Source: Thermoplasmata archaeon (GTDB lineage Archaea; Thermoplasmatota; E2; JACPAO01; JAHFTW01). Taken from it: a stretch of 64,000 bases of DNA. Positions 1-64,000 of this stretch are shown piece by piece. Under the pieces are notes generated by a model. That model did no database searches, had not been told where the DNA came from, and saw nothing but the letters and a program-made list of their open reading frames with translations. Where the stretch lies: contig JAXDQS010000010.1 of the NCBI GenBank assembly GCA_034667725.1, forward strand, positions 32,001-96,000. The letters are read 5' to 3'. The stretch's first letter is position 1, and every line of letters starts with the position of its first letter. A program made the translations under genes and the position numbers.

Positions 1-231
1 GTCCCGGCGACCACTCCATCGGCCCGCGCGGCATCATCCACGGCGCTCCATCGCCCAAGCCCGTTCGACCCGCCCGGGCGGCTGGACCGCGCTGCGCGGC
101 GGTCCCGCCGCCGACCCGGTGTTTCGGAGCGCTCCCAAGTCTCGCAAACTGTTCCCGCTTCGGCCACACGAGTTAGAAAGGACCGCCGGAAGCCGGAGCC
201 CGCGGCACAAGTGCCGCACGGTGCCCCCGCC

Positions 232-2856
232 ATGACGCGCTCCCTGTCCGTCGCCTGCCTCGCCCTGCTGGCCATGGCCGCCCTGTCCCCCGTCGTCCCG
301 GCCTCGCAAGGCACGCCCGCGGGCGACTGCACCGTGGTCCTGTTCCTGCTGGACGACGGCGCCCGCGACCAGGCCGTGCGCCAGGCCACCTTGGCCTCCA
401 CGCCAGGCCTGAGCCTGCTAGGACGCAGCGACGGCAACCCCGGCGGCCACCGCGACGCCGTGGCCGCGTCCCTCTGTGCCCCGGCCCTCGACCCCTGCCA
501 AACCCTGGCGGCCTTGGACGCCGCCGCCTTCCCCACCGCCATCCTGGGCTGCGCCGGCGCCCCGGACTCCTGCACGGAGGCCTTCACGGGCGACTTGGAG
601 CTGGCCCTGGAAGGAGGCGACTGCACCGAGCTGCCCGACCCATGCGACGAGCAGACCGGCAGCGTGGTGGACGCCTACGGCGACGGCGAGCTGGTGGCCG
701 TGGACTTCTGCGACCCCGAGCCCTGCCTGCCGGCGGCCGTGCCCGCGTCGCTGCGCGACTCGGTAGGGCCGCCCTGCCCCGAGCCCGCCGTGTGCCTGCC
801 CGTGGCGCCGCCCGTGGACCTGCGCGACACGCCGCCGACCTGCGAGCCTGACCCGTGCCTCGACTGCCTGCCATGCCTGGACTGCCTGCCGCCCATCGAC
901 CCCGACGCGTGCCTGCCCGTCCCGGTGCCCGTCGTCCTGCGCGACACGGTGGGCGAGTGCGAGCCCGAGCCCTGCACGGCCTGCCCGGAGCCTTGCGACC
1001 CCGGCCTCACGCCGGAGGCGAACGGCGGGGAGCCGTGCCCGGTGCCCGAGCCCTGCGCCCAGGATGGCGGCTGCGTCATCGACGCCTGCACAGTCCTCCT
1101 TGACTTCGGCCTGCCCTGCGACCCCCTGCCGTGCCTGTCTAGCAGCCGCGGCTGCGCGCCCCGCTGCGACGTGGTGCGCCTCCACATCGACGCCCTCGGC
1201 TTCCTGAGCCCCACGACGACCCCGGACGCCTGCGAGGCCACCTGCCTCCTGAACTCGGCCTTCGCCTCCGACGAGTCCAGCATGGAGGGCCAATGCAAGG
1301 AACACGCCTGCCTCCAGCCTGCCTCAGGGACGCTGACGTTCCGGGTGCCCTACGCCTGCCTGCCGTGCTACATCTACGAGCGCGGCGACGCCATCACGAC
1401 GAACCTAAACTACTACAAGGACACCGACTGCGACCAAGTGGTGGACCGCAAGGACAACTGCGACGCCGTGAAGAACGGCCCCGACGACGGGAACGGCCGC
1501 GGCCAGACCGAGGACGCCGACCACGACGGCCGCGGCGACGCCTGCGAGACAGACGACGACGCCGACGGCGCCAAGGACCACCGCGACAACTGCCCGACCA
1601 CGCCGAACGACGACCAAGCCGACATGGACGGCGACGGCCAAGGCGACAAGTGCGACGACGACCTGGACGGCGACGGCGATGCGAACGACTCCGACAACTG
1701 CCCGAAGGTGCCGAACAACGACCAGACGAACACCAATGAGCATGGGCCGGACGCCGACGCGGAGGGCGATGCCTGCGACGATGACGACGATGGCGACCGC
1801 GACAACGACGACGTGGACAACTGTCCACGCGACTCAAACCCTGGTCAGGAGGACGCGGACGAGGACGGCGAGGGCGACGTGTGCGACACGGACTCGGACA
1901 CGGACGGCGACGGCGTGAAGGACCACACCGACAACTGCGTCGAGGACGAGAACACCGACCAGAGGGACCTAGACCGCGACGGCAAGGGCGATGCCTGCGA
2001 GGACGACACGGACGGCGACGGCGACCTGGACACGGGCGACAACTGCCCCGCCAACGCCAACCCGGACCAAGCCGACCTGGACGGCGACGGCGCGGGCGAC
2101 ACCTGCGACCCCGACCTCGACGGCGACGGCATCCCCAACGGGGGCGACAACTGCCCCCGCGACGCCAACCCCACCCAGGCCAACTACGACGGGGTGGGAC
2201 AGGGCGACGCCTGCTCGGACGCCGACCGCGACGAGCTGCGCGACGACGTGGACAACTGCCCCGGCAACCACAACCCCGGCCAAGCCGACTGGAACGGCAA
2301 CGGCATCGGGGACGCCTGCGAGGGCGGCGGCGACACCGACGGCGACGGCCTAGGAAACGACGTGGACAACTGCCCGGTGGACTGGAACGGCGACCAGCGC
2401 GACCGCGACGGCGACGGTCGCGGCGACGCTTGCGACACCGACCGCGACGGCGACGGCCAGCCGAACACGAGCGACCCGTGCCCCAACGACTATGGCAGCG
2501 GCGCCCCCTGCCCCTACGACACGGGGTCCAACGCTGATGGCGACCACGTTCCCGACTCGGCCGACAACTGCCCGACGCAACCGAACCCCGGCCAAGCCGA
2601 CACGGACGGCGACGGCGATGGGAACGCCTGCGACACGGACGACGACAATGACGGCGTGGACGACGTTGCCGACAACTGCGACGTGGAGGCGAACCCCGGC
2701 CAGGAGAACCGCTACGGCGGACGCCTCGGGGACGCCTGCGACGACTCGGACGTGGACACCGTCATCGACGCCTACGACAACTGCGTCTATGCCTACAACG
2801 ACGACCAGCTCGACACCGACGGCGACGGCGTTGGCGACGCCTGCGACAGCGGCTAA
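232..2856 (+). CDS. Secreted Cys-rich protein with thrombospondin type 3 (TSP3) Ca-binding repeats
   Basis: Signal peptide MTRSLSVACLALLAMAALSP; about 12 DNC(P)...N..Q.D.D.DG.GDACD units in the C-terminal half; Cys/Pro-rich N-terminal half. ATG 232 chosen over GTG 211. Confidence 0.85.
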   Translation: MTRSLSVACLALLAMAALSPVVPASQGTPAGDCTVVLFLLDDGARDQAVRQATLASTPGLSLLGRSDGNPGGHRDAVAASLCAPALDPCQTLAALDAAAFPTAILGCAGAPDSCTEAFTGDLELALEGGDCTELPDPCDEQTGSVVDAYGDGELVAVDFCDPEPCLPAAVPASLRDSVGPPCPEPAVCLPVAPPVDLRDTPPTCEPDPCLDCLPCLDCLPPIDPDACLPVPVPVVLRDTVGECEPEPCTACPEPCDPGLTPEANGGEPCPVPEPCAQDGGCVIDACTVLLDFGLPCDPLPCLSSSRGCAPRCDVVRLHIDALGFLSPTTTPDACEATCLLNSAFASDESSMEGQCKEHACLQPASGTLTFRVPYACLPCYIYERGDAITTNLNYYKDTDCDQVVDRKDNCDAVKNGPDDGNGRGQTEDADHDGRGDACETDDDADGAKDHRDNCPTTPNDDQADMDGDGQGDKCDDDLDGDGDANDSDNCPKVPNNDQTNTNEHGPDADAEGDACDDDDDGDRDNDDVDNCPRDSNPGQEDADEDGEGDVCDTDSDTDGDGVKDHTDNCVEDENTDQRDLDRDGKGDACEDDTDGDGDLDTGDNCPANANPDQADLDGDGAGDTCDPDLDGDGIPNGGDNCPRDANPTQANYDGVGQGDACSDADRDELRDDVDNCPGNHNPGQADWNGNGIGDACEGGGDTDGDGLGNDVDNCPVDWNGDQRDRDGDGRGDACDTDRDGDGQPNTSDPCPNDYGSGAPCPYDTGSNADGDHVPDSADNCPTQPNPGQADTDGDGDGNACDTDDDNDGVDDVADNCDVEANPGQENRYGGRLGDACDDSDVDTVIDAYDNCVYAYNDDQLDTDGDGVGDACDSG

Positions 2857-2868
2857 GGAGGCCTGCCC

Positions 2869-3759
2869 ATGAAGCCCGCCTTCCTCATCGTCGCGGCCTT
2901 GCTGCTGGCCGGTTGCGGCGGCGACCCGGACGACCGCAAGGACCCCGCGACATGCCGCGATGACTACACGCCGGTCGGGGACACCCAGCCCGGCGTGGCC
3001 ACGGTGCCCGTGCCGGTGCGCCTCATCAATGGCCTGACCGGCGCCGGCCTCCAGTCCGTCGTCGGCGTGTGGGCCCGCGGCGACGTTCCGTCCGGCGGCG
3101 ACACGAAAGGCGAGGACGCCTGCACCCTCGCCCTGGGCAAGACCGACCTGAACGGGCGCGTGGTGCTGCACACGGCACCTGGAACGTGGCACATCATCCA
3201 CCCCGGCATCGCCACCGTGGGCAAGACGTTCTGGACGTTCGAGGTGGCGGAGAACATCACGGTCGCGGAGGGTATGGGGGAGGTGGTCATTCCCGTGTGG
3301 CCGGGGGAGCAGACGTTCACCCTAACGGGGAGTCTGGAAGGGGTGGACGCGACTGGGGACTCGGAGACTGCCCAGCGGTTCCGCTTGTTTGGGGACGCCT
3401 ACGACGAGCGCGGGAGCCTGCTTCGGATGCGCCGCCCCGGCGAGCCGGCTTCCGACATGAGCATCGGGAACGTTACGCTGGCATGGACGAACGAGCCGAC
3501 CCGCGCCGCCGACCTGGGGTTCCGCTTCTTCTACGGCGACCAGTATGCCGGCGGCTTCACGGACCAGCAGGAAGGCACCGACCTAGGACCACAGCAGGAA
3601 ACCCTGCCGGGCCAGTCGTTCGCGTCTGAAGTCCGCCTGGGGGCCCTGGCGGACGGCCTGTTCATCGAAGTCTCCGACACCGGCCAACTGCTGGCCCCTC
3701 AAGGCATCCCCTTCACCCTGACCATCACGGCCCGTTTCACCGGGCGGGTGGCGGCATGA
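2869..3759 (+). CDS. Putative lipoprotein
   Basis: Lipobox LLLAGC; AGGAGG upstream; 12 nt after the TSP3 gene. Confidence 0.75.
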   Translation: MKPAFLIVAALLLAGCGGDPDDRKDPATCRDDYTPVGDTQPGVATVPVPVRLINGLTGAGLQSVVGVWARGDVPSGGDTKGEDACTLALGKTDLNGRVVLHTAPGTWHIIHPGIATVGKTFWTFEVAENITVAEGMGEVVIPVWPGEQTFTLTGSLEGVDATGDSETAQRFRLFGDAYDERGSLLRMRRPGEPASDMSIGNVTLAWTNEPTRAADLGFRFFYGDQYAGGFTDQQEGTDLGPQQETLPGQSFASEVRLGALADGLFIEVSDTGQLLAPQGIPFTLTITARFTGRVAA

Positions 3760-4067
3760 CGGCCGAACAGGTGGCGGGTCAAGGAGCGTCCCCGACGTTC
3801 TGGTCTTGGCGCAATCTCGCCGGAGGCGCCTGCGGGCTCCTGGCTGGCGTCTTGTTGGCCTTGGGCGCCGCCGAGATCCTTCTGGGAAGCTTCGGCGGGG
3901 TCGCCGGGCTGGAACTGATGGCGGGCGGCTTAGGCGCCCTGATCAGCTACCTCCTGACCTCCAAGCCGAACCTAAGCCGCCGTGCCCGCTGGGTCCTCGC
4001 CGCCGCTGCCGCCTTGGTCATCCTCGCCGTGTTCCTGGCCGTCTATGGGCCGCCCGCCTGGACCTAA
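3756..4067 (+). CDS. Small membrane protein (about 3 TM)
   Basis: Three hydrophobic segments; ATGA overlap with the upstream gene. Confidence 0.65.
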   Translation: MTAEQVAGQGASPTFWSWRNLAGGACGLLAGVLLALGAAEILLGSFGGVAGLELMAGGLGALISYLLTSKPNLSRRARWVLAAAAALVILAVFLAVYGPPAWT

Positions 4068-4542
4068 CCCAAGGGTCGCCGGCAAGCGACGAGGAACAGC
4101 ATCGGCCCGCGCGGGTCCTCGCTACGCTGCGGGCCGCGCAACCAAAGAGGAGTGGTGTGGCGAGGGAAGCTCGCTGGCGCACCGGGGCTTGGCGGCCGGC
4201 GCCCTGGGCCGGCCGCAGCCCCTGGCATCGGCCCTGCGGGCCGGGCGGGGCCTGCCGGCCCCGCGAACGCGCCTAGGCGGCCCGTGGCCCGCCGTGGGCC
4301 CGGAACGTGGCTGGCCTTGGCTGGGGCTGGGCCCTGCCGCCCGTCCTGGCCTAGACTGGCACTCGCTTGGACCGTGGCTTGGCTCCCCTTCCGCGACCGC
4401 TCCCGGACTCGCCCGCCCCGGACCCTGCGACCGCCCGACCGGCTAGACGGACGACCGGACCCGGCTCCCGCCCGGACCTGCCACGAGCCCACGACGACCC
4501 CCGCCGCCCCGGCGAAGTGAAACGACTGGAACCCCCCGACCG

Positions 4543-4826
4543 CCCGGTTCCAGACCTCCCCCACCTCCACGCAAGGCGGCCCGCCGGCATGGCTGGCGGG
4601 CGTTCTGCCGCGCGACGAACTAGGGCAAGCAACCCATCGGCTTTCCAAGTTGAAGCGCGGGAGCATGGCATCCACGCTTGCGAGCTTTCTCTGGTGTGTC
4701 CGTCGGCCTTTAGTCCCGTCAGAGTATCCGTCCATACGGACCCTTTAGGGGGTCCGTAAGTCGGCACTAAGACGGTCTAAGCCGTCGGTCCCAAGGAACC
4801 CCCAAACCCGGTTCCAAACCTCCCCC
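4543..4826. repeat. 20-bp direct repeat pair (CCCGGTTCCA[G/A]ACCTCCCCC) flanking hairpins
   Basis: 4543-4562 vs 4807-4826, 19/20 identical, each preceded by GGAACCCCC; 9-bp stem TACGGACCC/GGGTCCGTA at 4735-4758. Confidence 0.7.
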
Positions 4827-4866
4827 GCCCGACAAGGAAAACGAAGGTTGCACCAAAGAGAGAGTA

Positions 4867-4905
4867 TGGGACCTCTCGACGTCGGTTCGAATCCGACAAG
4901 GCCCA
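4867..4905 (+). mobile_element. 3' half of a tRNA (probably tRNA-Pro TGG); likely att site of an integrated element
   Basis: TGG-GA-CCTCT-CGAC-GTCGG-TTCGAAT-CCGAC-AAGGCCC-A maps onto tRNA positions 34-73; no GGGCCTT 5' acceptor strand or D-arm found upstream. Confidence 0.7.
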
Positions 4906-5068
4906 TCGAAGCTGGGCGCGGCGCCCCTCGCAGCCCGCCTGCCCAAAAACGGGGCCGGCCTCCTGAAAACCCGGCCGCGTCACGGCCACTAGCCTTGACC
5001 CCGCTGCTTCCGGTGCAACGGGGCTTCCGCTGGCAACCCTTTTGCGGCGACCCCGGGATGCGGCCGTC

Positions 5069-5326
5069 ATGCGCACCGCCCTGCTCCTTGGCGCCGCAAG
5101 CCTGCTCGCGTTCGCCGTCCTGGCCCCTGCGGCCTCGGCGACCTGCACCGTTCCTCCGGGCCCGCCCATCGGCGTCGGCTGCTCGCTCCTGCCCATCCCT
5201 GCGGGCGACGTCACCGACGTCCTCGAGCACGTCATCGGCTGGGCGTCCTGCAACGCCATCGTCACGGTCCAGAACGCGGACCGGGTCGCCACCTACTACG
5301 GCACCTGGGCCATCAGCTGCATCTAG
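5069..5326 (+). CDS. Small secreted Cys-containing protein
   Basis: Signal peptide MRTALLLGAASLLAFAVLAPAASA; four Cys; host-like codon usage. Confidence 0.65.
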   Translation: MRTALLLGAASLLAFAVLAPAASATCTVPPGPPIGVGCSLLPIPAGDVTDVLEHVIGWASCNAIVTVQNADRVATYYGTWAISCI

Positions 5327-5372
5327 GCCGGCAAGGATTCCACTTAAGAACACGGCGCGTGTCGTCGCGGCC

Positions 5373-7292
5373 GTGGCGCATTTCACGGTCCGCGAGGCCG
5401 AGGAGCTCTACCAGGTTCCGGGCTGGGCCGACGGGTATTACCGCATCACGGGCACGGGCACGCTGGCCGTGCGCCCGCTCGGGCCGGACGGCCCCGAGGT
5501 CGACCTGCACGAGGTCGTCTCGACCTTGGCCGAGCAGGGCGTGGACACGCCGCTCACGATGCGCTTTCCCCAGATCCTGCAGCACCGCGTCGACCGCCTC
5601 AACAAGGCGTTCCTGAAGGCGCTCAAGGACAACGGCATCAAGGACGTCCAGTACCGCGGCGTGTTCCCGATCAAGGTCAACCAACGCAAGGAGGTCGTGC
5701 AGACGCTCACGAAGTCCGGCCGCAAGTGGAGCTACGGCCTCGAGGTCGGCTCCAAGGCGGAGCTGGTGGCGGCCCTCACGATGGACCAGAACCGCAAGTC
5801 GCTGCTGGTCGTCAACGGCTTCAAGGACCGCCCCTTTTTGGAGGCGGCCTGCGAGGCGACCTACTTCAAGGACGAGGTCATCATCGTGCTGGACGAGGTC
5901 GGCGAGCTCGACGTCCTGCTGCCCTTGATGGCCGAGCAGGAGCACAAGCCCATCCTCGGCATCCGCCTCAAGCTCCGGTCGAAGGCGCCAGGCAAGTGGG
6001 CGCTCTCCGGCGGCGAGCGCGCCAAGTTCGGCCTCACCATCCCCGAGGTGCTGTACGCCGTCGAGCGCATCACCGAGGCCGGCCTGCTGGACCGCCTGCA
6101 GATGCTGCACTTCCACATCGGCTCGCAGATCTCCGACATCCGCCGCATCACGCAGGGCGTCCGCGAGGCCGCGCGCATCCATGCCGAGCTGCACAAGATG
6201 GGCGTTCCCCTGAAGTACATCGACGTCGGCGGCGGCATGGCGGTGGACTACGACGGCTCCGGCTCCTCGGGCTCCAACTCCGCGAACTACACGATGGAGG
6301 AGTACGCCTCGTCGATCGTGGCGCAGCTCAAGGACGTGTGCGACGAGGCCGAGATTCCGGTCCCGCACATCATCAACGAGTCCGGCCGCAGCGTCGTGTC
6401 GCACCACGCCGTCCTGATCGTGGACGTCGTGCGCCGCGTCCCTTACCTCGACATGCAGGTGGACCCGGCCGGCGCCCGCGACGACGACCCGACCTCGCTG
6501 TGGAACCTGTACGCCACCTACGACAACCTGAGCGCCAAGAACGTCTTCGAGTCGTTCCATGACGCCATCCAGTACCGCGAGGACCTGCAGAGCCTGTTCG
6601 ACCTTGGCCACTTGGGCCTCACCTCGCTGGGCCGCGCCGAGACCGTGTTCCGCGGCATCCTGGGCAAGGTCCGCGACATCCTCAAGGACGAGGAGGAGAC
6701 CGAGGCGGAGGAGTACGAGCAGGCCAACTCGCTCGCCAGCCAGAAGCTGGTGTGCAACTTCTCGCTGTTCCAGAGCCTCCCCGACGTGTGGGGCGTCAAG
6801 CAGCAGTTCCCCATCCTGCCCATCCACCGGCTCCGGGAGCGCCCCGACGAGACCACGACGCTGGCCGACATCACGTGCGACTCCGACGGCGAGATTCGGC
6901 GCTTCATCGACCCCGAGGGCAGCAAGGCCAGCCTCACCACCCACAAGCTCCGCAAGGGCGAGCCCTACTACCTCGCGATGGCGCTCGTGGGCGCCTACCA
7001 AGACACCCTCGGCGACTACCACAACCTGTTCGGCGAGACCAACGAGGCGTGGATCGAGGTGGACCCCGAAGGCGAAGGCTGGACGCTCACCCGCATGGCC
7101 CCCGGCAGCAAGGTCAGCGACATGCTGCGCTGGGTCCGCTACAACCCCGCCGAGATGAAGGAGTCCCTCAAGGACCGCATCAAGCGCATGAAGGACAACG
7201 GCAAGATCGACGCCGCCACCGCCCGCGCCCTGGGCGAGCGCTTCGTGCGCCTCATCGACAGCTCGACCTACCTCGAGCCGACCCGGAACTGA
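5373..7292 (+). CDS. speA: Biosynthetic arginine decarboxylase (PLP-dependent, bacterial type)
   Basis: FPIKVNQ (PLP Lys), GLEVGSKAEL, HFHIGSQI, DVGGG, ESGR, NFSLFQSLPD, DITCDSDG, GAYQ motifs. GTG 5373 lies about 25-30 nt after a TTAAGA box. Confidence 0.93.
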   Translation: MAHFTVREAEELYQVPGWADGYYRITGTGTLAVRPLGPDGPEVDLHEVVSTLAEQGVDTPLTMRFPQILQHRVDRLNKAFLKALKDNGIKDVQYRGVFPIKVNQRKEVVQTLTKSGRKWSYGLEVGSKAELVAALTMDQNRKSLLVVNGFKDRPFLEAACEATYFKDEVIIVLDEVGELDVLLPLMAEQEHKPILGIRLKLRSKAPGKWALSGGERAKFGLTIPEVLYAVERITEAGLLDRLQMLHFHIGSQISDIRRITQGVREAARIHAELHKMGVPLKYIDVGGGMAVDYDGSGSSGSNSANYTMEEYASSIVAQLKDVCDEAEIPVPHIINESGRSVVSHHAVLIVDVVRRVPYLDMQVDPAGARDDDPTSLWNLYATYDNLSAKNVFESFHDAIQYREDLQSLFDLGHLGLTSLGRAETVFRGILGKVRDILKDEEETEAEEYEQANSLASQKLVCNFSLFQSLPDVWGVKQQFPILPIHRLRERPDETTTLADITCDSDGEIRRFIDPEGSKASLTTHKLRKGEPYYLAMALVGAYQDTLGDYHNLFGETNEAWIEVDPEGEGWTLTRMAPGSKVSDMLRWVRYNPAEMKESLKDRIKRMKDNGKIDAATARALGERFVRLIDSSTYLEPTRN

Positions 7293-7294
7293 CC

Positions 7295-7537
7295 ATGCAG
7301 CACGGCAACCCCTGGCGCGTCTTCGTGGCGGCCTTGGTCGCCGCGTTCGTGCTGTGTCTCCTGTTCATGGCGACGGCGCTCTATTGGCGGCTGCACGACG
7401 GCGCCGTCACCGAGGCGCAGTTCAGCACCCTCTTGGCCCTGCTGCGGAACCTGACGTACCCGTTGGCGTTCGTGGCGCTGGGGGCCTTGCTGGTGCATTA
7501 CGTCAAGCTGGAGCGCGGGGACTACGCCCGGCGCTGA
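7295..7537 (+). CDS. Small 2-TM membrane protein
   Basis: MQHGNPWRVFVAALVAAF...; starts 2 nt after the speA stop. Confidence 0.6.
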   Translation: MQHGNPWRVFVAALVAAFVLCLLFMATALYWRLHDGAVTEAQFSTLLALLRNLTYPLAFVALGALLVHYVKLERGDYARR

Positions 7538-7581
7538 GCGGTTTCCCAAAACTCATCCACCCCCCGCCGCTCGTTCCTCCC

Positions 7582-8403
7582 ATGGACGTGCCCGGCCTGC
7601 CCGCCCGCCTGCGCTTCACGCTGCGCCGCGAGCTTGCGAGCCTGGAGGCGCAGCTGGAGGAGGGCGAGCGGGTCCGCGCCGCCACCGACGGCGCCCTCGA
7701 CGGCACCAACGGGCTGCTGGCGGCCACGTCGCAGCGCCTGCTGTGGGTCCCGTCGCGCGGCAAGGTGCTGGCGTGGGACTACGGCGAGGTCGACGGGCTC
7801 GGCGTCGAGGTCGGCCGCGACGACGCCACCGTGACGGTGCGCGCCGGGGTCGAGGAGACCCTCACCGGCTGCGACCGCGACGCGGCGCGCGCGGTGGCCA
7901 AGGCGGTCGAAGAAGGGGCGCCGCGCCGCAGCTTCCGCTGGGTGCAGCTGGTCGACGACCCGAAGGACGCGACCCCGCAGGCGACCCCCGCGTTCCGGCG
8001 CCGCATGGAGACGCTCGAGCGGCAACTGGAGAAGGGCGCCTTGACCGACGCGGAGTTCCGCGCCAACCGCCGCCGCCTGCTGGAGGAGTCTGGGCTTCCC
8101 ACAGACCTTGAGCTTGGGATGCCAACCAAGGGGCCGGTGCTGCCGCTGGAGCCGAGGCAGGCGCCGCCGGCGTGGCCCGACCGCTCCAAGCGCCCCGCCA
8201 AGCCGATGCTGGGCGAGCCGGACTGGCCGGAGGCGAAGCTCCAGGAGCCGGCCCCGAAGGCGCCCAAGGAGTGGACCGGCGAGCAGCGCGCCGCCGGGCG
8301 CAAGGCCGCCGACGGCAAAAGCGAGGCGCCCGCGTGGCGGGACGAGCCGAAGCGGGGCAAGCCGCCCACGAAGTTCAGCGACTGGCCCGAACACCGCTAC
8401 TAG
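7582..8403 (+). CDS. PH-domain (bPH_3-like) protein with SHOCT-like helix and Pro-rich tail
   Basis: LEEGERV...GLLAATSQRLLW PH-like motif; LERQLEKGALTDAEF SHOCT-like motif. Confidence 0.65.
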   Translation: MDVPGLPARLRFTLRRELASLEAQLEEGERVRAATDGALDGTNGLLAATSQRLLWVPSRGKVLAWDYGEVDGLGVEVGRDDATVTVRAGVEETLTGCDRDAARAVAKAVEEGAPRRSFRWVQLVDDPKDATPQATPAFRRRMETLERQLEKGALTDAEFRANRRRLLEESGLPTDLELGMPTKGPVLPLEPRQAPPAWPDRSKRPAKPMLGEPDWPEAKLQEPAPKAPKEWTGEQRAAGRKAADGKSEAPAWRDEPKRGKPPTKFSDWPEHRY

Positions 8404-8721
8404 TCGAACGGAATGGCGACCTGGGGCCAGGTGCTCCGTTGCTACGGAGCGGTGGTGGTCGGTGGTTGCATGAGGCCCGGCGGTGAGCCGGACGGCCCCA
8501 GGTCGCCCGCACCATGGGTGCGGAGGCTACGGCCTCAACGGGATGAACGACTTCGGGTGCATATACCTAACTTCCATGGACTTACGTAGTCTTAGGCGCA
8601 GACGGGCCGATTGGCCCGGTCCGACGCCCTCAAGCAGGATGCCGGACAAGGAGAGCGTCCTTCCGGAGTCCAAATAGGTGCGCCGCAAAGGTGAAGATGG
8701 CGGCAGGACCGAATAGAAGCC

Positions 8722-8994
8722 ATGTCCTGGCAAGAGACGCAGCGCAGCATGCCGCCGGTGCCCGCATCGGTGCAAATCATCCTGGGGAAGCTGCAAGGCC
8801 ACAAACCGATGACCGGCAAGGAGCTGCGGGAGGCCACGGGGCTGCCGCGCCGCACCATCTACACCGCCCTCCGGAAGCTGCGCGAGCTCGGGGTCCTGCG
8901 CGAACGGCAAAGCCTGCGCGACACCCGCCAGACCTACTTCTGGATCCCGGAAGGCGGCGGACAGAGCCAAGAGGGGCAGCCGCAGCACGCCTAG
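8722..8994 (+). CDS. Small winged-helix transcription regulator
   Basis: MTGKELREATGLPRRTIYTALRKL HTH followed by the archaeal-type SLRDTRQTYF wing. Confidence 0.8.
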   Translation: MSWQETQRSMPPVPASVQIILGKLQGHKPMTGKELREATGLPRRTIYTALRKLRELGVLRERQSLRDTRQTYFWIPEGGGQSQEGQPQHA

Positions 8995-9186
8995 GCGGCC
9001 AGCTATCTGTCGGGTCCGGGTCGGCGCTCACCAAAGTCCAATGTCGTCACGGCCGCGCTGCGGCGTCCGCCCGATGTGCCAGATCATCGCGCCGGCGAAG
9101 CTGAGGCGGCGGCGCGTTTGAAGATGTGCCCTGCAGGCGTCCAAGAAAGGGAGGAGGAAGGGAAAAGGAGGCGATCTGCCGGGACG

Positions 9187-10848
9187 TTACATGTCCATGT
9201 CGCCCATGCCGCCGGGGCCGCCAGGGCCGCCGGCCCCGCCGCCGCCCGAGAAGGCCTTGGCCGCGATGACGTCGTCGATGCGCAGGATCATGACGGCCGC
9301 CTCGGTGGCGGCCTTGATCTCCTGGGTGCCGACGCGGAGGGGCTCGATGACGTGGTTCTCGATCATGTCCTCGATCTTGCCGGTGAAGACGTTGATGCCC
9401 GCGGTCTTCTGGCCCTTCATGTGGGCGCGGCGCAGGTTCAGCAGGATGTCCAGCTCGTCCAGGCCCGCGTTCTCGGCCAGGGTGCGGGGCACGACCTCGA
9501 CGGCGTCCGCGAACGCCTCGATGGCCAGCTGCTCGCGGCCGCCGACGGTGGAGGCGTGCTCGCGCAGGCTCATGGCGATCTCGACGGCCGCGGCGCCGCC
9601 GCCGGGCGTCATCTTGCCGTCCTCGAGGGCGACCGCGACGACCGAGAGGGCGTCGTGCATGGCGCGCTCGGCCTCGTCGACGACGTGCTCGGTGCCGCCG
9701 CGCAGCAGGATGCTGACGGCGCGGGCGGAGGGGCAGTCGGTGACGAAGGTGAACTTGTCGTCGCCGATCTTGCGCTCCGAGACGTCGCCGGCGGCGCCGA
9801 GGGACTTGCCGGTCAGGTCGTCGAGGGTGTTGACGATCTGGGCGCCGGTGGCCTTGGCGAGCTTCTCCATGTCCGACTTCTTGGCGCGGCGGACGGCGTA
9901 GATGCCGGCCTTGGCGAGGTAGTGCTGGGCCAGGTCGTCGATGCCCTTCTGGGTGATGAGGACGGTGGCGCCGGACTTCTTGACCTTCTCCACCATGTCC
10001 TTCAGGGTCTTCTCCTCCTGGGCGAGGAAGGCGGACAGCTGGTCGGGGGCCGTGATCTCGATCTTGGCGTCGACCTCGGTCTTCTTGATCTCCAGGGCGG
10101 CGTTCACAAGGGCGATCTTGGCGTTCTTGACCGAGGTGGGCATGCTGGAGTGCACGCGCTCCTTGTCCAGGATGATGCCCTGGATGAGCTCGGTGTCCTC
10201 GAGCGAGCCGCCCTTGGCCTTCTGGACCAGGATGTTCTCGTCGATGTCCACGGTGGTCTTGCCGTTCTTGCCCTCGGCGGTCTCCGCGACCGAGGTGCAG
10301 GCGCGCACGACGATGTCCGAGATGAGGTCGGAGTTGTAGGAGATGTTCTTCGAGTTGAGGGAGGTGGCGGCGATGCGGCGCAGGGTCGCGACGTCGTTCT
10401 TCTTGATCGGTATGGCGATCGACTCGAGGACCCGGAGGGCCTCCTTGGCCGCGAGCTGGTAGCCGGCGGTGACGGTGGTGGGGTGGATGCCCTTCTCCAG
10501 GAGGTCGCCCGCGACCTTCAGCAGCTCGCCGGTCAGGATGACCGAGGTGGTGGTGCCGTCGCCGCACTCGGCGTCCTGGGTCTTGGCGACCTCGATGACC
10601 ATCTTGGCCGCGGGGTGGGCGACGTCGATCTCCTTCAGGATGGTGGCGCCGTCATTGGTGATGACGACGTCGCCCATCGAGTCGACCAGCATCTTGTCCA
10701 TGCCGCGGGGGCCGAGGGTGGACTTGACCGTCTCCGCGATGAGGCGGGCGGCGTAGATGTTGTTGGATTGGGCGGTCCGGCCGCGGGTGCGCTCGGTGCC
10801 CTCCTTGAGGATGTAGATCGGTTGGCCGGTGGCTGCTCCATTCGTCAT
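9187..10848 (-). CDS. ths: Thermosome subunit (group II chaperonin)
   Basis: TLGPRGMDKMLVD, ITNDGATIL, GDGTTT, ILLRGG and LRIDDVI motifs; GGM-rich tail. Confidence 0.98.
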   Translation of the reverse strand: MTNGAATGQPIYILKEGTERTRGRTAQSNNIYAARLIAETVKSTLGPRGMDKMLVDSMGDVVITNDGATILKEIDVAHPAAKMVIEVAKTQDAECGDGTTTSVILTGELLKVAGDLLEKGIHPTTVTAGYQLAAKEALRVLESIAIPIKKNDVATLRRIAATSLNSKNISYNSDLISDIVVRACTSVAETAEGKNGKTTVDIDENILVQKAKGGSLEDTELIQGIILDKERVHSSMPTSVKNAKIALVNAALEIKKTEVDAKIEITAPDQLSAFLAQEEKTLKDMVEKVKKSGATVLITQKGIDDLAQHYLAKAGIYAVRRAKKSDMEKLAKATGAQIVNTLDDLTGKSLGAAGDVSERKIGDDKFTFVTDCPSARAVSILLRGGTEHVVDEAERAMHDALSVVAVALEDGKMTPGGGAAAVEIAMSLREHASTVGGREQLAIEAFADAVEVVPRTLAENAGLDELDILLNLRRAHMKGQKTAGINVFTGKIEDMIENHVIEPLRVGTQEIKAATEAAVMILRIDDVIAAKAFSGGGGAGGPGGPGGMGDMDM

Positions 10849-10926
10849 GGTGGTTCACCTGAAAATGGCCCCCTTGGCGCGGGCAGGCCCGCTCCAGGTG
10901 GCGCTGATTTCCTGCATGAGCGCTTC

Positions 10927-10934
10927 TATTTAAA
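10927..10934 (-). promoter_or_regulatory. TATA box of the thermosome gene
   Basis: TTTAAATA on the minus strand about 80 nt upstream of the ATG; GGTGA SD just before the ATG. Confidence 0.6.
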
Positions 10935-11302
10935 GCCTTTGCTCCCCGGCAAGCTTGGCGACAGGGAAGCGACAGGAGGGCAAAGGGCCAGCCCGGACGG
11001 AACCCGGCGAGGCATACGAAGCGGATTGGTCGGTCGATGCTCCAACGCATGCCATCGGGGGGTTGGTCGTCGATGCCTGGGTCCGTCCGGGCTGGCCGCG
11101 TGTCGAGTGGACCTGGGTGTTTACAAGCTCATTGGTCCAAGAATCCGACTGTCGAGCCATCGGCGATCGGGAAACGGAAGCGGAGGGTCGCCGGGCGCCC
11201 ACCCTGGCAAAAGCGGCGATCGCACCCCTTGGCCGCCGGTGCAGGATGGCTTCGCCCATTGTCCGAGCAGGCCCAAATAGGACCGGGCGCCGAGTCCCGG
11301 TC

Positions 11303-11833
11303 GTGTCCCGCATCGCGTGGGCGGCCCTCGCCCTGCTTCTCGCTCCCGCCCTCTCGGGCTGTTCCAGCGCCGAGTCCGGCACCTGGTTCGGCCTGCACGT
11401 GGCCGACGGCCCCGGCGCCATCGACCAGTTCCGCCGCCTGACCGTCGAAGTGTCCAAGGTGACCTTGTACCGCGAAGGGGGCGGCACCGTGGAGGTGGTC
11501 CCGCAGGCGCAGAGCTTCGACCTGGCCAAGCTCCAGGACGGCAACGTCTCCAGCGTGTTCTCCGGCCGCGTCGACCCCGGCCAGTACAAGCGCATCGAGC
11601 TCACCGTCGTCAAGGCCACCGGCGTCCTGCAGGCCGACGACCGCCTCGTGAGCCTCCAGGTGCCCGGCGGCAAGCTGGTGCTCGACCTCGACCTCGACAT
11701 CGCCACCCGGGAGATCAACTACCTCTTCGACATCCAAGTGGACCAGGAAGGCGGCGCCTACGTCCTCAAGGCCAGCCCCGAGGGCAGCAAGGTCATCTCG
11801 AAGCCCACCAACGGCCGCTCGCGCGACGCCTGA
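11303..11833 (+). CDS. DUF4382-like lipoprotein
   Basis: Lipobox ALSGC; V.DGP..IDQF..L.V.V..V and FDL..L...G.Y..I.L.V pattern. Start uncertain. Confidence 0.7.
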   Translation: MSRIAWAALALLLAPALSGCSSAESGTWFGLHVADGPGAIDQFRRLTVEVSKVTLYREGGGTVEVVPQAQSFDLAKLQDGNVSSVFSGRVDPGQYKRIELTVVKATGVLQADDRLVSLQVPGGKLVLDLDLDIATREINYLFDIQVDQEGGAYVLKASPEGSKVISKPTNGRSRDA

Positions 11834-11835
11834 GC

Positions 11836-12570
11836 CTACGGCTCGGCGGACGCGGCGGCTTCCTCGGCCTTCTCCCGCCGCCGCTCCCGCATCCCTTCCA
11901 CGATGGTGGTCCCGATCGCGATGGCGGCCACCGTGAGCGCCACCGTGAGCGGCAGCCAGCCGGGCACCAGGCCGACGAACTCCTCCAGTTGCACGAACAG
12001 CACGGTCCACGCCGCCGTGGTGACGGTGACGGCCGCCAGCATCGCGACCATGGTGGGCAGGGGACGCAGCCCGGCCAGGTGGGCCAGCACCATGGCCACG
12101 AGGGGGCCGTTGAAGCCGAACGGCACCAGCATGAACAGGAACAGGCCGACGCCGCCGTAGCGGTCGATGAGCTTGCGCTTCTTCTCGGCGCGGCGCCGGG
12201 TCGAGCGCACCATTCCGCCGACGATGCCCTTGTTGCGGTGGGCGCCGTCCATCGCGGCGTCCACGAACGGGAACAGCACGAACGTCATCGCGACGTCGGT
12301 CCACAAGAGCGCGACGCCGATGGTGACGGGCTCGCCGCCGTAGAGGGTGACGCCGAGCGGGATGCCGGCCTCCTTGCCGGCGACGAAGAAGGTGCCGATG
12401 GCGAACAGCACGGCGCGCGCCTCGCCTTGGTCGAGCGCCCACAGCAGGCCGTAGGCGCCGATGCCGGCGGCCAGCATCCCGAGGCCCACGTATAGTAGCG
12501 GCGAGTGCCAGGGCCGGCGCTCGGTGGCAAGCTGCGTGACCGTGGTCGGCGGGGCGGGCTCCAACGTCAT
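11836..12570 (-). CDS. Small multidrug export-like membrane protein
   Basis: GKEAGIPLG and RYGGVGLFLFMLVPF..GP motifs; about 6 TM; overlaps the trmB stop. Confidence 0.7.
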   Translation of the reverse strand: MTLEPAPPTTVTQLATERRPWHSPLLYVGLGMLAAGIGAYGLLWALDQGEARAVLFAIGTFFVAGKEAGIPLGVTLYGGEPVTIGVALLWTDVAMTFVLFPFVDAAMDGAHRNKGIVGGMVRSTRRRAEKKRKLIDRYGGVGLFLFMLVPFGFNGPLVAMVLAHLAGLRPLPTMVAMLAAVTVTTAAWTVLFVQLEEFVGLVPGWLPLTVALTVAAIAIGTTIVEGMRERRREKAEEAAASAEP

Positions 12571-13469
12571 CCCTCCTTGCGGGGCCGGCCGCGGCCGCGG
12601 GCCTTGGCGCCAAGGCGCAAGAGGGCGCGGGCGGCCTTGGGGCCGACGAGGCGCTGCACCATGGCGGGGTCGAAGCGGCCGTCGCGCCACAGGGTGTCGA
12701 ACTTGCCCACCAGGTCCTCGGCGAAGGCGCGGTCGTCGAGGTGGACCACGGCGAAGTAGCTGCGCGGGTCGAGCGGGTTGCGGACCCCCAGCACGACGCG
12801 CTCCTGGTCGAGCACGGAGAACGGGTTGCTGTCGTTGGGGGACAGGCGGACCTGGAGGGTGTCGCCGAGGTGGGGCAGCAGCGCGTCCAGCACCTGGGGG
12901 ACGTAGGGCGTCGACAGCAGGTAGTCGACGTCGCGCTCGCGCAGCAGCAAGCGGGTTCGGACGCCGCGGGCGACGGCCTCGCGGAACGCCTCGAAGATGG
13001 CGAGGTCCTCGTCGGCGATCTTCTCGAACGACAGGTAGGCGTCGATGCTGCGGCGGGCGCCGTGGGTCGCCTCGACCAAAAAGTCGCGGGCGGCGTCCTC
13101 GCCCAGCCGCACCCCATAAACGGTCGAGGCGGGGGCGGCGCGGGGCTGGAGCCGGGCCATCTGGGCCTCCAGGGCCGCGGCCTGCTGGGCCATCCCGCGC
13201 TCGTCGTCCTGGAGGCGGCGCTTGCCGGCGGCCAGGAGGCGCTGGGGGACGCTGTGCGCGGGCGCGGCCGTGAACACGCGGGGGCGGCCCGCCTGCCCGG
13301 TGGCCAGGCCGCGCTCGACCAGGGCGTGCAGCGTGTCGTACACCCGGCCGAACGGGATCCCGGTCTCGCGGCTCAGGTCGGGCGCCGTGCGCGGCCCCAT
13401 CCGAAGCAGGTGCGCCAGCGCCTTGGCCTCGTAGGTGGACAACCCCAGCCCTTCCAGCAGCTCCAGCAT
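12567..13469 (-). CDS. TrmB family transcriptional regulator
   Basis: LGLSTYEAKAL...DLSRETGIPFGRVYDTL..L..RGL wHTH plus C-terminal PLD-like effector domain. Confidence 0.88.
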   Translation of the reverse strand: MLELLEGLGLSTYEAKALAHLLRMGPRTAPDLSRETGIPFGRVYDTLHALVERGLATGQAGRPRVFTAAPAHSVPQRLLAAGKRRLQDDERGMAQQAAALEAQMARLQPRAAPASTVYGVRLGEDAARDFLVEATHGARRSIDAYLSFEKIADEDLAIFEAFREAVARGVRTRLLLRERDVDYLLSTPYVPQVLDALLPHLGDTLQVRLSPNDSNPFSVLDQERVVLGVRNPLDPRSYFAVVHLDDRAFAEDLVGKFDTLWRDGRFDPAMVQRLVGPKAARALLRLGAKARGRGRPRKEG

Positions 13470-13532
13470 CGCAACCCCGGGCAAGTTGTGGAAGACGGCA
13501 TCGTTCATCAAGCCCGCCTTTGTCGCGCACCC

Positions 13533-14825
13533 ATGGAGACGGGCGTGCGGGCCATCCTGGTCGGCCACCTGGCCCGCGCCTCCCGCGACGACCCCAACGC
13601 CCTCCTGCCGGCCGCCCGCTTCGCCGAGGCCGCCGCCGGCCGGGGCGACGCCGCCCTCCGGGACGCCGCCGCCGACTACGTCCGCCTCTGGGCGCGGACC
13701 TTCAAGACGCTGGTGCGCCACCTGCGCGGCCGCCCCGAGCGCGCCATCTCGCTGTTCGCCGCCGAGGTCTATCCGTTCCTGCGCGGCGACCGCCTGGCCG
13801 CCCGCGTCGAGGCCGCAAGCCCCGGCCAGGCCCGCCTCCGCCTCCTCCAGGACCTGCCCGACGCCTACACCGCCGGCCTGCTGGAGGCGTTCGTCGGCCT
13901 GTCCGGCGCCGAGGTCCATGCCAAGCCCCTCGGCGGCGGCCTCTGGGAGGTCCACCACCGGGTCGCCGCCGCCGACCGCCTCGCCCATTTCATGGAGGCC
14001 GTCGCCTCGGCCCGCTGGCACCTGGTCTCCGCCACCCTGCTGGCGTGCAGCCTCGGCCTCGCCCTTGCCTGGAGCCTCGGCGCCGCCGTCGAGCCGTGGC
14101 GCGCGGGGGCCATCGTCGCCGGCGCCGTGGCCGCCCAGATCGGCGCCAACGCCCTCCACGACCTGCGCCACGCCCACCCCGCCGGCCCCTTGGCCGTGCG
14201 GGTCGCGGACCGCCGCCTGCTGCGCCGGCAGGCGATGGCCGGCTACGGCCTGGCCACCCTGCTCGGCGCCCTGCTGGCGGTCGCGGCCCCCGCCGTCGTG
14301 CTGTTCGCGGCCGCCGGCCTCGCCCTCAGCCTGTCGTTCGGCGCCCTGCGCAACCACGGCTGGGGCCCCGCCGTCGTGGCGGCCATCTACGGCCCCCTCA
14401 TGGTCGGCGGCGCGCTCCACGCGGCGGCGCCCGAACTCGGCCTGCGTCTCGAGCTGGTGCCGGTGACGCTCCCGGTCGGCGTGTTGGCGGCGGCGACCCT
14501 TTACGTGGACGACCTCGCCGACCGCCCGCTCGACGAGGCCGGCGGCCAGCGCACGCTCCTGGTCCGGCTGCCGCGCCGCCGCCACGTCGCCGGCTTCGCG
14601 GCCCTCGCCCTCGGCGCCGCCGCCCTTGCCGCCTGGATCCTGGCCGCGCGCGCCCCGCCCCTGATGTGGGCGGCGGCCCCGCTCGCCGTCGCCGCCGCGG
14701 CCCTCGTGGCCTTGGTGCGCCGCCACGCCGACGACCCGCACGGGCTCGCGCCAGCCCGCCTCGGTACCCAGGCGCTGCACGCCGCCACCGCCCTGCTGCT
14801 GGTGGCCGCGGAGGCGGTCGCATGA
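13533..14825 (+). CDS. MenA/UbiA-family prenyltransferase with an extra soluble N-terminal domain
   Basis: Multi-TM C-terminal part with QIGANALHD and DDLADRPLDEAGGQRTLLVRL (MenA-like); about 145-aa soluble N-terminus. Confidence 0.7.
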   Translation: METGVRAILVGHLARASRDDPNALLPAARFAEAAAGRGDAALRDAAADYVRLWARTFKTLVRHLRGRPERAISLFAAEVYPFLRGDRLAARVEAASPGQARLRLLQDLPDAYTAGLLEAFVGLSGAEVHAKPLGGGLWEVHHRVAAADRLAHFMEAVASARWHLVSATLLACSLGLALAWSLGAAVEPWRAGAIVAGAVAAQIGANALHDLRHAHPAGPLAVRVADRRLLRRQAMAGYGLATLLGALLAVAAPAVVLFAAAGLALSLSFGALRNHGWGPAVVAAIYGPLMVGGALHAAAPELGLRLELVPVTLPVGVLAAATLYVDDLADRPLDEAGGQRTLLVRLPRRRHVAGFAALALGAAALAAWILAARAPPLMWAAAPLAVAAAALVALVRRHADDPHGLAPARLGTQALHAATALLLVAAEAVA

Positions 14826-15790
14826 GCAACCCCGTCACCGCCGTGTTCCCCCCGAGCGTCACCGGCCGGCTCGGCGCCGTCGAGCAACGGCTGGTCGAGC
14901 AGGCCCGCTCGCGCGACGCCTCGCTGCAAGCGTGGAGCCACCAGGCGGTCGCCGCCGGCGGCAAGCGCATCCGCCCCCTGCTGCTCTTGACCGCGTTCGA
15001 GGCGTGCGGCGGCGACCTCCTGGGCCCGGAGGCGAACGCGCAGGCGATCGACGCCGCCGTCGCGCTGGAGCTGGTGCACACCGCCAGCTTGGTGCACGAC
15101 GACATCATGGACGAGGCCGCCGAACGCCGCGGCCAGCCCAGCATCTACAAGGCGCACGGCCGCGACAGCGCCATCCTGGTCGGCGACTTCCTGTTCACGC
15201 AGGCGTTCTCGCTTGCCGCCACGCTGCCGAAGGACGCGATGGCGATGACGGCCGACGCCTGCCGGCGCCTTTGCGAAGGCCAGTTGCGCGAGCAGCAGGT
15301 GCTCGCCGCCCGCGTGCCCGACCGCGAGGGCTACATCGCCGTCATCCGCGACAAGACCGCCAGCCTGCTGGCCGCCGGCTGCGGCATCGGCGCCACCATG
15401 GCCCGCGCCCGCCCCGCCACCGTCCAGGCGCTGCACCGCTACGGCGAGCTCATCGGCCACGCCTTCCAGGTCCTCGACGACCTCTTGGACGTCTCCGGCG
15501 ACCCGCAGTGGACCGGCAAGCCCGCCGGCACCGACTACCTCGCCGGCACGCTGTCGAGCCCGTACCTCAACTTCCTCGAGCGCGGCGGCCGGCTGCCCGC
15601 GGCCCGGGAGCCGGAGGACTTCGCCCGCGTCCGCGCGGAGCTCTTGGAGTCGGGCGCCGTCGCGGCCAGCCAGCTGGAGGCGTCGGGCTACACCCAGGCG
15701 GCCCTGCTGGAGCTGCAGGGCCTCGCGGACACGCCGGCCCGCCGCTCGCTGGAGGCGCTGGCGGAGCTGCTCATGGAGCGGGCGGCGTAG
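14822..15790 (+). CDS. Polyprenyl diphosphate synthase
   Basis: GGKRIRP, ELVHTASLVHDDIMD, RRG, GQ, KTA and FQVLDDLLD motifs; ATGA overlap. Confidence 0.93.
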   Translation: MSNPVTAVFPPSVTGRLGAVEQRLVEQARSRDASLQAWSHQAVAAGGKRIRPLLLLTAFEACGGDLLGPEANAQAIDAAVALELVHTASLVHDDIMDEAAERRGQPSIYKAHGRDSAILVGDFLFTQAFSLAATLPKDAMAMTADACRRLCEGQLREQQVLAARVPDREGYIAVIRDKTASLLAAGCGIGATMARARPATVQALHRYGELIGHAFQVLDDLLDVSGDPQWTGKPAGTDYLAGTLSSPYLNFLERGGRLPAAREPEDFARVRAELLESGAVAASQLEASGYTQAALLELQGLADTPARRSLEALAELLMERAA

Positions 15791-16340
15791 GCCCCGCGGC
15801 CACGGCGACGGCGGCACGCAGGCGGGCCCGCCGCCGTCCCCACGCCGCCAAGCCGCCGTAGGCCAGCGACACCGGGATGGTCGCCACCACCGACACGGCG
15901 GTCACGCCCATCCGGAACAAGCCCTCCTGCAAGCTTCCGAAAAGCAGGGAGGGATGGGGCGGCACGTAGACCAGTTGCACGGCCAGCAGGACCGCGCCGC
16001 AGGCCACGATGCCAAGCACCATGGCGCTCACGACCAGGTCGCCGGAGCGCCAGGCCATGCCGAGCCGCCACGCCGCCACGAAGCCGCCGAGGGCGCCCAA
16101 CGCGAACCACCCGATGCTGGTGGCCATCAGGGCGGCGAACGCGGCCGCGGGGGCGAGGGCCGCGACCCAGGCGGACGGGAAGCGCAAGACCTCGCGGAAC
16201 AAGAAGGAACGGCGGAACAGCCGCTGGGCCGCCCAGCCCAGGAACGCAGACGCCGCGATCTGCAGCAGCAGGCCCGGCGCCAGGATCAGGAGGGCCAAGC
16301 CGAGGACGGAGGCGAGCGTGATCCAGAGTCGGCGGCGCAT
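15771..16340 (-). CDS. Hypothetical multi-pass membrane protein
   Basis: About 6 hydrophobic segments; starts 8 nt after the thyX stop. Confidence 0.55.
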   Translation of the reverse strand: MRRRLWITLASVLGLALLILAPGLLLQIAASAFLGWAAQRLFRRSFLFREVLRFPSAWVAALAPAAAFAALMATSIGWFALGALGGFVAAWRLGMAWRSGDLVVSAMVLGIVACGAVLLAVQLVYVPPHPSLLFGSLQEGLFRMGVTAVSVVATIPVSLAYGGLAAWGRRRARLRAAVAVAAGPTPPAP

Positions 16341-16347
16341 GGGGACC

Positions 16348-18111
16348 TCAGTACGGCCGCTTCGGCACGCCCTTCTGGGCGTCGAAGTTGAGCCACACCT
16401 TGACACCGCACCACTTGTCGCCTTCGGGGCAGCACGCCTCGACCGACTCCTGCAAGTGGGCTGGCTGGCGCGGCGCCACGAAGCTGCACGGCGGGCCGAT
16501 GAAGCGCGTGAGGCGCGGATGGACGCGTTGGGCCTCCCGCAGCTCGGCGAGGCTGGCGTCGAAGATCTCCTTCTGGGCGTTGAAGCACAGGCGGAGGCGC
16601 CACTTGTGGATCAAGGACAGCAGGTCGCCGGTCTGGGTGAAGGTGATGTTGGCGGCGTTGGGCAGCAGGTAGGTGGCGTCCTCCGGCGGCACCCCCCGGC
16701 GGCGCAGCGCGTGCATCGCGTCCCACGACGCGCGGATGGCTTCGTCGTAGGTGCGGCGGGCCTCCTTGCTGGCGGCGATGACGTCGGGCACGTGGACGTC
16801 GGGCTCGTGCGTGAGGCACTGCGTCAAGAGCGGGCGGGTGCCGGGCGTCATGCGGTGGCGCTGGTCCTGCGCGTAGGCGGTGAGGCTCATGCGCTTGCGG
16901 AAGGTGTAGTGGACGTGCCGCAGCGCGCGCAGCACCGGGCTGTGGTCCCAAGTGTTGAGGGTGTCGGCCCAGGCGGCGTTGGCAGCGGGGTCCAGCACGA
17001 GCGCAAGCAGCTCCGCGTCACCGAGGCGGCTGCCCGTCACCTCGCGGATGGCGTCCACCACCAGCTTCTCGGCGTCCTGGGTGTGCGCCAGCAGCACGGC
17101 GGGCTCGCGCTGCGCGGCGATGACGGGGCCGGGGCCGTCGTTGATGCGCCACTCGACGTGGTCGTCGCGCGGCCGGGCCTGCTCGCGGATGCCCTCCATG
17201 AACGACGAATCGATGCGGCGGACCTCCTCCACCATCTGCTCGACGACACGGCGGGCCTCGGCGCCGGCGTTCTGGGCCTCGCACATCCGGACGTAGCGCA
17301 GCAGCACGATGCCGGACACCGTGTGGTAGAGCTGCGTCGAGGCGGCGATCGGGACGACGTAGCGGGCCATCTCCTGCGCCTTCTTCTCCGCCTCCTTGCG
17401 GACGCGCTTGTCGTCGTGGCCCTTGGCCTTCCCGATGGCGGCCATGACGCGCAGGTTAGCCTCGACCAGGCCCTCCCGCAGCGTGTCGTAGGCCGCCCAC
17501 GCCTGCCGCACCGCGCCCTCGTACACCGCGAGCGCCTGCGGGTCGGCGCGCACCGACGCCGGCACGTGGACCTGCGCCCGCTTCATCTCGACGTAGCGCT
17601 GGCTCTGCTGCTCCGAGTTGTAGAAGATGTGGTTGTGGAAGAACGACTCCACCACGTTGCGGCTGACACCCTCGAGCGCGAACACGAAGGTCGGATGCTG
17701 GAACGGCGTGTGGTGGCCGGCCTCGTAGATGGACGCAGCCAGCTCGGCGTCGTTGGCGGCGCGCTGCCGGGCCAGGTCCGCGAACGTCAGGAGGGCCGCG
17801 CGCACGTCGAGGTCGCGGATGGCGGCCTGCACGGTCTCGACCAACTGGACGCGGCGCTCGTGCGGCGTGTCGAGGCGGCCGATCTCGTCCAGCTCGGCGG
17901 CGTGGCCGGGCACCGCGTCCAGGAGCGTCGTGCGGGTGCGCTCGCCCTTGGCGCCGAGGCGGCCGGTGAACACGAACTCGGAGGCGTAGCAGGTGCGCGC
18001 CGAGGCGACGGCCAGCTCGAAGGGGCGCTGCGTGTGGGCCACCAGGCGCACGCGGGGCTGCACGTGCTCGACGTCCCGGAGGGCGGCCTCCTGCACGAGG
18101 GTCCCACGCAT
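16348..18111 (-). CDS. thyX: FAD-dependent thymidylate synthase, tandem two-domain form
   Basis: GHHTPFQH, QQSQRYV and EMARYVVP in domain 1; QDQRHR, EDATYLLPNA and RLCFNAQKEI in domain 2. Confidence 0.9.
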   Translation of the reverse strand: MRGTLVQEAALRDVEHVQPRVRLVAHTQRPFELAVASARTCYASEFVFTGRLGAKGERTRTTLLDAVPGHAAELDEIGRLDTPHERRVQLVETVQAAIRDLDVRAALLTFADLARQRAANDAELAASIYEAGHHTPFQHPTFVFALEGVSRNVVESFFHNHIFYNSEQQSQRYVEMKRAQVHVPASVRADPQALAVYEGAVRQAWAAYDTLREGLVEANLRVMAAIGKAKGHDDKRVRKEAEKKAQEMARYVVPIAASTQLYHTVSGIVLLRYVRMCEAQNAGAEARRVVEQMVEEVRRIDSSFMEGIREQARPRDDHVEWRINDGPGPVIAAQREPAVLLAHTQDAEKLVVDAIREVTGSRLGDAELLALVLDPAANAAWADTLNTWDHSPVLRALRHVHYTFRKRMSLTAYAQDQRHRMTPGTRPLLTQCLTHEPDVHVPDVIAASKEARRTYDEAIRASWDAMHALRRRGVPPEDATYLLPNAANITFTQTGDLLSLIHKWRLRLCFNAQKEIFDASLAELREAQRVHPRLTRFIGPPCSFVAPRQPAHLQESVEACCPEGDKWCGVKVWLNFDAQKGVPKRPY

Positions 18112-18175
18112 CGGGCGCCTTTGAAGCTAGGCTTCCCGCAGCGGGATTGAAGACCCGTCCGTGCCTGGGACCCGC

Positions 18176-18748
18176 ATGCCCCAGGAGGCTCCCTCGGAGC
18201 TCCCTCGAATCGAGGCGAAAAACGTCCACATCATCCACAATTCGGGCACCATGGGGAACGTCCAGCAGGGCGGGGCCGGCAACGTCCAGAGCGCGCCAAG
18301 CTTCGAGGTCGCAAAGGAGGAGTGGAATCCACGCCATGAACGGGCCGCCAGGTTCTTTGCCGCCTTCCTTGGGGAGCTGGGGACCATGGTGGCAGGTTGG
18401 CTTGGCGCGTTGCTGGGAAGCCTGCTCGTGGCCGGATTCCTCACCGAAAAGCTTCCCCCGCAGGTGCAAGGCGGCTACGCGTGGCTGGTCCTTGGGCTCG
18501 GGATCGCGGTCATTTCGGGAGGCGTCCTGCTGCAGCGGGCCGCGAAGCACATCAAGAGAAGCCGATGCCCTTCGTGCAAGAAGCCGTATGCGCTGGAGGA
18601 GGTCGGGACGCCGAGCGCACGTGACGTCCACACCGGCGGCGGCAGCGACGGCAAAGACCGGTTTGAGCGGACGGTGACACGGAGCTTCCTGTGCAAGGAG
18701 TGCGGCAAAGAAACCACGCGCAAGGCCGTTTTCAACATCGAAAGGTGA
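18176..18748 (+). CDS. 2-TM membrane protein with split Zn-ribbon (CPSC...CKEC)
   Basis: Two hydrophobic helices followed by two CxxC pairs. Confidence 0.65.
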   Translation: MPQEAPSELPRIEAKNVHIIHNSGTMGNVQQGGAGNVQSAPSFEVAKEEWNPRHERAARFFAAFLGELGTMVAGWLGALLGSLLVAGFLTEKLPPQVQGGYAWLVLGLGIAVISGGVLLQRAAKHIKRSRCPSCKKPYALEEVGTPSARDVHTGGGSDGKDRFERTVTRSFLCKECGKETTRKAVFNIER

Positions 18749-18801
18749 GGCTCTCGCCGTCTGCGCGTCCGTTAAATAACCCCAAAGAGTCGGCCGGGAA
18801 C

Positions 18802-19218
18802 GTGCCCAAAGAGGACGAAGTGGACGAGGTCGAGGCCGTCGTCGCGGAACCCGACGAGGACGACCTCGGTCCCATCGAAGAGGAGGACGTCCCCGTCGAG
18901 GCCGGGATGGACTCCGACGAGGCGGTCAACCGCTACCGGATGCCGGACGGCCGCAACCGCGAGATGTTCGCCATCGCGGACCAGCTGATGGGCGCCTCCA
19001 AGCTGAAGGTGATGTGCGAGGACGGCAAGTCCCGCATGGCCCGCATCCCGGGCAAGATGAAGCGCCGGATGTGGATCAAGCCCGGCGACCTGGTGATCGT
19101 GAAGCCCTGGGACTTCCAGGACGACAAGGCGGACGTCAAGTACCGCTACGTGCGCACCCAGGCCGTCAACCTGAGCCGGCGCAAGAAGATTCCAGAGCTC
19201 CTCGATGTCGGCTTCTGA
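18802..19218 (+). CDS. eif1a: Translation initiation factor aIF-1A
   Basis: CEDGKSRMARIPGKMKRRMWIKPGDLVIVKPWDFQ; TTAAATA box about 25 nt before the GTG; acidic N-terminal extension. Confidence 0.95.
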   Translation: MPKEDEVDEVEAVVAEPDEDDLGPIEEEDVPVEAGMDSDEAVNRYRMPDGRNREMFAIADQLMGASKLKVMCEDGKSRMARIPGKMKRRMWIKPGDLVIVKPWDFQDDKADVKYRYVRTQAVNLSRRKKIPELLDVGF

Positions 19219-20179
19219 GGGCGCCGCCCTCCCTGGACCCCCGGACGACGGGGACGAGCAGCCCCTCCTGAGCCTCGACGAGATCGTGATGCAGGAGGTC
19301 GCGTCGAACGACGAGTGGGCCTACCGCCAGGCCGACCGGCTGCGCGCTGCGATGCCCGACCGCGTCGGCGGCCCCGACCGGCGCACCGAGGGCGAGGTGT
19401 TCGACCAGCCCACGCTGCTGACGCTGCACAAGTTCCTGGTCCACGGCGTGCTGAAGTCGCTCGATTTCCCGGTGGCCACCGGCAAGGAGGCGAACGTGTT
19501 CCGCGGCACGACGCCGCGCGGCGGCTACGTCGCCGTCAAGATCTACCGCATCAACACGGCGACCTTCAAGCACGTCCTGAAGTACATCCAGGGCGACGAG
19601 CGCTTCGAGGGCGTCACCGGCGACAAGCGCGGCCTGGTGCACGCCTGGTGCCAGAAGGAGTTCCGCAACCTGGCCCGCCTGCGCGACGCCGGGGTCATGG
19701 TCCCCGAGCCCATCAAGGCCACCTCGAACGTCCTGGTCACGGAGTACCTCGGCACCAAGCAGGGCCCGTGGCCGCGCCTCCAGGAGCTGCGCGACCTGCC
19801 CGACCCGCAGCGGCTCTACGACCAGCTGGTCGAGCAGTACCTTCTCGCCTACAACAAGGCCGACCTGATCCACGCCGACCTGTCGGAGTACAACGTGCTC
19901 GTGGCCAACGCCGACCAGCCCGCCAACAAGTGGGAGGCCCGCATCATCGACGTCGGGCAGGCCGTCCTCAAGTCCCATCCCATGGCCGCCGAGTTCATCG
20001 AGCGCGACCTGCGGAACCTTGCGAACTACTTCCGCCGCAAGGGCGTGGACGCCGATCCCTTGGCGATCCGCGCCCGCCTGGTGCACGAGCGCGCCCGCGA
20101 CTCGGAGCCGAAGGCGCTTGCCGGCCGGGGCCGCCGCTCCCGTCGCCCCTGGAGCGAGGGCGGGGAGGAGGAAGAATGA
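19205..20179 (+). CDS. rio1: RIO1 family Ser/Thr kinase
   Basis: TGKEANVF, AVKIYR, KEFRNL, IHADLSEYNV and IIDVGQAV motifs; conserved eIF1A-rio1-KH order. Confidence 0.95.
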   Translation: MSASEGAALPGPPDDGDEQPLLSLDEIVMQEVASNDEWAYRQADRLRAAMPDRVGGPDRRTEGEVFDQPTLLTLHKFLVHGVLKSLDFPVATGKEANVFRGTTPRGGYVAVKIYRINTATFKHVLKYIQGDERFEGVTGDKRGLVHAWCQKEFRNLARLRDAGVMVPEPIKATSNVLVTEYLGTKQGPWPRLQELRDLPDPQRLYDQLVEQYLLAYNKADLIHADLSEYNVLVANADQPANKWEARIIDVGQAVLKSHPMAAEFIERDLRNLANYFRRKGVDADPLAIRARLVHERARDSEPKALAGRGRRSRRPWSEGGEEEE

Positions 20180-20724
20180 CCGTCGTCCTCAGGATCCCGG
20201 GCGACCGCATCGGCGTCCTGATCGGCCCCAACGGCGACACCCGCCGCCTCTTGACGCAGCGCAGCGGCATCCGCATCGAGGTCGACTCGGAGCTCAACGA
20301 GGTGTCGCTGTACACGCTGGAGCCTGGCGTGGACGCCGTCATGGCGCTCAAGCTGCGCGACATCGTCAAGGCCATCGGGCGCGGCTTCAGCCCCGAGCAC
20401 GCGATGCGGCTGTTCTCGGACGACTGCTACTTCGAGCTCCTGGACTTCCACGACTACGTCGGCAAGCACAAGGGCCACATCCGCCGCGTCACCAGCCGCC
20501 TCATCGGCAGCGAGGGCAAGACCCGGCGCATCATCGAGGAGCAGACCGGCTGCGACCTGGCCATCTACGGCCACACCGTCGGCATCATCGGCGACCTGGA
20601 GGACCTCGGCAACGCCAAGCAGGCGGTGGACATGATCCTGCGCGGCGCCGAGCACGCCTCGGTGTACCGGTTCCTCGAGAACCAGCGCCGCAAGGCGCGG
20701 CGGTCGAACGCCGAGCTCTGGTAG
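20176..20724 (+). CDS. KH-domain ribosome biogenesis protein (Dim2/Pno1-like)
   Basis: RIGVLIG, AIGRGFSPE, RLIGSEGKTR and GAEHASVYRFL motifs. Confidence 0.92.
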   Translation: MTVVLRIPGDRIGVLIGPNGDTRRLLTQRSGIRIEVDSELNEVSLYTLEPGVDAVMALKLRDIVKAIGRGFSPEHAMRLFSDDCYFELLDFHDYVGKHKGHIRRVTSRLIGSEGKTRRIIEEQTGCDLAIYGHTVGIIGDLEDLGNAKQAVDMILRGAEHASVYRFLENQRRKARRSNAELW

Positions 20725-20725
20725 A

Positions 20726-22630
<1,905 letters not shown>

Positions 22631-22763
22631 CGGACCGACCTTGCCGCGGAAGCGGCCGGCCCTCATCCAAGCGCCGCCATTTGAAGGCTTGCTGGCGGGT
22701 CCGTGCGGCTTCGTGGCGGCGGCGCGGCTTTCCGCCGCCCGCCCACGAAGCGCGGACGCCGGC

Positions 22764-25025
22764 TCAGTCGCGCCGCCGCACCGCGAGCGCCACGACCATG
22801 CCGGCAAGGGCCGCCGCGGCCAGGCCGGCGGCGAGCATCATGCCCACGTCGGTGCCGGCGCTGGCCGGGGTCGCGACCATGCCTTGCAGGCTGCGCGAGC
22901 GCTCGGCGGGGGCGCCTGCGACGACGGGGTCGAGCTCGCCGGCCGCGAGGAGCGCGCAGGCGTCGCCGTGGCGGTCGCCGTAGCTGTCCTCTTGGCCCGC
23001 GTTGGGCGTGAACAGGCAGTTGTCGCCGAGGTTGGCGATGCCGTCGCCGTCGATGTCGTCGTCGCACAGGTCGCCCTGCGAGTCCTTGTCCGCGTCGGCC
23101 TGGTCGGCGTTGGCGGCCTTGCTGCAGTTGTCGAGGCTGTTGGCGAAGAAGTCGCCGTCGCGGTCGGGGTCGCACGCGTCGCCGACGCCGTCCAGGTCCT
23201 GGTCGGCCTGGTCGGCGTTGGTGGTGAGGGCGCAGTTGTCCATGCTGTCGACCTGGAGGTCGGAGTCGGTGTCGACGTCCACCAAGGACGGGTCGACGCC
23301 GTCGCGCGGCGGGGTGAGGTGGCCGGGCAGGACGCTGGAGACCTGGGTGGGGATGCCGCACTCGGTGATGCCGGTGGCCAGCACGCGCTTGGTCACGGCG
23401 TACACGTAGCCGGCGTCGTCCTGGATGGTCAGCTTGACCGTGTAGGCGCCGCTCAGGCGGTAGGTGTGGACCGGGTCCTGGTCGCTGGCGGTGTCGCCGT
23501 CGCCGAACTCCCAGGTCCAGGCGACGATGGGCGTCGAGCCGGGCACCGAGGTGTCGAGGAAGCTGACCGGGTGGGGGCCGCAGCCGGAGGTGTCCATGCT
23601 GATGCCGAAGCCCGCGCTGGCCGGCTTGTAGGGCGGCGGCGGGGGCGGGGGCGGAGGCGGCGGGGGCTCGGTGGTCTCCAGGCCGCCGAAGGCCCAGATG
23701 AAAGTGTTGGGGGTGCCCGTGGTGTAGCTGCACGAGGCGCGGCTGGACGGGTTGCACTGCCCGAGCGTGTAGATGTCGGCGTCCACGTCGGTGATGGCCG
23801 TCATGGCGCCGGTCTCGTTGGCGGTCGCGCCGTAGAAGCTCAGGAACTGGATGGTCTCGGCCGGGTCGAGGCCGCCGAACTCGAAGTCGAACAGGGCGCC
23901 GTGGTCGTTGGGGCCGTTGTCGAAGACGTCGCACTGGTCGGGCGGGCCGACGAAGCTCATGCTGGAGCGCGCCGAGGTGGGCTTCTTGTCCTCGAAGCCG
24001 TTGTCGCTGCTGAACGCCAGGAACGGCGCCATCGAGGGCCAGAAGCCGGTGGAGCCCGCGACCGGCCTGGCGGCGGGCGGCGGGCTGCAGGTGCTGCCGC
24101 CTAGGGTGGGGCTGCCGCCCGGGGGCGGGTAGCCGCACGCCGTGCTGTAGGCGGTGGGGCCGACGACGGGGACGGAGTAGAGGTAGCCGATCACCAGGTA
24201 GGCGGGGTAGGTCCAGCAGGCGCCGGGGGGAACCGGGCTGGGGCCGGTCGAGGGGGGCGTGATGGGGATGCCGCCGCCCGTGATGGCCGGGTTGTGGGCG
24301 ATGGTGACGTACTCGGAGAACGGCGTGGGCTCGATGTCCCAGTCCATGCCGCGGCGGTAGCGGACGTTCTCCAGCGGCAGGAGGCCGGCGTTCTCGATGG
24401 TGACGTTCACCACGTACATGTAGGCCGACATGGGGCTGGGCCGGAACTGGTGGGTGACCTGGAGGTCGCCGCAGCGCACGACCGAGATGGCGCTGGTGGC
24501 GGTCGAGGAGAACGAGACCAGCGTGAGGCCCTCGACGGACGGCCAGCCGGCGGTGTCGGCCTTGCAGGAGGTGGTGCTGGGCGCGCCGCCGGAGGGCCAG
24601 GGCGGCAGCGGCGGGGGGAGCGGGCCGATGGGCGACGGCGGGATGGTGCCCGGCGGGACGGGTGCCGCGGCCCCGATGTCGTAGGCGACGCCCCATCCTT
24701 CGCAGGTGCAGCCGGGGCTGGTGGCGTCGTTGTTGGTCGGCATGTAGCGGATGCCCACGACCGAGGTGCCGCTGGAGGCGGACGAGGTGCCGCAGCAGTA
24801 GTTCAGCTCGCCGTAGTTGTTGACGCCGAGCTGCACCTTGCCGTTGTTGATGATGGCGCCCGCGTCGGCGTCCACGGCGAGGTAGACGGCGGCGCACAGC
24901 AGGACGATGGCGCCCAAGCCCAGGAGGAGGGACGCACGGCCATCAGCGAAACGGGACTGCACACTCGTGGACACTGGACCGACCTGCCGCCTGGAAACGG
25001 CACGGGCCGATTGCAGGCTCGGCAT
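22764..25025 (-). CDS. Secreted PKD + TSP3 protein with C-terminal membrane anchor (paralogue 2)
   Basis: Same architecture as paralogue 1: GCxCEGWG, MDWDxEPTPF, WTWEFGDG, TSP3 repeats, TM + RRRD. Start uncertain. Confidence 0.85.
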   Translation of the reverse strand: MPSLQSARAVSRRQVGPVSTSVQSRFADGRASLLLGLGAIVLLCAAVYLAVDADAGAIINNGKVQLGVNNYGELNYCCGTSSASSGTSVVGIRYMPTNNDATSPGCTCEGWGVAYDIGAAAPVPPGTIPPSPIGPLPPPLPPWPSGGAPSTTSCKADTAGWPSVEGLTLVSFSSTATSAISVVRCGDLQVTHQFRPSPMSAYMYVVNVTIENAGLLPLENVRYRRGMDWDIEPTPFSEYVTIAHNPAITGGGIPITPPSTGPSPVPPGACWTYPAYLVIGYLYSVPVVGPTAYSTACGYPPPGGSPTLGGSTCSPPPAARPVAGSTGFWPSMAPFLAFSSDNGFEDKKPTSARSSMSFVGPPDQCDVFDNGPNDHGALFDFEFGGLDPAETIQFLSFYGATANETGAMTAITDVDADIYTLGQCNPSSRASCSYTTGTPNTFIWAFGGLETTEPPPPPPPPPPPPYKPASAGFGISMDTSGCGPHPVSFLDTSVPGSTPIVAWTWEFGDGDTASDQDPVHTYRLSGAYTVKLTIQDDAGYVYAVTKRVLATGITECGIPTQVSSVLPGHLTPPRDGVDPSLVDVDTDSDLQVDSMDNCALTTNADQADQDLDGVGDACDPDRDGDFFANSLDNCSKAANADQADADKDSQGDLCDDDIDGDGIANLGDNCLFTPNAGQEDSYGDRHGDACALLAAGELDPVVAGAPAERSRSLQGMVATPASAGTDVGMMLAAGLAAAALAGMVVALAVRRRD

Positions 25026-25153
25026 TTGAATCCTTCCCGGCGGCTCCCCGTCCTTTCGTGGAGCGGCGGCGGAAACCGGCGGCCCGCCCGCGCCTTCGGC
25101 AGCGCCCGCGCCTGACCGAGTCCCTCTAAGAAGCCCCCGGCCGTCGCCGCGGC

Positions 25154-26458
25154 GTGGCTGACAGCGCGGGGCCTTCGGACGTCGGTTGGGCGGAGCTGCG
25201 CTCCACGGGCGTCCTGCTGCTGTTCTTCGTGGCCAACATCCTGCTGGCGGCGCTGTTCGCGTCGCCGTTCCGGGCGGCGGGGCTGCAGGCCTTCGAGGAT
25301 CCGCAGGACGTCGGCAACTCGCTCTGGTACCTGGTCCTCATCCTGGCGTTCACGTTCCTCATCCTGTGGATCGCCAAGCGCGGCCACAAGTGGCTCATCC
25401 GCCTCCTGATCCTGGGCGCCGTCGGCTCCACCGTCGCCTACGTCGTGCTGCCCCTGGCCGCCCAGTTCCCTGGCCTCCAGGAGCCCACCTGGGAAGGAAT
25501 CCCGGTGGTGCCGCTGGTGCTGGCCGTCGTGCTGGCGGCCGCCTGCGTCTTCGCCCTCTACCGCAACCCCGAGTGGTACGTCATCGACGCCGTCGGCCTG
25601 CTGGTGGCGTCGGCCTCGTCGGCCATCTTCGGCATCAGCCTCGGCGTCGTGCCGGTCCTGGTGCTGCTGGCGGCGCTCGCGGCCTACGACGCCATCGCCG
25701 TGTACCGCACCAAGCACATGCTGTCGCTGGCGGACACGGTCATCGAGCTGCGCCTGCCGGTGTTGCTGGTCATCCCGAAGCACGGCGGCTACCGCTTCCG
25801 CCGCCAGGCCGCCCAGTTCAAGCAGGCCAGCGCCGAGAACAAGCACGAGCGCGAGGCGATGTTCATGGGCCTCGGCGACCTCGTGATGCCCACCATCCTG
25901 GTCGTCTGCGCCCTGGCGTTCCTGCCCCACCTGACCGCGCTCCCCATGGAGGCGCATGAGCTGGAGAGCGAGGCCGCCGGGCTGCCGCTGGAGCTGGAGG
26001 TCGCGTCGGCCGGCGGGCATCCTGCCGCCGTCACGTACCGCATCACGTCTCCGGACACCAACTCGACCTACTGGGAATGGAGCCTGGACCGCGACGGCGA
26101 CGGCACCCCCGACCACTCGGGCGCCGGCCTGCCCGCCCAGGTCACGGTGCAGGTCGCGCAGCCCGAGCTGGCCATCGCCCGCGCCCACGCCACCAGCTCC
26201 GGCATGGCGCAGGGTTGGGCCAACAGCACCGTCCAGGCCGACTACACCTCCCAGGGCTGGCACCTGGGCGCCATGCTGCTGTTCGCCAACCTGCCCGCCA
26301 TGGGGGCCGCCATCGGCACCTTGGTCGGCTTCGGCGTCCTCATGGCCTTCGTGCTGCGCGGCAACCCGCAGGCCGGCCTGCCCCTCCTGAACGGCGGCGC
26401 CATCGCCGGCTTCCTCGTGGGCCTGTACGCCGCCACCGGCTCGTTCCGGTTCTGGTGA
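25154..26458 (+). CDS. Presenilin-family intramembrane aspartyl protease (PSH)
   Basis: YDAIAVYRTKHM (YD), MGLGD (GxGD) and PQAGLPLLNGG motifs. Confidence 0.92.
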   Translation: MADSAGPSDVGWAELRSTGVLLLFFVANILLAALFASPFRAAGLQAFEDPQDVGNSLWYLVLILAFTFLILWIAKRGHKWLIRLLILGAVGSTVAYVVLPLAAQFPGLQEPTWEGIPVVPLVLAVVLAAACVFALYRNPEWYVIDAVGLLVASASSAIFGISLGVVPVLVLLAALAAYDAIAVYRTKHMLSLADTVIELRLPVLLVIPKHGGYRFRRQAAQFKQASAENKHEREAMFMGLGDLVMPTILVVCALAFLPHLTALPMEAHELESEAAGLPLELEVASAGGHPAAVTYRITSPDTNSTYWEWSLDRDGDGTPDHSGAGLPAQVTVQVAQPELAIARAHATSSGMAQGWANSTVQADYTSQGWHLGAMLLFANLPAMGAAIGTLVGFGVLMAFVLRGNPQAGLPLLNGGAIAGFLVGLYAATGSFRFW

Positions 26459-26547
26459 GGCAAAACATCCGCGCCTCGGAATCAAGACGGAGCCACACAA
26501 GAAGCCTGATATCCGTCCGACCCTTGGAACGCCAACAGGGACGCAAC

Positions 26548-26829
26548 ATGGACGCCGAGGTCACTTCCTTCATCAACCTCCCTGTGTACACGCACGGCGG
26601 CCGCTACGTCGGCGTGGTCCAGAACGTCATCCTCGACCTGCCCAACCGCCGCGTCGGCTCGCTGCTCCTGACGCGCACCTCGACCAAGCTCATCGAGGGC
26701 GGCCACAACGTCGCCGTCCCCTACCGCTGGGTCGCCTCCGTCGGCGACATCGTCATCCTCAGCCACTTCCCGGACAAGGTCGTCGCCTCGGGCGCGGCCA
26801 ACCCGGAAGAAGAGCCGATCGCGGCGTAG
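26548..26829 (+). CDS. PRC-barrel domain protein
   Basis: VYTHGGRYVGVVQNVILD...VPYRWVASVGDIVIL. Confidence 0.88.
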   Translation: MDAEVTSFINLPVYTHGGRYVGVVQNVILDLPNRRVGSLLLTRTSTKLIEGGHNVAVPYRWVASVGDIVILSHFPDKVVASGAANPEEEPIAA

Positions 26830-26830
26830 C

Positions 26831-27178
26831 CTAGCCGAGGCTCGCGATCAGCCGGTCCACGCTCGGCTTGCGCACGAGCCGGTACAAGCCGGCGACGTCG
26901 GGCTCCTGGGCCGTGTAAAGGACGCGCCGGGCGTCGGGCTGCAAGGCGGCCACCAGGCGCAGGAACACGCTGCCCTTGCCGTCGGGCAGCCGCTCGTCGG
27001 TCACCACGGCGTCGAGCCGGTGCTGCTTGAGCGCCGCGAGGCCGGTCGCGATGGTGGCGGCCTCGTGGACGCGCCAGCCTTCGCCCTCCAACACGACTGT
27101 CAACGACGCCAAGGTGTCGGGGTCGTCCTCGACCAGCAAGACCTCGCGGCCTTCCGGGTTTGCTTCGCTCGCTGCCAC
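26831..27178 (-). CDS. Single-domain response regulator
   Basis: LLVEDD, VVTDERLPDGKG and RKP motifs. Confidence 0.8.
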   Translation of the reverse strand: MAASEANPEGREVLLVEDDPDTLASLTVVLEGEGWRVHEAATIATGLAALKQHRLDAVVTDERLPDGKGSVFLRLVAALQPDARRVLYTAQEPDVAGLYRLVRKPSVDRLIASLG

Positions 27179-27244
27179 TAGACCACCATGCCAACCAGTC
27201 CGGGGCCGGCAGTTAGCCCTTGCCGTCGTCCGTTTTGCGGCCTT

Positions 27245-28399
27245 TCAGTCCTTGAGCGGCATCTTCTCGACGTGCGCCTCGAGGATGTCCATGCCCCGGT
27301 CGATGTTCTCCAGGCTGCAGGCGTAGCTGAAGCGCAGGTGGCCTTCGCCGAGCCGCCCGAACGCGCTGCCCGGGCTGCAGATCAAGCCCTTGGCGGCCAG
27401 GTTGAGGGCGAACTGCTCGGACGGGATGTCGAAGTCGAACTGGGGGAAGGCGTAGAACGCGCCGCCCGGCTTGACCATGTGGATGCCGCGCATCTTCCGC
27501 AGGCGGCGCGTAATCAGGTCGCGGCGTTTCTTGAACTCGCGGAACATCTGCTCCGACTGGTCCTGCGGGCCCTCGATGGCGGCGACCCCGGCCCACTGCA
27601 TCGGCGTCGGCGGGCACGCGACGGTGTAGTAGTGCATCGTCTCGATGGCCTTGACGTAGTCGCGCTTGGTGGCGATGCAGCCCAGGCGCCACCCGGTGAG
27701 GGCGTAGGTCTTGGAGAACGAGTTGACCCAGATCACGTTGTCCATGTGGCTCAAAAACGAGTTGTGCGGCGCGTCGTAGGACAGGAAGTCGTAGACCTCG
27801 TCGGCGACCACCATGATGCCGTGGTCCTCGGCGACCTCGCACAGCGCGCGCACCGTGGCGGCGTCCATGCAGGCGCCCGTGGGGTTGGAGGGGGTGTTGA
27901 CGATCAGCAGCTTGGTGCGCGGCGTGATCTTGGCCTTGATCTCCTCGACGTCGGGCTGGTACTTGTTCTCCGGCGTCAGCGAGTAGCCGATGGGGAAGGC
28001 GCCGCACAGCCGGGCCTGGCTCGGGTAGAGCACGAAGCCGGGGTCGGGCACCAGGACCTCGTCGCCGTGGTCGACGAAGGTGTGGTTGATGGTCATGAGC
28101 GCCTGGGTGGCGCCCATCGTGACGATGATGTTCTGCGCGGACACGGACTCGCCGCGGTAGTCCTTGATGCGGTGCGCGATGGCCTCCCGGAGCTGCGGCA
28201 GGCCCAGGCTGGGGCCGTAGTGGTTCTTGCCGGCGGCGACCGCGTCGGCGAGCGCCTGCGAGATGTGCGGGGCGGGCTCGAAGTCGGGCTCGCCGAGGCC
28301 CATGTTGACGGAGTCCTTGCCCGCCAGCTCGAACATCTTGCGGATGCCCGACATCTCGATGCCCAGCAGCCTGCGGGCGATCAGGCTCTTGCCGGTCAT
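27245..28399 (-). CDS. PLP-dependent aminotransferase class I/II (aspartate aminotransferase-like)
   Basis: GEPDF, NTPSNPTG, DEVY and SFSKTYALTGWRLG motifs. Confidence 0.95.
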   Translation of the reverse strand: MTGKSLIARRLLGIEMSGIRKMFELAGKDSVNMGLGEPDFEPAPHISQALADAVAAGKNHYGPSLGLPQLREAIAHRIKDYRGESVSAQNIIVTMGATQALMTINHTFVDHGDEVLVPDPGFVLYPSQARLCGAFPIGYSLTPENKYQPDVEEIKAKITPRTKLLIVNTPSNPTGACMDAATVRALCEVAEDHGIMVVADEVYDFLSYDAPHNSFLSHMDNVIWVNSFSKTYALTGWRLGCIATKRDYVKAIETMHYYTVACPPTPMQWAGVAAIEGPQDQSEQMFREFKKRRDLITRRLRKMRGIHMVKPGGAFYAFPQFDFDIPSEQFALNLAAKGLICSPGSAFGRLGEGHLRFSYACSLENIDRGMDILEAHVEKMPLKD

Positions 28400-28487
28400 G
28401 CGGCCACCTGGCGGGGCACGGCTGCGGCGACGGGGGAGGGCTAGATAACGAGGTGGGAGGATGGGCAGAGGTGGTCGGTGGGCCTGC

Positions 28488-28925
28488 CTAGAGCGGCGGG
28501 AGGACGGGCGCGATCACGACCTCGAGGTCGGCGCCGTCGTCGCGGACGTTCACGCACACGTGGCCTTGGCCCGCCAGGTCCTGGCAGGCCGGGTCGATGG
28601 CGGCGGCCGCGGCGTTGGGCGGGATGGTGACCTCGACATCGAACGAGACATCGACGCCGTTGTCGGTCACCTCGGCGCACACGAAGCCTTGGCCCGCCAG
28701 GTCCTGGCAGGTCGGCGCGGCCGCGGCCGCGACCGGCGGGATGGTGGGCGCGATGACGATCGAGACGTCGGCGCCGTCGTCGCGGATGTCGGTGCAGACG
28801 ACGCCTTGGCCAGCGAGGTCCGTGCAGGTCGGTTCCGGCGTCGCGGGCAGCAGGGCGGGCGACGCGGCGGCGAAGGTGGTGGCGGCGCCGACGGCAAGGA
28901 GGGCGGCCAAGATTGCAGGGTTCAT
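28488..28925 (-). CDS. Secreted protein with three CxDLAGQGxVC repeats
   Basis: Signal peptide, GGTGA SD, three ~37-aa internal repeats. Confidence 0.75.
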   Translation of the reverse strand: MNPAILAALLAVGAATTFAAASPALLPATPEPTCTDLAGQGVVCTDIRDDGADVSIVIAPTIPPVAAAAAPTCQDLAGQGFVCAEVTDNGVDVSFDVEVTIPPNAAAAAIDPACQDLAGQGHVCVNVRDDGADLEVVIAPVLPPL

Positions 28926-29152
28926 TTGTGTTCACCGTTGGTTGTGGGCGCCGGCCCGGGTCCCGGCGTCCGGCGCTCCATTCACCTGCCACCAAAAAGA
29001 GCTGGGCTCCGTTCCCGCATTGCCAGAATCCAAAGCCTGGATCGGGACCGGTTCACGTTCACCGCGACCAAGCCACCGCCGCGACGCGCATTCCTGGACA
29101 ACGCGTTGGCCGCATCTGGGCATTGGCCCGTTGCGGCGGTGCGCACAACTGG

Positions 29153-30580
29153 TCAGTGGTAGCGCTCGACCCGCAGCCGCTTGAACAGCGTGGCCTCGGG
29201 CTCGCCATGCTGGGCGGCAAGCTCGTCGCCGATGCGGTGGCCGTCGGTGGCGTAGCCGTAGACCAGCCACACCTCGGTCTCGTTGGCCACGATGCGGCGC
29301 AGCGCCGGCAGGTCCGCGTCGGTGACGGGACGCTGCTGCAGGAACGGCACCAGCCGCAGGTCGCTCCGGTCGCCGTAATGCTCGAAGGCGCATTGCCAGT
29401 CGCGGTCGGTCGTGGAGTCGCAGTAGCCGTCGTTGAACAGCACCAAGGCGCCCGGCGGCGCCTCCGCCTCGACGTAGGCCGTCGCCGCGCGCCAGTCCTC
29501 CTTCGAGTCCTCGGGCTCGCCGGCCATCTGGTGCAGCCCCACGGTCGCGGCGCTGGCCACTAGCAGGCCCGCCACCGCCACCGTGCGCCAAGGGGCGCGC
29601 AGCCGCAGCGCCGCGGCGGCCACGACGACGTAGAGCGGCACCGAGGCGGCGATGGCGTACTTCGGCGTGAAGACCTGCGTGTGCAGCGACAGCAGCAGCG
29701 GCAGCGCCACCGGCACCACGAGCCAGAGCACCAACAGCGGCGCGCGGCCCCTGCCGGGCCCCGGCACGCCGCCCGCCATCGGCGGGGCGCCGCGGTAGCG
29801 GGCCGCCAGCAGGGTCGCGGCGAACGCGGCCAACAGCAGCAGGCTGCCCGCGAACAGGACTGCCGTGTCGAGGAGGTGGTGCCAGGCCGGCGCAGGGATC
29901 CAGAAGCCGCCGGCCACCCGGCTGGCGCGCTCGGCCAGGATGCCCAGCCAGGGCGCGAACAGCAGCAGCACGCCGGCCTGGAGCTGGAGCCAGCGCGCCG
30001 CGGGGACGCGCGGATGCCGGCCTGGCAACGTCTGGTAGGCCCATTGGGCCGCGACGATGAACACCCCGAACAGGTGGCTGTAGAGCAGCAGCGCCGTCAG
30101 CACGACGTAGGCCGGCCCCGCCGCGCGCCGGCGCTCCAGCAGCCGCAGGTAGGCCCACATCGACGCGAGCGCCAGGAGGACGAGCAGGCTGTAGGCGCGC
30201 GCGTCGCGGGCGTTGACGACGTGGTGCAGCGACAGCGCGAGCAGGCTGGCGGCCAGGACGCCGACGCGCCGGTCGTAGAGGCGGGCCGCGACCGCGTGCA
30301 GCAGCGGGACGGCGGTGACCCCGAACACGGCGGCGGGCACGCGGACGGCCAGCTCGGACTCGCCGGCCACGCGGATCCAGAAGTGCAGCACCAGGTTGTG
30401 CAGGGGCGGGGTCTGGTCGCGGTCCGCCAGCACCTGCCAGAGGCTTTGGCGCGCGGCGTTGAGGCTGTACATCTCGTCGGCCCAGAAGCCCTGGCGGCCG
30501 AGGTCCCAGAACCGCAGCAGGGCCGCCGCTAGGACGGCCAGGGCGAGGCCCCAGGCGAGGCGTCGTCCGCCGGCGTTCAC
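29153..30580 (-). CDS. GT-C family (GT39/PMT-like) membrane glycosyltransferase
   Basis: FWADE, PPLH, ARAYSL and EDWR motifs; multi-TM; overlaps the aglB stop. Confidence 0.85.
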   Translation of the reverse strand: MNAGGRRLAWGLALAVLAAALLRFWDLGRQGFWADEMYSLNAARQSLWQVLADRDQTPPLHNLVLHFWIRVAGESELAVRVPAAVFGVTAVPLLHAVAARLYDRRVGVLAASLLALSLHHVVNARDARAYSLLVLLALASMWAYLRLLERRRAAGPAYVVLTALLLYSHLFGVFIVAAQWAYQTLPGRHPRVPAARWLQLQAGVLLLFAPWLGILAERASRVAGGFWIPAPAWHHLLDTAVLFAGSLLLLAAFAATLLAARYRGAPPMAGGVPGPGRGRAPLLVLWLVVPVALPLLLSLHTQVFTPKYAIAASVPLYVVVAAAALRLRAPWRTVAVAGLLVASAATVGLHQMAGEPEDSKEDWRAATAYVEAEAPPGALVLFNDGYCDSTTDRDWQCAFEHYGDRSDLRLVPFLQQRPVTDADLPALRRIVANETEVWLVYGYATDGHRIGDELAAQHGEPEATLFKRLRVERYH

Positions 30581-33500
30581 TTGCGCTCGACGAAGACCGT
30601 CACCGGCTCGCCGCCGACGGGCACGTCGAACGCCGTGTCCGCCTCGTAGCGGACGGCGGCGCCCTCGGTGCTCGTCGCGTTGTAGTCGACGATGGCCCGG
30701 TAGGCGCCCGGCCCGAGCGAGGTGCTGGCGACTCCGGTGGCGTTGGTCACAGCCGAGGCCGAGAAGCCGTTGGGGCCGGTGAGGCGCAGCGGGACATCGG
30801 GGATGCTGCTGCCGTCCGCGTTGCGGAACGTCAGGGTCACCGGGCTGGGCACCGGCGCCAGCGGGACCAGCACCGAGCCGGCGCCGCCCGCGGGGACCTG
30901 GCCGGGCACGGTGGCGTTGCCGTAGCCCTTCAGGCTGACCTTGACGCTGACCGAGCCGGCCTGGAGGCCGCCCACGTTGAAGGTGCCGTTGGCGTCGGTG
31001 GTGACGACGCGGTCGCCGACCATGACACGGGCGCCCGCGAGGGCGCGGTCCTTGCCGGCGGTCTTGTTGTACTCGCCGTCGGCGGGGACGTCGCCCTCGA
31101 CGTAGACCGTGCCCGCGAGGCTGCCGCTCGGGACCGTGGCCTGGCCAAGGTCGCGCTGGCCGCCCTGCATGGCCTCCGCGAGGGTGAACTGGTAGCGGGT
31201 GTCGTTGCGGTCGCTCTGCCAGAGCATGCTGCCGTCGCTGCCGAGGACCGCGAGGCGCAGGTCGTGGTCCTGCGAGAACGGCGCCAGGACGCTGAAGTGG
31301 CCCTGGGCGTCGGTGACGGCGGCGTCGTGGCCGGCGCCGAAGCCGTCGCCGAAGGTGACGCGGACGCCAGCCATCGGCTTGCCGGTGTCGTCGACGACGG
31401 AGCCGCTGGCCTGCACGCCGTTGTAGTAGCGCAGCAGCACGACCTGGCGGTGCGGGCTGCCGTTCCGCAGCGGCGCGTCGGCGATGGTCTCCTCGATGGC
31501 GCGCCAGTGCGCCAGGCCGTTGCCGGCCGCGGCGCCGTCGCCGGCGAGGCCGCCGAAGGCGCGGGCGAACATGGTCTGGCCGTACCGTTCGGTCGGCTCG
31601 AAGAAGGCGCCCTGCTGGGACAGCTCAAGGCCGCCGTCGGCGGCGTAGCCGTGCCGGGGCGACATGCCCATGCGGTACAGGCGGCCCTGGTAGACCTCCC
31701 ACTCCTGGTTGCCGGCGTCGTAGAAGCGCTCGACGCCCGTGTCGACGGAGACGTTGTCCACCATGGCGTAGCGGCGGACCGTGAAGATCTGCCCGCCCGC
31801 CTGGACCTTCTGCTGGATGTAGTCGTCAGGGTTCTTGTCGCTCAGGTAGACCGGGGCGTAGAAGATGCCGCGGTCGAGCGAGGCGCCGTAGCGGCCGTTG
31901 GTGGCCGGGAACGAGCCCATGCGGTCGTCGACGCCGAGGTACAGCACCGACTTGCCGGTGGCGGCCATGACCTCGTTGTAGAGGGTGTACACCTTGTCGC
32001 CGGGGGCGGCGCCGCGCACCAGGTCCAGCTGCGCCTCGTAGCCGGGGGCGGCGTGCAGCGCGGTCAGGTTCTGGTACTTGGTCGTGAGCAGTTGCTGGAG
32101 GGCCGGCGAGTGCTGGCCGCCGTGGAGCTTGTGGTCGCCCGCGATCAGCAGGACGACGAGGTAGCCGACGGCCTCTTGCTCGGTGTCCGAGGCGAGGAAG
32201 CGGCCGGACAGCTCGTAGTGCGACTGGAAGGGGTCGGCGACGGTGGGGTGCTGGCCGATGCCGCGGGCCCAGTGGCCGTAGTCCCACCACGCCATGAAGG
32301 CGGGGCGGTCCTCGAGCGGCTTGTCGGTGTCGAGCGTGGCCAGGTGGTTCATCGCCTTGAGCCAGCCGTTGCCGTCCAGCTCGTAGGCCTGGCCGAAGGC
32401 GCCGAAGTGGTTCGGGCCCTCCTCGCCGGGGTCGCACGCGATCAGGTCGGCCTCGCACTTGAACTTCTGGCTCATGCCGGCGTCGGCCGCGATCCAGACG
32501 GTGGGGACGATCAACAGCAGGCCGACGAGGACGCTCAGGACCGTGGTCTTCCAGCCGAGCGAGCGGAAGCCGCGGGAGACCGGGTTCTGGCCGTGCATGC
32601 TGCGGAAGCGCTTCTTGACGTCGGCGCCGCCGAGCTTGGCCGTGATGCGGACCATGACGTAGCCCATCGCGAGCGCGAACAGCGGGGCCGCGTTGACGAT
32701 GAAGCGGGCCGCGGCGAACATCATGAAGAGCGCGATGATGGCCCAGGCGGTGACCAGGACGCTGCCCGGGTTGCCCTTGTAGGCGCGCTTGATCAGGTGC
32801 GCGAAGCCCCAGAAGGACGCCAGGAAGGTGAAGAAGCCCAGGTTGGCGGCCACGGTGCCGAGGTAGGGGCGCTGCGCCTCGCCGATGGTCGAGTACAGCT
32901 TGGACTGGTTGAAGTAGCCCAGGCCGGAGGTGATGGTGCGGGCCAGGTCGGGCGCCAGCAGCGTGATGGCGACGAACGAGCCGATGCCCGCCACCAGCAG
33001 CGTCGGAATCACCAGGACCGAGGGCAGGTTGCGGGTCGGCACGAGCACCAGGCCGGCCAGGGCGATGCCCGCCGCGACGTAGAGGCTCGGGATGACGGTG
33101 CTGCCCAAGTGGCCGACGTCCACGCGGTAGTAGAGGAGGTACGGCAGCACGGCGGCGATGACGGCCGTCGTGAGGTAGGCCAGCCAGGCGACGGTGGCGT
33201 CGCGGTGGCGCAAGTGGTCCACGATGAACTGCAGCACCGCGGCCAGGCCCAGGATGCCGAGGGCGTAGGGGTAGCCCTTCCAGGTCACGGCGCAGGCGGT
33301 GATGGCGAGGCCGGCGAGGGCCGCGTACACGAAGGTGTTGCGGTTCTCCGCGAAGGCGCGGCGCAATCCGGCGCCGCGCTGCGCGCCGTCGCCCCAGCGC
33401 TCGACGTAGACCTTGTGGTGGCTGGCGCGGAAGCCGCGCACCAGGAAGGCGACCGCGAGCAGGATGAAGAAGATCGAGACCGCGTCGTGGTCCGCGTAGC

Positions 33501-33990
33501 CCCAGAAGCTGCGGGTGATGTGCGGCGCCGACAGGGCCAGGAAGAAGGCGGCCCACAGGCCGGCCTTGCGGCCCCACAGGTCGCGGCCGATCATGTACAT
33601 GGGGATGGCGCAGAGCGCGCCCCAGACGGCGACCATCACGTTGAGCGCGGTGCCGACGGGGTCGGTGACGCCGAGACCCTTGAGCACGACGGCGACCAGG
33701 GCGGACAGCCAGGTCCAGAGCGGCGGGTTGTGGTTGACGGCGCCCTCGGGGTAGTTGATGGCGCTGTCGAAGTCGAGGTTGCGGCCGGTCTCCAGCACGT
33801 GGCTGGTGGTGACCCAGTGGTAGTACGGGTCGTTGCCGGTGAGCAGGTGCCGGGCGGTGGCGGCGTCGAAGCCAGCGTCGATGTTGAAGACGCTCCGGAG
33901 CAGGAACGCCAGGACCATGATGATGCCCAGCCAGACGAACGTGCGCATGGGCGAGTGATGGGCCTGGGAGGAGACTTGACCGTCCACCAT
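30577..33990 (-). CDS. aglB: Oligosaccharyltransferase AglB/STT3 with C-terminal carboxypeptidase-regulatory-like domains
   Basis: GNDPYYH, GYADHD, TIGEA and WWDYGHW motifs; beta-sandwich tail. True start may be 33948. Confidence 0.93.
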   Translation of the reverse strand: MVDGQVSSQAHHSPMRTFVWLGIIMVLAFLLRSVFNIDAGFDAATARHLLTGNDPYYHWVTTSHVLETGRNLDFDSAINYPEGAVNHNPPLWTWLSALVAVVLKGLGVTDPVGTALNVMVAVWGALCAIPMYMIGRDLWGRKAGLWAAFFLALSAPHITRSFWGYADHDAVSIFFILLAVAFLVRGFRASHHKVYVERWGDGAQRGAGLRRAFAENRNTFVYAALAGLAITACAVTWKGYPYALGILGLAAVLQFIVDHLRHRDATVAWLAYLTTAVIAAVLPYLLYYRVDVGHLGSTVIPSLYVAAGIALAGLVLVPTRNLPSVLVIPTLLVAGIGSFVAITLLAPDLARTITSGLGYFNQSKLYSTIGEAQRPYLGTVAANLGFFTFLASFWGFAHLIKRAYKGNPGSVLVTAWAIIALFMMFAAARFIVNAAPLFALAMGYVMVRITAKLGGADVKKRFRSMHGQNPVSRGFRSLGWKTTVLSVLVGLLLIVPTVWIAADAGMSQKFKCEADLIACDPGEEGPNHFGAFGQAYELDGNGWLKAMNHLATLDTDKPLEDRPAFMAWWDYGHWARGIGQHPTVADPFQSHYELSGRFLASDTEQEAVGYLVVLLIAGDHKLHGGQHSPALQQLLTTKYQNLTALHAAPGYEAQLDLVRGAAPGDKVYTLYNEVMAATGKSVLYLGVDDRMGSFPATNGRYGASLDRGIFYAPVYLSDKNPDDYIQQKVQAGGQIFTVRRYAMVDNVSVDTGVERFYDAGNQEWEVYQGRLYRMGMSPRHGYAADGGLELSQQGAFFEPTERYGQTMFARAFGGLAGDGAAAGNGLAHWRAIEETIADAPLRNGSPHRQVVLLRYYNGVQASGSVVDDTGKPMAGVRVTFGDGFGAGHDAAVTDAQGHFSVLAPFSQDHDLRLAVLGSDGSMLWQSDRNDTRYQFTLAEAMQGGQRDLGQATVPSGSLAGTVYVEGDVPADGEYNKTAGKDRALAGARVMVGDRVVTTDANGTFNVGGLQAGSVSVKVSLKGYGNATVPGQVPAGGAGSVLVPLAPVPSPVTLTFRNADGSSIPDVPLRLTGPNGFSASAVTNATGVASTSLGPGAYRAIVDYNATSTEGAAVRYEADTAFDVPVGGEPVTVFVERK

Positions 33991-34124
33991 GTGGTTTCAA
34001 CCCTTCCTTACTGGAAGCAACGCCGGCCAAGAAGGGGGTGGTAATAAGCTTTGGAAAGCCGTTGGATGAAAGTCCGGGCGGGTTCGGCGGTGGCCGAACC
34101 GGGGACGTCCGCGGCCCGCCGCCG

Positions 34125-35057
34125 CTACGCCTTGGCCTTCAGCTTGCGCTGCGGCTGCACGATGGCCTTCCCAAGCGCCGAGCAGATGAGCCCGACCGCG
34201 AAGTCGCCGGTCTGGTTGCCCGTGTCCAGGAGCGGGTTGACCTCCACGAACTCCAGGCTGGAGAGCAGGCCGGAGTCGGACAGCATCTCCATGGCGAGGT
34301 GGGACTCGCGGTAGGTGAGGCCGCCTTGGACGGTGGTGCCGGTGCCGGGGGCCCAGCGCGGGTCGACGACGTCGAGGTCGAAGCTCAGGTGGACCTGGTC
34401 CACGCCCTTGGAGACCTTCTGCAGCGCCTCCTCCATGACCTTGGCCATGCCCATCTGGTCGACGTCGCGCATGGTGTAGTAGGTGACGCGGGAGTCGGTC
34501 AGGATCTCCGCCTCGGCGCGGTCGACGCTGCGCAAGCCGATGTAGACGACGTTGCGGGGGTCGAGCTTGGGGCCGGGGGTGTCGAAGTCGGCCAGGCGGG
34601 GGTCGCCCAGCCCCAAGACGGCGGACACAGGCATCCCGTGGATGTTGCCGCTGGGGGAGGTCTCGACCGTGTTGAAGTCGGCGTGGGCGTCGAACCACAG
34701 CAGGCCGCGGCGCTTGGAGCTGCGGGCGAGGCCGGCCTGGGTGCCGATCGCGATGGAATGGTCGCCGCCCAGCACCAACGGGGACACGCCGTCCTTGACC
34801 GCCTTGTCCACCCGGTCGGCCAGGTCCTTGCAGGCGCTCAAGACCTCGTCGAGGTACTTCAGGCGGGCATCCTTGGGCTTGCGCTCCTCCGGCTCCGCGG
34901 TGTAAACGTTGCCCGCGTCCTGCACCTTGTAGCCCAGCTCCTTGACGCGGGCGTGCAGGTTGGCGGCGCGCATCGCCGACGGGCCCATGTCGACGCCGCG
35001 GCGGCCGGCTCCCAGGTCCATCGGGACGCCGATGATGCGGATGGTGTCCTGGAGCAT
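34125..35057 (-). CDS. rocF: Arginase
   Basis: GVDMGP, GGDHSIAIG, DAHADFN, SGNIHGMP, SFDLDVVDP and EVNP motifs. Confidence 0.93.
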   Translation of the reverse strand: MLQDTIRIIGVPMDLGAGRRGVDMGPSAMRAANLHARVKELGYKVQDAGNVYTAEPEERKPKDARLKYLDEVLSACKDLADRVDKAVKDGVSPLVLGGDHSIAIGTQAGLARSSKRRGLLWFDAHADFNTVETSPSGNIHGMPVSAVLGLGDPRLADFDTPGPKLDPRNVVYIGLRSVDRAEAEILTDSRVTYYTMRDVDQMGMAKVMEEALQKVSKGVDQVHLSFDLDVVDPRWAPGTGTTVQGGLTYRESHLAMEMLSDSGLLSSLEFVEVNPLLDTGNQTGDFAVGLICSALGKAIVQPQRKLKAKA

Positions 35058-35107
35058 GCAACCGCCCCAAGGGCGCCGCGTAGAAAATCTTGGCTTGTCC
35101 GGGACGC

Positions 35108-35530
35108 GTGCTTCATCTGCCCCACGACCCTGTCCGCGGCGTGGAGCGGCTGCTTGCCTCCCTCCGGGCCATCGGCCTGTTCGAGTCGGACGTGGTGCAG
35201 GAGCGGCCGTGGGGCGTCTGGGTGGACTGGTACCGCAGCGACGCCGCCACCCTGAAGTGCATGGTCGTCCGGCCCGGCGCCCGCATGAGCCTGCAGAAGC
35301 ACGCCCGCCGGCGCGAGGTGTGGCGCATCGTGGCCGGCAAGGGCGAGGACCAAGGCACGAGCCCGCCGACGCCGCTGACGCCCGGCAAGACCCATGTCGT
35401 CGAGGCCGGCGCCGTCCACCGCATCGCCAACACCGGCACGGAGCCGCTGGTCATCGTCGAGTTGCAGACCGGGCATTGCGACGAGCACGACATTGAACGG
35501 ATCGCGGACGACTACGACCGCATGAAGTGA
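35108..35530 (+). CDS. Cupin (mannose-6-phosphate isomerase type II C-terminal-like)
   Basis: ERPWG, SLQKHARRREVW, HRIAN and IVELQTG...EHDIER motifs. Confidence 0.85.
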   Translation: MLHLPHDPVRGVERLLASLRAIGLFESDVVQERPWGVWVDWYRSDAATLKCMVVRPGARMSLQKHARRREVWRIVAGKGEDQGTSPPTPLTPGKTHVVEAGAVHRIANTGTEPLVIVELQTGHCDEHDIERIADDYDRMK

Positions 35531-35553
35531 AGGGCGGCCGGAGGCCGAATCCG

Positions 35554-35970
35554 CTACTCGGCCGTGCCCGGGACCGGCTTGCGCGCCGCGAACCCGCCTT
35601 CCAGCGTGTGCCAGTGCGCCACCTGCTCCTCGCCGCGCCGCCAGCACAGGTACACGGGCGTGCCGCCCATCTGGCCGAGGAAGTCCACCAAGCCCTCGCT
35701 GAAGTCCTTGACCTCGCAGCCGACGGCCTGCACGCGCAGGGTCACCGTCGTCATGGCGTCCATCAGGTCGCCGCGCTGCCGCAGGTACTCGACCTGCTCG
35801 GCGTGGCCTTCGCAGGCCGGGTCGTCGAGCGCCGCGCCGTGGATGATGCGCAGGTCCTCCAGGTGGGCGTCGACCTCGCGCAGGGCCTCCAGCACCCGGC
35901 GGCCCTCCTCCACGATGGCGCGCACCCTTGGCAGGGCGGCGTTGGCCTCCTGGAGGGTCCACGTGCGCAT
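35554..35970 (-). CDS. DUF2203 family protein
   Basis: WTLQEANAALP...VKD...GLVDF...YLCWRRGE...HWH..EGGFAARKP. Confidence 0.85.
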   Translation of the reverse strand: MRTWTLQEANAALPRVRAIVEEGRRVLEALREVDAHLEDLRIIHGAALDDPACEGHAEQVEYLRQRGDLMDAMTTVTLRVQAVGCEVKDFSEGLVDFLGQMGGTPVYLCWRRGEEQVAHWHTLEGGFAARKPVPGTAE

Positions 35971-36061
35971 CGGAGGGCCAGGGGGCGGCCGCCCTCTTGG
36001 GACTTTTGGTCGAGCGAGACATGGATTCTCCCGCGCCCACGACGGATTGAAATCACGAAGA

Positions 36062-36361
36062 ATGCGTTGGCATGCCGTGGAGTTGACGAACGAGCAGGTC
36101 GTGGCAACGCTCGTTGCAATCATTCTGGGGTTGTTCGGCGTCCTCGCGTTCGTGGCAAGGAAAATCTGGAATGCGCTGGATGACCGGCATCAGGCCCTGC
36201 TCGTTTCGGTGCAGCAGTTGCAGCAAGCAGAACGGGACCTCAGCACCCGGCTCGCTGCCGCCGAGCATCGCCTGACCGACTTGCAGCCAGTGAAAGACCT
36301 CATGACCCAAGCCGCAACCGAGAAACTGAAGAAGCTCTTCGGACCCAGCAAGGGTGCTTGA
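36062..36361 (+). CDS. Small TM + coiled-coil protein
   Basis: One TM then heptad-rich helix; lower-GC codons. Start 36062 or GTG 36077. Confidence 0.55.
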   Translation: MRWHAVELTNEQVVATLVAIILGLFGVLAFVARKIWNALDDRHQALLVSVQQLQQAERDLSTRLAAAEHRLTDLQPVKDLMTQAATEKLKKLFGPSKGA

Positions 36362-36363
36362 CC

Positions 36364-36576
36364 ATGGTCTTGAACGGACAGGAAGAGCGTGCCTTGCAGG
36401 AGCTTCTGTGGCAGGCCCGCTCCAATGCCTTGACGCCGGCCGAGGAGCGGCGCTTGCGGCAGCTCATCGCGAAGCAAAACCCCGCCGCCAAGGATTTCCC
36501 CCTGGCTGAGCTGGTGGCCGCAGGCTTGGTCGTCCTTGGGGCGATCTTGGTCTTGCATGCGCTGACGCGCGACTAG
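36364..36576 (+). CDS. Small hypothetical protein with C-terminal TM
   Basis: Coupled to the upstream ORF; hydrophobic C-terminus. Confidence 0.55.
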   Translation: MVLNGQEERALQELLWQARSNALTPAEERRLRQLIAKQNPAAKDFPLAELVAAGLVVLGAILVLHALTRD

Positions 36577-36589
36577 TCCTGTCGCCACT

Positions 36590-36723
36590 CCATTGACGCG
36601 TCATGATGGCCAGGACACCTCGGTCATTGGCGCGTGACGATCGTCAAGATGCCGCTTCCAGGGGCTCCGCCCCTTGGAACCCCGACTGACTCCGGCTACT
36701 GCCGCGTGACGATCGTCAAGATG
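36590..36723 (-). repeat. Three copies of the DRG-GTPase 3' end
   Basis: 21-bp identity at 36631-36651 and 36703-36723; minus-strand translations ILTIVTRQ*, ILTIVTRQ* and VLAIMTRQW. Confidence 0.75.
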
Positions 36724-37814
36724 TCCTTGTCCTTCAGCTTGTGGTCGACGCCGACGGTCTGCCCCGGGAACTTGGCGCTCGTGCCCCACACCATGGCGTA
36801 GCGGAACTTCTTGCGGAACTCGCGGTGCAGCATGTCGCACACGGTGCCGACGTCGGTGTCCTGCTTGACGATGAGCGGCTCCTCCAGGTCGGCCTCCTTG
36901 CCGCGCGGCTTGAGGTAGACGCTGATGAAGTGCAGCGAGTCGTAGATGAAGTCCTTCGCGCGGTCGACGCCCCAGCCCTTCGCGGCCGCCATCGGGATCG
37001 ACTCGAAGCCCTGCTCCTTGAGCCAGCCCGCGACCTCGTTGTACTTCTGCTCGCCGGCGAGGTCCACCTTGTTGACGAGGCAGACGGCCGGGATGTAGAC
37101 GCGGTTGCCCGCCATGTGGTCCACCAGGTCGTCGGCGGTGATGTCCTCGCGGATGACGACGTCGGCGTTGCGGACCTTGAACTGCTCGATCATCTCCGCC
37201 ATCTCCTCGACGGTGAGGTGGGTCTGCTTCTTGGTGACCTGGATGTTGATGCCGCCGCGGTCGGTGTAGTAGACGGCGATGTCCTTGGGCCGGCGGTTGA
37301 TGCGGATGGCCGACTGCTCCAGCTCGCGGATGATGATGGGCAGGTGGTCGTACGCCTTGGCGCAGTCCAGCGTCACCAGGATCATGTCCGAGTTGCGGGC
37401 CGCCGCGATGACCTCCTTGCCGCGGCCCTTGTTCAGGTGGGCGCCCGCGATGATGCCGGGCATGTCGAGCACCTGGATGTCCGCCGAGCGGTGGTGCAGC
37501 ATGCCGGGGATGACGGTCAGGGTCGTGAACTCGTAGGCCGCCATGGCCGACGTCTCCTGGCCGGTGAGCGCGTTCAAGATGGTCGACTTGCCGACCGATG
37601 GCAGGCCCACCAGGCCCACGGTGGCGTTGCCGGACTTCTTGACGGCGAACGAGACGCCGCCGCCCCCGCCCATCGAGGCCTGCTTCTCTTGCTGCGCCTT
37701 GAGGGCCGCGATCTTGGCCTTGAGCTTCCCGATATGGAACTCGGTGGCCTTGTTCTTCTGGGTCTTGAAGATCTCGGCCTCGATCTCCTTGATCTGGTCG
37801 GCGATCGTCCCCAC
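36696..37814 (-). CDS. DRG-family (OBG class) GTPase with TGS domain
   Basis: NKATEFHIGKLKAK, GLPSVGKST, YEFTTLT, LDMPGII, NKVD and FRYAMVWG motifs; TTATA box about 27 nt upstream. Confidence 0.95.
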   Translation of the reverse strand: MGTIADQIKEIEAEIFKTQKNKATEFHIGKLKAKIAALKAQQEKQASMGGGGGVSFAVKKSGNATVGLVGLPSVGKSTILNALTGQETSAMAAYEFTTLTVIPGMLHHRSADIQVLDMPGIIAGAHLNKGRGKEVIAAARNSDMILVTLDCAKAYDHLPIIIRELEQSAIRINRRPKDIAVYYTDRGGINIQVTKKQTHLTVEEMAEMIEQFKVRNADVVIREDITADDLVDHMAGNRVYIPAVCLVNKVDLAGEQKYNEVAGWLKEQGFESIPMAAAKGWGVDRAKDFIYDSLHFISVYLKPRGKEADLEEPLIVKQDTDVGTVCDMLHREFRKKFRYAMVWGTSAKFPGQTVGVDHKLKDKDILTIVTRQ

Positions 37815-38010
37815 GGCAAAGCCGCCGACAGAAGGGGCGTATAAGAGGGAGCCGGGCGGGGGGGGGCACCGTAGCCTCCCTGGAGCCGCGCCTTAACGGT
37901 GCGTGGCGGGCCAGAAGGGGTGTGTAGGCGGCCAAAAGGTGGCCAAAAGTGTGCGTGGCGGCCGGTCGGGCGGCCAAAAATGGAGGGAGAGGAGAAGGTG
38001 TGTGCGGGAG

Positions 38011-38640
38011 CTATTCGCTTTGGCTGTCGCATCTGCTTGCGATGGCGGCGGGGGCGGGGCCGTAGTAGCTGAACGCGAGGGTGGCGCGCACTTCCTGGGC
38101 GTAGGCCAGTCCCAGGCTGTCCAGGTGCAGGTGGAAGCGGGTGGTGCCGTTGAGGCCGTCAAAGGACTGGTTCAGGGGCGAGGGGGCGGCCTGCCAAGCC
38201 TCGCCGCTGCCCTCGGAGGCGATAGTTAGGTTCAGGCGCTCGGCAAGCGGCGATTGCGGCGCCCAGGCCGCCTGAAAGGTGCCGTTTAGCATGGTGGCCG
38301 GGCTGCCTTGGGGCCACCACACCACGACGCAAGCCGTCCCCGCGCTGCTCAAGCCTTCCCGCGACAGGGATGGCGCGGAGACTGTCAGGTTGAAGGTGCG
38401 GTTGAAGGACTCCAGGCGCGGCGGAGCGGGCTCCACGACGGGGGCCGGCTCCGGCTCGGGCGGCGGCGGGGCGGCGGCAGGCACCTGGACCGTCGTGGTG
38501 GAGTAGTGGTGATGCTCCGTCTGGGTCTGGGTCTGCGTCATGGTGTGCGTGTGGTCGGGAATTGTCCGACCGGCACAACCCGCCAAGGCAGAGGCGGCGA
38601 GGACGGCGGCGAGGACGACAAGGGTAGGAAGGCGGGGCAT
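38011..38640 (-). CDS. Putative lipoprotein
   Basis: Lipobox ALAGC; Thr/His/Pro-rich linker; beta-rich C-terminal domain. Confidence 0.72.
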   Translation of the reverse strand: MPRLPTLVVLAAVLAASALAGCAGRTIPDHTHTMTQTQTQTEHHHYSTTTVQVPAAAPPPPEPEPAPVVEPAPPRLESFNRTFNLTVSAPSLSREGLSSAGTACVVVWWPQGSPATMLNGTFQAAWAPQSPLAERLNLTIASEGSGEAWQAAPSPLNQSFDGLNGTTRFHLHLDSLGLAYAQEVRATLAFSYYGPAPAAIASRCDSQSE

Positions 38641-38687
38641 GGGGTTTCCTTGCGCGCATGAGGCGCAAGACCGCCGAGAAGGGACCT

Positions 38688-38717
38688 CTACTTACGAACC
38701 GTTTGCGCCTAGTTTGT
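38688..38717 (-). promoter_or_regulatory. 30-bp island promoter/operator motif, copy 1
   Basis: CTACTTACGAACCGTTTGCGCCTAGTTTGT (+ strand), upstream of the 38640 gene. Confidence 0.7.
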
Positions 38718-38723
38718 TGGTCG

Positions 38724-39209
38724 CTAGAAGCCGCAGCCTGCCGGGCTCGGCGCGGGGTCGGGCCAGTTCGGGTCATGCTCCCAATCCAGCTTGAGCGTGA
38801 AGGGAAGCTCCAGGACGGGGCTTCCGGTGTCTTGGATGAACACTTGCCAACCGATAGGTTCCGTCTGGTTCCATTCAAGGCGCAGCGGCGACGGGCCTTC
38901 GACTTCCTCCAGAACCTCAGTGTAGTTGCGCAGAAGCCCGAGGCGAAGGGTTTCCCCCAAGCCGGGCCGGGCATCCCAGGTAGCGACCGCAACCAAGTGC
39001 CGGATGCCCAGGGCGTTGAGGGTCACACAGTTGGGGCCCGTCGAAGTGCCTTGCGTCGTGTCCGTGAATGTTCCGTTCTGCCAGTAGGCGCCATGCTGTA
39101 GTTGCGGCTCGGCAGGCGGCTCCGTCGTGCTTGGGCTCAACGTGTCGGCGGGTGCGCCGCAACCGGCCAATGCGAGAAGGACGACGGCGAGAGTGGCGGC
39201 GGGCATCAT
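38724..39209 (-). CDS. Putative lipoprotein (similar to 38011-38640)
   Basis: Lipobox ALAGC; CV...A.W....L.E.L.L...PSPL pattern shared with the neighbour. Confidence 0.72.
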   Translation of the reverse strand: MMPAATLAVVLLALAGCGAPADTLSPSTTEPPAEPQLQHGAYWQNGTFTDTTQGTSTGPNCVTLNALGIRHLVAVATWDARPGLGETLRLGLLRNYTEVLEEVEGPSPLRLEWNQTEPIGWQVFIQDTGSPVLELPFTLKLDWEHDPNWPDPAPSPAGCGF

Positions 39210-39258
39210 GGTCGGCGCTCCAGGTTGGAAGGAGAGGAAAAGGGTTGGCGCTTGGCGT

Positions 39259-39942
39259 CTAAGCGAAGTGCATGACGATGCTGATGAGCTTGCCTTGGCC
39301 GTAGGGGTCGGCGCACTCGACCACCACATCGCCATCCTTGGCATCGGCGTCGGCGCCGCAGCGGCCCTCGCCGTCGCCGGGCAGGCCCAGTTCTTCGCAG
39401 TGGCCGGCGTTGGTTCCCGCGGCTCCGACGCTACTGCACCACACAACCTCATTGTCGGGGCGACCGTCGGCGTTCTCGTCCTTGGTGTTGGTGCCGCAGG
39501 TCATCGTGCCCTTGACACTGCCAGGGACGTTTTCGTCCACGGTGATGTCCCAGTTGCCGCCGTCCTCGACGCAGGCGTCCTCGGCCATGACCCTGCATCC
39601 GGTCAGGGTGCAAAAGCCGTTCACGGCGCCGCTGATGCCGCAGACGCTTCCAGTTGCGACCGGCGGTGTGCTGGCTTCGGCGGAAGGCTCCGGGCCGGAG
39701 AGCGCGGTCAAGCGGAAGTCGTCGAGGATGCGCTCGACTTGGCCGGGCAGCGACAGGGCGACGGCCGTGAGTTCTCCGTTCAGAGACACTTCTTGGCCGC
39801 TCACAAAGATGATGGGCGTGCAGGCGACCTGGGGCACGGGCACACTCTGGGCAGGCATGGCGGCGAAGGTCGCTGCCAGCAGCACGGCGGCACAGGTCAA
39901 GGCGGTCAAGTGCGGGCGTTGGGGGGATGGGGGTAGGTCCAT
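39259..39942 (-). CDS. Secreted Cys-rich hypothetical protein
   Basis: Signal-like segment then about 10 Cys; alternative start at 40038. Confidence 0.65.
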   Translation of the reverse strand: MDLPPSPQRPHLTALTCAAVLLAATFAAMPAQSVPVPQVACTPIIFVSGQEVSLNGELTAVALSLPGQVERILDDFRLTALSGPEPSAEASTPPVATGSVCGISGAVNGFCTLTGCRVMAEDACVEDGGNWDITVDENVPGSVKGTMTCGTNTKDENADGRPDNEVVWCSSVGAAGTNAGHCEELGLPGDGEGRCGADADAKDGDVVVECADPYGQGKLISIVMHFA

Positions 39943-40063
39943 GGTCTTGCTTCCTGGGTGCGCATGGACCGCCACAAGGACCGACAACCGAGTGTTGGTG
40001 AACACGGGGGAGAGAGGCAAAGGGGCGTGGCGGCCCATGCGCAACGGCAAGAAGCGCAGGCGC

Positions 40064-40093
40064 CTACTTACGAACCGTTTGCGTCGGGTTTGT
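40064..40093 (-). promoter_or_regulatory. 30-bp island promoter/operator motif, copy 2
   Basis: CTACTTACGAACCGTTTGCGTCGGGTTTGT; first 20 nt identical to copy 1. Confidence 0.7.
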
Positions 40094-40098
40094 AGGGT

Positions 40099-40590
40099 TC
40101 AAATCCGCTCCCGCATGAAGGCCTCAACCGTCAGCACCCGCACCAAATCCTGGCCCGGAGGCCCGATTGGTTGAGTCATGCGCACCAAGGACTCGGCCCG
40201 ATAGACGATATGATGCGCTTCGTTCCAAACGTGCTGCTCAGGCAGGCATTTCGTTGGGTCGTAGATGCAGGCGATGATATCCTCAAGAGCTTCGCAAAGA
40301 CCTTGGAATTGCCAGCCGAGCGGCGAAGCCATGTCCACTGCGGCGTAGGGGATTCCGATGAACTCCTTGACCCCGTAATAGGGAGTATCATCATGCTCCT
40401 GCACCGGCAGGAGTGGGAAAACGCCTCCTGGGCTGTCAGGCAATGGGGTGAAGGCGGGTGCGTAGCGGCCCCCCATCGAGAACGCGCAAACGGGCTGCAT
40501 GGGGTCCGGTTCGGCTTGGACTGGAACGGTGGCAGCCAGCAGGGCGGCGAGGGCGATTGCAAGTAGGGCTTTCTGCATAGGTTCACTCAC
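40099..40590 (-). CDS. Secreted hypothetical protein
   Basis: Signal peptide MQKALLAIALAALLAATVPVQA; overlaps the upstream stop. Confidence 0.65.
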   Translation of the reverse strand: MSEPMQKALLAIALAALLAATVPVQAEPDPMQPVCAFSMGGRYAPAFTPLPDSPGGVFPLLPVQEHDDTPYYGVKEFIGIPYAAVDMASPLGWQFQGLCEALEDIIACIYDPTKCLPEQHVWNEAHHIVYRAESLVRMTQPIGPPGQDLVRVLTVEAFMRERI

Positions 40591-41369
40591 GTTTGGGGAC
40601 CGAAGGTCCAGGTTTCCTGGACGACAGATTTGGCGGTGTCAAGTGGGACCGGCGGGGGCGCTATGGCGAGGGTCGGAACCAGCCCTTCGCCGTCGAGGAC
40701 GCCCGCCACGGCACCAATCGGATTCTGTGAAACGGTATGTAGCGCGTCGAACCAAGTGCCGGTCCCACTCTGGTATCGAACTTCCGACTGGAACGGGTCG
40801 TTGCCAGTCGAACCTTCACCCGCGAGTTGGAGGTCGTAGGCGAAGGCGTCGGATTCCAGGCTCAAGGCAGCGAGGGGCGAGGATTCGTCCCAAGCAAACG
40901 TCGCGTTTACAGAAGCAAATCCCCAACTGTTCAGCACCGCAGCCAGGGCCGGGTTGTCGGTGGCGGTTTCGAGGCTGTAAACGTCCGCAAACTCCCCGTC
41001 CACGGCATTGGGCGGACCTACCGGGACGGGCACGGTCATCAGGTGAACGTCGCGCAGGACGGTTGTGTTGTCCAGCGTGATGGACTCACAACTGAACAGG
41101 ACCACCTGAGTCCGGATAGCGGGACCTGTGCCTGCCGTGTAGCCGGGGGGGAGCCGGGCGGCCACGCGTTCGCCGTCTGCCTGGAACGCCCCATAGAAGG
41201 CCGTGCAAGCCAACTGCAGCTCGCGCACCTTGGCCTCGGGGCAGCACGGCGGTGGGGGCAAGGGCTGGTCGGTTGTCGTGGTGTCCGTGGTGCTGGTGGA
41301 GTCGGTTGAATCCGTAGGAGTGCCGCAGCCGGCGACCAGGAGCGCAAGCACAAGCAGGGCGGCCTTCAT
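40587..41369 (-). CDS. Putative lipoprotein
   Basis: MKAALLVLALLVAGC lipobox; Thr/Pro linker; ATGA coupling. Confidence 0.75.
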   Translation of the reverse strand: MKAALLVLALLVAGCGTPTDSTDSTSTTDTTTTDQPLPPPPCCPEAKVRELQLACTAFYGAFQADGERVAARLPPGYTAGTGPAIRTQVVLFSCESITLDNTTVLRDVHLMTVPVPVGPPNAVDGEFADVYSLETATDNPALAAVLNSWGFASVNATFAWDESSPLAALSLESDAFAYDLQLAGEGSTGNDPFQSEVRYQSGTGTWFDALHTVSQNPIGAVAGVLDGEGLVPTLAIAPPPVPLDTAKSVVQETWTFGPQT

Positions 41370-42883
41370 GCGGATGCCTCGGCGGGCAAGTTCTGGGGCA
41401 TTGCGGAGGGACCTGAGGGGCGGTAGTAGAGGCTTGTGCGGCCCTTCCGGCGGCGTCCGACTAGGAGGCCTGCGTCCACTAGGGCGCGGGCGTGGAAGGA
41501 GAATAGTTGTTGGGAGACTTCCAAGCCGCGTTCTTGCAGCTTGGCCCGCACCCGGTCGCCTTCGATGCCGCTGCCCTCGGGAATGGTGGCGTAGATGGCT
41601 CGGCGGACGGGATGGGCAAGGTAGGCTTGGGGGTCGGCGCTGGCGCCCGCCAAAGCATAGTAGCGCAGGCCGCGCACGGCGAAGTGGCGAACGTGGTGGC
41701 CGCGGCGCAGGATGCCAAGGTGGAACATGGCCAGTTGCCTGCTTAGGCCCAAGTGCAGGGCAAGGTCCTTGGCGGTCTGGGGGCCAAGGGCCAAGTGTTG
41801 GAGCATGGCCCGCCGCAAGGGGTTAGCCAGCGGTTCGGCGCGGTTGAGGCCCGCCAGGAGGTTGGGCAGGAACCGGACGGCGACTAGCAGCAGGGCCGCG
41901 GCTCCCGCGACGGTTCCCGTAGCCACGACAAGACTGGATGCTGAGATGACGGCCACGCCGTCCGCCGCCAGTTTGACCGCTTCCCCCGTCATGCTCCAAG
42001 TGCTTCCTTGCGCCGTTGCGTCGGAGCGCAGCCGGAACGCTCCCGTGGCCTCCAGGAGCGCCGCGTCGGGATTGACGTAGGCCAAGGCAGGTCCGGAGGG
42101 GTTCTTGACCCCATGAAGCTGCACCGTGCCGCTCAGGTCCGCCTCCAAGGATTCGGCGTAGATGCGCCAGCCGTCGCCCGAGAGCGGCGCGGCGACAAGC
42201 ACACCCTGGATGGCAAGGTAGCGGTGGACTTGGCCGTGCTGCCCTACGGTTCCGAACGGGTCGCCTGCATCGGTGTAGGTGGTCGTGGCTTCGATGCGGC
42301 GGGCGCCCAGGGTTGCCGTGCCGCCGTGGAACAGAACGGTCATGGCTTGCTCAGGCAGGGTTGCGTTGAGGGTGCCGGACAAGCGCAGGGCGGTTGCGTC
42401 GATGCGGCTGGAATGGCCCTCGAAGCTCGGAGAGAAGCCGGGGTTGGGCGAAAACAGCAAGTGGTTAGGGCGTCCTTCCAGGGTCGTTGCCAACAAGGAT
42501 ACGGCAAGGGTGCCCGAGGCGGGAAAAAGCGCCGTGGTGCCGTTCGGAATGGCGGACAACTGAATGGAACCCGTGTAGGTGAAGTCCTCAAGGGTCCGTT
42601 CCAGGGGCGGGTTCTCTGCCTCGACGCCCGGCAGCGGGCCCGGCGGTTCGGTTTCCGTGGAGCCTGTGCGCGCTTCCAGGACGACGACGCGCAGCGCCGT
42701 CCCTGTCAAGCTCAAGCCTGAGTGAGTGTCCGCCGCGATGGCGGCGGCTGCCGCGTGGGCGTTGAGGCTGCCCGTGATGCGCACCGGCCCGGCGGCCGTG
42801 GCCTCCAGCTCCAGCGGGACCGCCGAAGCCGCCGGCAAGACAACCAGGACAGCCAGGGCGACAAGCCATCGCAACATCGGCAC
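41366..42883 (-). CDS. Membrane-anchored regulator: extracellular domain + TM + tandem ArsR-like wHTH
   Basis: Signal peptide; ~300-aa beta-rich region; TM; NPLRRAMLQHL...DLALHLGLSRQLAMFHLGIL and HPVRRAIY...FSFHARALVDAGLL. Start may be ATG 42877. Confidence 0.8.
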   Translation of the reverse strand: MPMLRWLVALAVLVVLPAASAVPLELEATAAGPVRITGSLNAHAAAAAIAADTHSGLSLTGTALRVVVLEARTGSTETEPPGPLPGVEAENPPLERTLEDFTYTGSIQLSAIPNGTTALFPASGTLAVSLLATTLEGRPNHLLFSPNPGFSPSFEGHSSRIDATALRLSGTLNATLPEQAMTVLFHGGTATLGARRIEATTTYTDAGDPFGTVGQHGQVHRYLAIQGVLVAAPLSGDGWRIYAESLEADLSGTVQLHGVKNPSGPALAYVNPDAALLEATGAFRLRSDATAQGSTWSMTGEAVKLAADGVAVISASSLVVATGTVAGAAALLLVAVRFLPNLLAGLNRAEPLANPLRRAMLQHLALGPQTAKDLALHLGLSRQLAMFHLGILRRGHHVRHFAVRGLRYYALAGASADPQAYLAHPVRRAIYATIPEGSGIEGDRVRAKLQERGLEVSQQLFSFHARALVDAGLLVGRRRKGRTSLYYRPSGPSAMPQNLPAEASA

Positions 42884-42906
42884 CTATGCCGAACGACGCT
42901 CTCCAA

Positions 42907-42936
42907 GTATTTGAGAACCGTTTGCGCCGGGTTTGT
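42907..42936 (-). promoter_or_regulatory. 30-bp island promoter/operator motif, copy 3
   Basis: GTATTTGAGAACCGTTTGCGCCGGGTTTGT, about 30 nt upstream of the wHTH gene. Confidence 0.65.
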
Positions 42937-43587
42937 GAGTCGCTATAACGGGGGCTAGGCGCCGTGCGGCCCCCAAGGCGACTCGCCCGCCCTCGCCCTG
43001 CTCTCCAGTCCAGGCAGGCGTCCCGCCTGCCCTCAGGCGTTCGCCTCGCCTGCCTGCTCGCCTACTTGCCCAGTCCCGCCCGCCTTTCCAACAGGAGAAA
43101 ACGCCTCGCCTCGCCTGCCTCGCCCTAGTGCCTCGCCTTCTTGCCAAACTCGCCCGTCGCCCTCTTGAGCCACAAGAAGGCGGGGAGAGGCGGGGGGAAG
43201 CGGGAAGAAGTGCGGCGCCTCGCCTTCCCCCAGGCGCAAGGTCGCCCGAAGGTCGCGGGAAGCTTCGCCGCGCCTAGAGGGTGAAGGTCGCCCATGCAAA
43301 CCTCCCGGCGACCCTCCCAACAGGAGGGGAAGGTAGGTCTAGCCCTTAGGTGGGGCCCTAGTTTGACTAGTTCCGCGCCGAGCTTGTTTGACAAGACCCT
43401 GGGCACGGTCCCCCACGGTGCCTGTCGTGTTAGGTTCCCCGGCGCCCCATGCAGTAGGCGCCATGCCCCGAAGCGCCCCGCCCCTCCTGTCGCAAGACGC
43501 ATCCCCCGCGACTCCCCGCCCAAGTCCCGATTCGTTTAGGTTGGCCCCGCGCCCCAGCCCGCATCGCATGACCTGGACGGTGCCCCC

Positions 43588-44088
43588 ATGACGAATCGGT
43601 GCCCAACGTGCGGCAAGACGTTCCTGGCGCCGCAAGGCTTGGGCGGCCACATCGCGCACAGCCGCGACCCCATGCACCGGCCCCGGCGCCAGCCGAGCGC
43701 CGCCGTGGCCGCCGCCCACGCCCAGGCCGCCGCGCCCAGCGCGCCCGCGCCCCGGCCCGCCCCAGCCGCGCCAGCCGCCCGGCCGGTGGCGCCCGCGCCG
43801 AGCGTGGCGCGGCCCGCGGTCCAGGCCGCGCCGCAGGCGCCGGCCATGCCGCCCGGCGTGTCGCCCGCCGTGGCGCGGTGGCTCATGCCGGAGACATGGG
43901 CCACGCTTGGCGCGCAGGCGGCCGAGCGGCAAGCGCGGCGGATAGCCGAGCGCGAGGCGGAACGCGCCCGTGCTGCCGAGCGGGCCGCCCAAGAAACCGC
44001 CCGGCGCGCCCAGGCCGAACAAGGCATCTGGGGCCGCTTGCCGGGCTTCGACCCGCGCAAGCCCAAGCCCGGCACGAGGTGGCCCTGA
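43588..44088 (+). CDS. C2H2 zinc-finger protein with Ala/Pro linker and coiled coil
   Basis: CPTCGKTFLAPQGLGGHIAHSRDPMH; AERQARRIAEREAER coiled coil. Confidence 0.75.
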   Translation: MTNRCPTCGKTFLAPQGLGGHIAHSRDPMHRPRRQPSAAVAAAHAQAAAPSAPAPRPAPAAPAARPVAPAPSVARPAVQAAPQAPAMPPGVSPAVARWLMPETWATLGAQAAERQARRIAEREAERARAAERAAQETARRAQAEQGIWGRLPGFDPRKPKPGTRWP

Positions 44089-45062
44089 TGCCCTCGCCAG
44101 GGTCGAACGGTCGTTTCCTGGAACCGGCCATTGGTCGGTCGGTGGCCGCCGCCCACGCTGAACGGTCGGTCGGTGGTCGGTTGCTTGGTCGGCCGGTTCC
44201 CGCTCATCACTTGGTCGGTCGGTCGCATGGTCGGCCGGTTGGTCGGTTGAACGGTCGGCGGGCGTGGTTTCCGGCGCCGCCGACCATTCGACCCTGGCGA
44301 GGGTTGGATGTTCGCACGCCGCGCCATGCCCGCTGCGTTCGCGTTCGTTCGCGTCCGCCAGGAGGTTCTTCCGTGTTCGTTCGGCGTTCGCAAGCCCACG
44401 CGAACACGCGCCCGCGAACGGCGGACCCTGGCCAGGGCATCGTGTTTGGCAAGGCGCAGCCGGGCCTCCAGCCAGCCAAGGGCTCCATTCAGCCAGCCAC
44501 CCGCCGCCAGCCAGCCAACCAATCAATCAGCCCCAGGAAGCCCGGCCAATCAATCGGCCAGCCTGCCAGCCAGCCACCCGGCCAGCCGCGCCCCCCACCC
44601 ACTTCACCAAACAGCCAGCCAGAGGCCGCGCCAAACACCGGACCCTGGCGAGGGTCGCGTGTCCGCACGACGCGCGGACAGCCATGGGGACGCGGACACG
44701 GGGACGCGGACAAGGACAGGGACGCGGCCGGTCGCGGACAAGGACACGGACCAGGAAGGGAAGCGTCCCGGGACGGCCACGCGGACACGGACAGGGACGC
44801 GGACAAGGACAACCCCACCCTCATCGGGGACAAGGCTGCGGACAGCCATGCGGACACGCGACCCTCGCCAGGGTCGCAGCGCCTTATCAACCACCAGTCG
44901 CCGCCGAGTCGTGGAGTCGCTTTTGGCGAACTTGTGGCTTTGTGTCAGAACGAGCCACGCGGGCACCATGCGCCGCAACCGAAAACCGCCCATCGCCTCC
45001 ATGGACGGCTTTCGCTCCCATGCGTGCCTTTCTGCCAGAAGCCGCCAGGGGCGCGGCCATGA
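44088..45062 (+). CDS. Possible low-complexity ORF spanning the array
   Basis: TGATG overlap with the upstream gene and ATGA overlap with the downstream ORF; no recognisable domain; may be non-coding. Confidence 0.3.
   Translation: MPSPGSNGRFLEPAIGRSVAAAHAERSVGGRLLGRPVPAHHLVGRSHGRPVGRLNGRRAWFPAPPTIRPWRGLDVRTPRHARCVRVRSRPPGGSSVFVRRSQAHANTRPRTADPGQGIVFGKAQPGLQPAKGSIQPATRRQPANQSISPRKPGQSIGQPASQPPGQPRPPPTSPNSQPEAAPNTGPWRGSRVRTTRGQPWGRGHGDADKDRDAAGRGQGHGPGREASRDGHADTDRDADKDNPTLIGDKAADSHADTRPSPGSQRLINHQSPPSRGVAFGELVALCQNEPRGHHAPQPKTAHRLHGRLSLPCVPFCQKPPGARP
44089..44875. repeat. Array of five 16-bp palindromic nodes separating four inverted-repeat-closed, simple-repeat-filled cassettes
   Basis: Nodes GACCCT-N4-AGGGTC (some with terminal mismatches) at 44089, 44290, 44424, 44641 and 44860; fillers GGTC, GTTC, GCCA and GGAC. 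Confidence 0.85.
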
Positions 45063-45238
45063 CGTTCCCAACGACGCGGGAGGCCGCGAAGGTCGCCGGG
45101 GTGACCCCCCGTTTCAGGGGGCCTGCTTCAGTGGTGTTTCACTTGACGGGTTCCACGCCCAAGACCAGGAAAACCCAGGAGCCAAGCATGACCGAGGCGC
45201 GACCCGCCCCAGGCTTGGCGAAAGAGGTTCGAGCATGA
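45059..45238 (+). CDS. Small hypothetical protein
   Basis: ATGA coupling at both ends; preceded by GGGCGCGGCCATGA, the same junction as before the transposase. Confidence 0.45.
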   Translation: MTFPTTREAAKVAGVTPRFRGPASVVFHLTGSTPKTRKTQEPSMTEARPAPGLAKEVRA

Positions 45239-45435
45239 CGGAGTGCCCGGTGTGCCGCCGCGTGTTCCGGGACGCGCAGGGATGCGGCGGGCACCTCGCC
45301 ACCGTCGCAGACGACGCCCACAGCGCCCACCGCGCCGCCGTAGCCATCCGGCAGGCATTGACGCAGATGCCGCCGCGCCCCGGCGTGGCGGGGACCTTGC
45401 TGCGCGTCATCTTCGGCTTGAGGGCGCGGCCATGA
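45235..45435 (+). CDS. Small C2H2 zinc-finger protein
   Basis: CPVCRRVFRDAQGCGGHLATVADDAH; ATGA coupled to the transposase. Confidence 0.7.
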   Translation: MTECPVCRRVFRDAQGCGGHLATVADDAHSAHRAAVAIRQALTQMPPRPGVAGTLLRVIFGLRARP

Positions 45436-47015
45436 TTCAGTTTGCCAGCCTGCGCGCCAACGTCAGCCAGCAGGCGCTTGAGATTTTGCAGCACCCCGAC
45501 GCGGTTCTCCATGTCGGCAAGAGCAAGGACGCCAGCGAAATCTACGAGGTGCTAGGCCCCAAGACCGGCGCAACGCGCATCACGGTCTGGAAGGGCCATG
45601 ACGACCTGTGGCATTGCGACGACGACCACCACGGCCATGCCAACCAGGACGCGCCGTGCATCCACCTCATAGTGGCGTTCGTTCGGCTCCAGCACATCGC
45701 CATGCCCAACACCGCCGCCACGGTCCACCGCAAGGGCCGCGACCGCGCCGCCGAGCGCCGCGCATGGCGCCGCATGGCCAAGCGGTTCCCCGAGGTCTTG
45801 CAGGCCATCCTAGAAGCCGGGGTGCCCGCCATCATGGCCACCCCCAAGCCCGAGCCTGAACCGAAGGACAAGCCGGAGCCCGGCGCGGAACCCGACGCCG
45901 CGAAGGAGAAGGGCGGCCACCCCAAGCGCGACCTAAGGGCCGTCGTCCACCAGGCCGTGATGCGCGTCCAGCAGCGCGTGAGCTTCGAGGCCAGCTCCGG
46001 CCTTGACAACCCGTGGGGCGCCTGCTGCGCCTCCACGCTCGAACGCTTCCACGCCGACCCCGACTCGGCGCGCATCATGGAAATGCTCGTGGCGCTCTCA
46101 ACGTGGCCGCTGCATGACCTGGAGCGCCGCCTCGACCCGGACGGAACCGGCTTGTCGCCGCAGCACTTCCGCGCCTACTACGACGAACGGTATCGCCGCA
46201 GCAACGGCAAGAAGAAGCCGAAGAAGTCGAAGCTCGACAAGCTCCCGCCCAACGCCGTCTTGTCCGCCGTGGACCTTCGGCGCCGGGCGCGGGAAGCCGA
46301 GGCCGAGGCGAAGCGCCTCGCGTCCCTCTTGGAGAAACCCAGAAAGCATACCTGGGCCTTTGCGGAGTTCTTGTGGGGCTACGAGTCCACCGCCATCCTG
46401 TCTTACCACTTCCAGGATTCACCCTTCGGTGAGGCGCCGCGCTTTCTTGCCTTGCTGGAGCGGGCGCGCTTCATGCTGGAGGTCAAGGAGATTGGCGGCG
46501 ACAAGGCGTATGATGCCAACTACATCTTCCAATACGCCGACTATCACGGCATCGAGGCGCACATCAAGATACGCGACACCGGCATCCCCACCAACAGCGA
46601 CCACTCGAAGAAGTATCGCAAGGCCGCCATGCTCGGGAGCATCATGGACCCGGAGGGGCATGAGGCGAAGGCGAACCTGCGCAACAACGCCGAAACCGGG
46701 AACGCCGCCTTCAAGGCCCGACTCGGGGACGAAATCTATTGCAAGGGTCGTCGCCGCGATGGCAAGAAGGACGCCACCGCCCTTCAGGTCGAAGTCGGGT
46801 GCATGGTGTTGGCGTGGAACATCCAGCGCCTCATCCACATGGAAGAACGCCACCCCCCGACCGAGGACCGGCCCGGCGTGGTGGTGGACTTCACGGAAGG
46901 CGCCGAGCGCCTACGCTCGCGGCCGTGGCGCAGCCTATCGGACATGGAGCGCGAGCTTCGCAAGCGGTTCCCGCCCAAGGGCGAAGGGGGGGTGCGCGAA
47001 CAATGGAAACCCTAG
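45432..47015 (+). CDS. SWIM-zinc-finger + DDE transposase (IS4/IS5-superfamily-like)
   Basis: WHCDDD...PCIH (SWIM-like); catalytic candidates PDGTG, GDKAYD and RNNAET; C-terminal EVGCMVLAWNI. Confidence 0.8.
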   Translation: MIQFASLRANVSQQALEILQHPDAVLHVGKSKDASEIYEVLGPKTGATRITVWKGHDDLWHCDDDHHGHANQDAPCIHLIVAFVRLQHIAMPNTAATVHRKGRDRAAERRAWRRMAKRFPEVLQAILEAGVPAIMATPKPEPEPKDKPEPGAEPDAAKEKGGHPKRDLRAVVHQAVMRVQQRVSFEASSGLDNPWGACCASTLERFHADPDSARIMEMLVALSTWPLHDLERRLDPDGTGLSPQHFRAYYDERYRRSNGKKKPKKSKLDKLPPNAVLSAVDLRRRAREAEAEAKRLASLLEKPRKHTWAFAEFLWGYESTAILSYHFQDSPFGEAPRFLALLERARFMLEVKEIGGDKAYDANYIFQYADYHGIEAHIKIRDTGIPTNSDHSKKYRKAAMLGSIMDPEGHEAKANLRNNAETGNAAFKARLGDEIYCKGRRRDGKKDATALQVEVGCMVLAWNIQRLIHMEERHPPTEDRPGVVVDFTEGAERLRSRPWRSLSDMERELRKRFPPKGEGGVREQWKP

Positions 47016-47905
47016 ACCCGAGCCGCCTTCATCGCCGCGTCCTTGCCGGGGCGCGGTGCATCCTCGCCGCCTCGGGTGTTGAGCGCGTGGACCCGGACCA
47101 TTACCGGGTCGCCGGGGCGCGGCCGGGAGCGGAACCGGTGCGCGTCTATCGCAGGGGCGGAACGTGGCGGTGCAGCAGCGACCGCCGCCACCACGCGGCG
47201 CAGCCGTGCGCACACATCCTGGCGGTCTTGGAGGTCGTGGGCGCCGTGCGCCTTCCGGCCACCGTGAGCCCCATTGCGGAATCGGCGCGGCGGGACGCCT
47301 TGGAGGCCGAAGCGGCGCGCCTCTTGCCGGAACGCCTGCCTGGGGTCTTGGCGCGTATGCTCGACGCCAGCCCCGCCGCGGCGCCACAGGCGCCGGGCAA
47401 GGGGCGCCCCAGGTGCAGCCCTATCGCGGTGGCGCATCAGGCCGTCATGCGCGCCGCCACGCGGGGCACCCTCAAGTCGGCGGGAGCCTATGCGCCTGTG
47501 AGCCGGGCCACCGTGCGCCGGTTCCTGGCGGAAGGCAAGACCGACGCGCTCCTGCGCGCCATGAAGGATTGGACCTTGGCCGCCGCCCGGCCCCAGGACG
47601 CCACCCGCCCCGACGCCCTCAACCGGGGCGCCTTGGCGTTCTCGACGCCCCTCGGCCCGCTCTTGTTCCTGGCGTCGTGGACGCCAACGTATGGGCTTCT
47701 TGCGCGCCTGGACCCCATGCCCTCGGAGCCGGTCATCGAGGCGCCCGGCGCCGAGGAAGCGGCCCGGCGCTTCACGGCGCTTCTGGGCGCGGAGCTTGTG
47801 AGCCGCGACCCGGCGGCCTTGGCGAATGAGGCCCTTTGCGCGGCCCTTGCCTGGAACCTTGCCCGGCTTGTCGTGGTGGACCTGGAACGCGGCGGGACCG
47901 CGTAG
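47003..47905 (+). CDS. Paralogue of the SWIM-DDE transposase lacking the catalytic core
   Basis: WRCSSD...PCAH, GRP...HQAVMR and NEALCAALAWNL match the upstream protein; no DGTG or DKAY motifs; open frame of 300 aa. Confidence 0.72.
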   Translation: METLDPSRLHRRVLAGARCILAASGVERVDPDHYRVAGARPGAEPVRVYRRGGTWRCSSDRRHHAAQPCAHILAVLEVVGAVRLPATVSPIAESARRDALEAEAARLLPERLPGVLARMLDASPAAAPQAPGKGRPRCSPIAVAHQAVMRAATRGTLKSAGAYAPVSRATVRRFLAEGKTDALLRAMKDWTLAAARPQDATRPDALNRGALAFSTPLGPLLFLASWTPTYGLLARLDPMPSEPVIEAPGAEEAARRFTALLGAELVSRDPAALANEALCAALAWNLARLVVVDLERGGTA

Positions 47906-48154
47906 TTTCGCCTGCCTGCGAAACGGTCAAGCGGGGTGGATGCGTGGTCGGCTTGCCCGCCCCGATGGGACGGGCAGGGGGCCACGCCCCCTAACCGCCA
48001 ACGGTCGCGGAGTTTGGCGCCCCAGGCATCCGGCCTGGAAGCGCCCGCGACGGCGGCCCGGCCGACCACTTCCGGCAACCCGGAAATGGTGCAGGCAGGC
48101 CGTCGTCGTGGTGTAGTTCCCGCGTAGCCCGACCATCGAAAAAGAACGGCTTGG

Positions 48155-48517
48155 ATGGGGCGCGACCTTGGACCCGGCCCACCGGAAGGAAGGGGGGTCG
48201 GGACCAAGGAGGACCCTAAGACGAACCCCATTCGCAACCCCAAGCCTGAATCTCGAACGTCCTGCCAGGAGGATTCCTGGCGCTTTTTGGCCTGCGGCAG
48301 CAGCCTCGCCGCCTTGCTGGCCAGCCTTGCAACGTGGCTTCCGGTGCCGGTCGCCGCGAAGGCGCTGCTTTGGACGGCGTTCGCCGCCGTCCTGGTGCTA
48401 GTCGTTGCTTGCTTCGCCCTAGTCGGCTTGTGCGTCATGCGGCAGGAAATCCTCCGCTTGACCCACCGTGCAAGGGCGGCCAAAAGTGTGCGTGGCGACC
48501 CTCCGAGGTGTGCGTGA
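48155..48517 (+). CDS. Possible 2-TM membrane protein crossing the island's right repeat
   Basis: Two hydrophobic helices; start uncertain. Confidence 0.4.
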
Positions 48518-48653
48518 GCGGCCACAAGCGGGCGTGGGGGGCCAGAAGTCCCTAGCTATGCACCGAAGCTACGGTGCCGCCGGGCGGGGGCCGCGACCAT
48601 CGTTCGACGCCCGTCCGAGCGCCCTTATAGCCCACAAGGTGGGATGGGCACCC

Positions 48654-49886
48654 ATGCTCCGCGCCGTGGCCGTTCTCCTTGTGGCCGTCCTCGTGGCGGC
48701 CCCCGGCCTCACGGTGGCCCAGTCTGGTCCCAGCGGCGGCCCCGACCGCCAGGACCGCGACCGGGACGGCGTGCCGGACAAGTCCGACAACTGCCCCGCC
48801 ATCGCCAACCCGGAGCAGAAGGACGCCGACGGCGACGGCAAGGGCGACGCGTGCAGCTCCCAGTGCAAGGATGGCGAAGGCCAGGACGGCAGGGCGTGCC
48901 GCGCCTGCAAGCCCGAGGCCAACCGCTCGTGCGACCTGCGCGGCCCGGGCGACCGCCGCTTCGTGACGCTCACCGTGGCGCCCGACGGCATCCAGGAGAT
49001 GCGCGTCGAGGGCCTCCTGGTCCTCAAGGCCGCCCGCCTGCTCGGCGGCACCCCGGTCCAGAGCGAGGCGCACGGCAAGGAGCTGGTGCTGCGCCAGGAC
49101 GGCGGCAAGATGGTCGTCGTCGACCAGCCCGAGGGCCTGCTGCGCTACCAAGGCGAGGCGGGCCTGCGGTTGGAGCTGCCCGACGGCGCCGAGGTCCGCC
49201 GCGACGGGCCCGGCGCCGCGGTGCGCATCGACGGCCGCGTCGCCATGGTGCGCGCCGACAACCTCACGCTCGACGGCACCGCCTTGGTGGTGCGCGGCGC
49301 CGCCTCGTTCCACCTCACCCCGGCCGGCAGCGAGGCGGGCCGGCGGCCCGAGGTCGAGCGCGCCATCCAGGACCGCCGGCTGGGCGCCGAGGTCGACGTC
49401 AAGCGCGGCGCCGACGGCGTCGAGGTCGTGGCCTACGACGAGCTGGAGGTCGAGGTCGAGGGCGCCGACGGCGGCGCTTCCGCGGCCGACCCGATCCGCA
49501 TCCAGGTGAGCGCCGAATTGGCGGCGGGCCGGACGGTCGTGGTCAACATCGACCCGGCCGTGCTGGAGGGCTCCCGCCTGGCGCTGCGCTACTACGACGT
49601 CAACGGCGAGGGCGCCGGCGAGACTCTGACGGAGGTCGTGTTCCGCAAGGCCGCCAGCCTGCAGGACGTCCTGGACGCGACGGACGACGCCGGCCAGCCC
49701 GAGTACTGGGTGGTCGAGGACGAGTCCGGCCTGCACGTCATGGTCAGCGTGCCGCACTGGAGCACGCACGTGTTCACCATCGCGGGCCTGGCGGAGCCGA
49801 CGGTGTTCGTCGGCCTGCTGGTGGGCGCCGCGGGCGTGCTGGTGGCGGCGGTGGCGCTGTTCGTGCCGCGGCGCAGGACCTGGTAG
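48654..49886 (+). CDS. Secreted surface protein with a TSP3 repeat and C-terminal TM anchor
   Basis: Signal peptide; [13 protein letters not shown]...DGKGDAC; VPHWSTHVF before TM + RRR; TTATAG box upstream. Confidence 0.8.
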
Positions 49887-49887
49887 G

Positions 49888-50457
49888 TCAGGCGTCCGGC
49901 CCCTTCTTCTCCGGCGGCGCCAACGCCATCCACGCCTCGCTGAACCGGTCGACGGCGTCATCGACGAACGACGGCCGATACGTCACGAGGACGCCCGCGA
50001 CCCGCTCGCCGTCGACCACGAACAGGCGCTTCGTGCGCCCGGCCGACTCCTCGCGCACCAGGTTGGCCTTGCGGAGCTTGTTGAGGTGGAACGTCAGGGT
50101 GGGCCCCGACAGGCCGACGACCTCCTTCAGTTCCTTGGGAGTGGCGCCGGGGTTCAGGAGCAGGTGGGTGCAGATGTCGCGCGGCACCTTGTGGCGGACG
50201 TGGGCCAGGATGTCGCGGTCGCGCCGGTCCATGCCTTCGCCGGGGTAGAACGACTTGTAGGAGCCCTGCTCGCGCGTCAGCAGGTGACCGTGGCGCACCA
50301 GGTGGTAGCAGTGGTACTCCAGCGTGGACACCGGCATCTGGAGGGCTTCGGCCAACGCGCGCAGGTGCAGGCCCGGGCTGCCCTGGACGAAGGCGACGAT
50401 GCGCCGCCGCGCCTCCAGGTCCAGCACCGAGTCCGCGTCCGGGCCCACGGGGTTCAC
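49888..50457 (-). CDS. Tandem winged-helix (ArsR-like) transcription regulator
   Basis: RRRIVAFV..SPGLH...STLEYH..L and NPGATPKEL...LTFHLNKL. Confidence 0.85.
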   Translation of the reverse strand: MNPVGPDADSVLDLEARRRIVAFVQGSPGLHLRALAEALQMPVSTLEYHCYHLVRHGHLLTREQGSYKSFYPGEGMDRRDRDILAHVRHKVPRDICTHLLLNPGATPKELKEVVGLSGPTLTFHLNKLRKANLVREESAGRTKRLFVVDGERVAGVLVTYRPSFVDDAVDRFSEAWMALAPPEKKGPDA

Positions 50458-50744
50458 CGCTTGAGGACGGCGACGTAGAGGCAGAGGACGATGCCCAGGT
50501 TGGCCAGCGCGAGGATGGGGAACTCGCCGGCGGCGCCCTCGGCCACGTCGGCGCGCCGCTGGTAGGCCAGCCACGCCAAGTAGGCGCCCTCGGCGGCAAA
50601 GCCCGCGAACGCGGCGCTGACCCAGAGCAGGCGGCCGGCCCGCAGGCGGCGCCACGCCACCACGCCGAGGACGGCCAAGAGCAGGGCGATGCCGCCGAGC
50701 AGGATGCCTGCGGCCACGGCGAGGTCGGCGGTCCAGTCGGCCAT
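50454..50744 (-). CDS. Small 3-TM membrane protein coupled to the wHTH regulator
   Basis: AWRRLRAGRLLWVSAAF motif; GTGA overlap. Confidence 0.7.
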   Translation of the reverse strand: MADWTADLAVAAGILLGGIALLLAVLGVVAWRRLRAGRLLWVSAAFAGFAAEGAYLAWLAYQRRADVAEGAAGEFPILALANLGIVLCLYVAVLKR

Positions 50745-50767
50745 GGCGGGCGAGCCGGCCGCCGCGT

Positions 50768-51229
50768 CTAAACCGATTCGCCTTGGCCGCGCCGGGCCGA
50801 CAGCTCGGCCTGCAGCTTTTGGGCCAGGCGGCGGACGGCGTCGCCGGTGGCGGGCGGCAGCAGGAAACGCTCCGTGTTGGGGCAGTAGTCGGCGTCCAGC
50901 TCGGCGGCCCGCAAGGCGTCGTCCCAGACGGCGGGATAGAGCCGGCAGCCCTCGGGCCGGTCGGCGAACACGGTGCAGGCCCCGTCGGCGCCGAGGAACC
51001 AGCACGGCTTGCCGGCGCCGCCCGCGGCGGGCGGGCCTGACCGCGTCCGCAGCTGGAGATAGCCGTCGTCGGCCTGGAACCAGAAGTCCTCGCCGGGCCG
51101 GACGGCCTGAAGGCGGGCCAGGTCGGCGTCGGTCAGGATCATCTCGATGTCGTGGCAGCAGGCGCTGCACCCCAGGTCCCGGCACGGGTTCCCCTTGGCG
51201 GGGATGCTGGGCAGGACCGGGAGGCTCAT
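50768..51229 (-). CDS. YkgJ-family (CxxCxxCC) cysteine-cluster protein
   Basis: CRDLGCSACC...CWFL...CTVF.DRPEGCRLYP. Confidence 0.85.
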   Translation of the reverse strand: MSLPVLPSIPAKGNPCRDLGCSACCHDIEMILTDADLARLQAVRPGEDFWFQADDGYLQLRTRSGPPAAGGAGKPCWFLGADGACTVFADRPEGCRLYPAVWDDALRAAELDADYCPNTERFLLPPATGDAVRRLAQKLQAELSARRGQGESV

Positions 51230-51717
51230 GGCTTGCCTGGCGCGAGGGTGATGCCGCGCTGGCCCTGGTAGTTGCCGGAGCGCTCGGCGTAGGGCTTGAC
51301 AGGCTCGGAGGCAAGGCCCTCGAGCACGAGCTGGCAGAAGCGGTCGCCGATGGAGACCTCCAGCGCCTGGTCGCTGGCGTTGAAGGCGCCCAGCGTAAGG
51401 TTGCCCTCGAAGCCGGCGTCCACCTTGCCGAAGGAGGCCAGGACACCGCGCCGGGCGTAGCTGGAGCGCAGCCACAGCGAGCCGGCGGCGTCGACGGGCA
51501 GCCGCACGACGGCGGCGGTGCCGACGACGAAGCGCGACATGGCTGGCACCGGGACGCGGCCGGCGCTGAAGGGCGACGCGGCCAACGCCGGCACCAGGAT
51601 GGAGCCGATGCGCAGGTCGAGCCCGTTGGGGGTCAAGTCCTCGGGGTGCCAGGGGACGGTGGCGAACCGGCCGTCCGCTTGGGCGGCCAGGATGTCGCGG
51701 TCGCTCCAGACGGCCAT
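51226..51717 (-). CDS. dcd: dCTP deaminase / dUTPase family
   Basis: SDRDIL, PNGLDLR, RSSYARRG, VDAGFEGNLT and YQGQRG motifs. Confidence 0.9.
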   Translation of the reverse strand: MAVWSDRDILAAQADGRFATVPWHPEDLTPNGLDLRIGSILVPALAASPFSAGRVPVPAMSRFVVGTAAVVRLPVDAAGSLWLRSSYARRGVLASFGKVDAGFEGNLTLGAFNASDQALEVSIGDRFCQLVLEGLASEPVKPYAERSGNYQGQRGITLAPGKP

Positions 51718-51809
51718 GCCTGCTCGACTGGGGAGGGGGATTTCAAGGTGGCTGAGGGAGCCAGACGGAAAAACGAAGGGAAGAGGGGGGAAGGGAACTG
51801 CTACTACGC

Positions 51810-52613
51810 TTAGTTCGCGGTGTAGGCCGGGACCGGGCCGCCGCAGGCCGTCAGGCTCGCGTCGGTGGTGGGGTCGCCGGCGGTGGTGCCACCGTTGTAG
51901 GTAGCGGCCGTGTAGGTGCCGAAGGTGTTCGGGGTGACGTCCTGGGAGGGGAAGCCCGAGACGTGGCCGCTGAACATCGTGTAGTAGTACTGCTCGTCGT
52001 AGACGAACGCCGTGCCGGTGCTGCCGCAGTCGTTCAGGAACTTGACGTCGCCAGCGGGGGTGCCGTTGGGGAGCGGGAAGATGCTGACGGGGCCCTGCAT
52101 CGTGATCTGGGTCCACTTGCGGGCAACGGTGGCGATGGTCGGCTGGGTGTCCGTGGCCGTGGTCTTGCACGCGCCGCCGTTGTACGCGCTGAAGGCGCCG
52201 TTCGAGCGGGAGGCGGTGGCGGAGCAGGGGTTGCCGGTGAAGCCGGGGTTCATGCTGCACAGGCCGCCGAAGCCCGCGTGGCCGGGGCCCGTCAGGACAT
52301 CGGTGTTCTGCTCGCAGACCGTGAAGCCGAAGATGCCGTCGCCGGCGTCCCAGGCGGGGGCGTCGGTGCAGAGGCCGTCGATGATGCCGTCAAGCAGGGG
52401 GTCGATGCCGTACAGGTTGCGGATGACCGGACACAGGAGGCCGGAGTTGGTCAAGGGGTCCTGGTCGGGGAAGCTCACGCCGACGCGCGAGGTCCAGGCG
52501 TGCGGGTTGTTGATGTCCAGGGTGCCGGTGCCGACGATGTGGTAGGCGTTGGTCGGGACGGCCATGGCCACGAAGACCAGGGCGATGCCGCCAGCGATCA
52601 TTTTGCTGTTCAT
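51810..52613 (-). CDS. Secreted hypothetical protein
   Basis: Signal peptide; GGTGA SD; strongly biased codons; paired Cys. Confidence 0.8.
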   Translation of the reverse strand: MNSKMIAGGIALVFVAMAVPTNAYHIVGTGTLDINNPHAWTSRVGVSFPDQDPLTNSGLLCPVIRNLYGIDPLLDGIIDGLCTDAPAWDAGDGIFGFTVCEQNTDVLTGPGHAGFGGLCSMNPGFTGNPCSATASRSNGAFSAYNGGACKTTATDTQPTIATVARKWTQITMQGPVSIFPLPNGTPAGDVKFLNDCGSTGTAFVYDEQYYYTMFSGHVSGFPSQDVTPNTFGTYTAATYNGGTTAGDPTTDASLTACGGPVPAYTAN

Positions 52614-52831
52614 TGTGTTCACCAAGTTGCCCGGCCGCCAACGGAGTCCGCCGGCGGCCAAGCTGGGCCGGACGAAACCCGGCTCCGGTTGAAGCCTTGC
52701 GGCCCATCTGGGAACGCCGTGTAGCCGAAATGGAGCCACGTTGGGCGGCGGCCGGCACGGCCCCCAGCCTTGCCTTCGGGCCCCCCGGCATTCCAGGGCC
52801 GCACGGGCCATGAGGACGGGCATCGCCAACC

Positions 52832-53350
52832 CTAGGCCAGCGTGAGCTGGAGCGTGACGGTGAGGGTGTCCCAGGTGCTGCCGGGCACCAGGGAGCAGGC
52901 CTTCAGGACGTACAGGTCCAGCCTGGGGTAGGCCAGGAGGCGTGGCGGGTCGATGCTGCCGGCGGGCGGGGCGCACTCGACGGCGACGGAGGTCCAGGTG
53001 GCGTCGCCGTCCGAGACGGTGACCTCGGTGGGCATGCCCCTGCCATGGCCGAAGCCGCCGGCCAGGATGACGGGGCCTTCCATCGCGGCGCTGGTGGCGC
53101 CGACGAGGCATTGGTTCAGGATGACCATGTTCAGGACCGGGTACACCACAGCGGCCGGGCGGCTGCCGGTGCCCTCGATGGGGTAGCAGACCTGCTCGCC
53201 TTGCGACGTCCACACGGTCTGGACCGCGGTCTGGACCGTCAACGCGACATCCTCCCAGTAGGAGCTTCCGTAGGTGGCAGCGGCGGGGGCCGGGCCGCAG
53301 GCAACAAGGACGAGGCCCGCGGTGACCCAGGCCAAGGTTCGGACGGTCAT
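52832..53350 (-). CDS. Secreted hypothetical protein / lipoprotein
   Basis: Hydrophobic N-terminus ending LVAC; four further Cys. Confidence 0.6.
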   Translation of the reverse strand: MTVRTLAWVTAGLVLVACGPAPAAATYGSSYWEDVALTVQTAVQTVWTSQGEQVCYPIEGTGSRPAAVVYPVLNMVILNQCLVGATSAAMEGPVILAGGFGHGRGMPTEVTVSDGDATWTSVAVECAPPAGSIDPPRLLAYPRLDLYVLKACSLVPGSTWDTLTVTLQLTLA

Positions 53351-53420
53351 GGACAGCCATGCCAGGTTGCAGGGCCTACGCAACCTGACGCCACGTTTCC
53401 CGATTGCCGAACCGCGTGCG

Positions 53421-53918
53421 CTACTTCGCCGGCGGCGGCGCCATGGCCGCGACCTCTTGCCGCAGCAGGATCCGGTAGTCCTTGAAGCCCAGCTTGCGGT
53501 AGATCGCCTGGGCCTCCTTGTTGTTCTCGAACAACTGGACGTCGATGGCGGTGATGCCCTCGGCCTTGCACCACTTCTGCAACTCGTCCATGAACTGGCG
53601 CAGGATGCCCTTGCCGCGGTGGCTGTCCGTCACGAACGCGTCCGACAGGTAGCCGACCTTGGTGTGGTGGTAGATGGGCGGGCGGCGCTGCTTGGTCGCG
53701 ATCAGATAGCCCACCAGCTTGCCCTCGTCCTCGGCCACGATGGTCAAGGTGTCCTTGCGCGACAGCAGCCCCGTGGCGTACGCGAAGAAGTAGTCGGCGG
53801 CGTCCTCGTTGAGGATCTTCGAGTGGGTCAAGCCCTCCCGCATGCGCGCGAACTCCGCCCACAGCTTGCACAGCCCGTCCACGTCGTCGTCGCCCAGCTT
53901 CCGGATTCTGGCCACCAT
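53421..53918 (-). CDS. GNAT family N-acetyltransferase
   Basis: FVTDSHRGKGI and NKEAQAIYRKLGF motifs. Confidence 0.9.
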   Translation of the reverse strand: MVARIRKLGDDDVDGLCKLWAEFARMREGLTHSKILNEDAADYFFAYATGLLSRKDTLTIVAEDEGKLVGYLIATKQRRPPIYHHTKVGYLSDAFVTDSHRGKGILRQFMDELQKWCKAEGITAIDVQLFENNKEAQAIYRKLGFKDYRILLRQEVAAMAPPPAK

Positions 53919-54024
53919 GGCTGCCGCCGCGCGGGCCACCGCATGACGGTCTTCAAGGCATCGCATCCCGTCTTTCATGCAGAAAAGGCCCACCCAGCAA
54001 TCCTCAAGTACCGGGCCCGGCACC

Positions 54025-54282
54025 ATGGCCCCCATGGAAGAGCAGCTCGCCCGCGTGGAGATCCTGCGCAACAAGAACGGCACCTTCGCGGCCGTCATCT
54101 GGACCGAGACCGAGGGCGACAAGGAGCTCACCTCCAAGACGCTGGAGGCCCTGTTCCGCGAGCTCACCATGGACCTGGAGTTCGCCGTCGGCGAGCACCA
54201 GCGCGAGGGCCGCGGCGTCGAGTTCAGCGCCGAGGAAGAGTTCGAGAACCTGCAGTACGCGCAGGAATGGGAACAGCAGTAG
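54025..54282 (+). CDS. Small acidic hypothetical protein
   Basis: Host-like codon usage; divergent from the GNAT gene. Confidence 0.7.
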   Translation: MAPMEEQLARVEILRNKNGTFAAVIWTETEGDKELTSKTLEALFRELTMDLEFAVGEHQREGRGVEFSAEEEFENLQYAQEWEQQ

Positions 54283-54554
54283 GACGCGCTGCGCGCGCCT
54301 CCTGGCTTGTCCACCCTGGCGCGCGCCTGCAACTTCCGCTCGCTGCGCTCGCTGGCCGCCCGTCCCTGCGGGCCGGGCGTCCAAACCTGCAGTACCCGCA
54401 GCGGATGGCCTGGTGGCATCCGACGGAGCAAGGGTCCTTCGGGCCCCGTACCCCTCGACGACGAGGGGGCCGCTCCTCGCGCCGGCGCGCCGCTTCGCGC
54501 GCGGGCCGGCACGCTCGTCCTGTGCGCTCACGCGCATGGCGGCCCCCGGCCCTG

Positions 54555-54899
54555 CTAGGATGGCCTGAACCTGAGCGCGCTCCAGACCTCGTCGATGGCG
54601 ATGTTGCGCACGGCCTGGATGCCGTCGGCCAAGAGCGCGTCGTGGACGACGTCGCGGTTGAGGTCGGTGCCCAGTTGGCCGGCCTTGGGGTAGGCGACCC
54701 AGGCCAGGTCGTCGCGGGTCGCCGCCGCCACCACGGGCCCTTTGTGTTTCTGCAGTTCCGCCATGTCTTGGACGAACAGCAGCACCGCGTCGCCGGGCTT
54801 CGGCGCCTTGGTGGCGGGGGCGTCGAGCGTGAAGCCCTTGGGCGCGTTCAGCACCGCGACCTTCTGCGCCTTGAGGTTCAGCTTCTGGGCCAGCAGCAT
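54555..54899 (-). CDS. DUF3052-like protein
   Basis: LAQKL...WVAYPK...TDLNRD...IDEVWSALRFR. Confidence 0.8.
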   Translation of the reverse strand: MLLAQKLNLKAQKVAVLNAPKGFTLDAPATKAPKPGDAVLLFVQDMAELQKHKGPVVAAATRDDLAWVAYPKAGQLGTDLNRDVVHDALLADGIQAVRNIAIDEVWSALRFRPS

Positions 54900-54964
54900 C
54901 GCCCCGCGCAACCCGCCGGCGCATATGAGCAAAGTCCAAGACCTCTCCCGCAAGGCCAGGGGCC

Positions 54965-55495
54965 GTGGCTGGGCTGCCCATCGCCAACAACGAGGACCTG
55001 GCGACCTGCCGGGCCTGCGGCGGGCAGTGCTGCAAGACGCTCCCGGGCGCCTACCTGCCGGACCAGCTCACCGACGACCAGCTCGCGGACGGCCTGCGCG
55101 CCGGCCGCCTGGTGCTGGCTTGGTGGGACGGCGACCCGCGGCCGGGGAAGCACTGCTTCGACGTGGATTGCGATGGCGGCTGCCCGCGTTGCCAGGACCC
55201 GGAGCGGCTGCGGCGGGCCTACTACGTGCGCCCCCGCAACGCCAACAGCAAGCCTGGTCCCTTCGACCCGACTGCCCAAGGCGTGTGCACGCTGCTGGGT
55301 CCCATGGGCTGCACGCTGCCGTTCGCGGCCCGGCCGGCGGGCTGCCAGAACCTGCTCGTGAACCGGGCCAGCCCGGGGGATTGCCACGACTACGCGGTGC
55401 CGGCCAAGTCGTTCAAGCACCACGCGGCGCTCGCGTGGGTGCCCCATCAGGAGAAGCTGCTGCGGCTGGCGAACAAGGCCGCGCCGGCGTGCTAG
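54965..55495 (+). CDS. YkgJ-like cysteine-cluster protein
   Basis: CRACGGQCCK...CTLL...GCTLPFAARPAGC. Confidence 0.75.
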   Translation: MAGLPIANNEDLATCRACGGQCCKTLPGAYLPDQLTDDQLADGLRAGRLVLAWWDGDPRPGKHCFDVDCDGGCPRCQDPERLRRAYYVRPRNANSKPGPFDPTAQGVCTLLGPMGCTLPFAARPAGCQNLLVNRASPGDCHDYAVPAKSFKHHAALAWVPHQEKLLRLANKAAPAC

Positions 55496-55890
55496 CGAAT
55501 CCGGCCGAAGCGCCCCGCCTCGGTCTCCATGTCGTTGAGGATCTTGCGGATGGAGTCGGTGCGTGCCGGCTTGGGCAGGAACGCGAACGCCCCCGAGCTG
55601 ACGCCGTCGACCACCTTGGGGTCGTTGGCCGGGAGGCCGGTCACCAGGATGATGCGGGCGTTGGGCTGGATCTCCAGCATCTGGCGCAGCACGTCCAGGC
55701 CGCTCTCGCCGGAGCCGAGCATGATGTCCAGGAAGACCGCGTCCGGCTTCTTCTCGCGGAACGAGGTCAGGGCGCTCTTGGCGTCGGTCGCCTCGACGAT
55801 GTCGGTCGCGCCGCGCGCCGCCTGCCGGATCGCGGCCGCCAGCCCCAAACGGATGGTGGGGGAGTCGTCCACAAGCAGGTACCTGGCCAC
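55492..55890 (-). CDS. Single-domain response regulator
   Basis: LLVDDS, VFLDIML, LVTG and PKP motifs. Confidence 0.9.
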   Translation of the reverse strand: MARYLLVDDSPTIRLGLAAAIRQAARGATDIVEATDAKSALTSFREKKPDAVFLDIMLGSGESGLDVLRQMLEIQPNARIILVTGLPANDPKVVDGVSSGAFAFLPKPARTDSIRKILNDMETEAGRFGRIR

Positions 55891-55954
55891 GCGATCCGGA
55901 ACCCCTGGATGCTGAAAGGGTTGCGGGCCTCGTCCAAGCCCGCGTCTTGAGGAC

Positions 55955-59068
<3,114 letters not shown>

Positions 59069-59120
59069 CCCAAGGTATAGATGCTTTGCGGGCCGTCTGC
59101 CAAATAGGCTGACCCTTCGA

Positions 59121-63778
<4,658 letters not shown>

Positions 63779-63782
<4 letters not shown>

Positions 63783-64000
63783 TCGACGAAGCCACCCTCC
63801 GCCAGCTCATCGACGACATGGGCGGCGACATGGAGGTGGTGCGCGAATTGATGCAGAGCTTCCTGGAGGAGGCCCCCAAGCTCATCGCGGAAGGCCGCCA
63901 AGCGGCCGGCGCCAACGACGCGCCCACGCTCCAGCGCGCGCTGCACACCCTCAAGTCCACCGCTGCCACCTTCGGCGCGTTGCAGCTCTCCACCGCCTCA
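63779..64000 (+). CDS. HPt (histidine phosphotransfer) protein, truncated by the window end
   Basis: ATGA overlap with the kinase; MIDEATLRQL...ALHTLKSTAATFGA HPt motif. Not in the ORF track because it has no stop in the window. Confidence 0.88.

Follow-up and report, generated by a model that had tools for sequence, protein, structure and literature searches.

Short motif repeats that are specific to one mobile element, and that diverge between related elements, are familiar from plasmid iterons, operator arrays and centromere-like clusters. REP/BIME sequences, which occur with RAYT, a cognate HUH (Y1) transposase, are mosaics of palindromic non-coding units present in many dispersed copies. 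The R64 shufflon consists of segments that code for alternative protein ends and occur in mixed orientations in a population, next to the gene of the tyrosine recombinase Rci; it is built around sfx sites, which are asymmetric and 31 bp long, with 12-bp arms and a 7-bp core, and of which only the core and the right arm are conserved (PMC11852207). In VIPR, the vrRNA arrays are composed of alternating GGY/NN units with a 5-nt period and are adjacent to a Vipr (RAMP) gene (10.64898/2026.04.26.720920). Finally, template switching is known to yield homogenised arms, inverted spacers and multi-base substitutions (PMC8604942). Here we describe an array of four motif-filled cassettes separated by palindromic nodes, found in a 64,000-nt stretch of DNA from a Thermoplasmatota archaeon (hereafter the window). 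The module architecture of this array is real, family-wide and undescribed, and belongs to an archaeal mobilome; a literature search, which for the most part reached journals other than subscription ones, found no published description of the architecture or of the element family.

The array lies between the two zinc-finger genes of a 10.7-kb element (37865-48578), which is an IS4/IS5-type DDE cargo transposon, as it possesses a DDE triad with an RNase H fold, terminal repeats and a target-site duplication. The transposase has 527 residues, PF01609 was found in its homologues, and its structural model (pLDDT 88) gave Tn5 as the best fold match (E 3e-3). The terminal inverted repeat of 11 bp is perfect and is accompanied by a 12-bp target-site duplication. 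As the flanking gene gave no match when an empty target site was sought in relatives, the ends of the carrier are placed by the repeat and the duplication. The array is 6.2 and 3.7 kb away from these ends, which differ from the nodes, and the array motifs differ from the terminal repeat; a separate repeat, GGCCAAAA, occurs near the carrier ends. Among the proteins neighbouring the array, zinc fingers and HTH were the only Pfam matches, and the transposase was the only one folded. No recombinase gene adjoins the array or lies within the carrier: the sole PF00589 match is weak and about 48 kb off, outside the carrier, and the genome has one serine recombinase. No initiator gene is present at the array, the cdc6 genes being located elsewhere in the genome. 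Two small features were noticed besides. A 59-codon frame at 45059-45238 starts like an excisionase-type helix-turn-helix, with no Pfam match and a poor codon score, and a miniature element of about 90 bp (G000 C10:274677-274765) shares the terminal repeat of the transposon.

An earlier note, made from the sequence of the window, had described five nodes delimiting four cassettes, and the positions, the central four bases and the node-to-node spacers (185, 118, 201 and 203 nt) were all reproduced (Table 1). A central GC is common to the five nodes, and nodes 1 and 3 do form an inverted pair, while the 16-bp consensus proposed for all of them is fully matched by nodes 4 and 5 only. The 12-bp node core, CCCT-(CGCC/GGCG/GGCC)-AGGG, has five copies in the 2.32-Mb genome, all within the array, contrary to the REP-like scatter over the genome that the note had named as evidence against its own reading. 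Exact ACCCT-N4-AGGGT palindromes number three in the genome, again all in the array, and are also found in four patches of other genomes, so that a node may be regarded as two palindromically paired copies of a single motif class.

The private inverted repeat claimed for each cassette was recovered for cassette 1 (44091-44113/44281-44303, 96% of 23 bp) and cassette 4 (44641-44667/44849-44875, 27 of 27 bp), whereas those of cassettes 2 and 3 reach just 6-9 bp past the node. Four different polar fillers were likewise confirmed, with forward/reverse counts of 13/1 for GGTC, 8/2 for GTTC, 16/1 for GCCA and 19/2 for GGAC, none of which was matched in 2000 dinucleotide shuffles; outside the array, the C12 paralogue described below is the one place in the genome with comparable densities. 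Nevertheless, cassette 4 has a register of 6 nt rather than 4 nt, and the inventory of four motifs was incomplete, as a fifth patch with 14 copies of GCCT against 3.8 expected had been overlooked. The fillers echo their own terminal repeats, as had been proposed: inward from any node, the half-node is followed by 4 nt and then by a single copy of the cassette motif (GGTCG, GTTCG, GTTTG or GTCCG), and the cassette is filled with repeats of that motif on one strand. Cassettes 1 and 2 are polarised in one direction, and cassettes 3 and 4 in the opposite one. The motifs are spaced by 4, 6, 8 or 12 nt and helical phasing is absent, except in one C1 cassette; this non-phased spacing fits slippage better than spaced operators. 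The G+C content of the array is 0.70, with no AT-rich segment, and scans of the window with Rfam and for tRNAs found no match.

Table 1. Positions of the array, its carrier transposon and neighbouring features in the window.
Feature	Position	Strand	Remark
Left target-site duplication, 12 bp	37851..37862	+	second copy at 48579-48590
Left terminal inverted repeat GGCACCGTAGC	37865..37875	+	inverted copy at 48568-48578
Cargo: predicted exported proteins and long ArsR/HTH_20 protein	38011..42883	-	related cargo in C1 and C12 elements
Fifth motif patch, CGCCT/AGGCG	about 42975..43255	+	exact CAACAGGAG box at 43089
Two further boxes	43318..43492	.	exact at 43318 (+); one-mismatch at 43484 (-), 51 bp before promoter motif
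Family promoter-like motif (putative promoter)	43535..43544	+	about 30 nt before start codon in many relatives
Zinc-finger gene 1	43588..44088	+	C2H2-like finger, Pro/Ala linker
Node 1, centre CGCC	44089..44104	.	core search
Cassette 1, GGTC filler	44105..44289	-	box-like core 44114-44121 (-); polarity relative to GGAC cassette opposite to C1/C12
Node 2, centre GGCG	44290..44305	.	core search
Cassette 2, GTTC filler	44306..44423	-	box-like core 44358-44365 (+)
Node 3, symmetric centre GGCC	44424..44439	.	inverted partner of node 1
Cassette 3, GCCA filler	44440..44640	+	cores 44533-44540 and 44591-44605; homologue of a C12 cassette
Node 4, centre GGCG	44641..44656	.	core search
Cassette 4, GGAC filler, 6-nt register	44657..44859	+	cores 44751-44763 and 44812-44822; homologue of two C12 cassettes
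Node 5, centre CGCC	44860..44875	.	core search
Zinc-finger gene 2, short	45235..45435	+	
SWIM-like finger and IS4/IS5-type DDE transposase	45432..47015	+	invariant D237, D357, E421
Shorter transposase paralogue	47003..47905	+	
Right terminal inverted repeat (48568-48578) and right target-site duplication (48579-48590)	48568..48590	-	

Homologous cassettes were found in two more elements of the same genome, C1 and C12, in which their order and polarity differ. C1 (about 265300-264930, minus strand) shows the same layout before a transposase of 61% identity; the end of the zinc-finger gene is followed by a GTTC/GAAC piece, a node, a CCCTCAG cassette with a period of 22-23 bp, a GGACA piece, a GACC piece and a degenerate node. 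C12 is an 8.7-kb element with terminal repeats of its own and no transposase; its array (59180-60400) occupies the left end and consists of CCGAG, GCGGAC, GACC, GCCA and GGGACA cassettes. Cassettes 3 and 4 are homologous to C12 cassettes beyond their 5-mer composition (p<=0.01), and a comparison of cassette 4 with its C12 counterpart shows a joint change of terminal motif and filler, GCGGAC to GGGGAC. In C1 as in C12 the GACC and GGAC pieces point the same way, and in this array they are opposed; the alignment of the GACC-type patch with C1 and C12 scored 58 against 34 and 68 against 35.5 for the flipped form. Furthermore, in C12 the GACC cassette is directly followed by a node, GCCA, a node and GGGACA, which is the order of this array once cassettes 1 and 2 are flipped between nodes 1 and 3. 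On the other hand, cassette 1 resembles the C1 and C12 pieces in composition only, and the left junction discriminates neither orientation (69 against 65). Altogether, these comparisons give moderate evidence that cassettes were flipped or reordered in the past. Near the C1 array, four or five palindromic repeats of about 70 bp, bearing inverted copies of GGCCAAAA, the motif near the element ends, lie between the zinc-finger gene and the transposase (L048:7830-8100; C1:263830-264100). Elsewhere in the window, at 4150-4905, a non-coding patchwork of GGCC, CGACC and CCGT motifs with a node-like palindrome at 4739 adjoins a tRNA-like 3' end, at the edge of a probable integrated element with C12-like cargo.

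In other genomes, about 15 related elements carry a single patch with its own motif (GCACCCT, AGTTC, GAGCG, CTCGC, CCTAGG, GACCC and others) near a zinc-finger or transposase gene. The array does have counterparts beside homologues of the transposase, where the earlier note suggested looking, the one at C1 among them; several related transposase loci have no patch. The related arrays were surfaced solely by searches with the transposase, the zinc finger, the node and the box; the exact array DNA gave only short matches and no homologue among 37 relatives, while viral contigs yielded 23 single matches to the node pattern, no arrays and no transposase relative. A 1.7-kb array in another genus (G017) consists of GACCCC, GAACCCT, GGGTACCC and GAGAC cassettes with one exact node, and adjoins type I restriction genes with no transposase nearby; few intact nodes are found in it or in C12. 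One G017 cassette is homologous over about 290 nt, with frame-breaking indels, to a translated zinc-finger linker of the same genome, and in about six positions ACCC has become GGGTACCC. Three elements share a small conserved gene, in which GGT accounts for 25 of 58 glycine codons in the two homologues from GCACCCT elements and for 1 of 28 in the homologue from an element with another motif (p=1e-4), a test that is not independent since the two GGT-rich homologues are closely related. The linker homology and the GGT bias imply that the motif is a DNA-level feature spreading into coding sequence. This entry into neighbouring genes proceeds partly via synonymous codons and leaves the frame of conserved genes unbroken; both selection and template switching could cause it. 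Patches this dense were found just in mobile elements or islands.

Two further readings of the patches were discarded. Restriction-site decoys were rejected on the ground that the same motif adjoins different restriction systems. GAAC/GTTC and GGCC are known phosphorothioate sites, but arrays of such sites are a misfit for most motifs; a search for DndE gave no match and, since its control gave none either, has no bearing on this reading. Among the related elements we also noticed a small basic protein that combines two similar helical repeats with Lys/Gly-rich linkers, a candidate DNA-binding protein with no Pfam match and no usable Atlas match (L135:5350-6006, L136:4964-5350 and L054). At several loci (L131, L133, L094, L086, L134 and L056/L101) the same SWIM-DDE transposase ends a provirus-like block with a weak match to a PM2-type capsid (PF25513) and a packaging-type ATPase, possibly a transposable double-jelly-roll virus family of Thermoplasmatota.

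Most of the single patches share a 9-bp box, CAACAGGAG. There are 18 exact copies in 10.6 kb of patches against 0.19 expected, an enrichment that is overstated because the patch borders were drawn by eye after inspection; the remaining 188 kb of the same loci hold three exact copies, and no genome-wide enrichment was found. Within a module, the same-strand motif copies surround one or two such shared boxes. Copies of the box occur on both strands, in many cases 42-210 bp ahead of the family promoter motif; in the window, two are exact and one is a near copy (43089-43492). No exact box occurs in the four cassettes, which keep CAGGA(A/G) cores, accompanied in cassettes 3 and 4 by a CCCCACCC run. 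In host DNA, the box precedes by a short distance an origin-recognition-like box that lies upstream of MCM; this holds for the present genome and for two of five relatives, with a degenerate copy in a third. One relative has the box upstream of cdc6, and another has it flanked by two origin-recognition-like boxes. Combined with a full origin box, it was detected in 4 of 32 family genomes, in none of 165 more distant genomes and in none of the controls. The sequence of the box includes a Shine-Dalgarno-like word, and some host genes have it ahead of their start codon; the possibility that it is itself the origin-recognition box was rejected. A palindromic box pair with two overlapping inverted origin-recognition-like boxes was seen upstream of a small RHH-type gene (G000 C10:293770-293840), and two facing origin-recognition-like boxes near the GC-skew maximum of C2 (G000 C2:119983 and 121908) mark a candidate chromosomal origin.

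How should these modules be understood? The array is non-coding by codon statistics: seven frames gave codon scores between -0.28 and -0.60, where the transposase scores +0.28 and the zinc-finger genes about 0, and their third-position G+C is 0.67-0.82 against 0.86-0.91 in the genes of the carrier. An open frame at 44088-45062 with stop/start overlaps might encode a 324-residue disordered protein coupled to the zinc-finger genes, and in G017 and G029 a patch does sit in a translated linker, but this proposal is barely credible, since the frame (codon score -0.43, third-position G+C 0.69) is shut in the flipped form and has no Pfam match, on which grounds we rejected it, and indels between homologous cassettes break the frame. 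A structured RNA or single-stranded DNA scaffold with four closed loops presenting different motifs, an idea already raised in the earlier note, gains from the folding of both strands, which beats 20 of 20 shuffles, and from two compensatory pairs in the closing stem of cassette 4. Yet the gain over shuffles is modest (z -2.7 and -2.6), and box and motifs alike occur in both orientations, in the case of the box relative to the direction of transcription, so that the case for an RNA is weak; moreover, no Rfam match exists, the net covariation term is unfavourable (+0.89, three sequences) and coding linkers contain homologous modules. We consider such a scaffold very improbable. The note had also suggested an origin or partition locus, or classes of binding sites, of which the binding sites have become the best-supported direction. 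An origin or partition locus of the element, recruiting host Orc1/Cdc6 and MCM, would agree with the box adjoining origin-recognition boxes at cdc6, MCM and AT-rich origin-like loci of relatives, with the polar short repeats and the two-turn period of one cassette, and with the occurrence of the same transposase family in double-jelly-roll proviruses that have no recognised replication gene; it appears quite improbable nonetheless, as the cassettes score at most 1.8 with the origin-recognition matrix against 15.3-23.8 for true boxes, neither an AT-rich segment nor an initiator gene accompanies the array, and just 3 of 30 origin-like sites in five relatives have the box nearby.

Active site-specific shuffling, with inversion and excision of cassettes at the nodes by the DDE pair or by a recombinase, perhaps a serine enzyme acting on the central GC, would account for the reversed polarity of the GACC-type patch, the different cassette orders at three loci and the GC common to all nodes in a genome with one serine recombinase. 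The shufflon- or V(D)J-like cassettes that the earlier note attributed to the DDE enzyme thus retain the moderate evidence of past flipping, whereas the shufflon features tested are absent and the nodes are not the transposon ends. We regard active shuffling as distinctly unlikely, given nodes that are symmetric (6-4-6) unlike sfx sites, a carrier with no recombinase gene, the C12 and G017 arrays standing away from any transposase with few intact nodes, the merely compositional resemblance of cassette 1, a left junction neutral on orientation and no varied protein output. It is also conceivable that the array is a neutral product. Template switching at short inverted repeats would bring the arms to a perfect match, spread the arm motif into the interior and invert spacers, after which slippage would multiply 4-6-nt units, all in mobile-element DNA that is free of constraint. 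The near-perfect arms, fillers that are each the complement of their own arm, the tandem 4- and 6-nt spacing, repeated conversion into palindromes and the abundance of fold-back repeats in the genome all agree with such a process, known to yield changes of this kind. This explains the shapes well but the conserved box poorly: the box is retained across two families while the fillers turn over, patches this dense were found only in mobile elements or islands, and conserved genes take up the motifs with their frame intact. A neutral origin is thus unlikely, albeit not markedly so.

We tentatively favour, with somewhat less than even confidence, a reading from sequence comparison in which the array is a set of operator- or iteron-like modules on which proteins dock, and which short-homology events at the nodes flip or swap now and then. 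The motif would be an element-specific operator or iteron for a DNA-binding protein encoded by the element, the candidates being the transposase, its short paralogue, the zinc-finger protein and the small basic protein of some elements, and the shared box would bind a host factor that also acts at the MCM promoter. Motif and box might jointly control expression, immunity or maintenance of the element, and multi-cassette arrays would gather modules from several elements. The nodes may be palindromic half-site pairs that double as breakpoints for occasional inversion or exchange, through short-homology recombination or template switching and with no dedicated recombinase. Docking modules are supported by the non-coding frames, the C12 homology with its joint motif change, the G017 linker homology, the patches with other motifs in related elements, the box enrichment, the box near MCM and together with full origin boxes, the GGT bias and the ACCCT-N4-AGGGT palindromes of other patches. 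They are opposed by the mostly unphased motif spacing, by the lack of the exact box in the four cassettes and of a patch at several transposase loci, and by the Shine-Dalgarno-like word in the box. A more far-reaching but unlikely possibility is that the mobile elements of this order use an undescribed modular address code, in which an exchangeable cassette combines a fixed box for a host factor with a freely re-writable motif of 4-8 bp. With concerted rewriting by a directed process and shuffling at the nodes, each element would have an identity of its own, and arrays could read or sequester the proteins of competing elements. If the modules bind proteins, a mobile-element family has evolved many orthogonal DNA-binding specificities on one scaffold, perhaps with a link to a factor of host replication or the cell cycle, in an archaeal order whose mobilome is almost undescribed; if they are neutral, they still document, with unusual clarity, template switching that recurred in nature. 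None of these readings accounts for the way in which one motif is replaced in concert throughout a cassette and in the genes nearby.

Comparison with known systems upholds the earlier view that the array is not a CRISPR, an integron or a simple VNTR. Its 16-bp nodes in mixed orientation and low-complexity spacers of 118-203 nt, with no Rfam match, differ from a CRISPR array of direct repeats with unique spacers of about 30-40 nt, and its cassettes are non-coding in a carrier with no tyrosine recombinase, unlike integron cassettes, which bear genes and stand next to an IntI integrase. VIPR arrays likewise combine short-motif repeats, intergenic positions and mobile elements, but GGY/NN runs reach at most three units here (four in any patch tested) and Pfam recognised no RAMP-family gene among the neighbours. 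The likeness to REP/BIME is a mosaic of palindromic non-coding units, whereas the present nodes are unique to the locus and the units are 120-200 bp long and motif-filled; apart from the array, contigs C3, C6, C7 and C10 of G000 contain a REP-like family of GATTC and ACAGA words, with more than 100 copies of its core, whose unit of several direct copies and one inverted copy is loosely cassette-like. As in the R64 shufflon, four segments lie between repeated sites with signs of past inversion, but the segments are non-coding, the nodes symmetric and a tyrosine recombinase is not adjacent. With regard to archaeal oriC (PMC4153887), which has origin-recognition boxes, an AT-rich unwinding segment and an adjacent orc1/cdc6 gene, the array has a 9-bp box in common with some host sites that bear origin-recognition boxes, but none of these three features itself. 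The subterminal repeats of hAT and MULE elements (PMC4890040, PMC5499845) are also short motifs in a zinc-finger-encoding DDE element, but they lie within a few hundred bases of the ends rather than kilobases away, and the motifs here are unlike the terminal repeat; the C12 array, in contrast, starts near the left end of its element. Iteron, operator and centromere-like clusters resemble the array in their element-specific short repeats, and the C1 cassette adds a two-turn period, but the motifs here are 4-8 bp, irregular and polar with one inverted copy, several classes are chained, and no Rep or ParB-type gene was found. All in all, it is with iteron, operator or subterminal-repeat clusters that the array would, by analogy, have most in common in the way it works.

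Follow-up and report, generated by a model that had tools for sequence, protein, structure and literature searches.

A DDE transposase gene and a core-deleted paralog in tandem at one end of a 10.7 kb archaeal cargo transposon

What keeps a transposase-like gene without a catalytic center directly behind an intact relative? The question is raised by a locus in a contig of an uncultured Thermoplasmata archaeon, in which two open reading frames overlap in tandem within the window, by which we mean the whole 64,000-nt stretch of DNA analyzed. An earlier note, made from the sequence without database searches, had read the pair as an intact SWIM-DDE transposase followed by a catalytically deleted paralog, and had suggested a domesticated recombinase with a catalytic and a structural subunit, or a built-in inhibitor, with the adjacent repeat array as a plausible substrate. 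Both reading frames were found where that note had placed them (Table 1). We refer to them as the long gene and the short gene.

Table 1. Positions of the two genes and of the other features of the locus in the window
Feature	Position	Strand	Basis or remark
Long gene, DDE transposase, 527 aa (ATG at 45432)	45432..47015	+	Tn5/IS5-like RNase H fold, N-terminal zinc-finger domain
Short gene, 300-aa paralog without second Asp and Glu/Lys helix (ATG at 47003)	47003..47905	+	Family alignment, AF2, dN/dS, GC3
Overlap of long stop and short start, 13 nt, ATGGAAACCCTAG	47003..47015	+	Short frame is -1 of long
Left terminal inverted repeat, GGCACCGTAGC	37865..37875	+	Sibling-genome homology ends at 37837-37863
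Right terminal inverted repeat, GCTACGGTGCC on + strand	48568..48578	-	Homology with L030 element ends here
Left copy of 12-bp direct repeat GCCGGGCGGGGG, putative target-site duplication	37851..37862	.	Sequence
Right copy of 12-bp direct repeat GCCGGGCGGGGG, putative target-site duplication	48579..48590	.	Sequence
Left subterminal repeats, GTGCGTGGCG / GGCCAAAAG units	37897..37990	+	Sequence
Right subterminal repeats	48474..48550	+	79% identical to L030 right end
Six cargo genes (176, 161, 216, 159, 260, 503 aa)	38011..42877	-	Domain hit (HTH_20) in last only
zf166, second C2H2-like zinc-finger protein (CPxC..F..QG.GGH)	43588..44088	+	Sequence
Non-coding array, five GACCCTGGCGAGGGTC hairpin nodes in alternating orientation	44087..44876	.	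Between the two zinc-finger genes
zf66, C2H2-like zinc-finger protein, 66 aa	45235..45435	+	Overlaps start of long gene by 4 nt

The AF2 model of the long protein (pLDDT 87.5) matched Tn5 transposase in fold comparison with a Z score of 15.9 (rmsd 4.1, 259 residues aligned) and Tn4430 TnpA with a Z score of 14.3. D237 (PDGTG), D357 (GGDKAY), R417, E421, and K428 are invariant in a 37-member family alignment, and all five are found in the window's long protein. Judged by this alignment, the predicted catalytic triad D237/D357/E421 is intact, which agrees with the earlier reading of the gene as a complete DDE enzyme, and the RNase H-like fold with its D, D, E triad places the protein in the DDE_Tnp_1 (IS4/IS5-type) superfamily. 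Of the Y-x2-R-x3-E-x6-K signature, R417, E421, and K428 are present; the Tyr position is occupied by Ala414. The long protein reached 40.2 bits with the NCBIfam model IS5_2 (NF033579), below the cut-off of 140, attained the curated score of neither Pfam PF01609 nor any NCBIfam IS-family model, and had no Pfam match at E ≤ 1. Among its relatives, 30 of 37 match PF01609 (DDE_Tnp_1) and all 37 match NF033579 at E ≤ 0.01 (best 1.9e-21), and a PDB sequence search with the family profile found nothing. By these profile comparisons, the best sequence-family match for the long protein is the IS5 family (NF033579) and PF01609, with similarity to Tn5 at the superfamily level only.

The SWIM finger claimed for both proteins fared less well. 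From the CxCxnCxH signature, only C..D..CxH is conserved (C62, D65, C76, H78). Pfam SWIM (PF04434) gave an E value of 0.55 on the short protein and matched neither the long protein nor any of the 37 relatives. The sole support for the label beyond these residues is structural, as residues 1-88 of the long model align with ZSWIM8 at a Z score of 5.5; Shu2 aligns with residues 1-90 at 3.8. The name SWIM is thus weakly supported, and we use zinc finger for this region.

The short gene encodes a paralog of the long protein, as had been proposed. BLASTP aligned the two with an E value of 4e-12 across the N-terminal 260 residues and of 5e-05 for a late helix, at 25% identity. The short protein retains the N-terminal zinc-finger/helix region, strands b1-b3, and one late core helix; about 100 residues are absent, including the second Asp (D357) and the Glu/Lys helix (E421/K428), and the family alignment shows that the b1-b2 insertion is missing as well. 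The earlier note had reported loss of both the DGTG and DKAY motifs. DKAY is indeed gone, but the Asp of strand b1 is still there (RPD), and the loss from the first motif is limited to GTG. In the AF2 model of the short protein (pLDDT 76.9), b1-b3 are followed by two helices, and a fold search of this model against the PDB gave no significant match, with Tn5 at a probability of only 0.15-0.18.

The tandem arrangement recurs in four diverged loci (56-82% identity): the window, a second copy in the same genome (C1), and two related loci, L029 and L030. A survey of gene neighborhoods, which the earlier note had put forward as a check, bears out conserved pairing, with a 13-nt overlap at all four loci. 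One candidate reading of the overlap was a programmed -1 frameshift fusing the long protein to the short one, with the short frame open from 46739 and a G7 run at 46987-46993; we rejected it as the main reading because the G7 run is not conserved in L030.

Is the short gene merely a functionless, decaying remnant of a second transposase copy? In the C1 copy, truncation has left the short gene with 243 aa and the right end is missing, and long stop-free reading frames are common at 70% GC. Across the four loci, however, dN/dS of the short gene (NG86) is 0.27-0.36, as low as that of the long gene (0.14-0.47), and it is 0.13-0.14 by YN00 where computable; the gene does not evolve neutrally and is therefore no pseudogene. 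Further evidence against decay comes from length differences between loci that are all in frame, the conserved start overlap, and coding-like periodicity (GC3 0.86 versus GC2 0.59). Core deletions are similarly placed in distant short lineages that are just 35-41% identical, and all eight short forms fall into one clade in the best tree, with weak support (40). We consider a remnant highly improbable. Since the short paralog is maintained and catalytically dead, one naturally reads it as an accessory, either an inhibitor or a structural subunit. Derived from a transposase, with the putative DNA-binding or multimerization part kept and the catalytic residues gone in alignment and model, the short protein is built like Inh/InsA/KP-type regulators.

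An insertion of 10.7 kb (window positions 37865-48578) carries the two genes at its right end. No terminal inverted repeats had been noticed around either gene, which is correct locally; repeats of 9-11 bp mark the two ends of the island, at a distance of 7.6 kb on the upstream side and 0.67 kb on the downstream side, and are flanked by 12-bp direct repeats. The 9-mer CACCGTAGC occurs four times in 2.3 Mb, and two of these occurrences, in inverted orientation, coincide exactly with the synteny breaks, each beside GCCGGGCGGGGG. Seven sibling genomes (G002, G004, G005, G006, G007, G008, and G012) have an empty site, with the two flanking host genes 0.07-2.2 kb apart, compared to 10.8 kb here. 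L030 and L029 share the layout of the right end with its terminus, and beyond the terminus homology ceases. GC3 is 0.74-0.91 in the island versus 0.97-0.99 in flanking host genes, and by this measure the codon usage of the island looks foreign. The ends of the element are asymmetric and carry two motif types. The subterminal repeats point the same way in absolute terms at the left and right ends, an unusual arrangement for sites bound by a transposase.

Terminal inverted repeats, a target duplication, and a site empty in relatives are together what a cut-and-paste DDE transposon leaves. The earlier note was right that this is not a plain insertion sequence: we define a simple insertion sequence as cargo-free, usually under 2.5 kb, with terminal inverted repeats close to the transposase gene(s), and here the repeats enclose 10.7 kb and at least six unrelated genes. 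The genome holds one complete copy, one partial and diverged copy (C1, 61% and 69% identity), and an 86-bp relic. Several near-identical copies, the mark of recent activity, were not found in the genome.

Low copy number, diverged copies, purifying selection on both genes, and a repeat array beside the operon are what one would expect of a domesticated host pair, a catalytic and a structural subunit acting on the adjacent array. The copy-number check that the earlier note proposed thus came out low, as domestication predicts, but the accompanying search for target duplications turned up the terminal repeats and 12-bp duplication that speak against it. A domesticated transposase would occupy a fixed, syntenic host locus without element ends, whereas this is a strain-specific insertion with foreign-looking codon usage, and the C1 copy lies at another site with other cargo. 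Relatives are patchy, present in 11 of 41 genomes, and among 401 genomes sampled phylum-wide the family was found in only one taxonomic family (3 of its 18 genomes). We rejected the array as a substrate because its motif is unique to this copy and has no similarity to the termini: the GACCCTGGCGAGGGTC nodes are confined to this locus, and the corresponding spacers of related elements bear other repeat words. The array has no codon periodicity, and scans for Rfam families and tRNAs, run on 40-50 kb and on the entire window, gave nothing relevant. The element's own ends are the obvious substrate. Domestication is largely refuted, and we give it hardly any credence; on the sequence evidence, the pair belongs to a mobile element and is not a host-tamed recombinase.

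Between the ends lie cargo genes and further candidate partners. Searches of the cargo genes against PHROGs and Pfam returned HTH_20 in the 503-aa protein and nothing else. A 497-aa gene beside the short form of genome G009 was considered as a homolog of the 503-aa gene and is not homologous. zf66 is 54% identical to the N-terminus of a 178-aa zinc-finger/TM protein of the C1 copy, and the zf166 finger heads proteins encoded upstream of long or short genes at eight loci (L008, L009, L016, L025, L031, L032, L036, and L044). The zinc-finger proteins of the window lack the TM segment found elsewhere. A C2H2 zinc-finger protein encoded just upstream is the third conserved partner.

The transposase family is rare and restricted to one Thermoplasmatota lineage. 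It yielded 66 matches and five short-type clusters among 1.84 billion representative proteins. A tblastn search of plasmids and phages with a typical member and a scan of viral contigs gave no match, and thus no sign of a viral or plasmid home. Further short forms were sought in genome contigs, which gave two loci, both already known, and in metagenome contigs, which gave none. In the literature search, neither this family nor a tandem dead paralog in a prokaryotic DDE element was found described. Typical members of the family (about 450 aa, with a zinc-finger partner) have no short gene, which makes the short protein an add-on that is dispensable for the chemistry. Short forms are also found with only the zinc-finger partner beside them, and where the flank is long enough to judge (L032), 10 kb around the short form contain no long gene. 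This arrangement fits a trans-acting DNA-binding regulator.

We propose that the pair is the transposition module of a 10.7 kb cargo transposon and that the short protein is a non-catalytic accessory, preferably one that restrains or regulates transposition; we rate this proposal as about evenly balanced between right and wrong. The long protein would be an active cut-and-paste DDE transposase that recognizes the ends through the 9-11 bp inverted repeats plus the subterminal repeats and makes a staggered cut giving the 12-bp target duplication. The short protein, an old paralog with most of the catalytic core deleted, would be translated from the same message through the 13-nt overlap; it keeps a putative DNA-binding region at its N-terminus and some of the core scaffold, and is predicted to be unable to cut. 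It is probably a DNA-binding helper or brake, which in the preferred form would occupy end or subterminal sites or join the transposase. The zinc-finger protein encoded upstream may act as a third partner. Gene anatomy, catalytic residues kept or lost, purifying selection, recurrence of the pair, and the boundaries and mobility of the element are observations; we infer that the short protein would bind DNA and contact the long protein, with a positive or negative effect on transposition. The N-terminal regions of neighboring long and short proteins are just 29-32% identical, so the two may not recognize the same sites. Prediction of a long-short complex scored 0.00 and gave no answer, weighing neither for nor against binding. 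The IS-encoded inhibitors IS1 InsA and IS911 OrfA lie upstream, and the position of the short gene, downstream of the transposase gene and coupled to it, speaks against a brake.

In an obligate heteromeric transpososome, the short protein would instead be an architectural subunit that binds the subterminal repeats and brings the two unlike ends together, and both active sites would come from the long protein. Translational coupling at all four loci and the asymmetric ends with two motif types point in this direction. In the tree, a long branch of 1.44 substitutions per site separates the paired long proteins from unpaired relatives, and the two proteins keep partly complementary sets of family-conserved N-terminal residues (DPDH and PCxHILAV in the short, NPWG and LWP in the long). 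The branch and the complementary residues are explained by an obligate heteromer at least as well as by a brake. Against it, most family members lack the short partner, and short forms exist without a nearby long gene. We regard a heteromer as a tentative alternative, decidedly weaker than the accessory reading; if this doubtful arrangement held, it would hard-wire a catalytic/structural division that homomeric transposases reach with identical protomers.

Still less likely is a targeting or immunity factor, in which the short protein and a membrane-anchored zinc-finger protein would choose targets or exclude related elements rather than act on the element's own ends. Zinc-finger-plus-short modules do stand alone in other genomes, one of them adjoining a Wadjet/NYN defense cluster, and long and short forms alike have the conserved zinc-finger partner. 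This reading is purely contextual, however, any target-site preference rests on one G-rich 12-mer, and the zinc-finger proteins of the window have no TM segment. At its most speculative, and somewhat below the heteromer alone in our estimation, the locus might represent an undescribed archaeal cargo-transposon family whose machinery has three components: the DDE transposase, a non-catalytic paralog that is obligate and builds in the catalytic/architectural split of the transpososome, and a C2H2 zinc-finger protein, membrane-anchored in most cases.

Transposase-derived brakes and helpers are known; most are either alternative products of a single gene or eukaryotic genes that have been domesticated. 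Here, a separate, core-deleted paralog is under selection beside an intact enzyme, in an archaeal cargo transposon that still looks mobile. With its zinc-finger partner, the pair offers a compact natural system for the role of non-catalytic protomers in DDE transpososomes, and also for the movement of large cargo transposons in archaea, which to our knowledge are poorly known. The long protein resembles Tn5 (IS50) in its Tn5-type DDE fold with an insertion domain and its R-x3-E-x6-K signature, although the element here is 10.7 kb with cargo; it departs from the IS5 family in its extra N-terminal zinc-finger domain, 12-bp duplication, and cargo and partner genes. Like Tn5 Inh, the short protein is a non-catalytic transposase relative made by the same element. 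Inh is an N-terminally truncated product of the transposase gene that lacks DNA binding and keeps the catalytic core, whereas the short protein comes from a separate, old paralogous gene and has kept the N-terminal region and lost the core. IS1 InsA and IS911 OrfA are likewise small element-encoded proteins that share the DNA-binding part of the transposase and modulate transposition, an effect predicted in our case. In those systems a single gene supplies both, with the regulator in its upstream frame and frameshifting as the link to the transposase; the short gene instead lies downstream and is diverged, and its product keeps part of the RNase H scaffold. The KP repressor of the P element is an internally deleted transposase that keeps DNA-binding and multimerization parts without catalysis. 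KP arises repeatedly from deleted P-element copies, whereas the deleted form here appears to be a stable old gene in tandem with an intact one, given a short clade that is weakly supported. In phage Mu, too, one large transposable element encodes a transposase and a regulator whose N-terminal DNA-binding domains are homologous, but the Mu repressor, a member of another protein family with a transcript of its own, has no catalytic-core remnant. In the PiggyMac system, made up of piggyBac enzymes domesticated in eukaryotes, dead partners have structural roles. A preprint on another eukaryotic transposase describes an asymmetric piggyBat tetramer in which non-catalytic protomers have structural roles (bioRxiv 10.64898/2026.07.15.738711). 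The combination of a catalytic transposase with non-catalytic paralogs in Paramecium, PiggyMac with dead PiggyMac-like proteins, parallels the putative heteromer here, with the difference that the archaeal pair still resides inside a mobile element.

The long and short genes lie in an insertion of 10.7 kb (window 37865-48578; hereafter, the element) that is bounded, flanked by a target duplication, and missing from sibling genomes. In a DNA search of siblings, the GTPase and 410-aa genes that flank it were separated by 0.07 to 2.2 kb in seven species of the genus, compared to 10.8 kb in the window, and sibling homology ended at 37837-37863 on the left and restarted at approximately 48595 on the right. 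The terminal inverted repeats and the GCCGGGCGGGGG copies sit exactly at these breaks, with the left copy set off from its terminal repeat by two extra Gs of a G-run.

Features of the element and its host neighbors
Feature	Position	Strand	Description
GTPase gene	36696-37814	-	left host neighbor
Duplication copy, left	37851-37862		GCCGGGCGGGGG, outside terminus
Terminal inverted repeat, left	37865-37875		GGCACCGTAGC
Finger protein	43588-44088		166 aa, C2H2-like, before array
Finger protein	45235-45435		66 aa, C2H2-like, directly upstream of long gene, 4-nt overlap
Long gene	45432-47015	+	527 aa
Short gene	47003-47905	+	300 aa, -1 frame relative to long gene, 13-nt overlap
Terminal inverted repeat, right	48568-48578		inverted copy of GGCACCGTAGC
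Duplication copy, right	48579-48590		GCCGGGCGGGGG, outside terminus
410-aa gene	48654-49886		right host neighbor

Related ends were detected elsewhere. On two metagenome contigs, the right end of the element has the same architecture, with homology stopping at the terminus: the L030 right end is 79% identical and terminates in GCTGCGGTG, and that of L029 terminates in CAGGTG. Only four instances of the 9-mer CACCGTAGC exist genome-wide; a third copy ends an 86-bp relic outside the window (C10:274673-274758) that resembles the left subterminal region. This relic is closed by the right terminus TACGGTG, has a degenerate left terminus (CACCATA), and shows no obvious target duplication. Three to five subterminal units (GTGCGTGGCG / GGCCAAAAG) occur at both element ends in the same absolute orientation; the repeats at 37897-37990 and 48474-48550 are direct rather than inverted, an unusual arrangement for sites bound by a transposase. 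A second copy in the same genome, on contig C1, is colinear over approximately 10 kb and adjoins a tRNA gene, but its cargo differs. This copy has a left-end motif cluster and a truncated short gene, and we found no right end for it. GC content at third codon positions (GC3) is 0.74 to 0.91 in island genes versus 0.97 to 0.99 in flanking host genes. Given the boundaries, target duplication, empty sibling sites, GC3, and C1 copy, we conclude that the pair is a cargo transposon's transposition module, and we reject the proposal of the earlier note that it is a domesticated host recombinase.

The long gene encodes an intact transposase. Two family alignments, one of 68 sequences and one of 37 (A1), show no variation at D237 (PDGTG), D357 (GGDKAY), R417, E421, or K428, and the window protein has all five residues. 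Its AlphaFold model (pLDDT 87.5) best matched the solved structures of Tn5 transposase (Z 15.9) and Tn4430 TnpA (Z 14.3). The nearest sequence family is IS5 (NF033579), which all 37 family members match, every one weakly; PF01609 is matched by 30 of the 37, and the window protein itself falls under all curated cutoffs of the Pfam and NCBIfam models. The N-terminal finger had been called SWIM, a label that receives no statistical backing from Pfam; residues 1-88 of the model matched ZSWIM8 at only Z 5.5.

The short protein is a non-catalytic paralogue. BLASTP aligned two segments of it with the long protein: roughly the first 260 residues, at 25% identity (E 4e-12), and a single late helix (E 5e-05). 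It keeps the N-terminal finger (C57, C69, H71) and long helix, the GRP..HQAVMR helix-turn-helix region, the NE..C..AWNL.RL helix, and strands b1-b3 including the RPD Asp; in the alignment, it lacks the b1-b2 insertion and the ~100 residues bearing D357 and the E/K helix. In its AlphaFold model (pLDDT 76.9), three strands followed by two helices take the place of the core, and no solved structure matched this model significantly. The two models are consistent with the alignment, and coordinates, BLASTP, alignments, and models all agree with the original description of an overlapping pair comprising an intact enzyme and a catalytically deleted paralogue.

Tandem genes with the identical 13-nt overlap recur at four loci (the window, C1, L029, and L030), with the C1 copy 61% identical to the window in the long gene and 69% in the short gene. 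Pairwise dN/dS (NG86) was 0.27 to 0.36 for the short gene and 0.14 to 0.47 for the long gene, values that are upper estimates because dS is high; YN00 gave 0.13 to 0.14 in computable cases. Length differences among short genes are all in frame, and GC at codon positions 1/2/3 (0.76/0.59/0.86) is coding-like. Together with the recurrent tandem, these data show that purifying selection acts on the short gene. The short gene did not arise by recent copying of its neighbor. A tree built from the N-terminal part common to both proteins places the four paired long proteins in a starred clade on a long branch (1.44 substitutions per site); a second starred clade, located elsewhere, holds the four paired short proteins. 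All eight short forms fall on one side of a branch in the best tree, with support of only 40 where long branches meet. Upstream of its ATG, the short frame is open for 88 codons (46739-47015); a -1 slip at a G7 run (46987-46993) would join long to short, but L030 does not conserve this run.

The finger of the two window proteins, CPxC..F..QG.GGH...D..H, is also N-terminal in proteins upstream of many family relatives. In most of these proteins a proline-rich linker and transmembrane helix come next, and several also carry the tail GD.(Y)W(L)D..LGY.G. Typical intact family members (~450 aa) have the finger partner and no short gene. Conversely, short forms that are more distant (P0057-59, P0066, P0067) stand behind a finger protein, and the available flank, which reaches 10 kb on each side at L032, contains no long gene. 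In L032 (1-8000), a stand-alone zinc-finger and short module directly follows a Wadjet-like JetABCD cluster and NYN/PIN gene.

The short protein would bind DNA via its retained N-terminal region and would modulate the transposase. The expression signals of the two genes are coupled. Because most relatives have no short gene and yet transpose, or at the very least exist, and because short forms persist with the finger partner alone, we favor a regulator or brake, a reading that as a whole we consider about evenly balanced between right and wrong. That the two proteins form an obligate heteromer seems rather unlikely, even though the translational coupling is conserved, paired long proteins occupy a long branch, and conserved N-terminal residues are split between the partners (DPDH and PCxHILAV in short; NPWG and LWP in long). 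The broader suggestion of an accessory subunit or inhibitor is retained as unproven.

The array (44087-44876) was thought a plausible transposase substrate, and we found no link between the two. Its five GACCCTGGCGAGGGTC hairpin nodes alternate in orientation, and stretches of differing short repeat words lie between them. The array lies inside the element, and the rest of the genome lacks its motif; in C1 and L029, the interval from finger gene to long gene holds other repeat words. A long open reading frame spanning it lacks coding-type GC periodicity. On contig C12, 59950-60327 and 67113-67704 match part of the array (window 44490-44856; 68%) and the 176-aa cargo gene (79%), with no transposase found there. 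Downstream of the short gene, before the right end is reached, an uncalled open frame (48128-48514, + strand) with two predicted hydrophobic helices (~48280-48440) may encode a small membrane protein. In a sibling genome, the same intergenic site (G002:C6:175300-178100) holds a different G/A-rich insertion of ~1.3 kb, making it a possible hot spot for insertions.

The window spans positions 32001-96000 of contig C10 in a 2.3-Mb metagenome-assembled genome (~70% GC, 90% complete), and source names place the hosts of homologues in Thermoplasmatota or Thermoplasmata. Among 1.84 billion representative proteins, we detected 66 family matches and only five short-type full-length clusters; a phylum-wide sample of 401 genomes yielded the family only within the window's own taxonomic family. 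The short protein is thus a transposase-derived non-catalytic partner carried by an archaeal cargo transposon that is rare and lineage-restricted.
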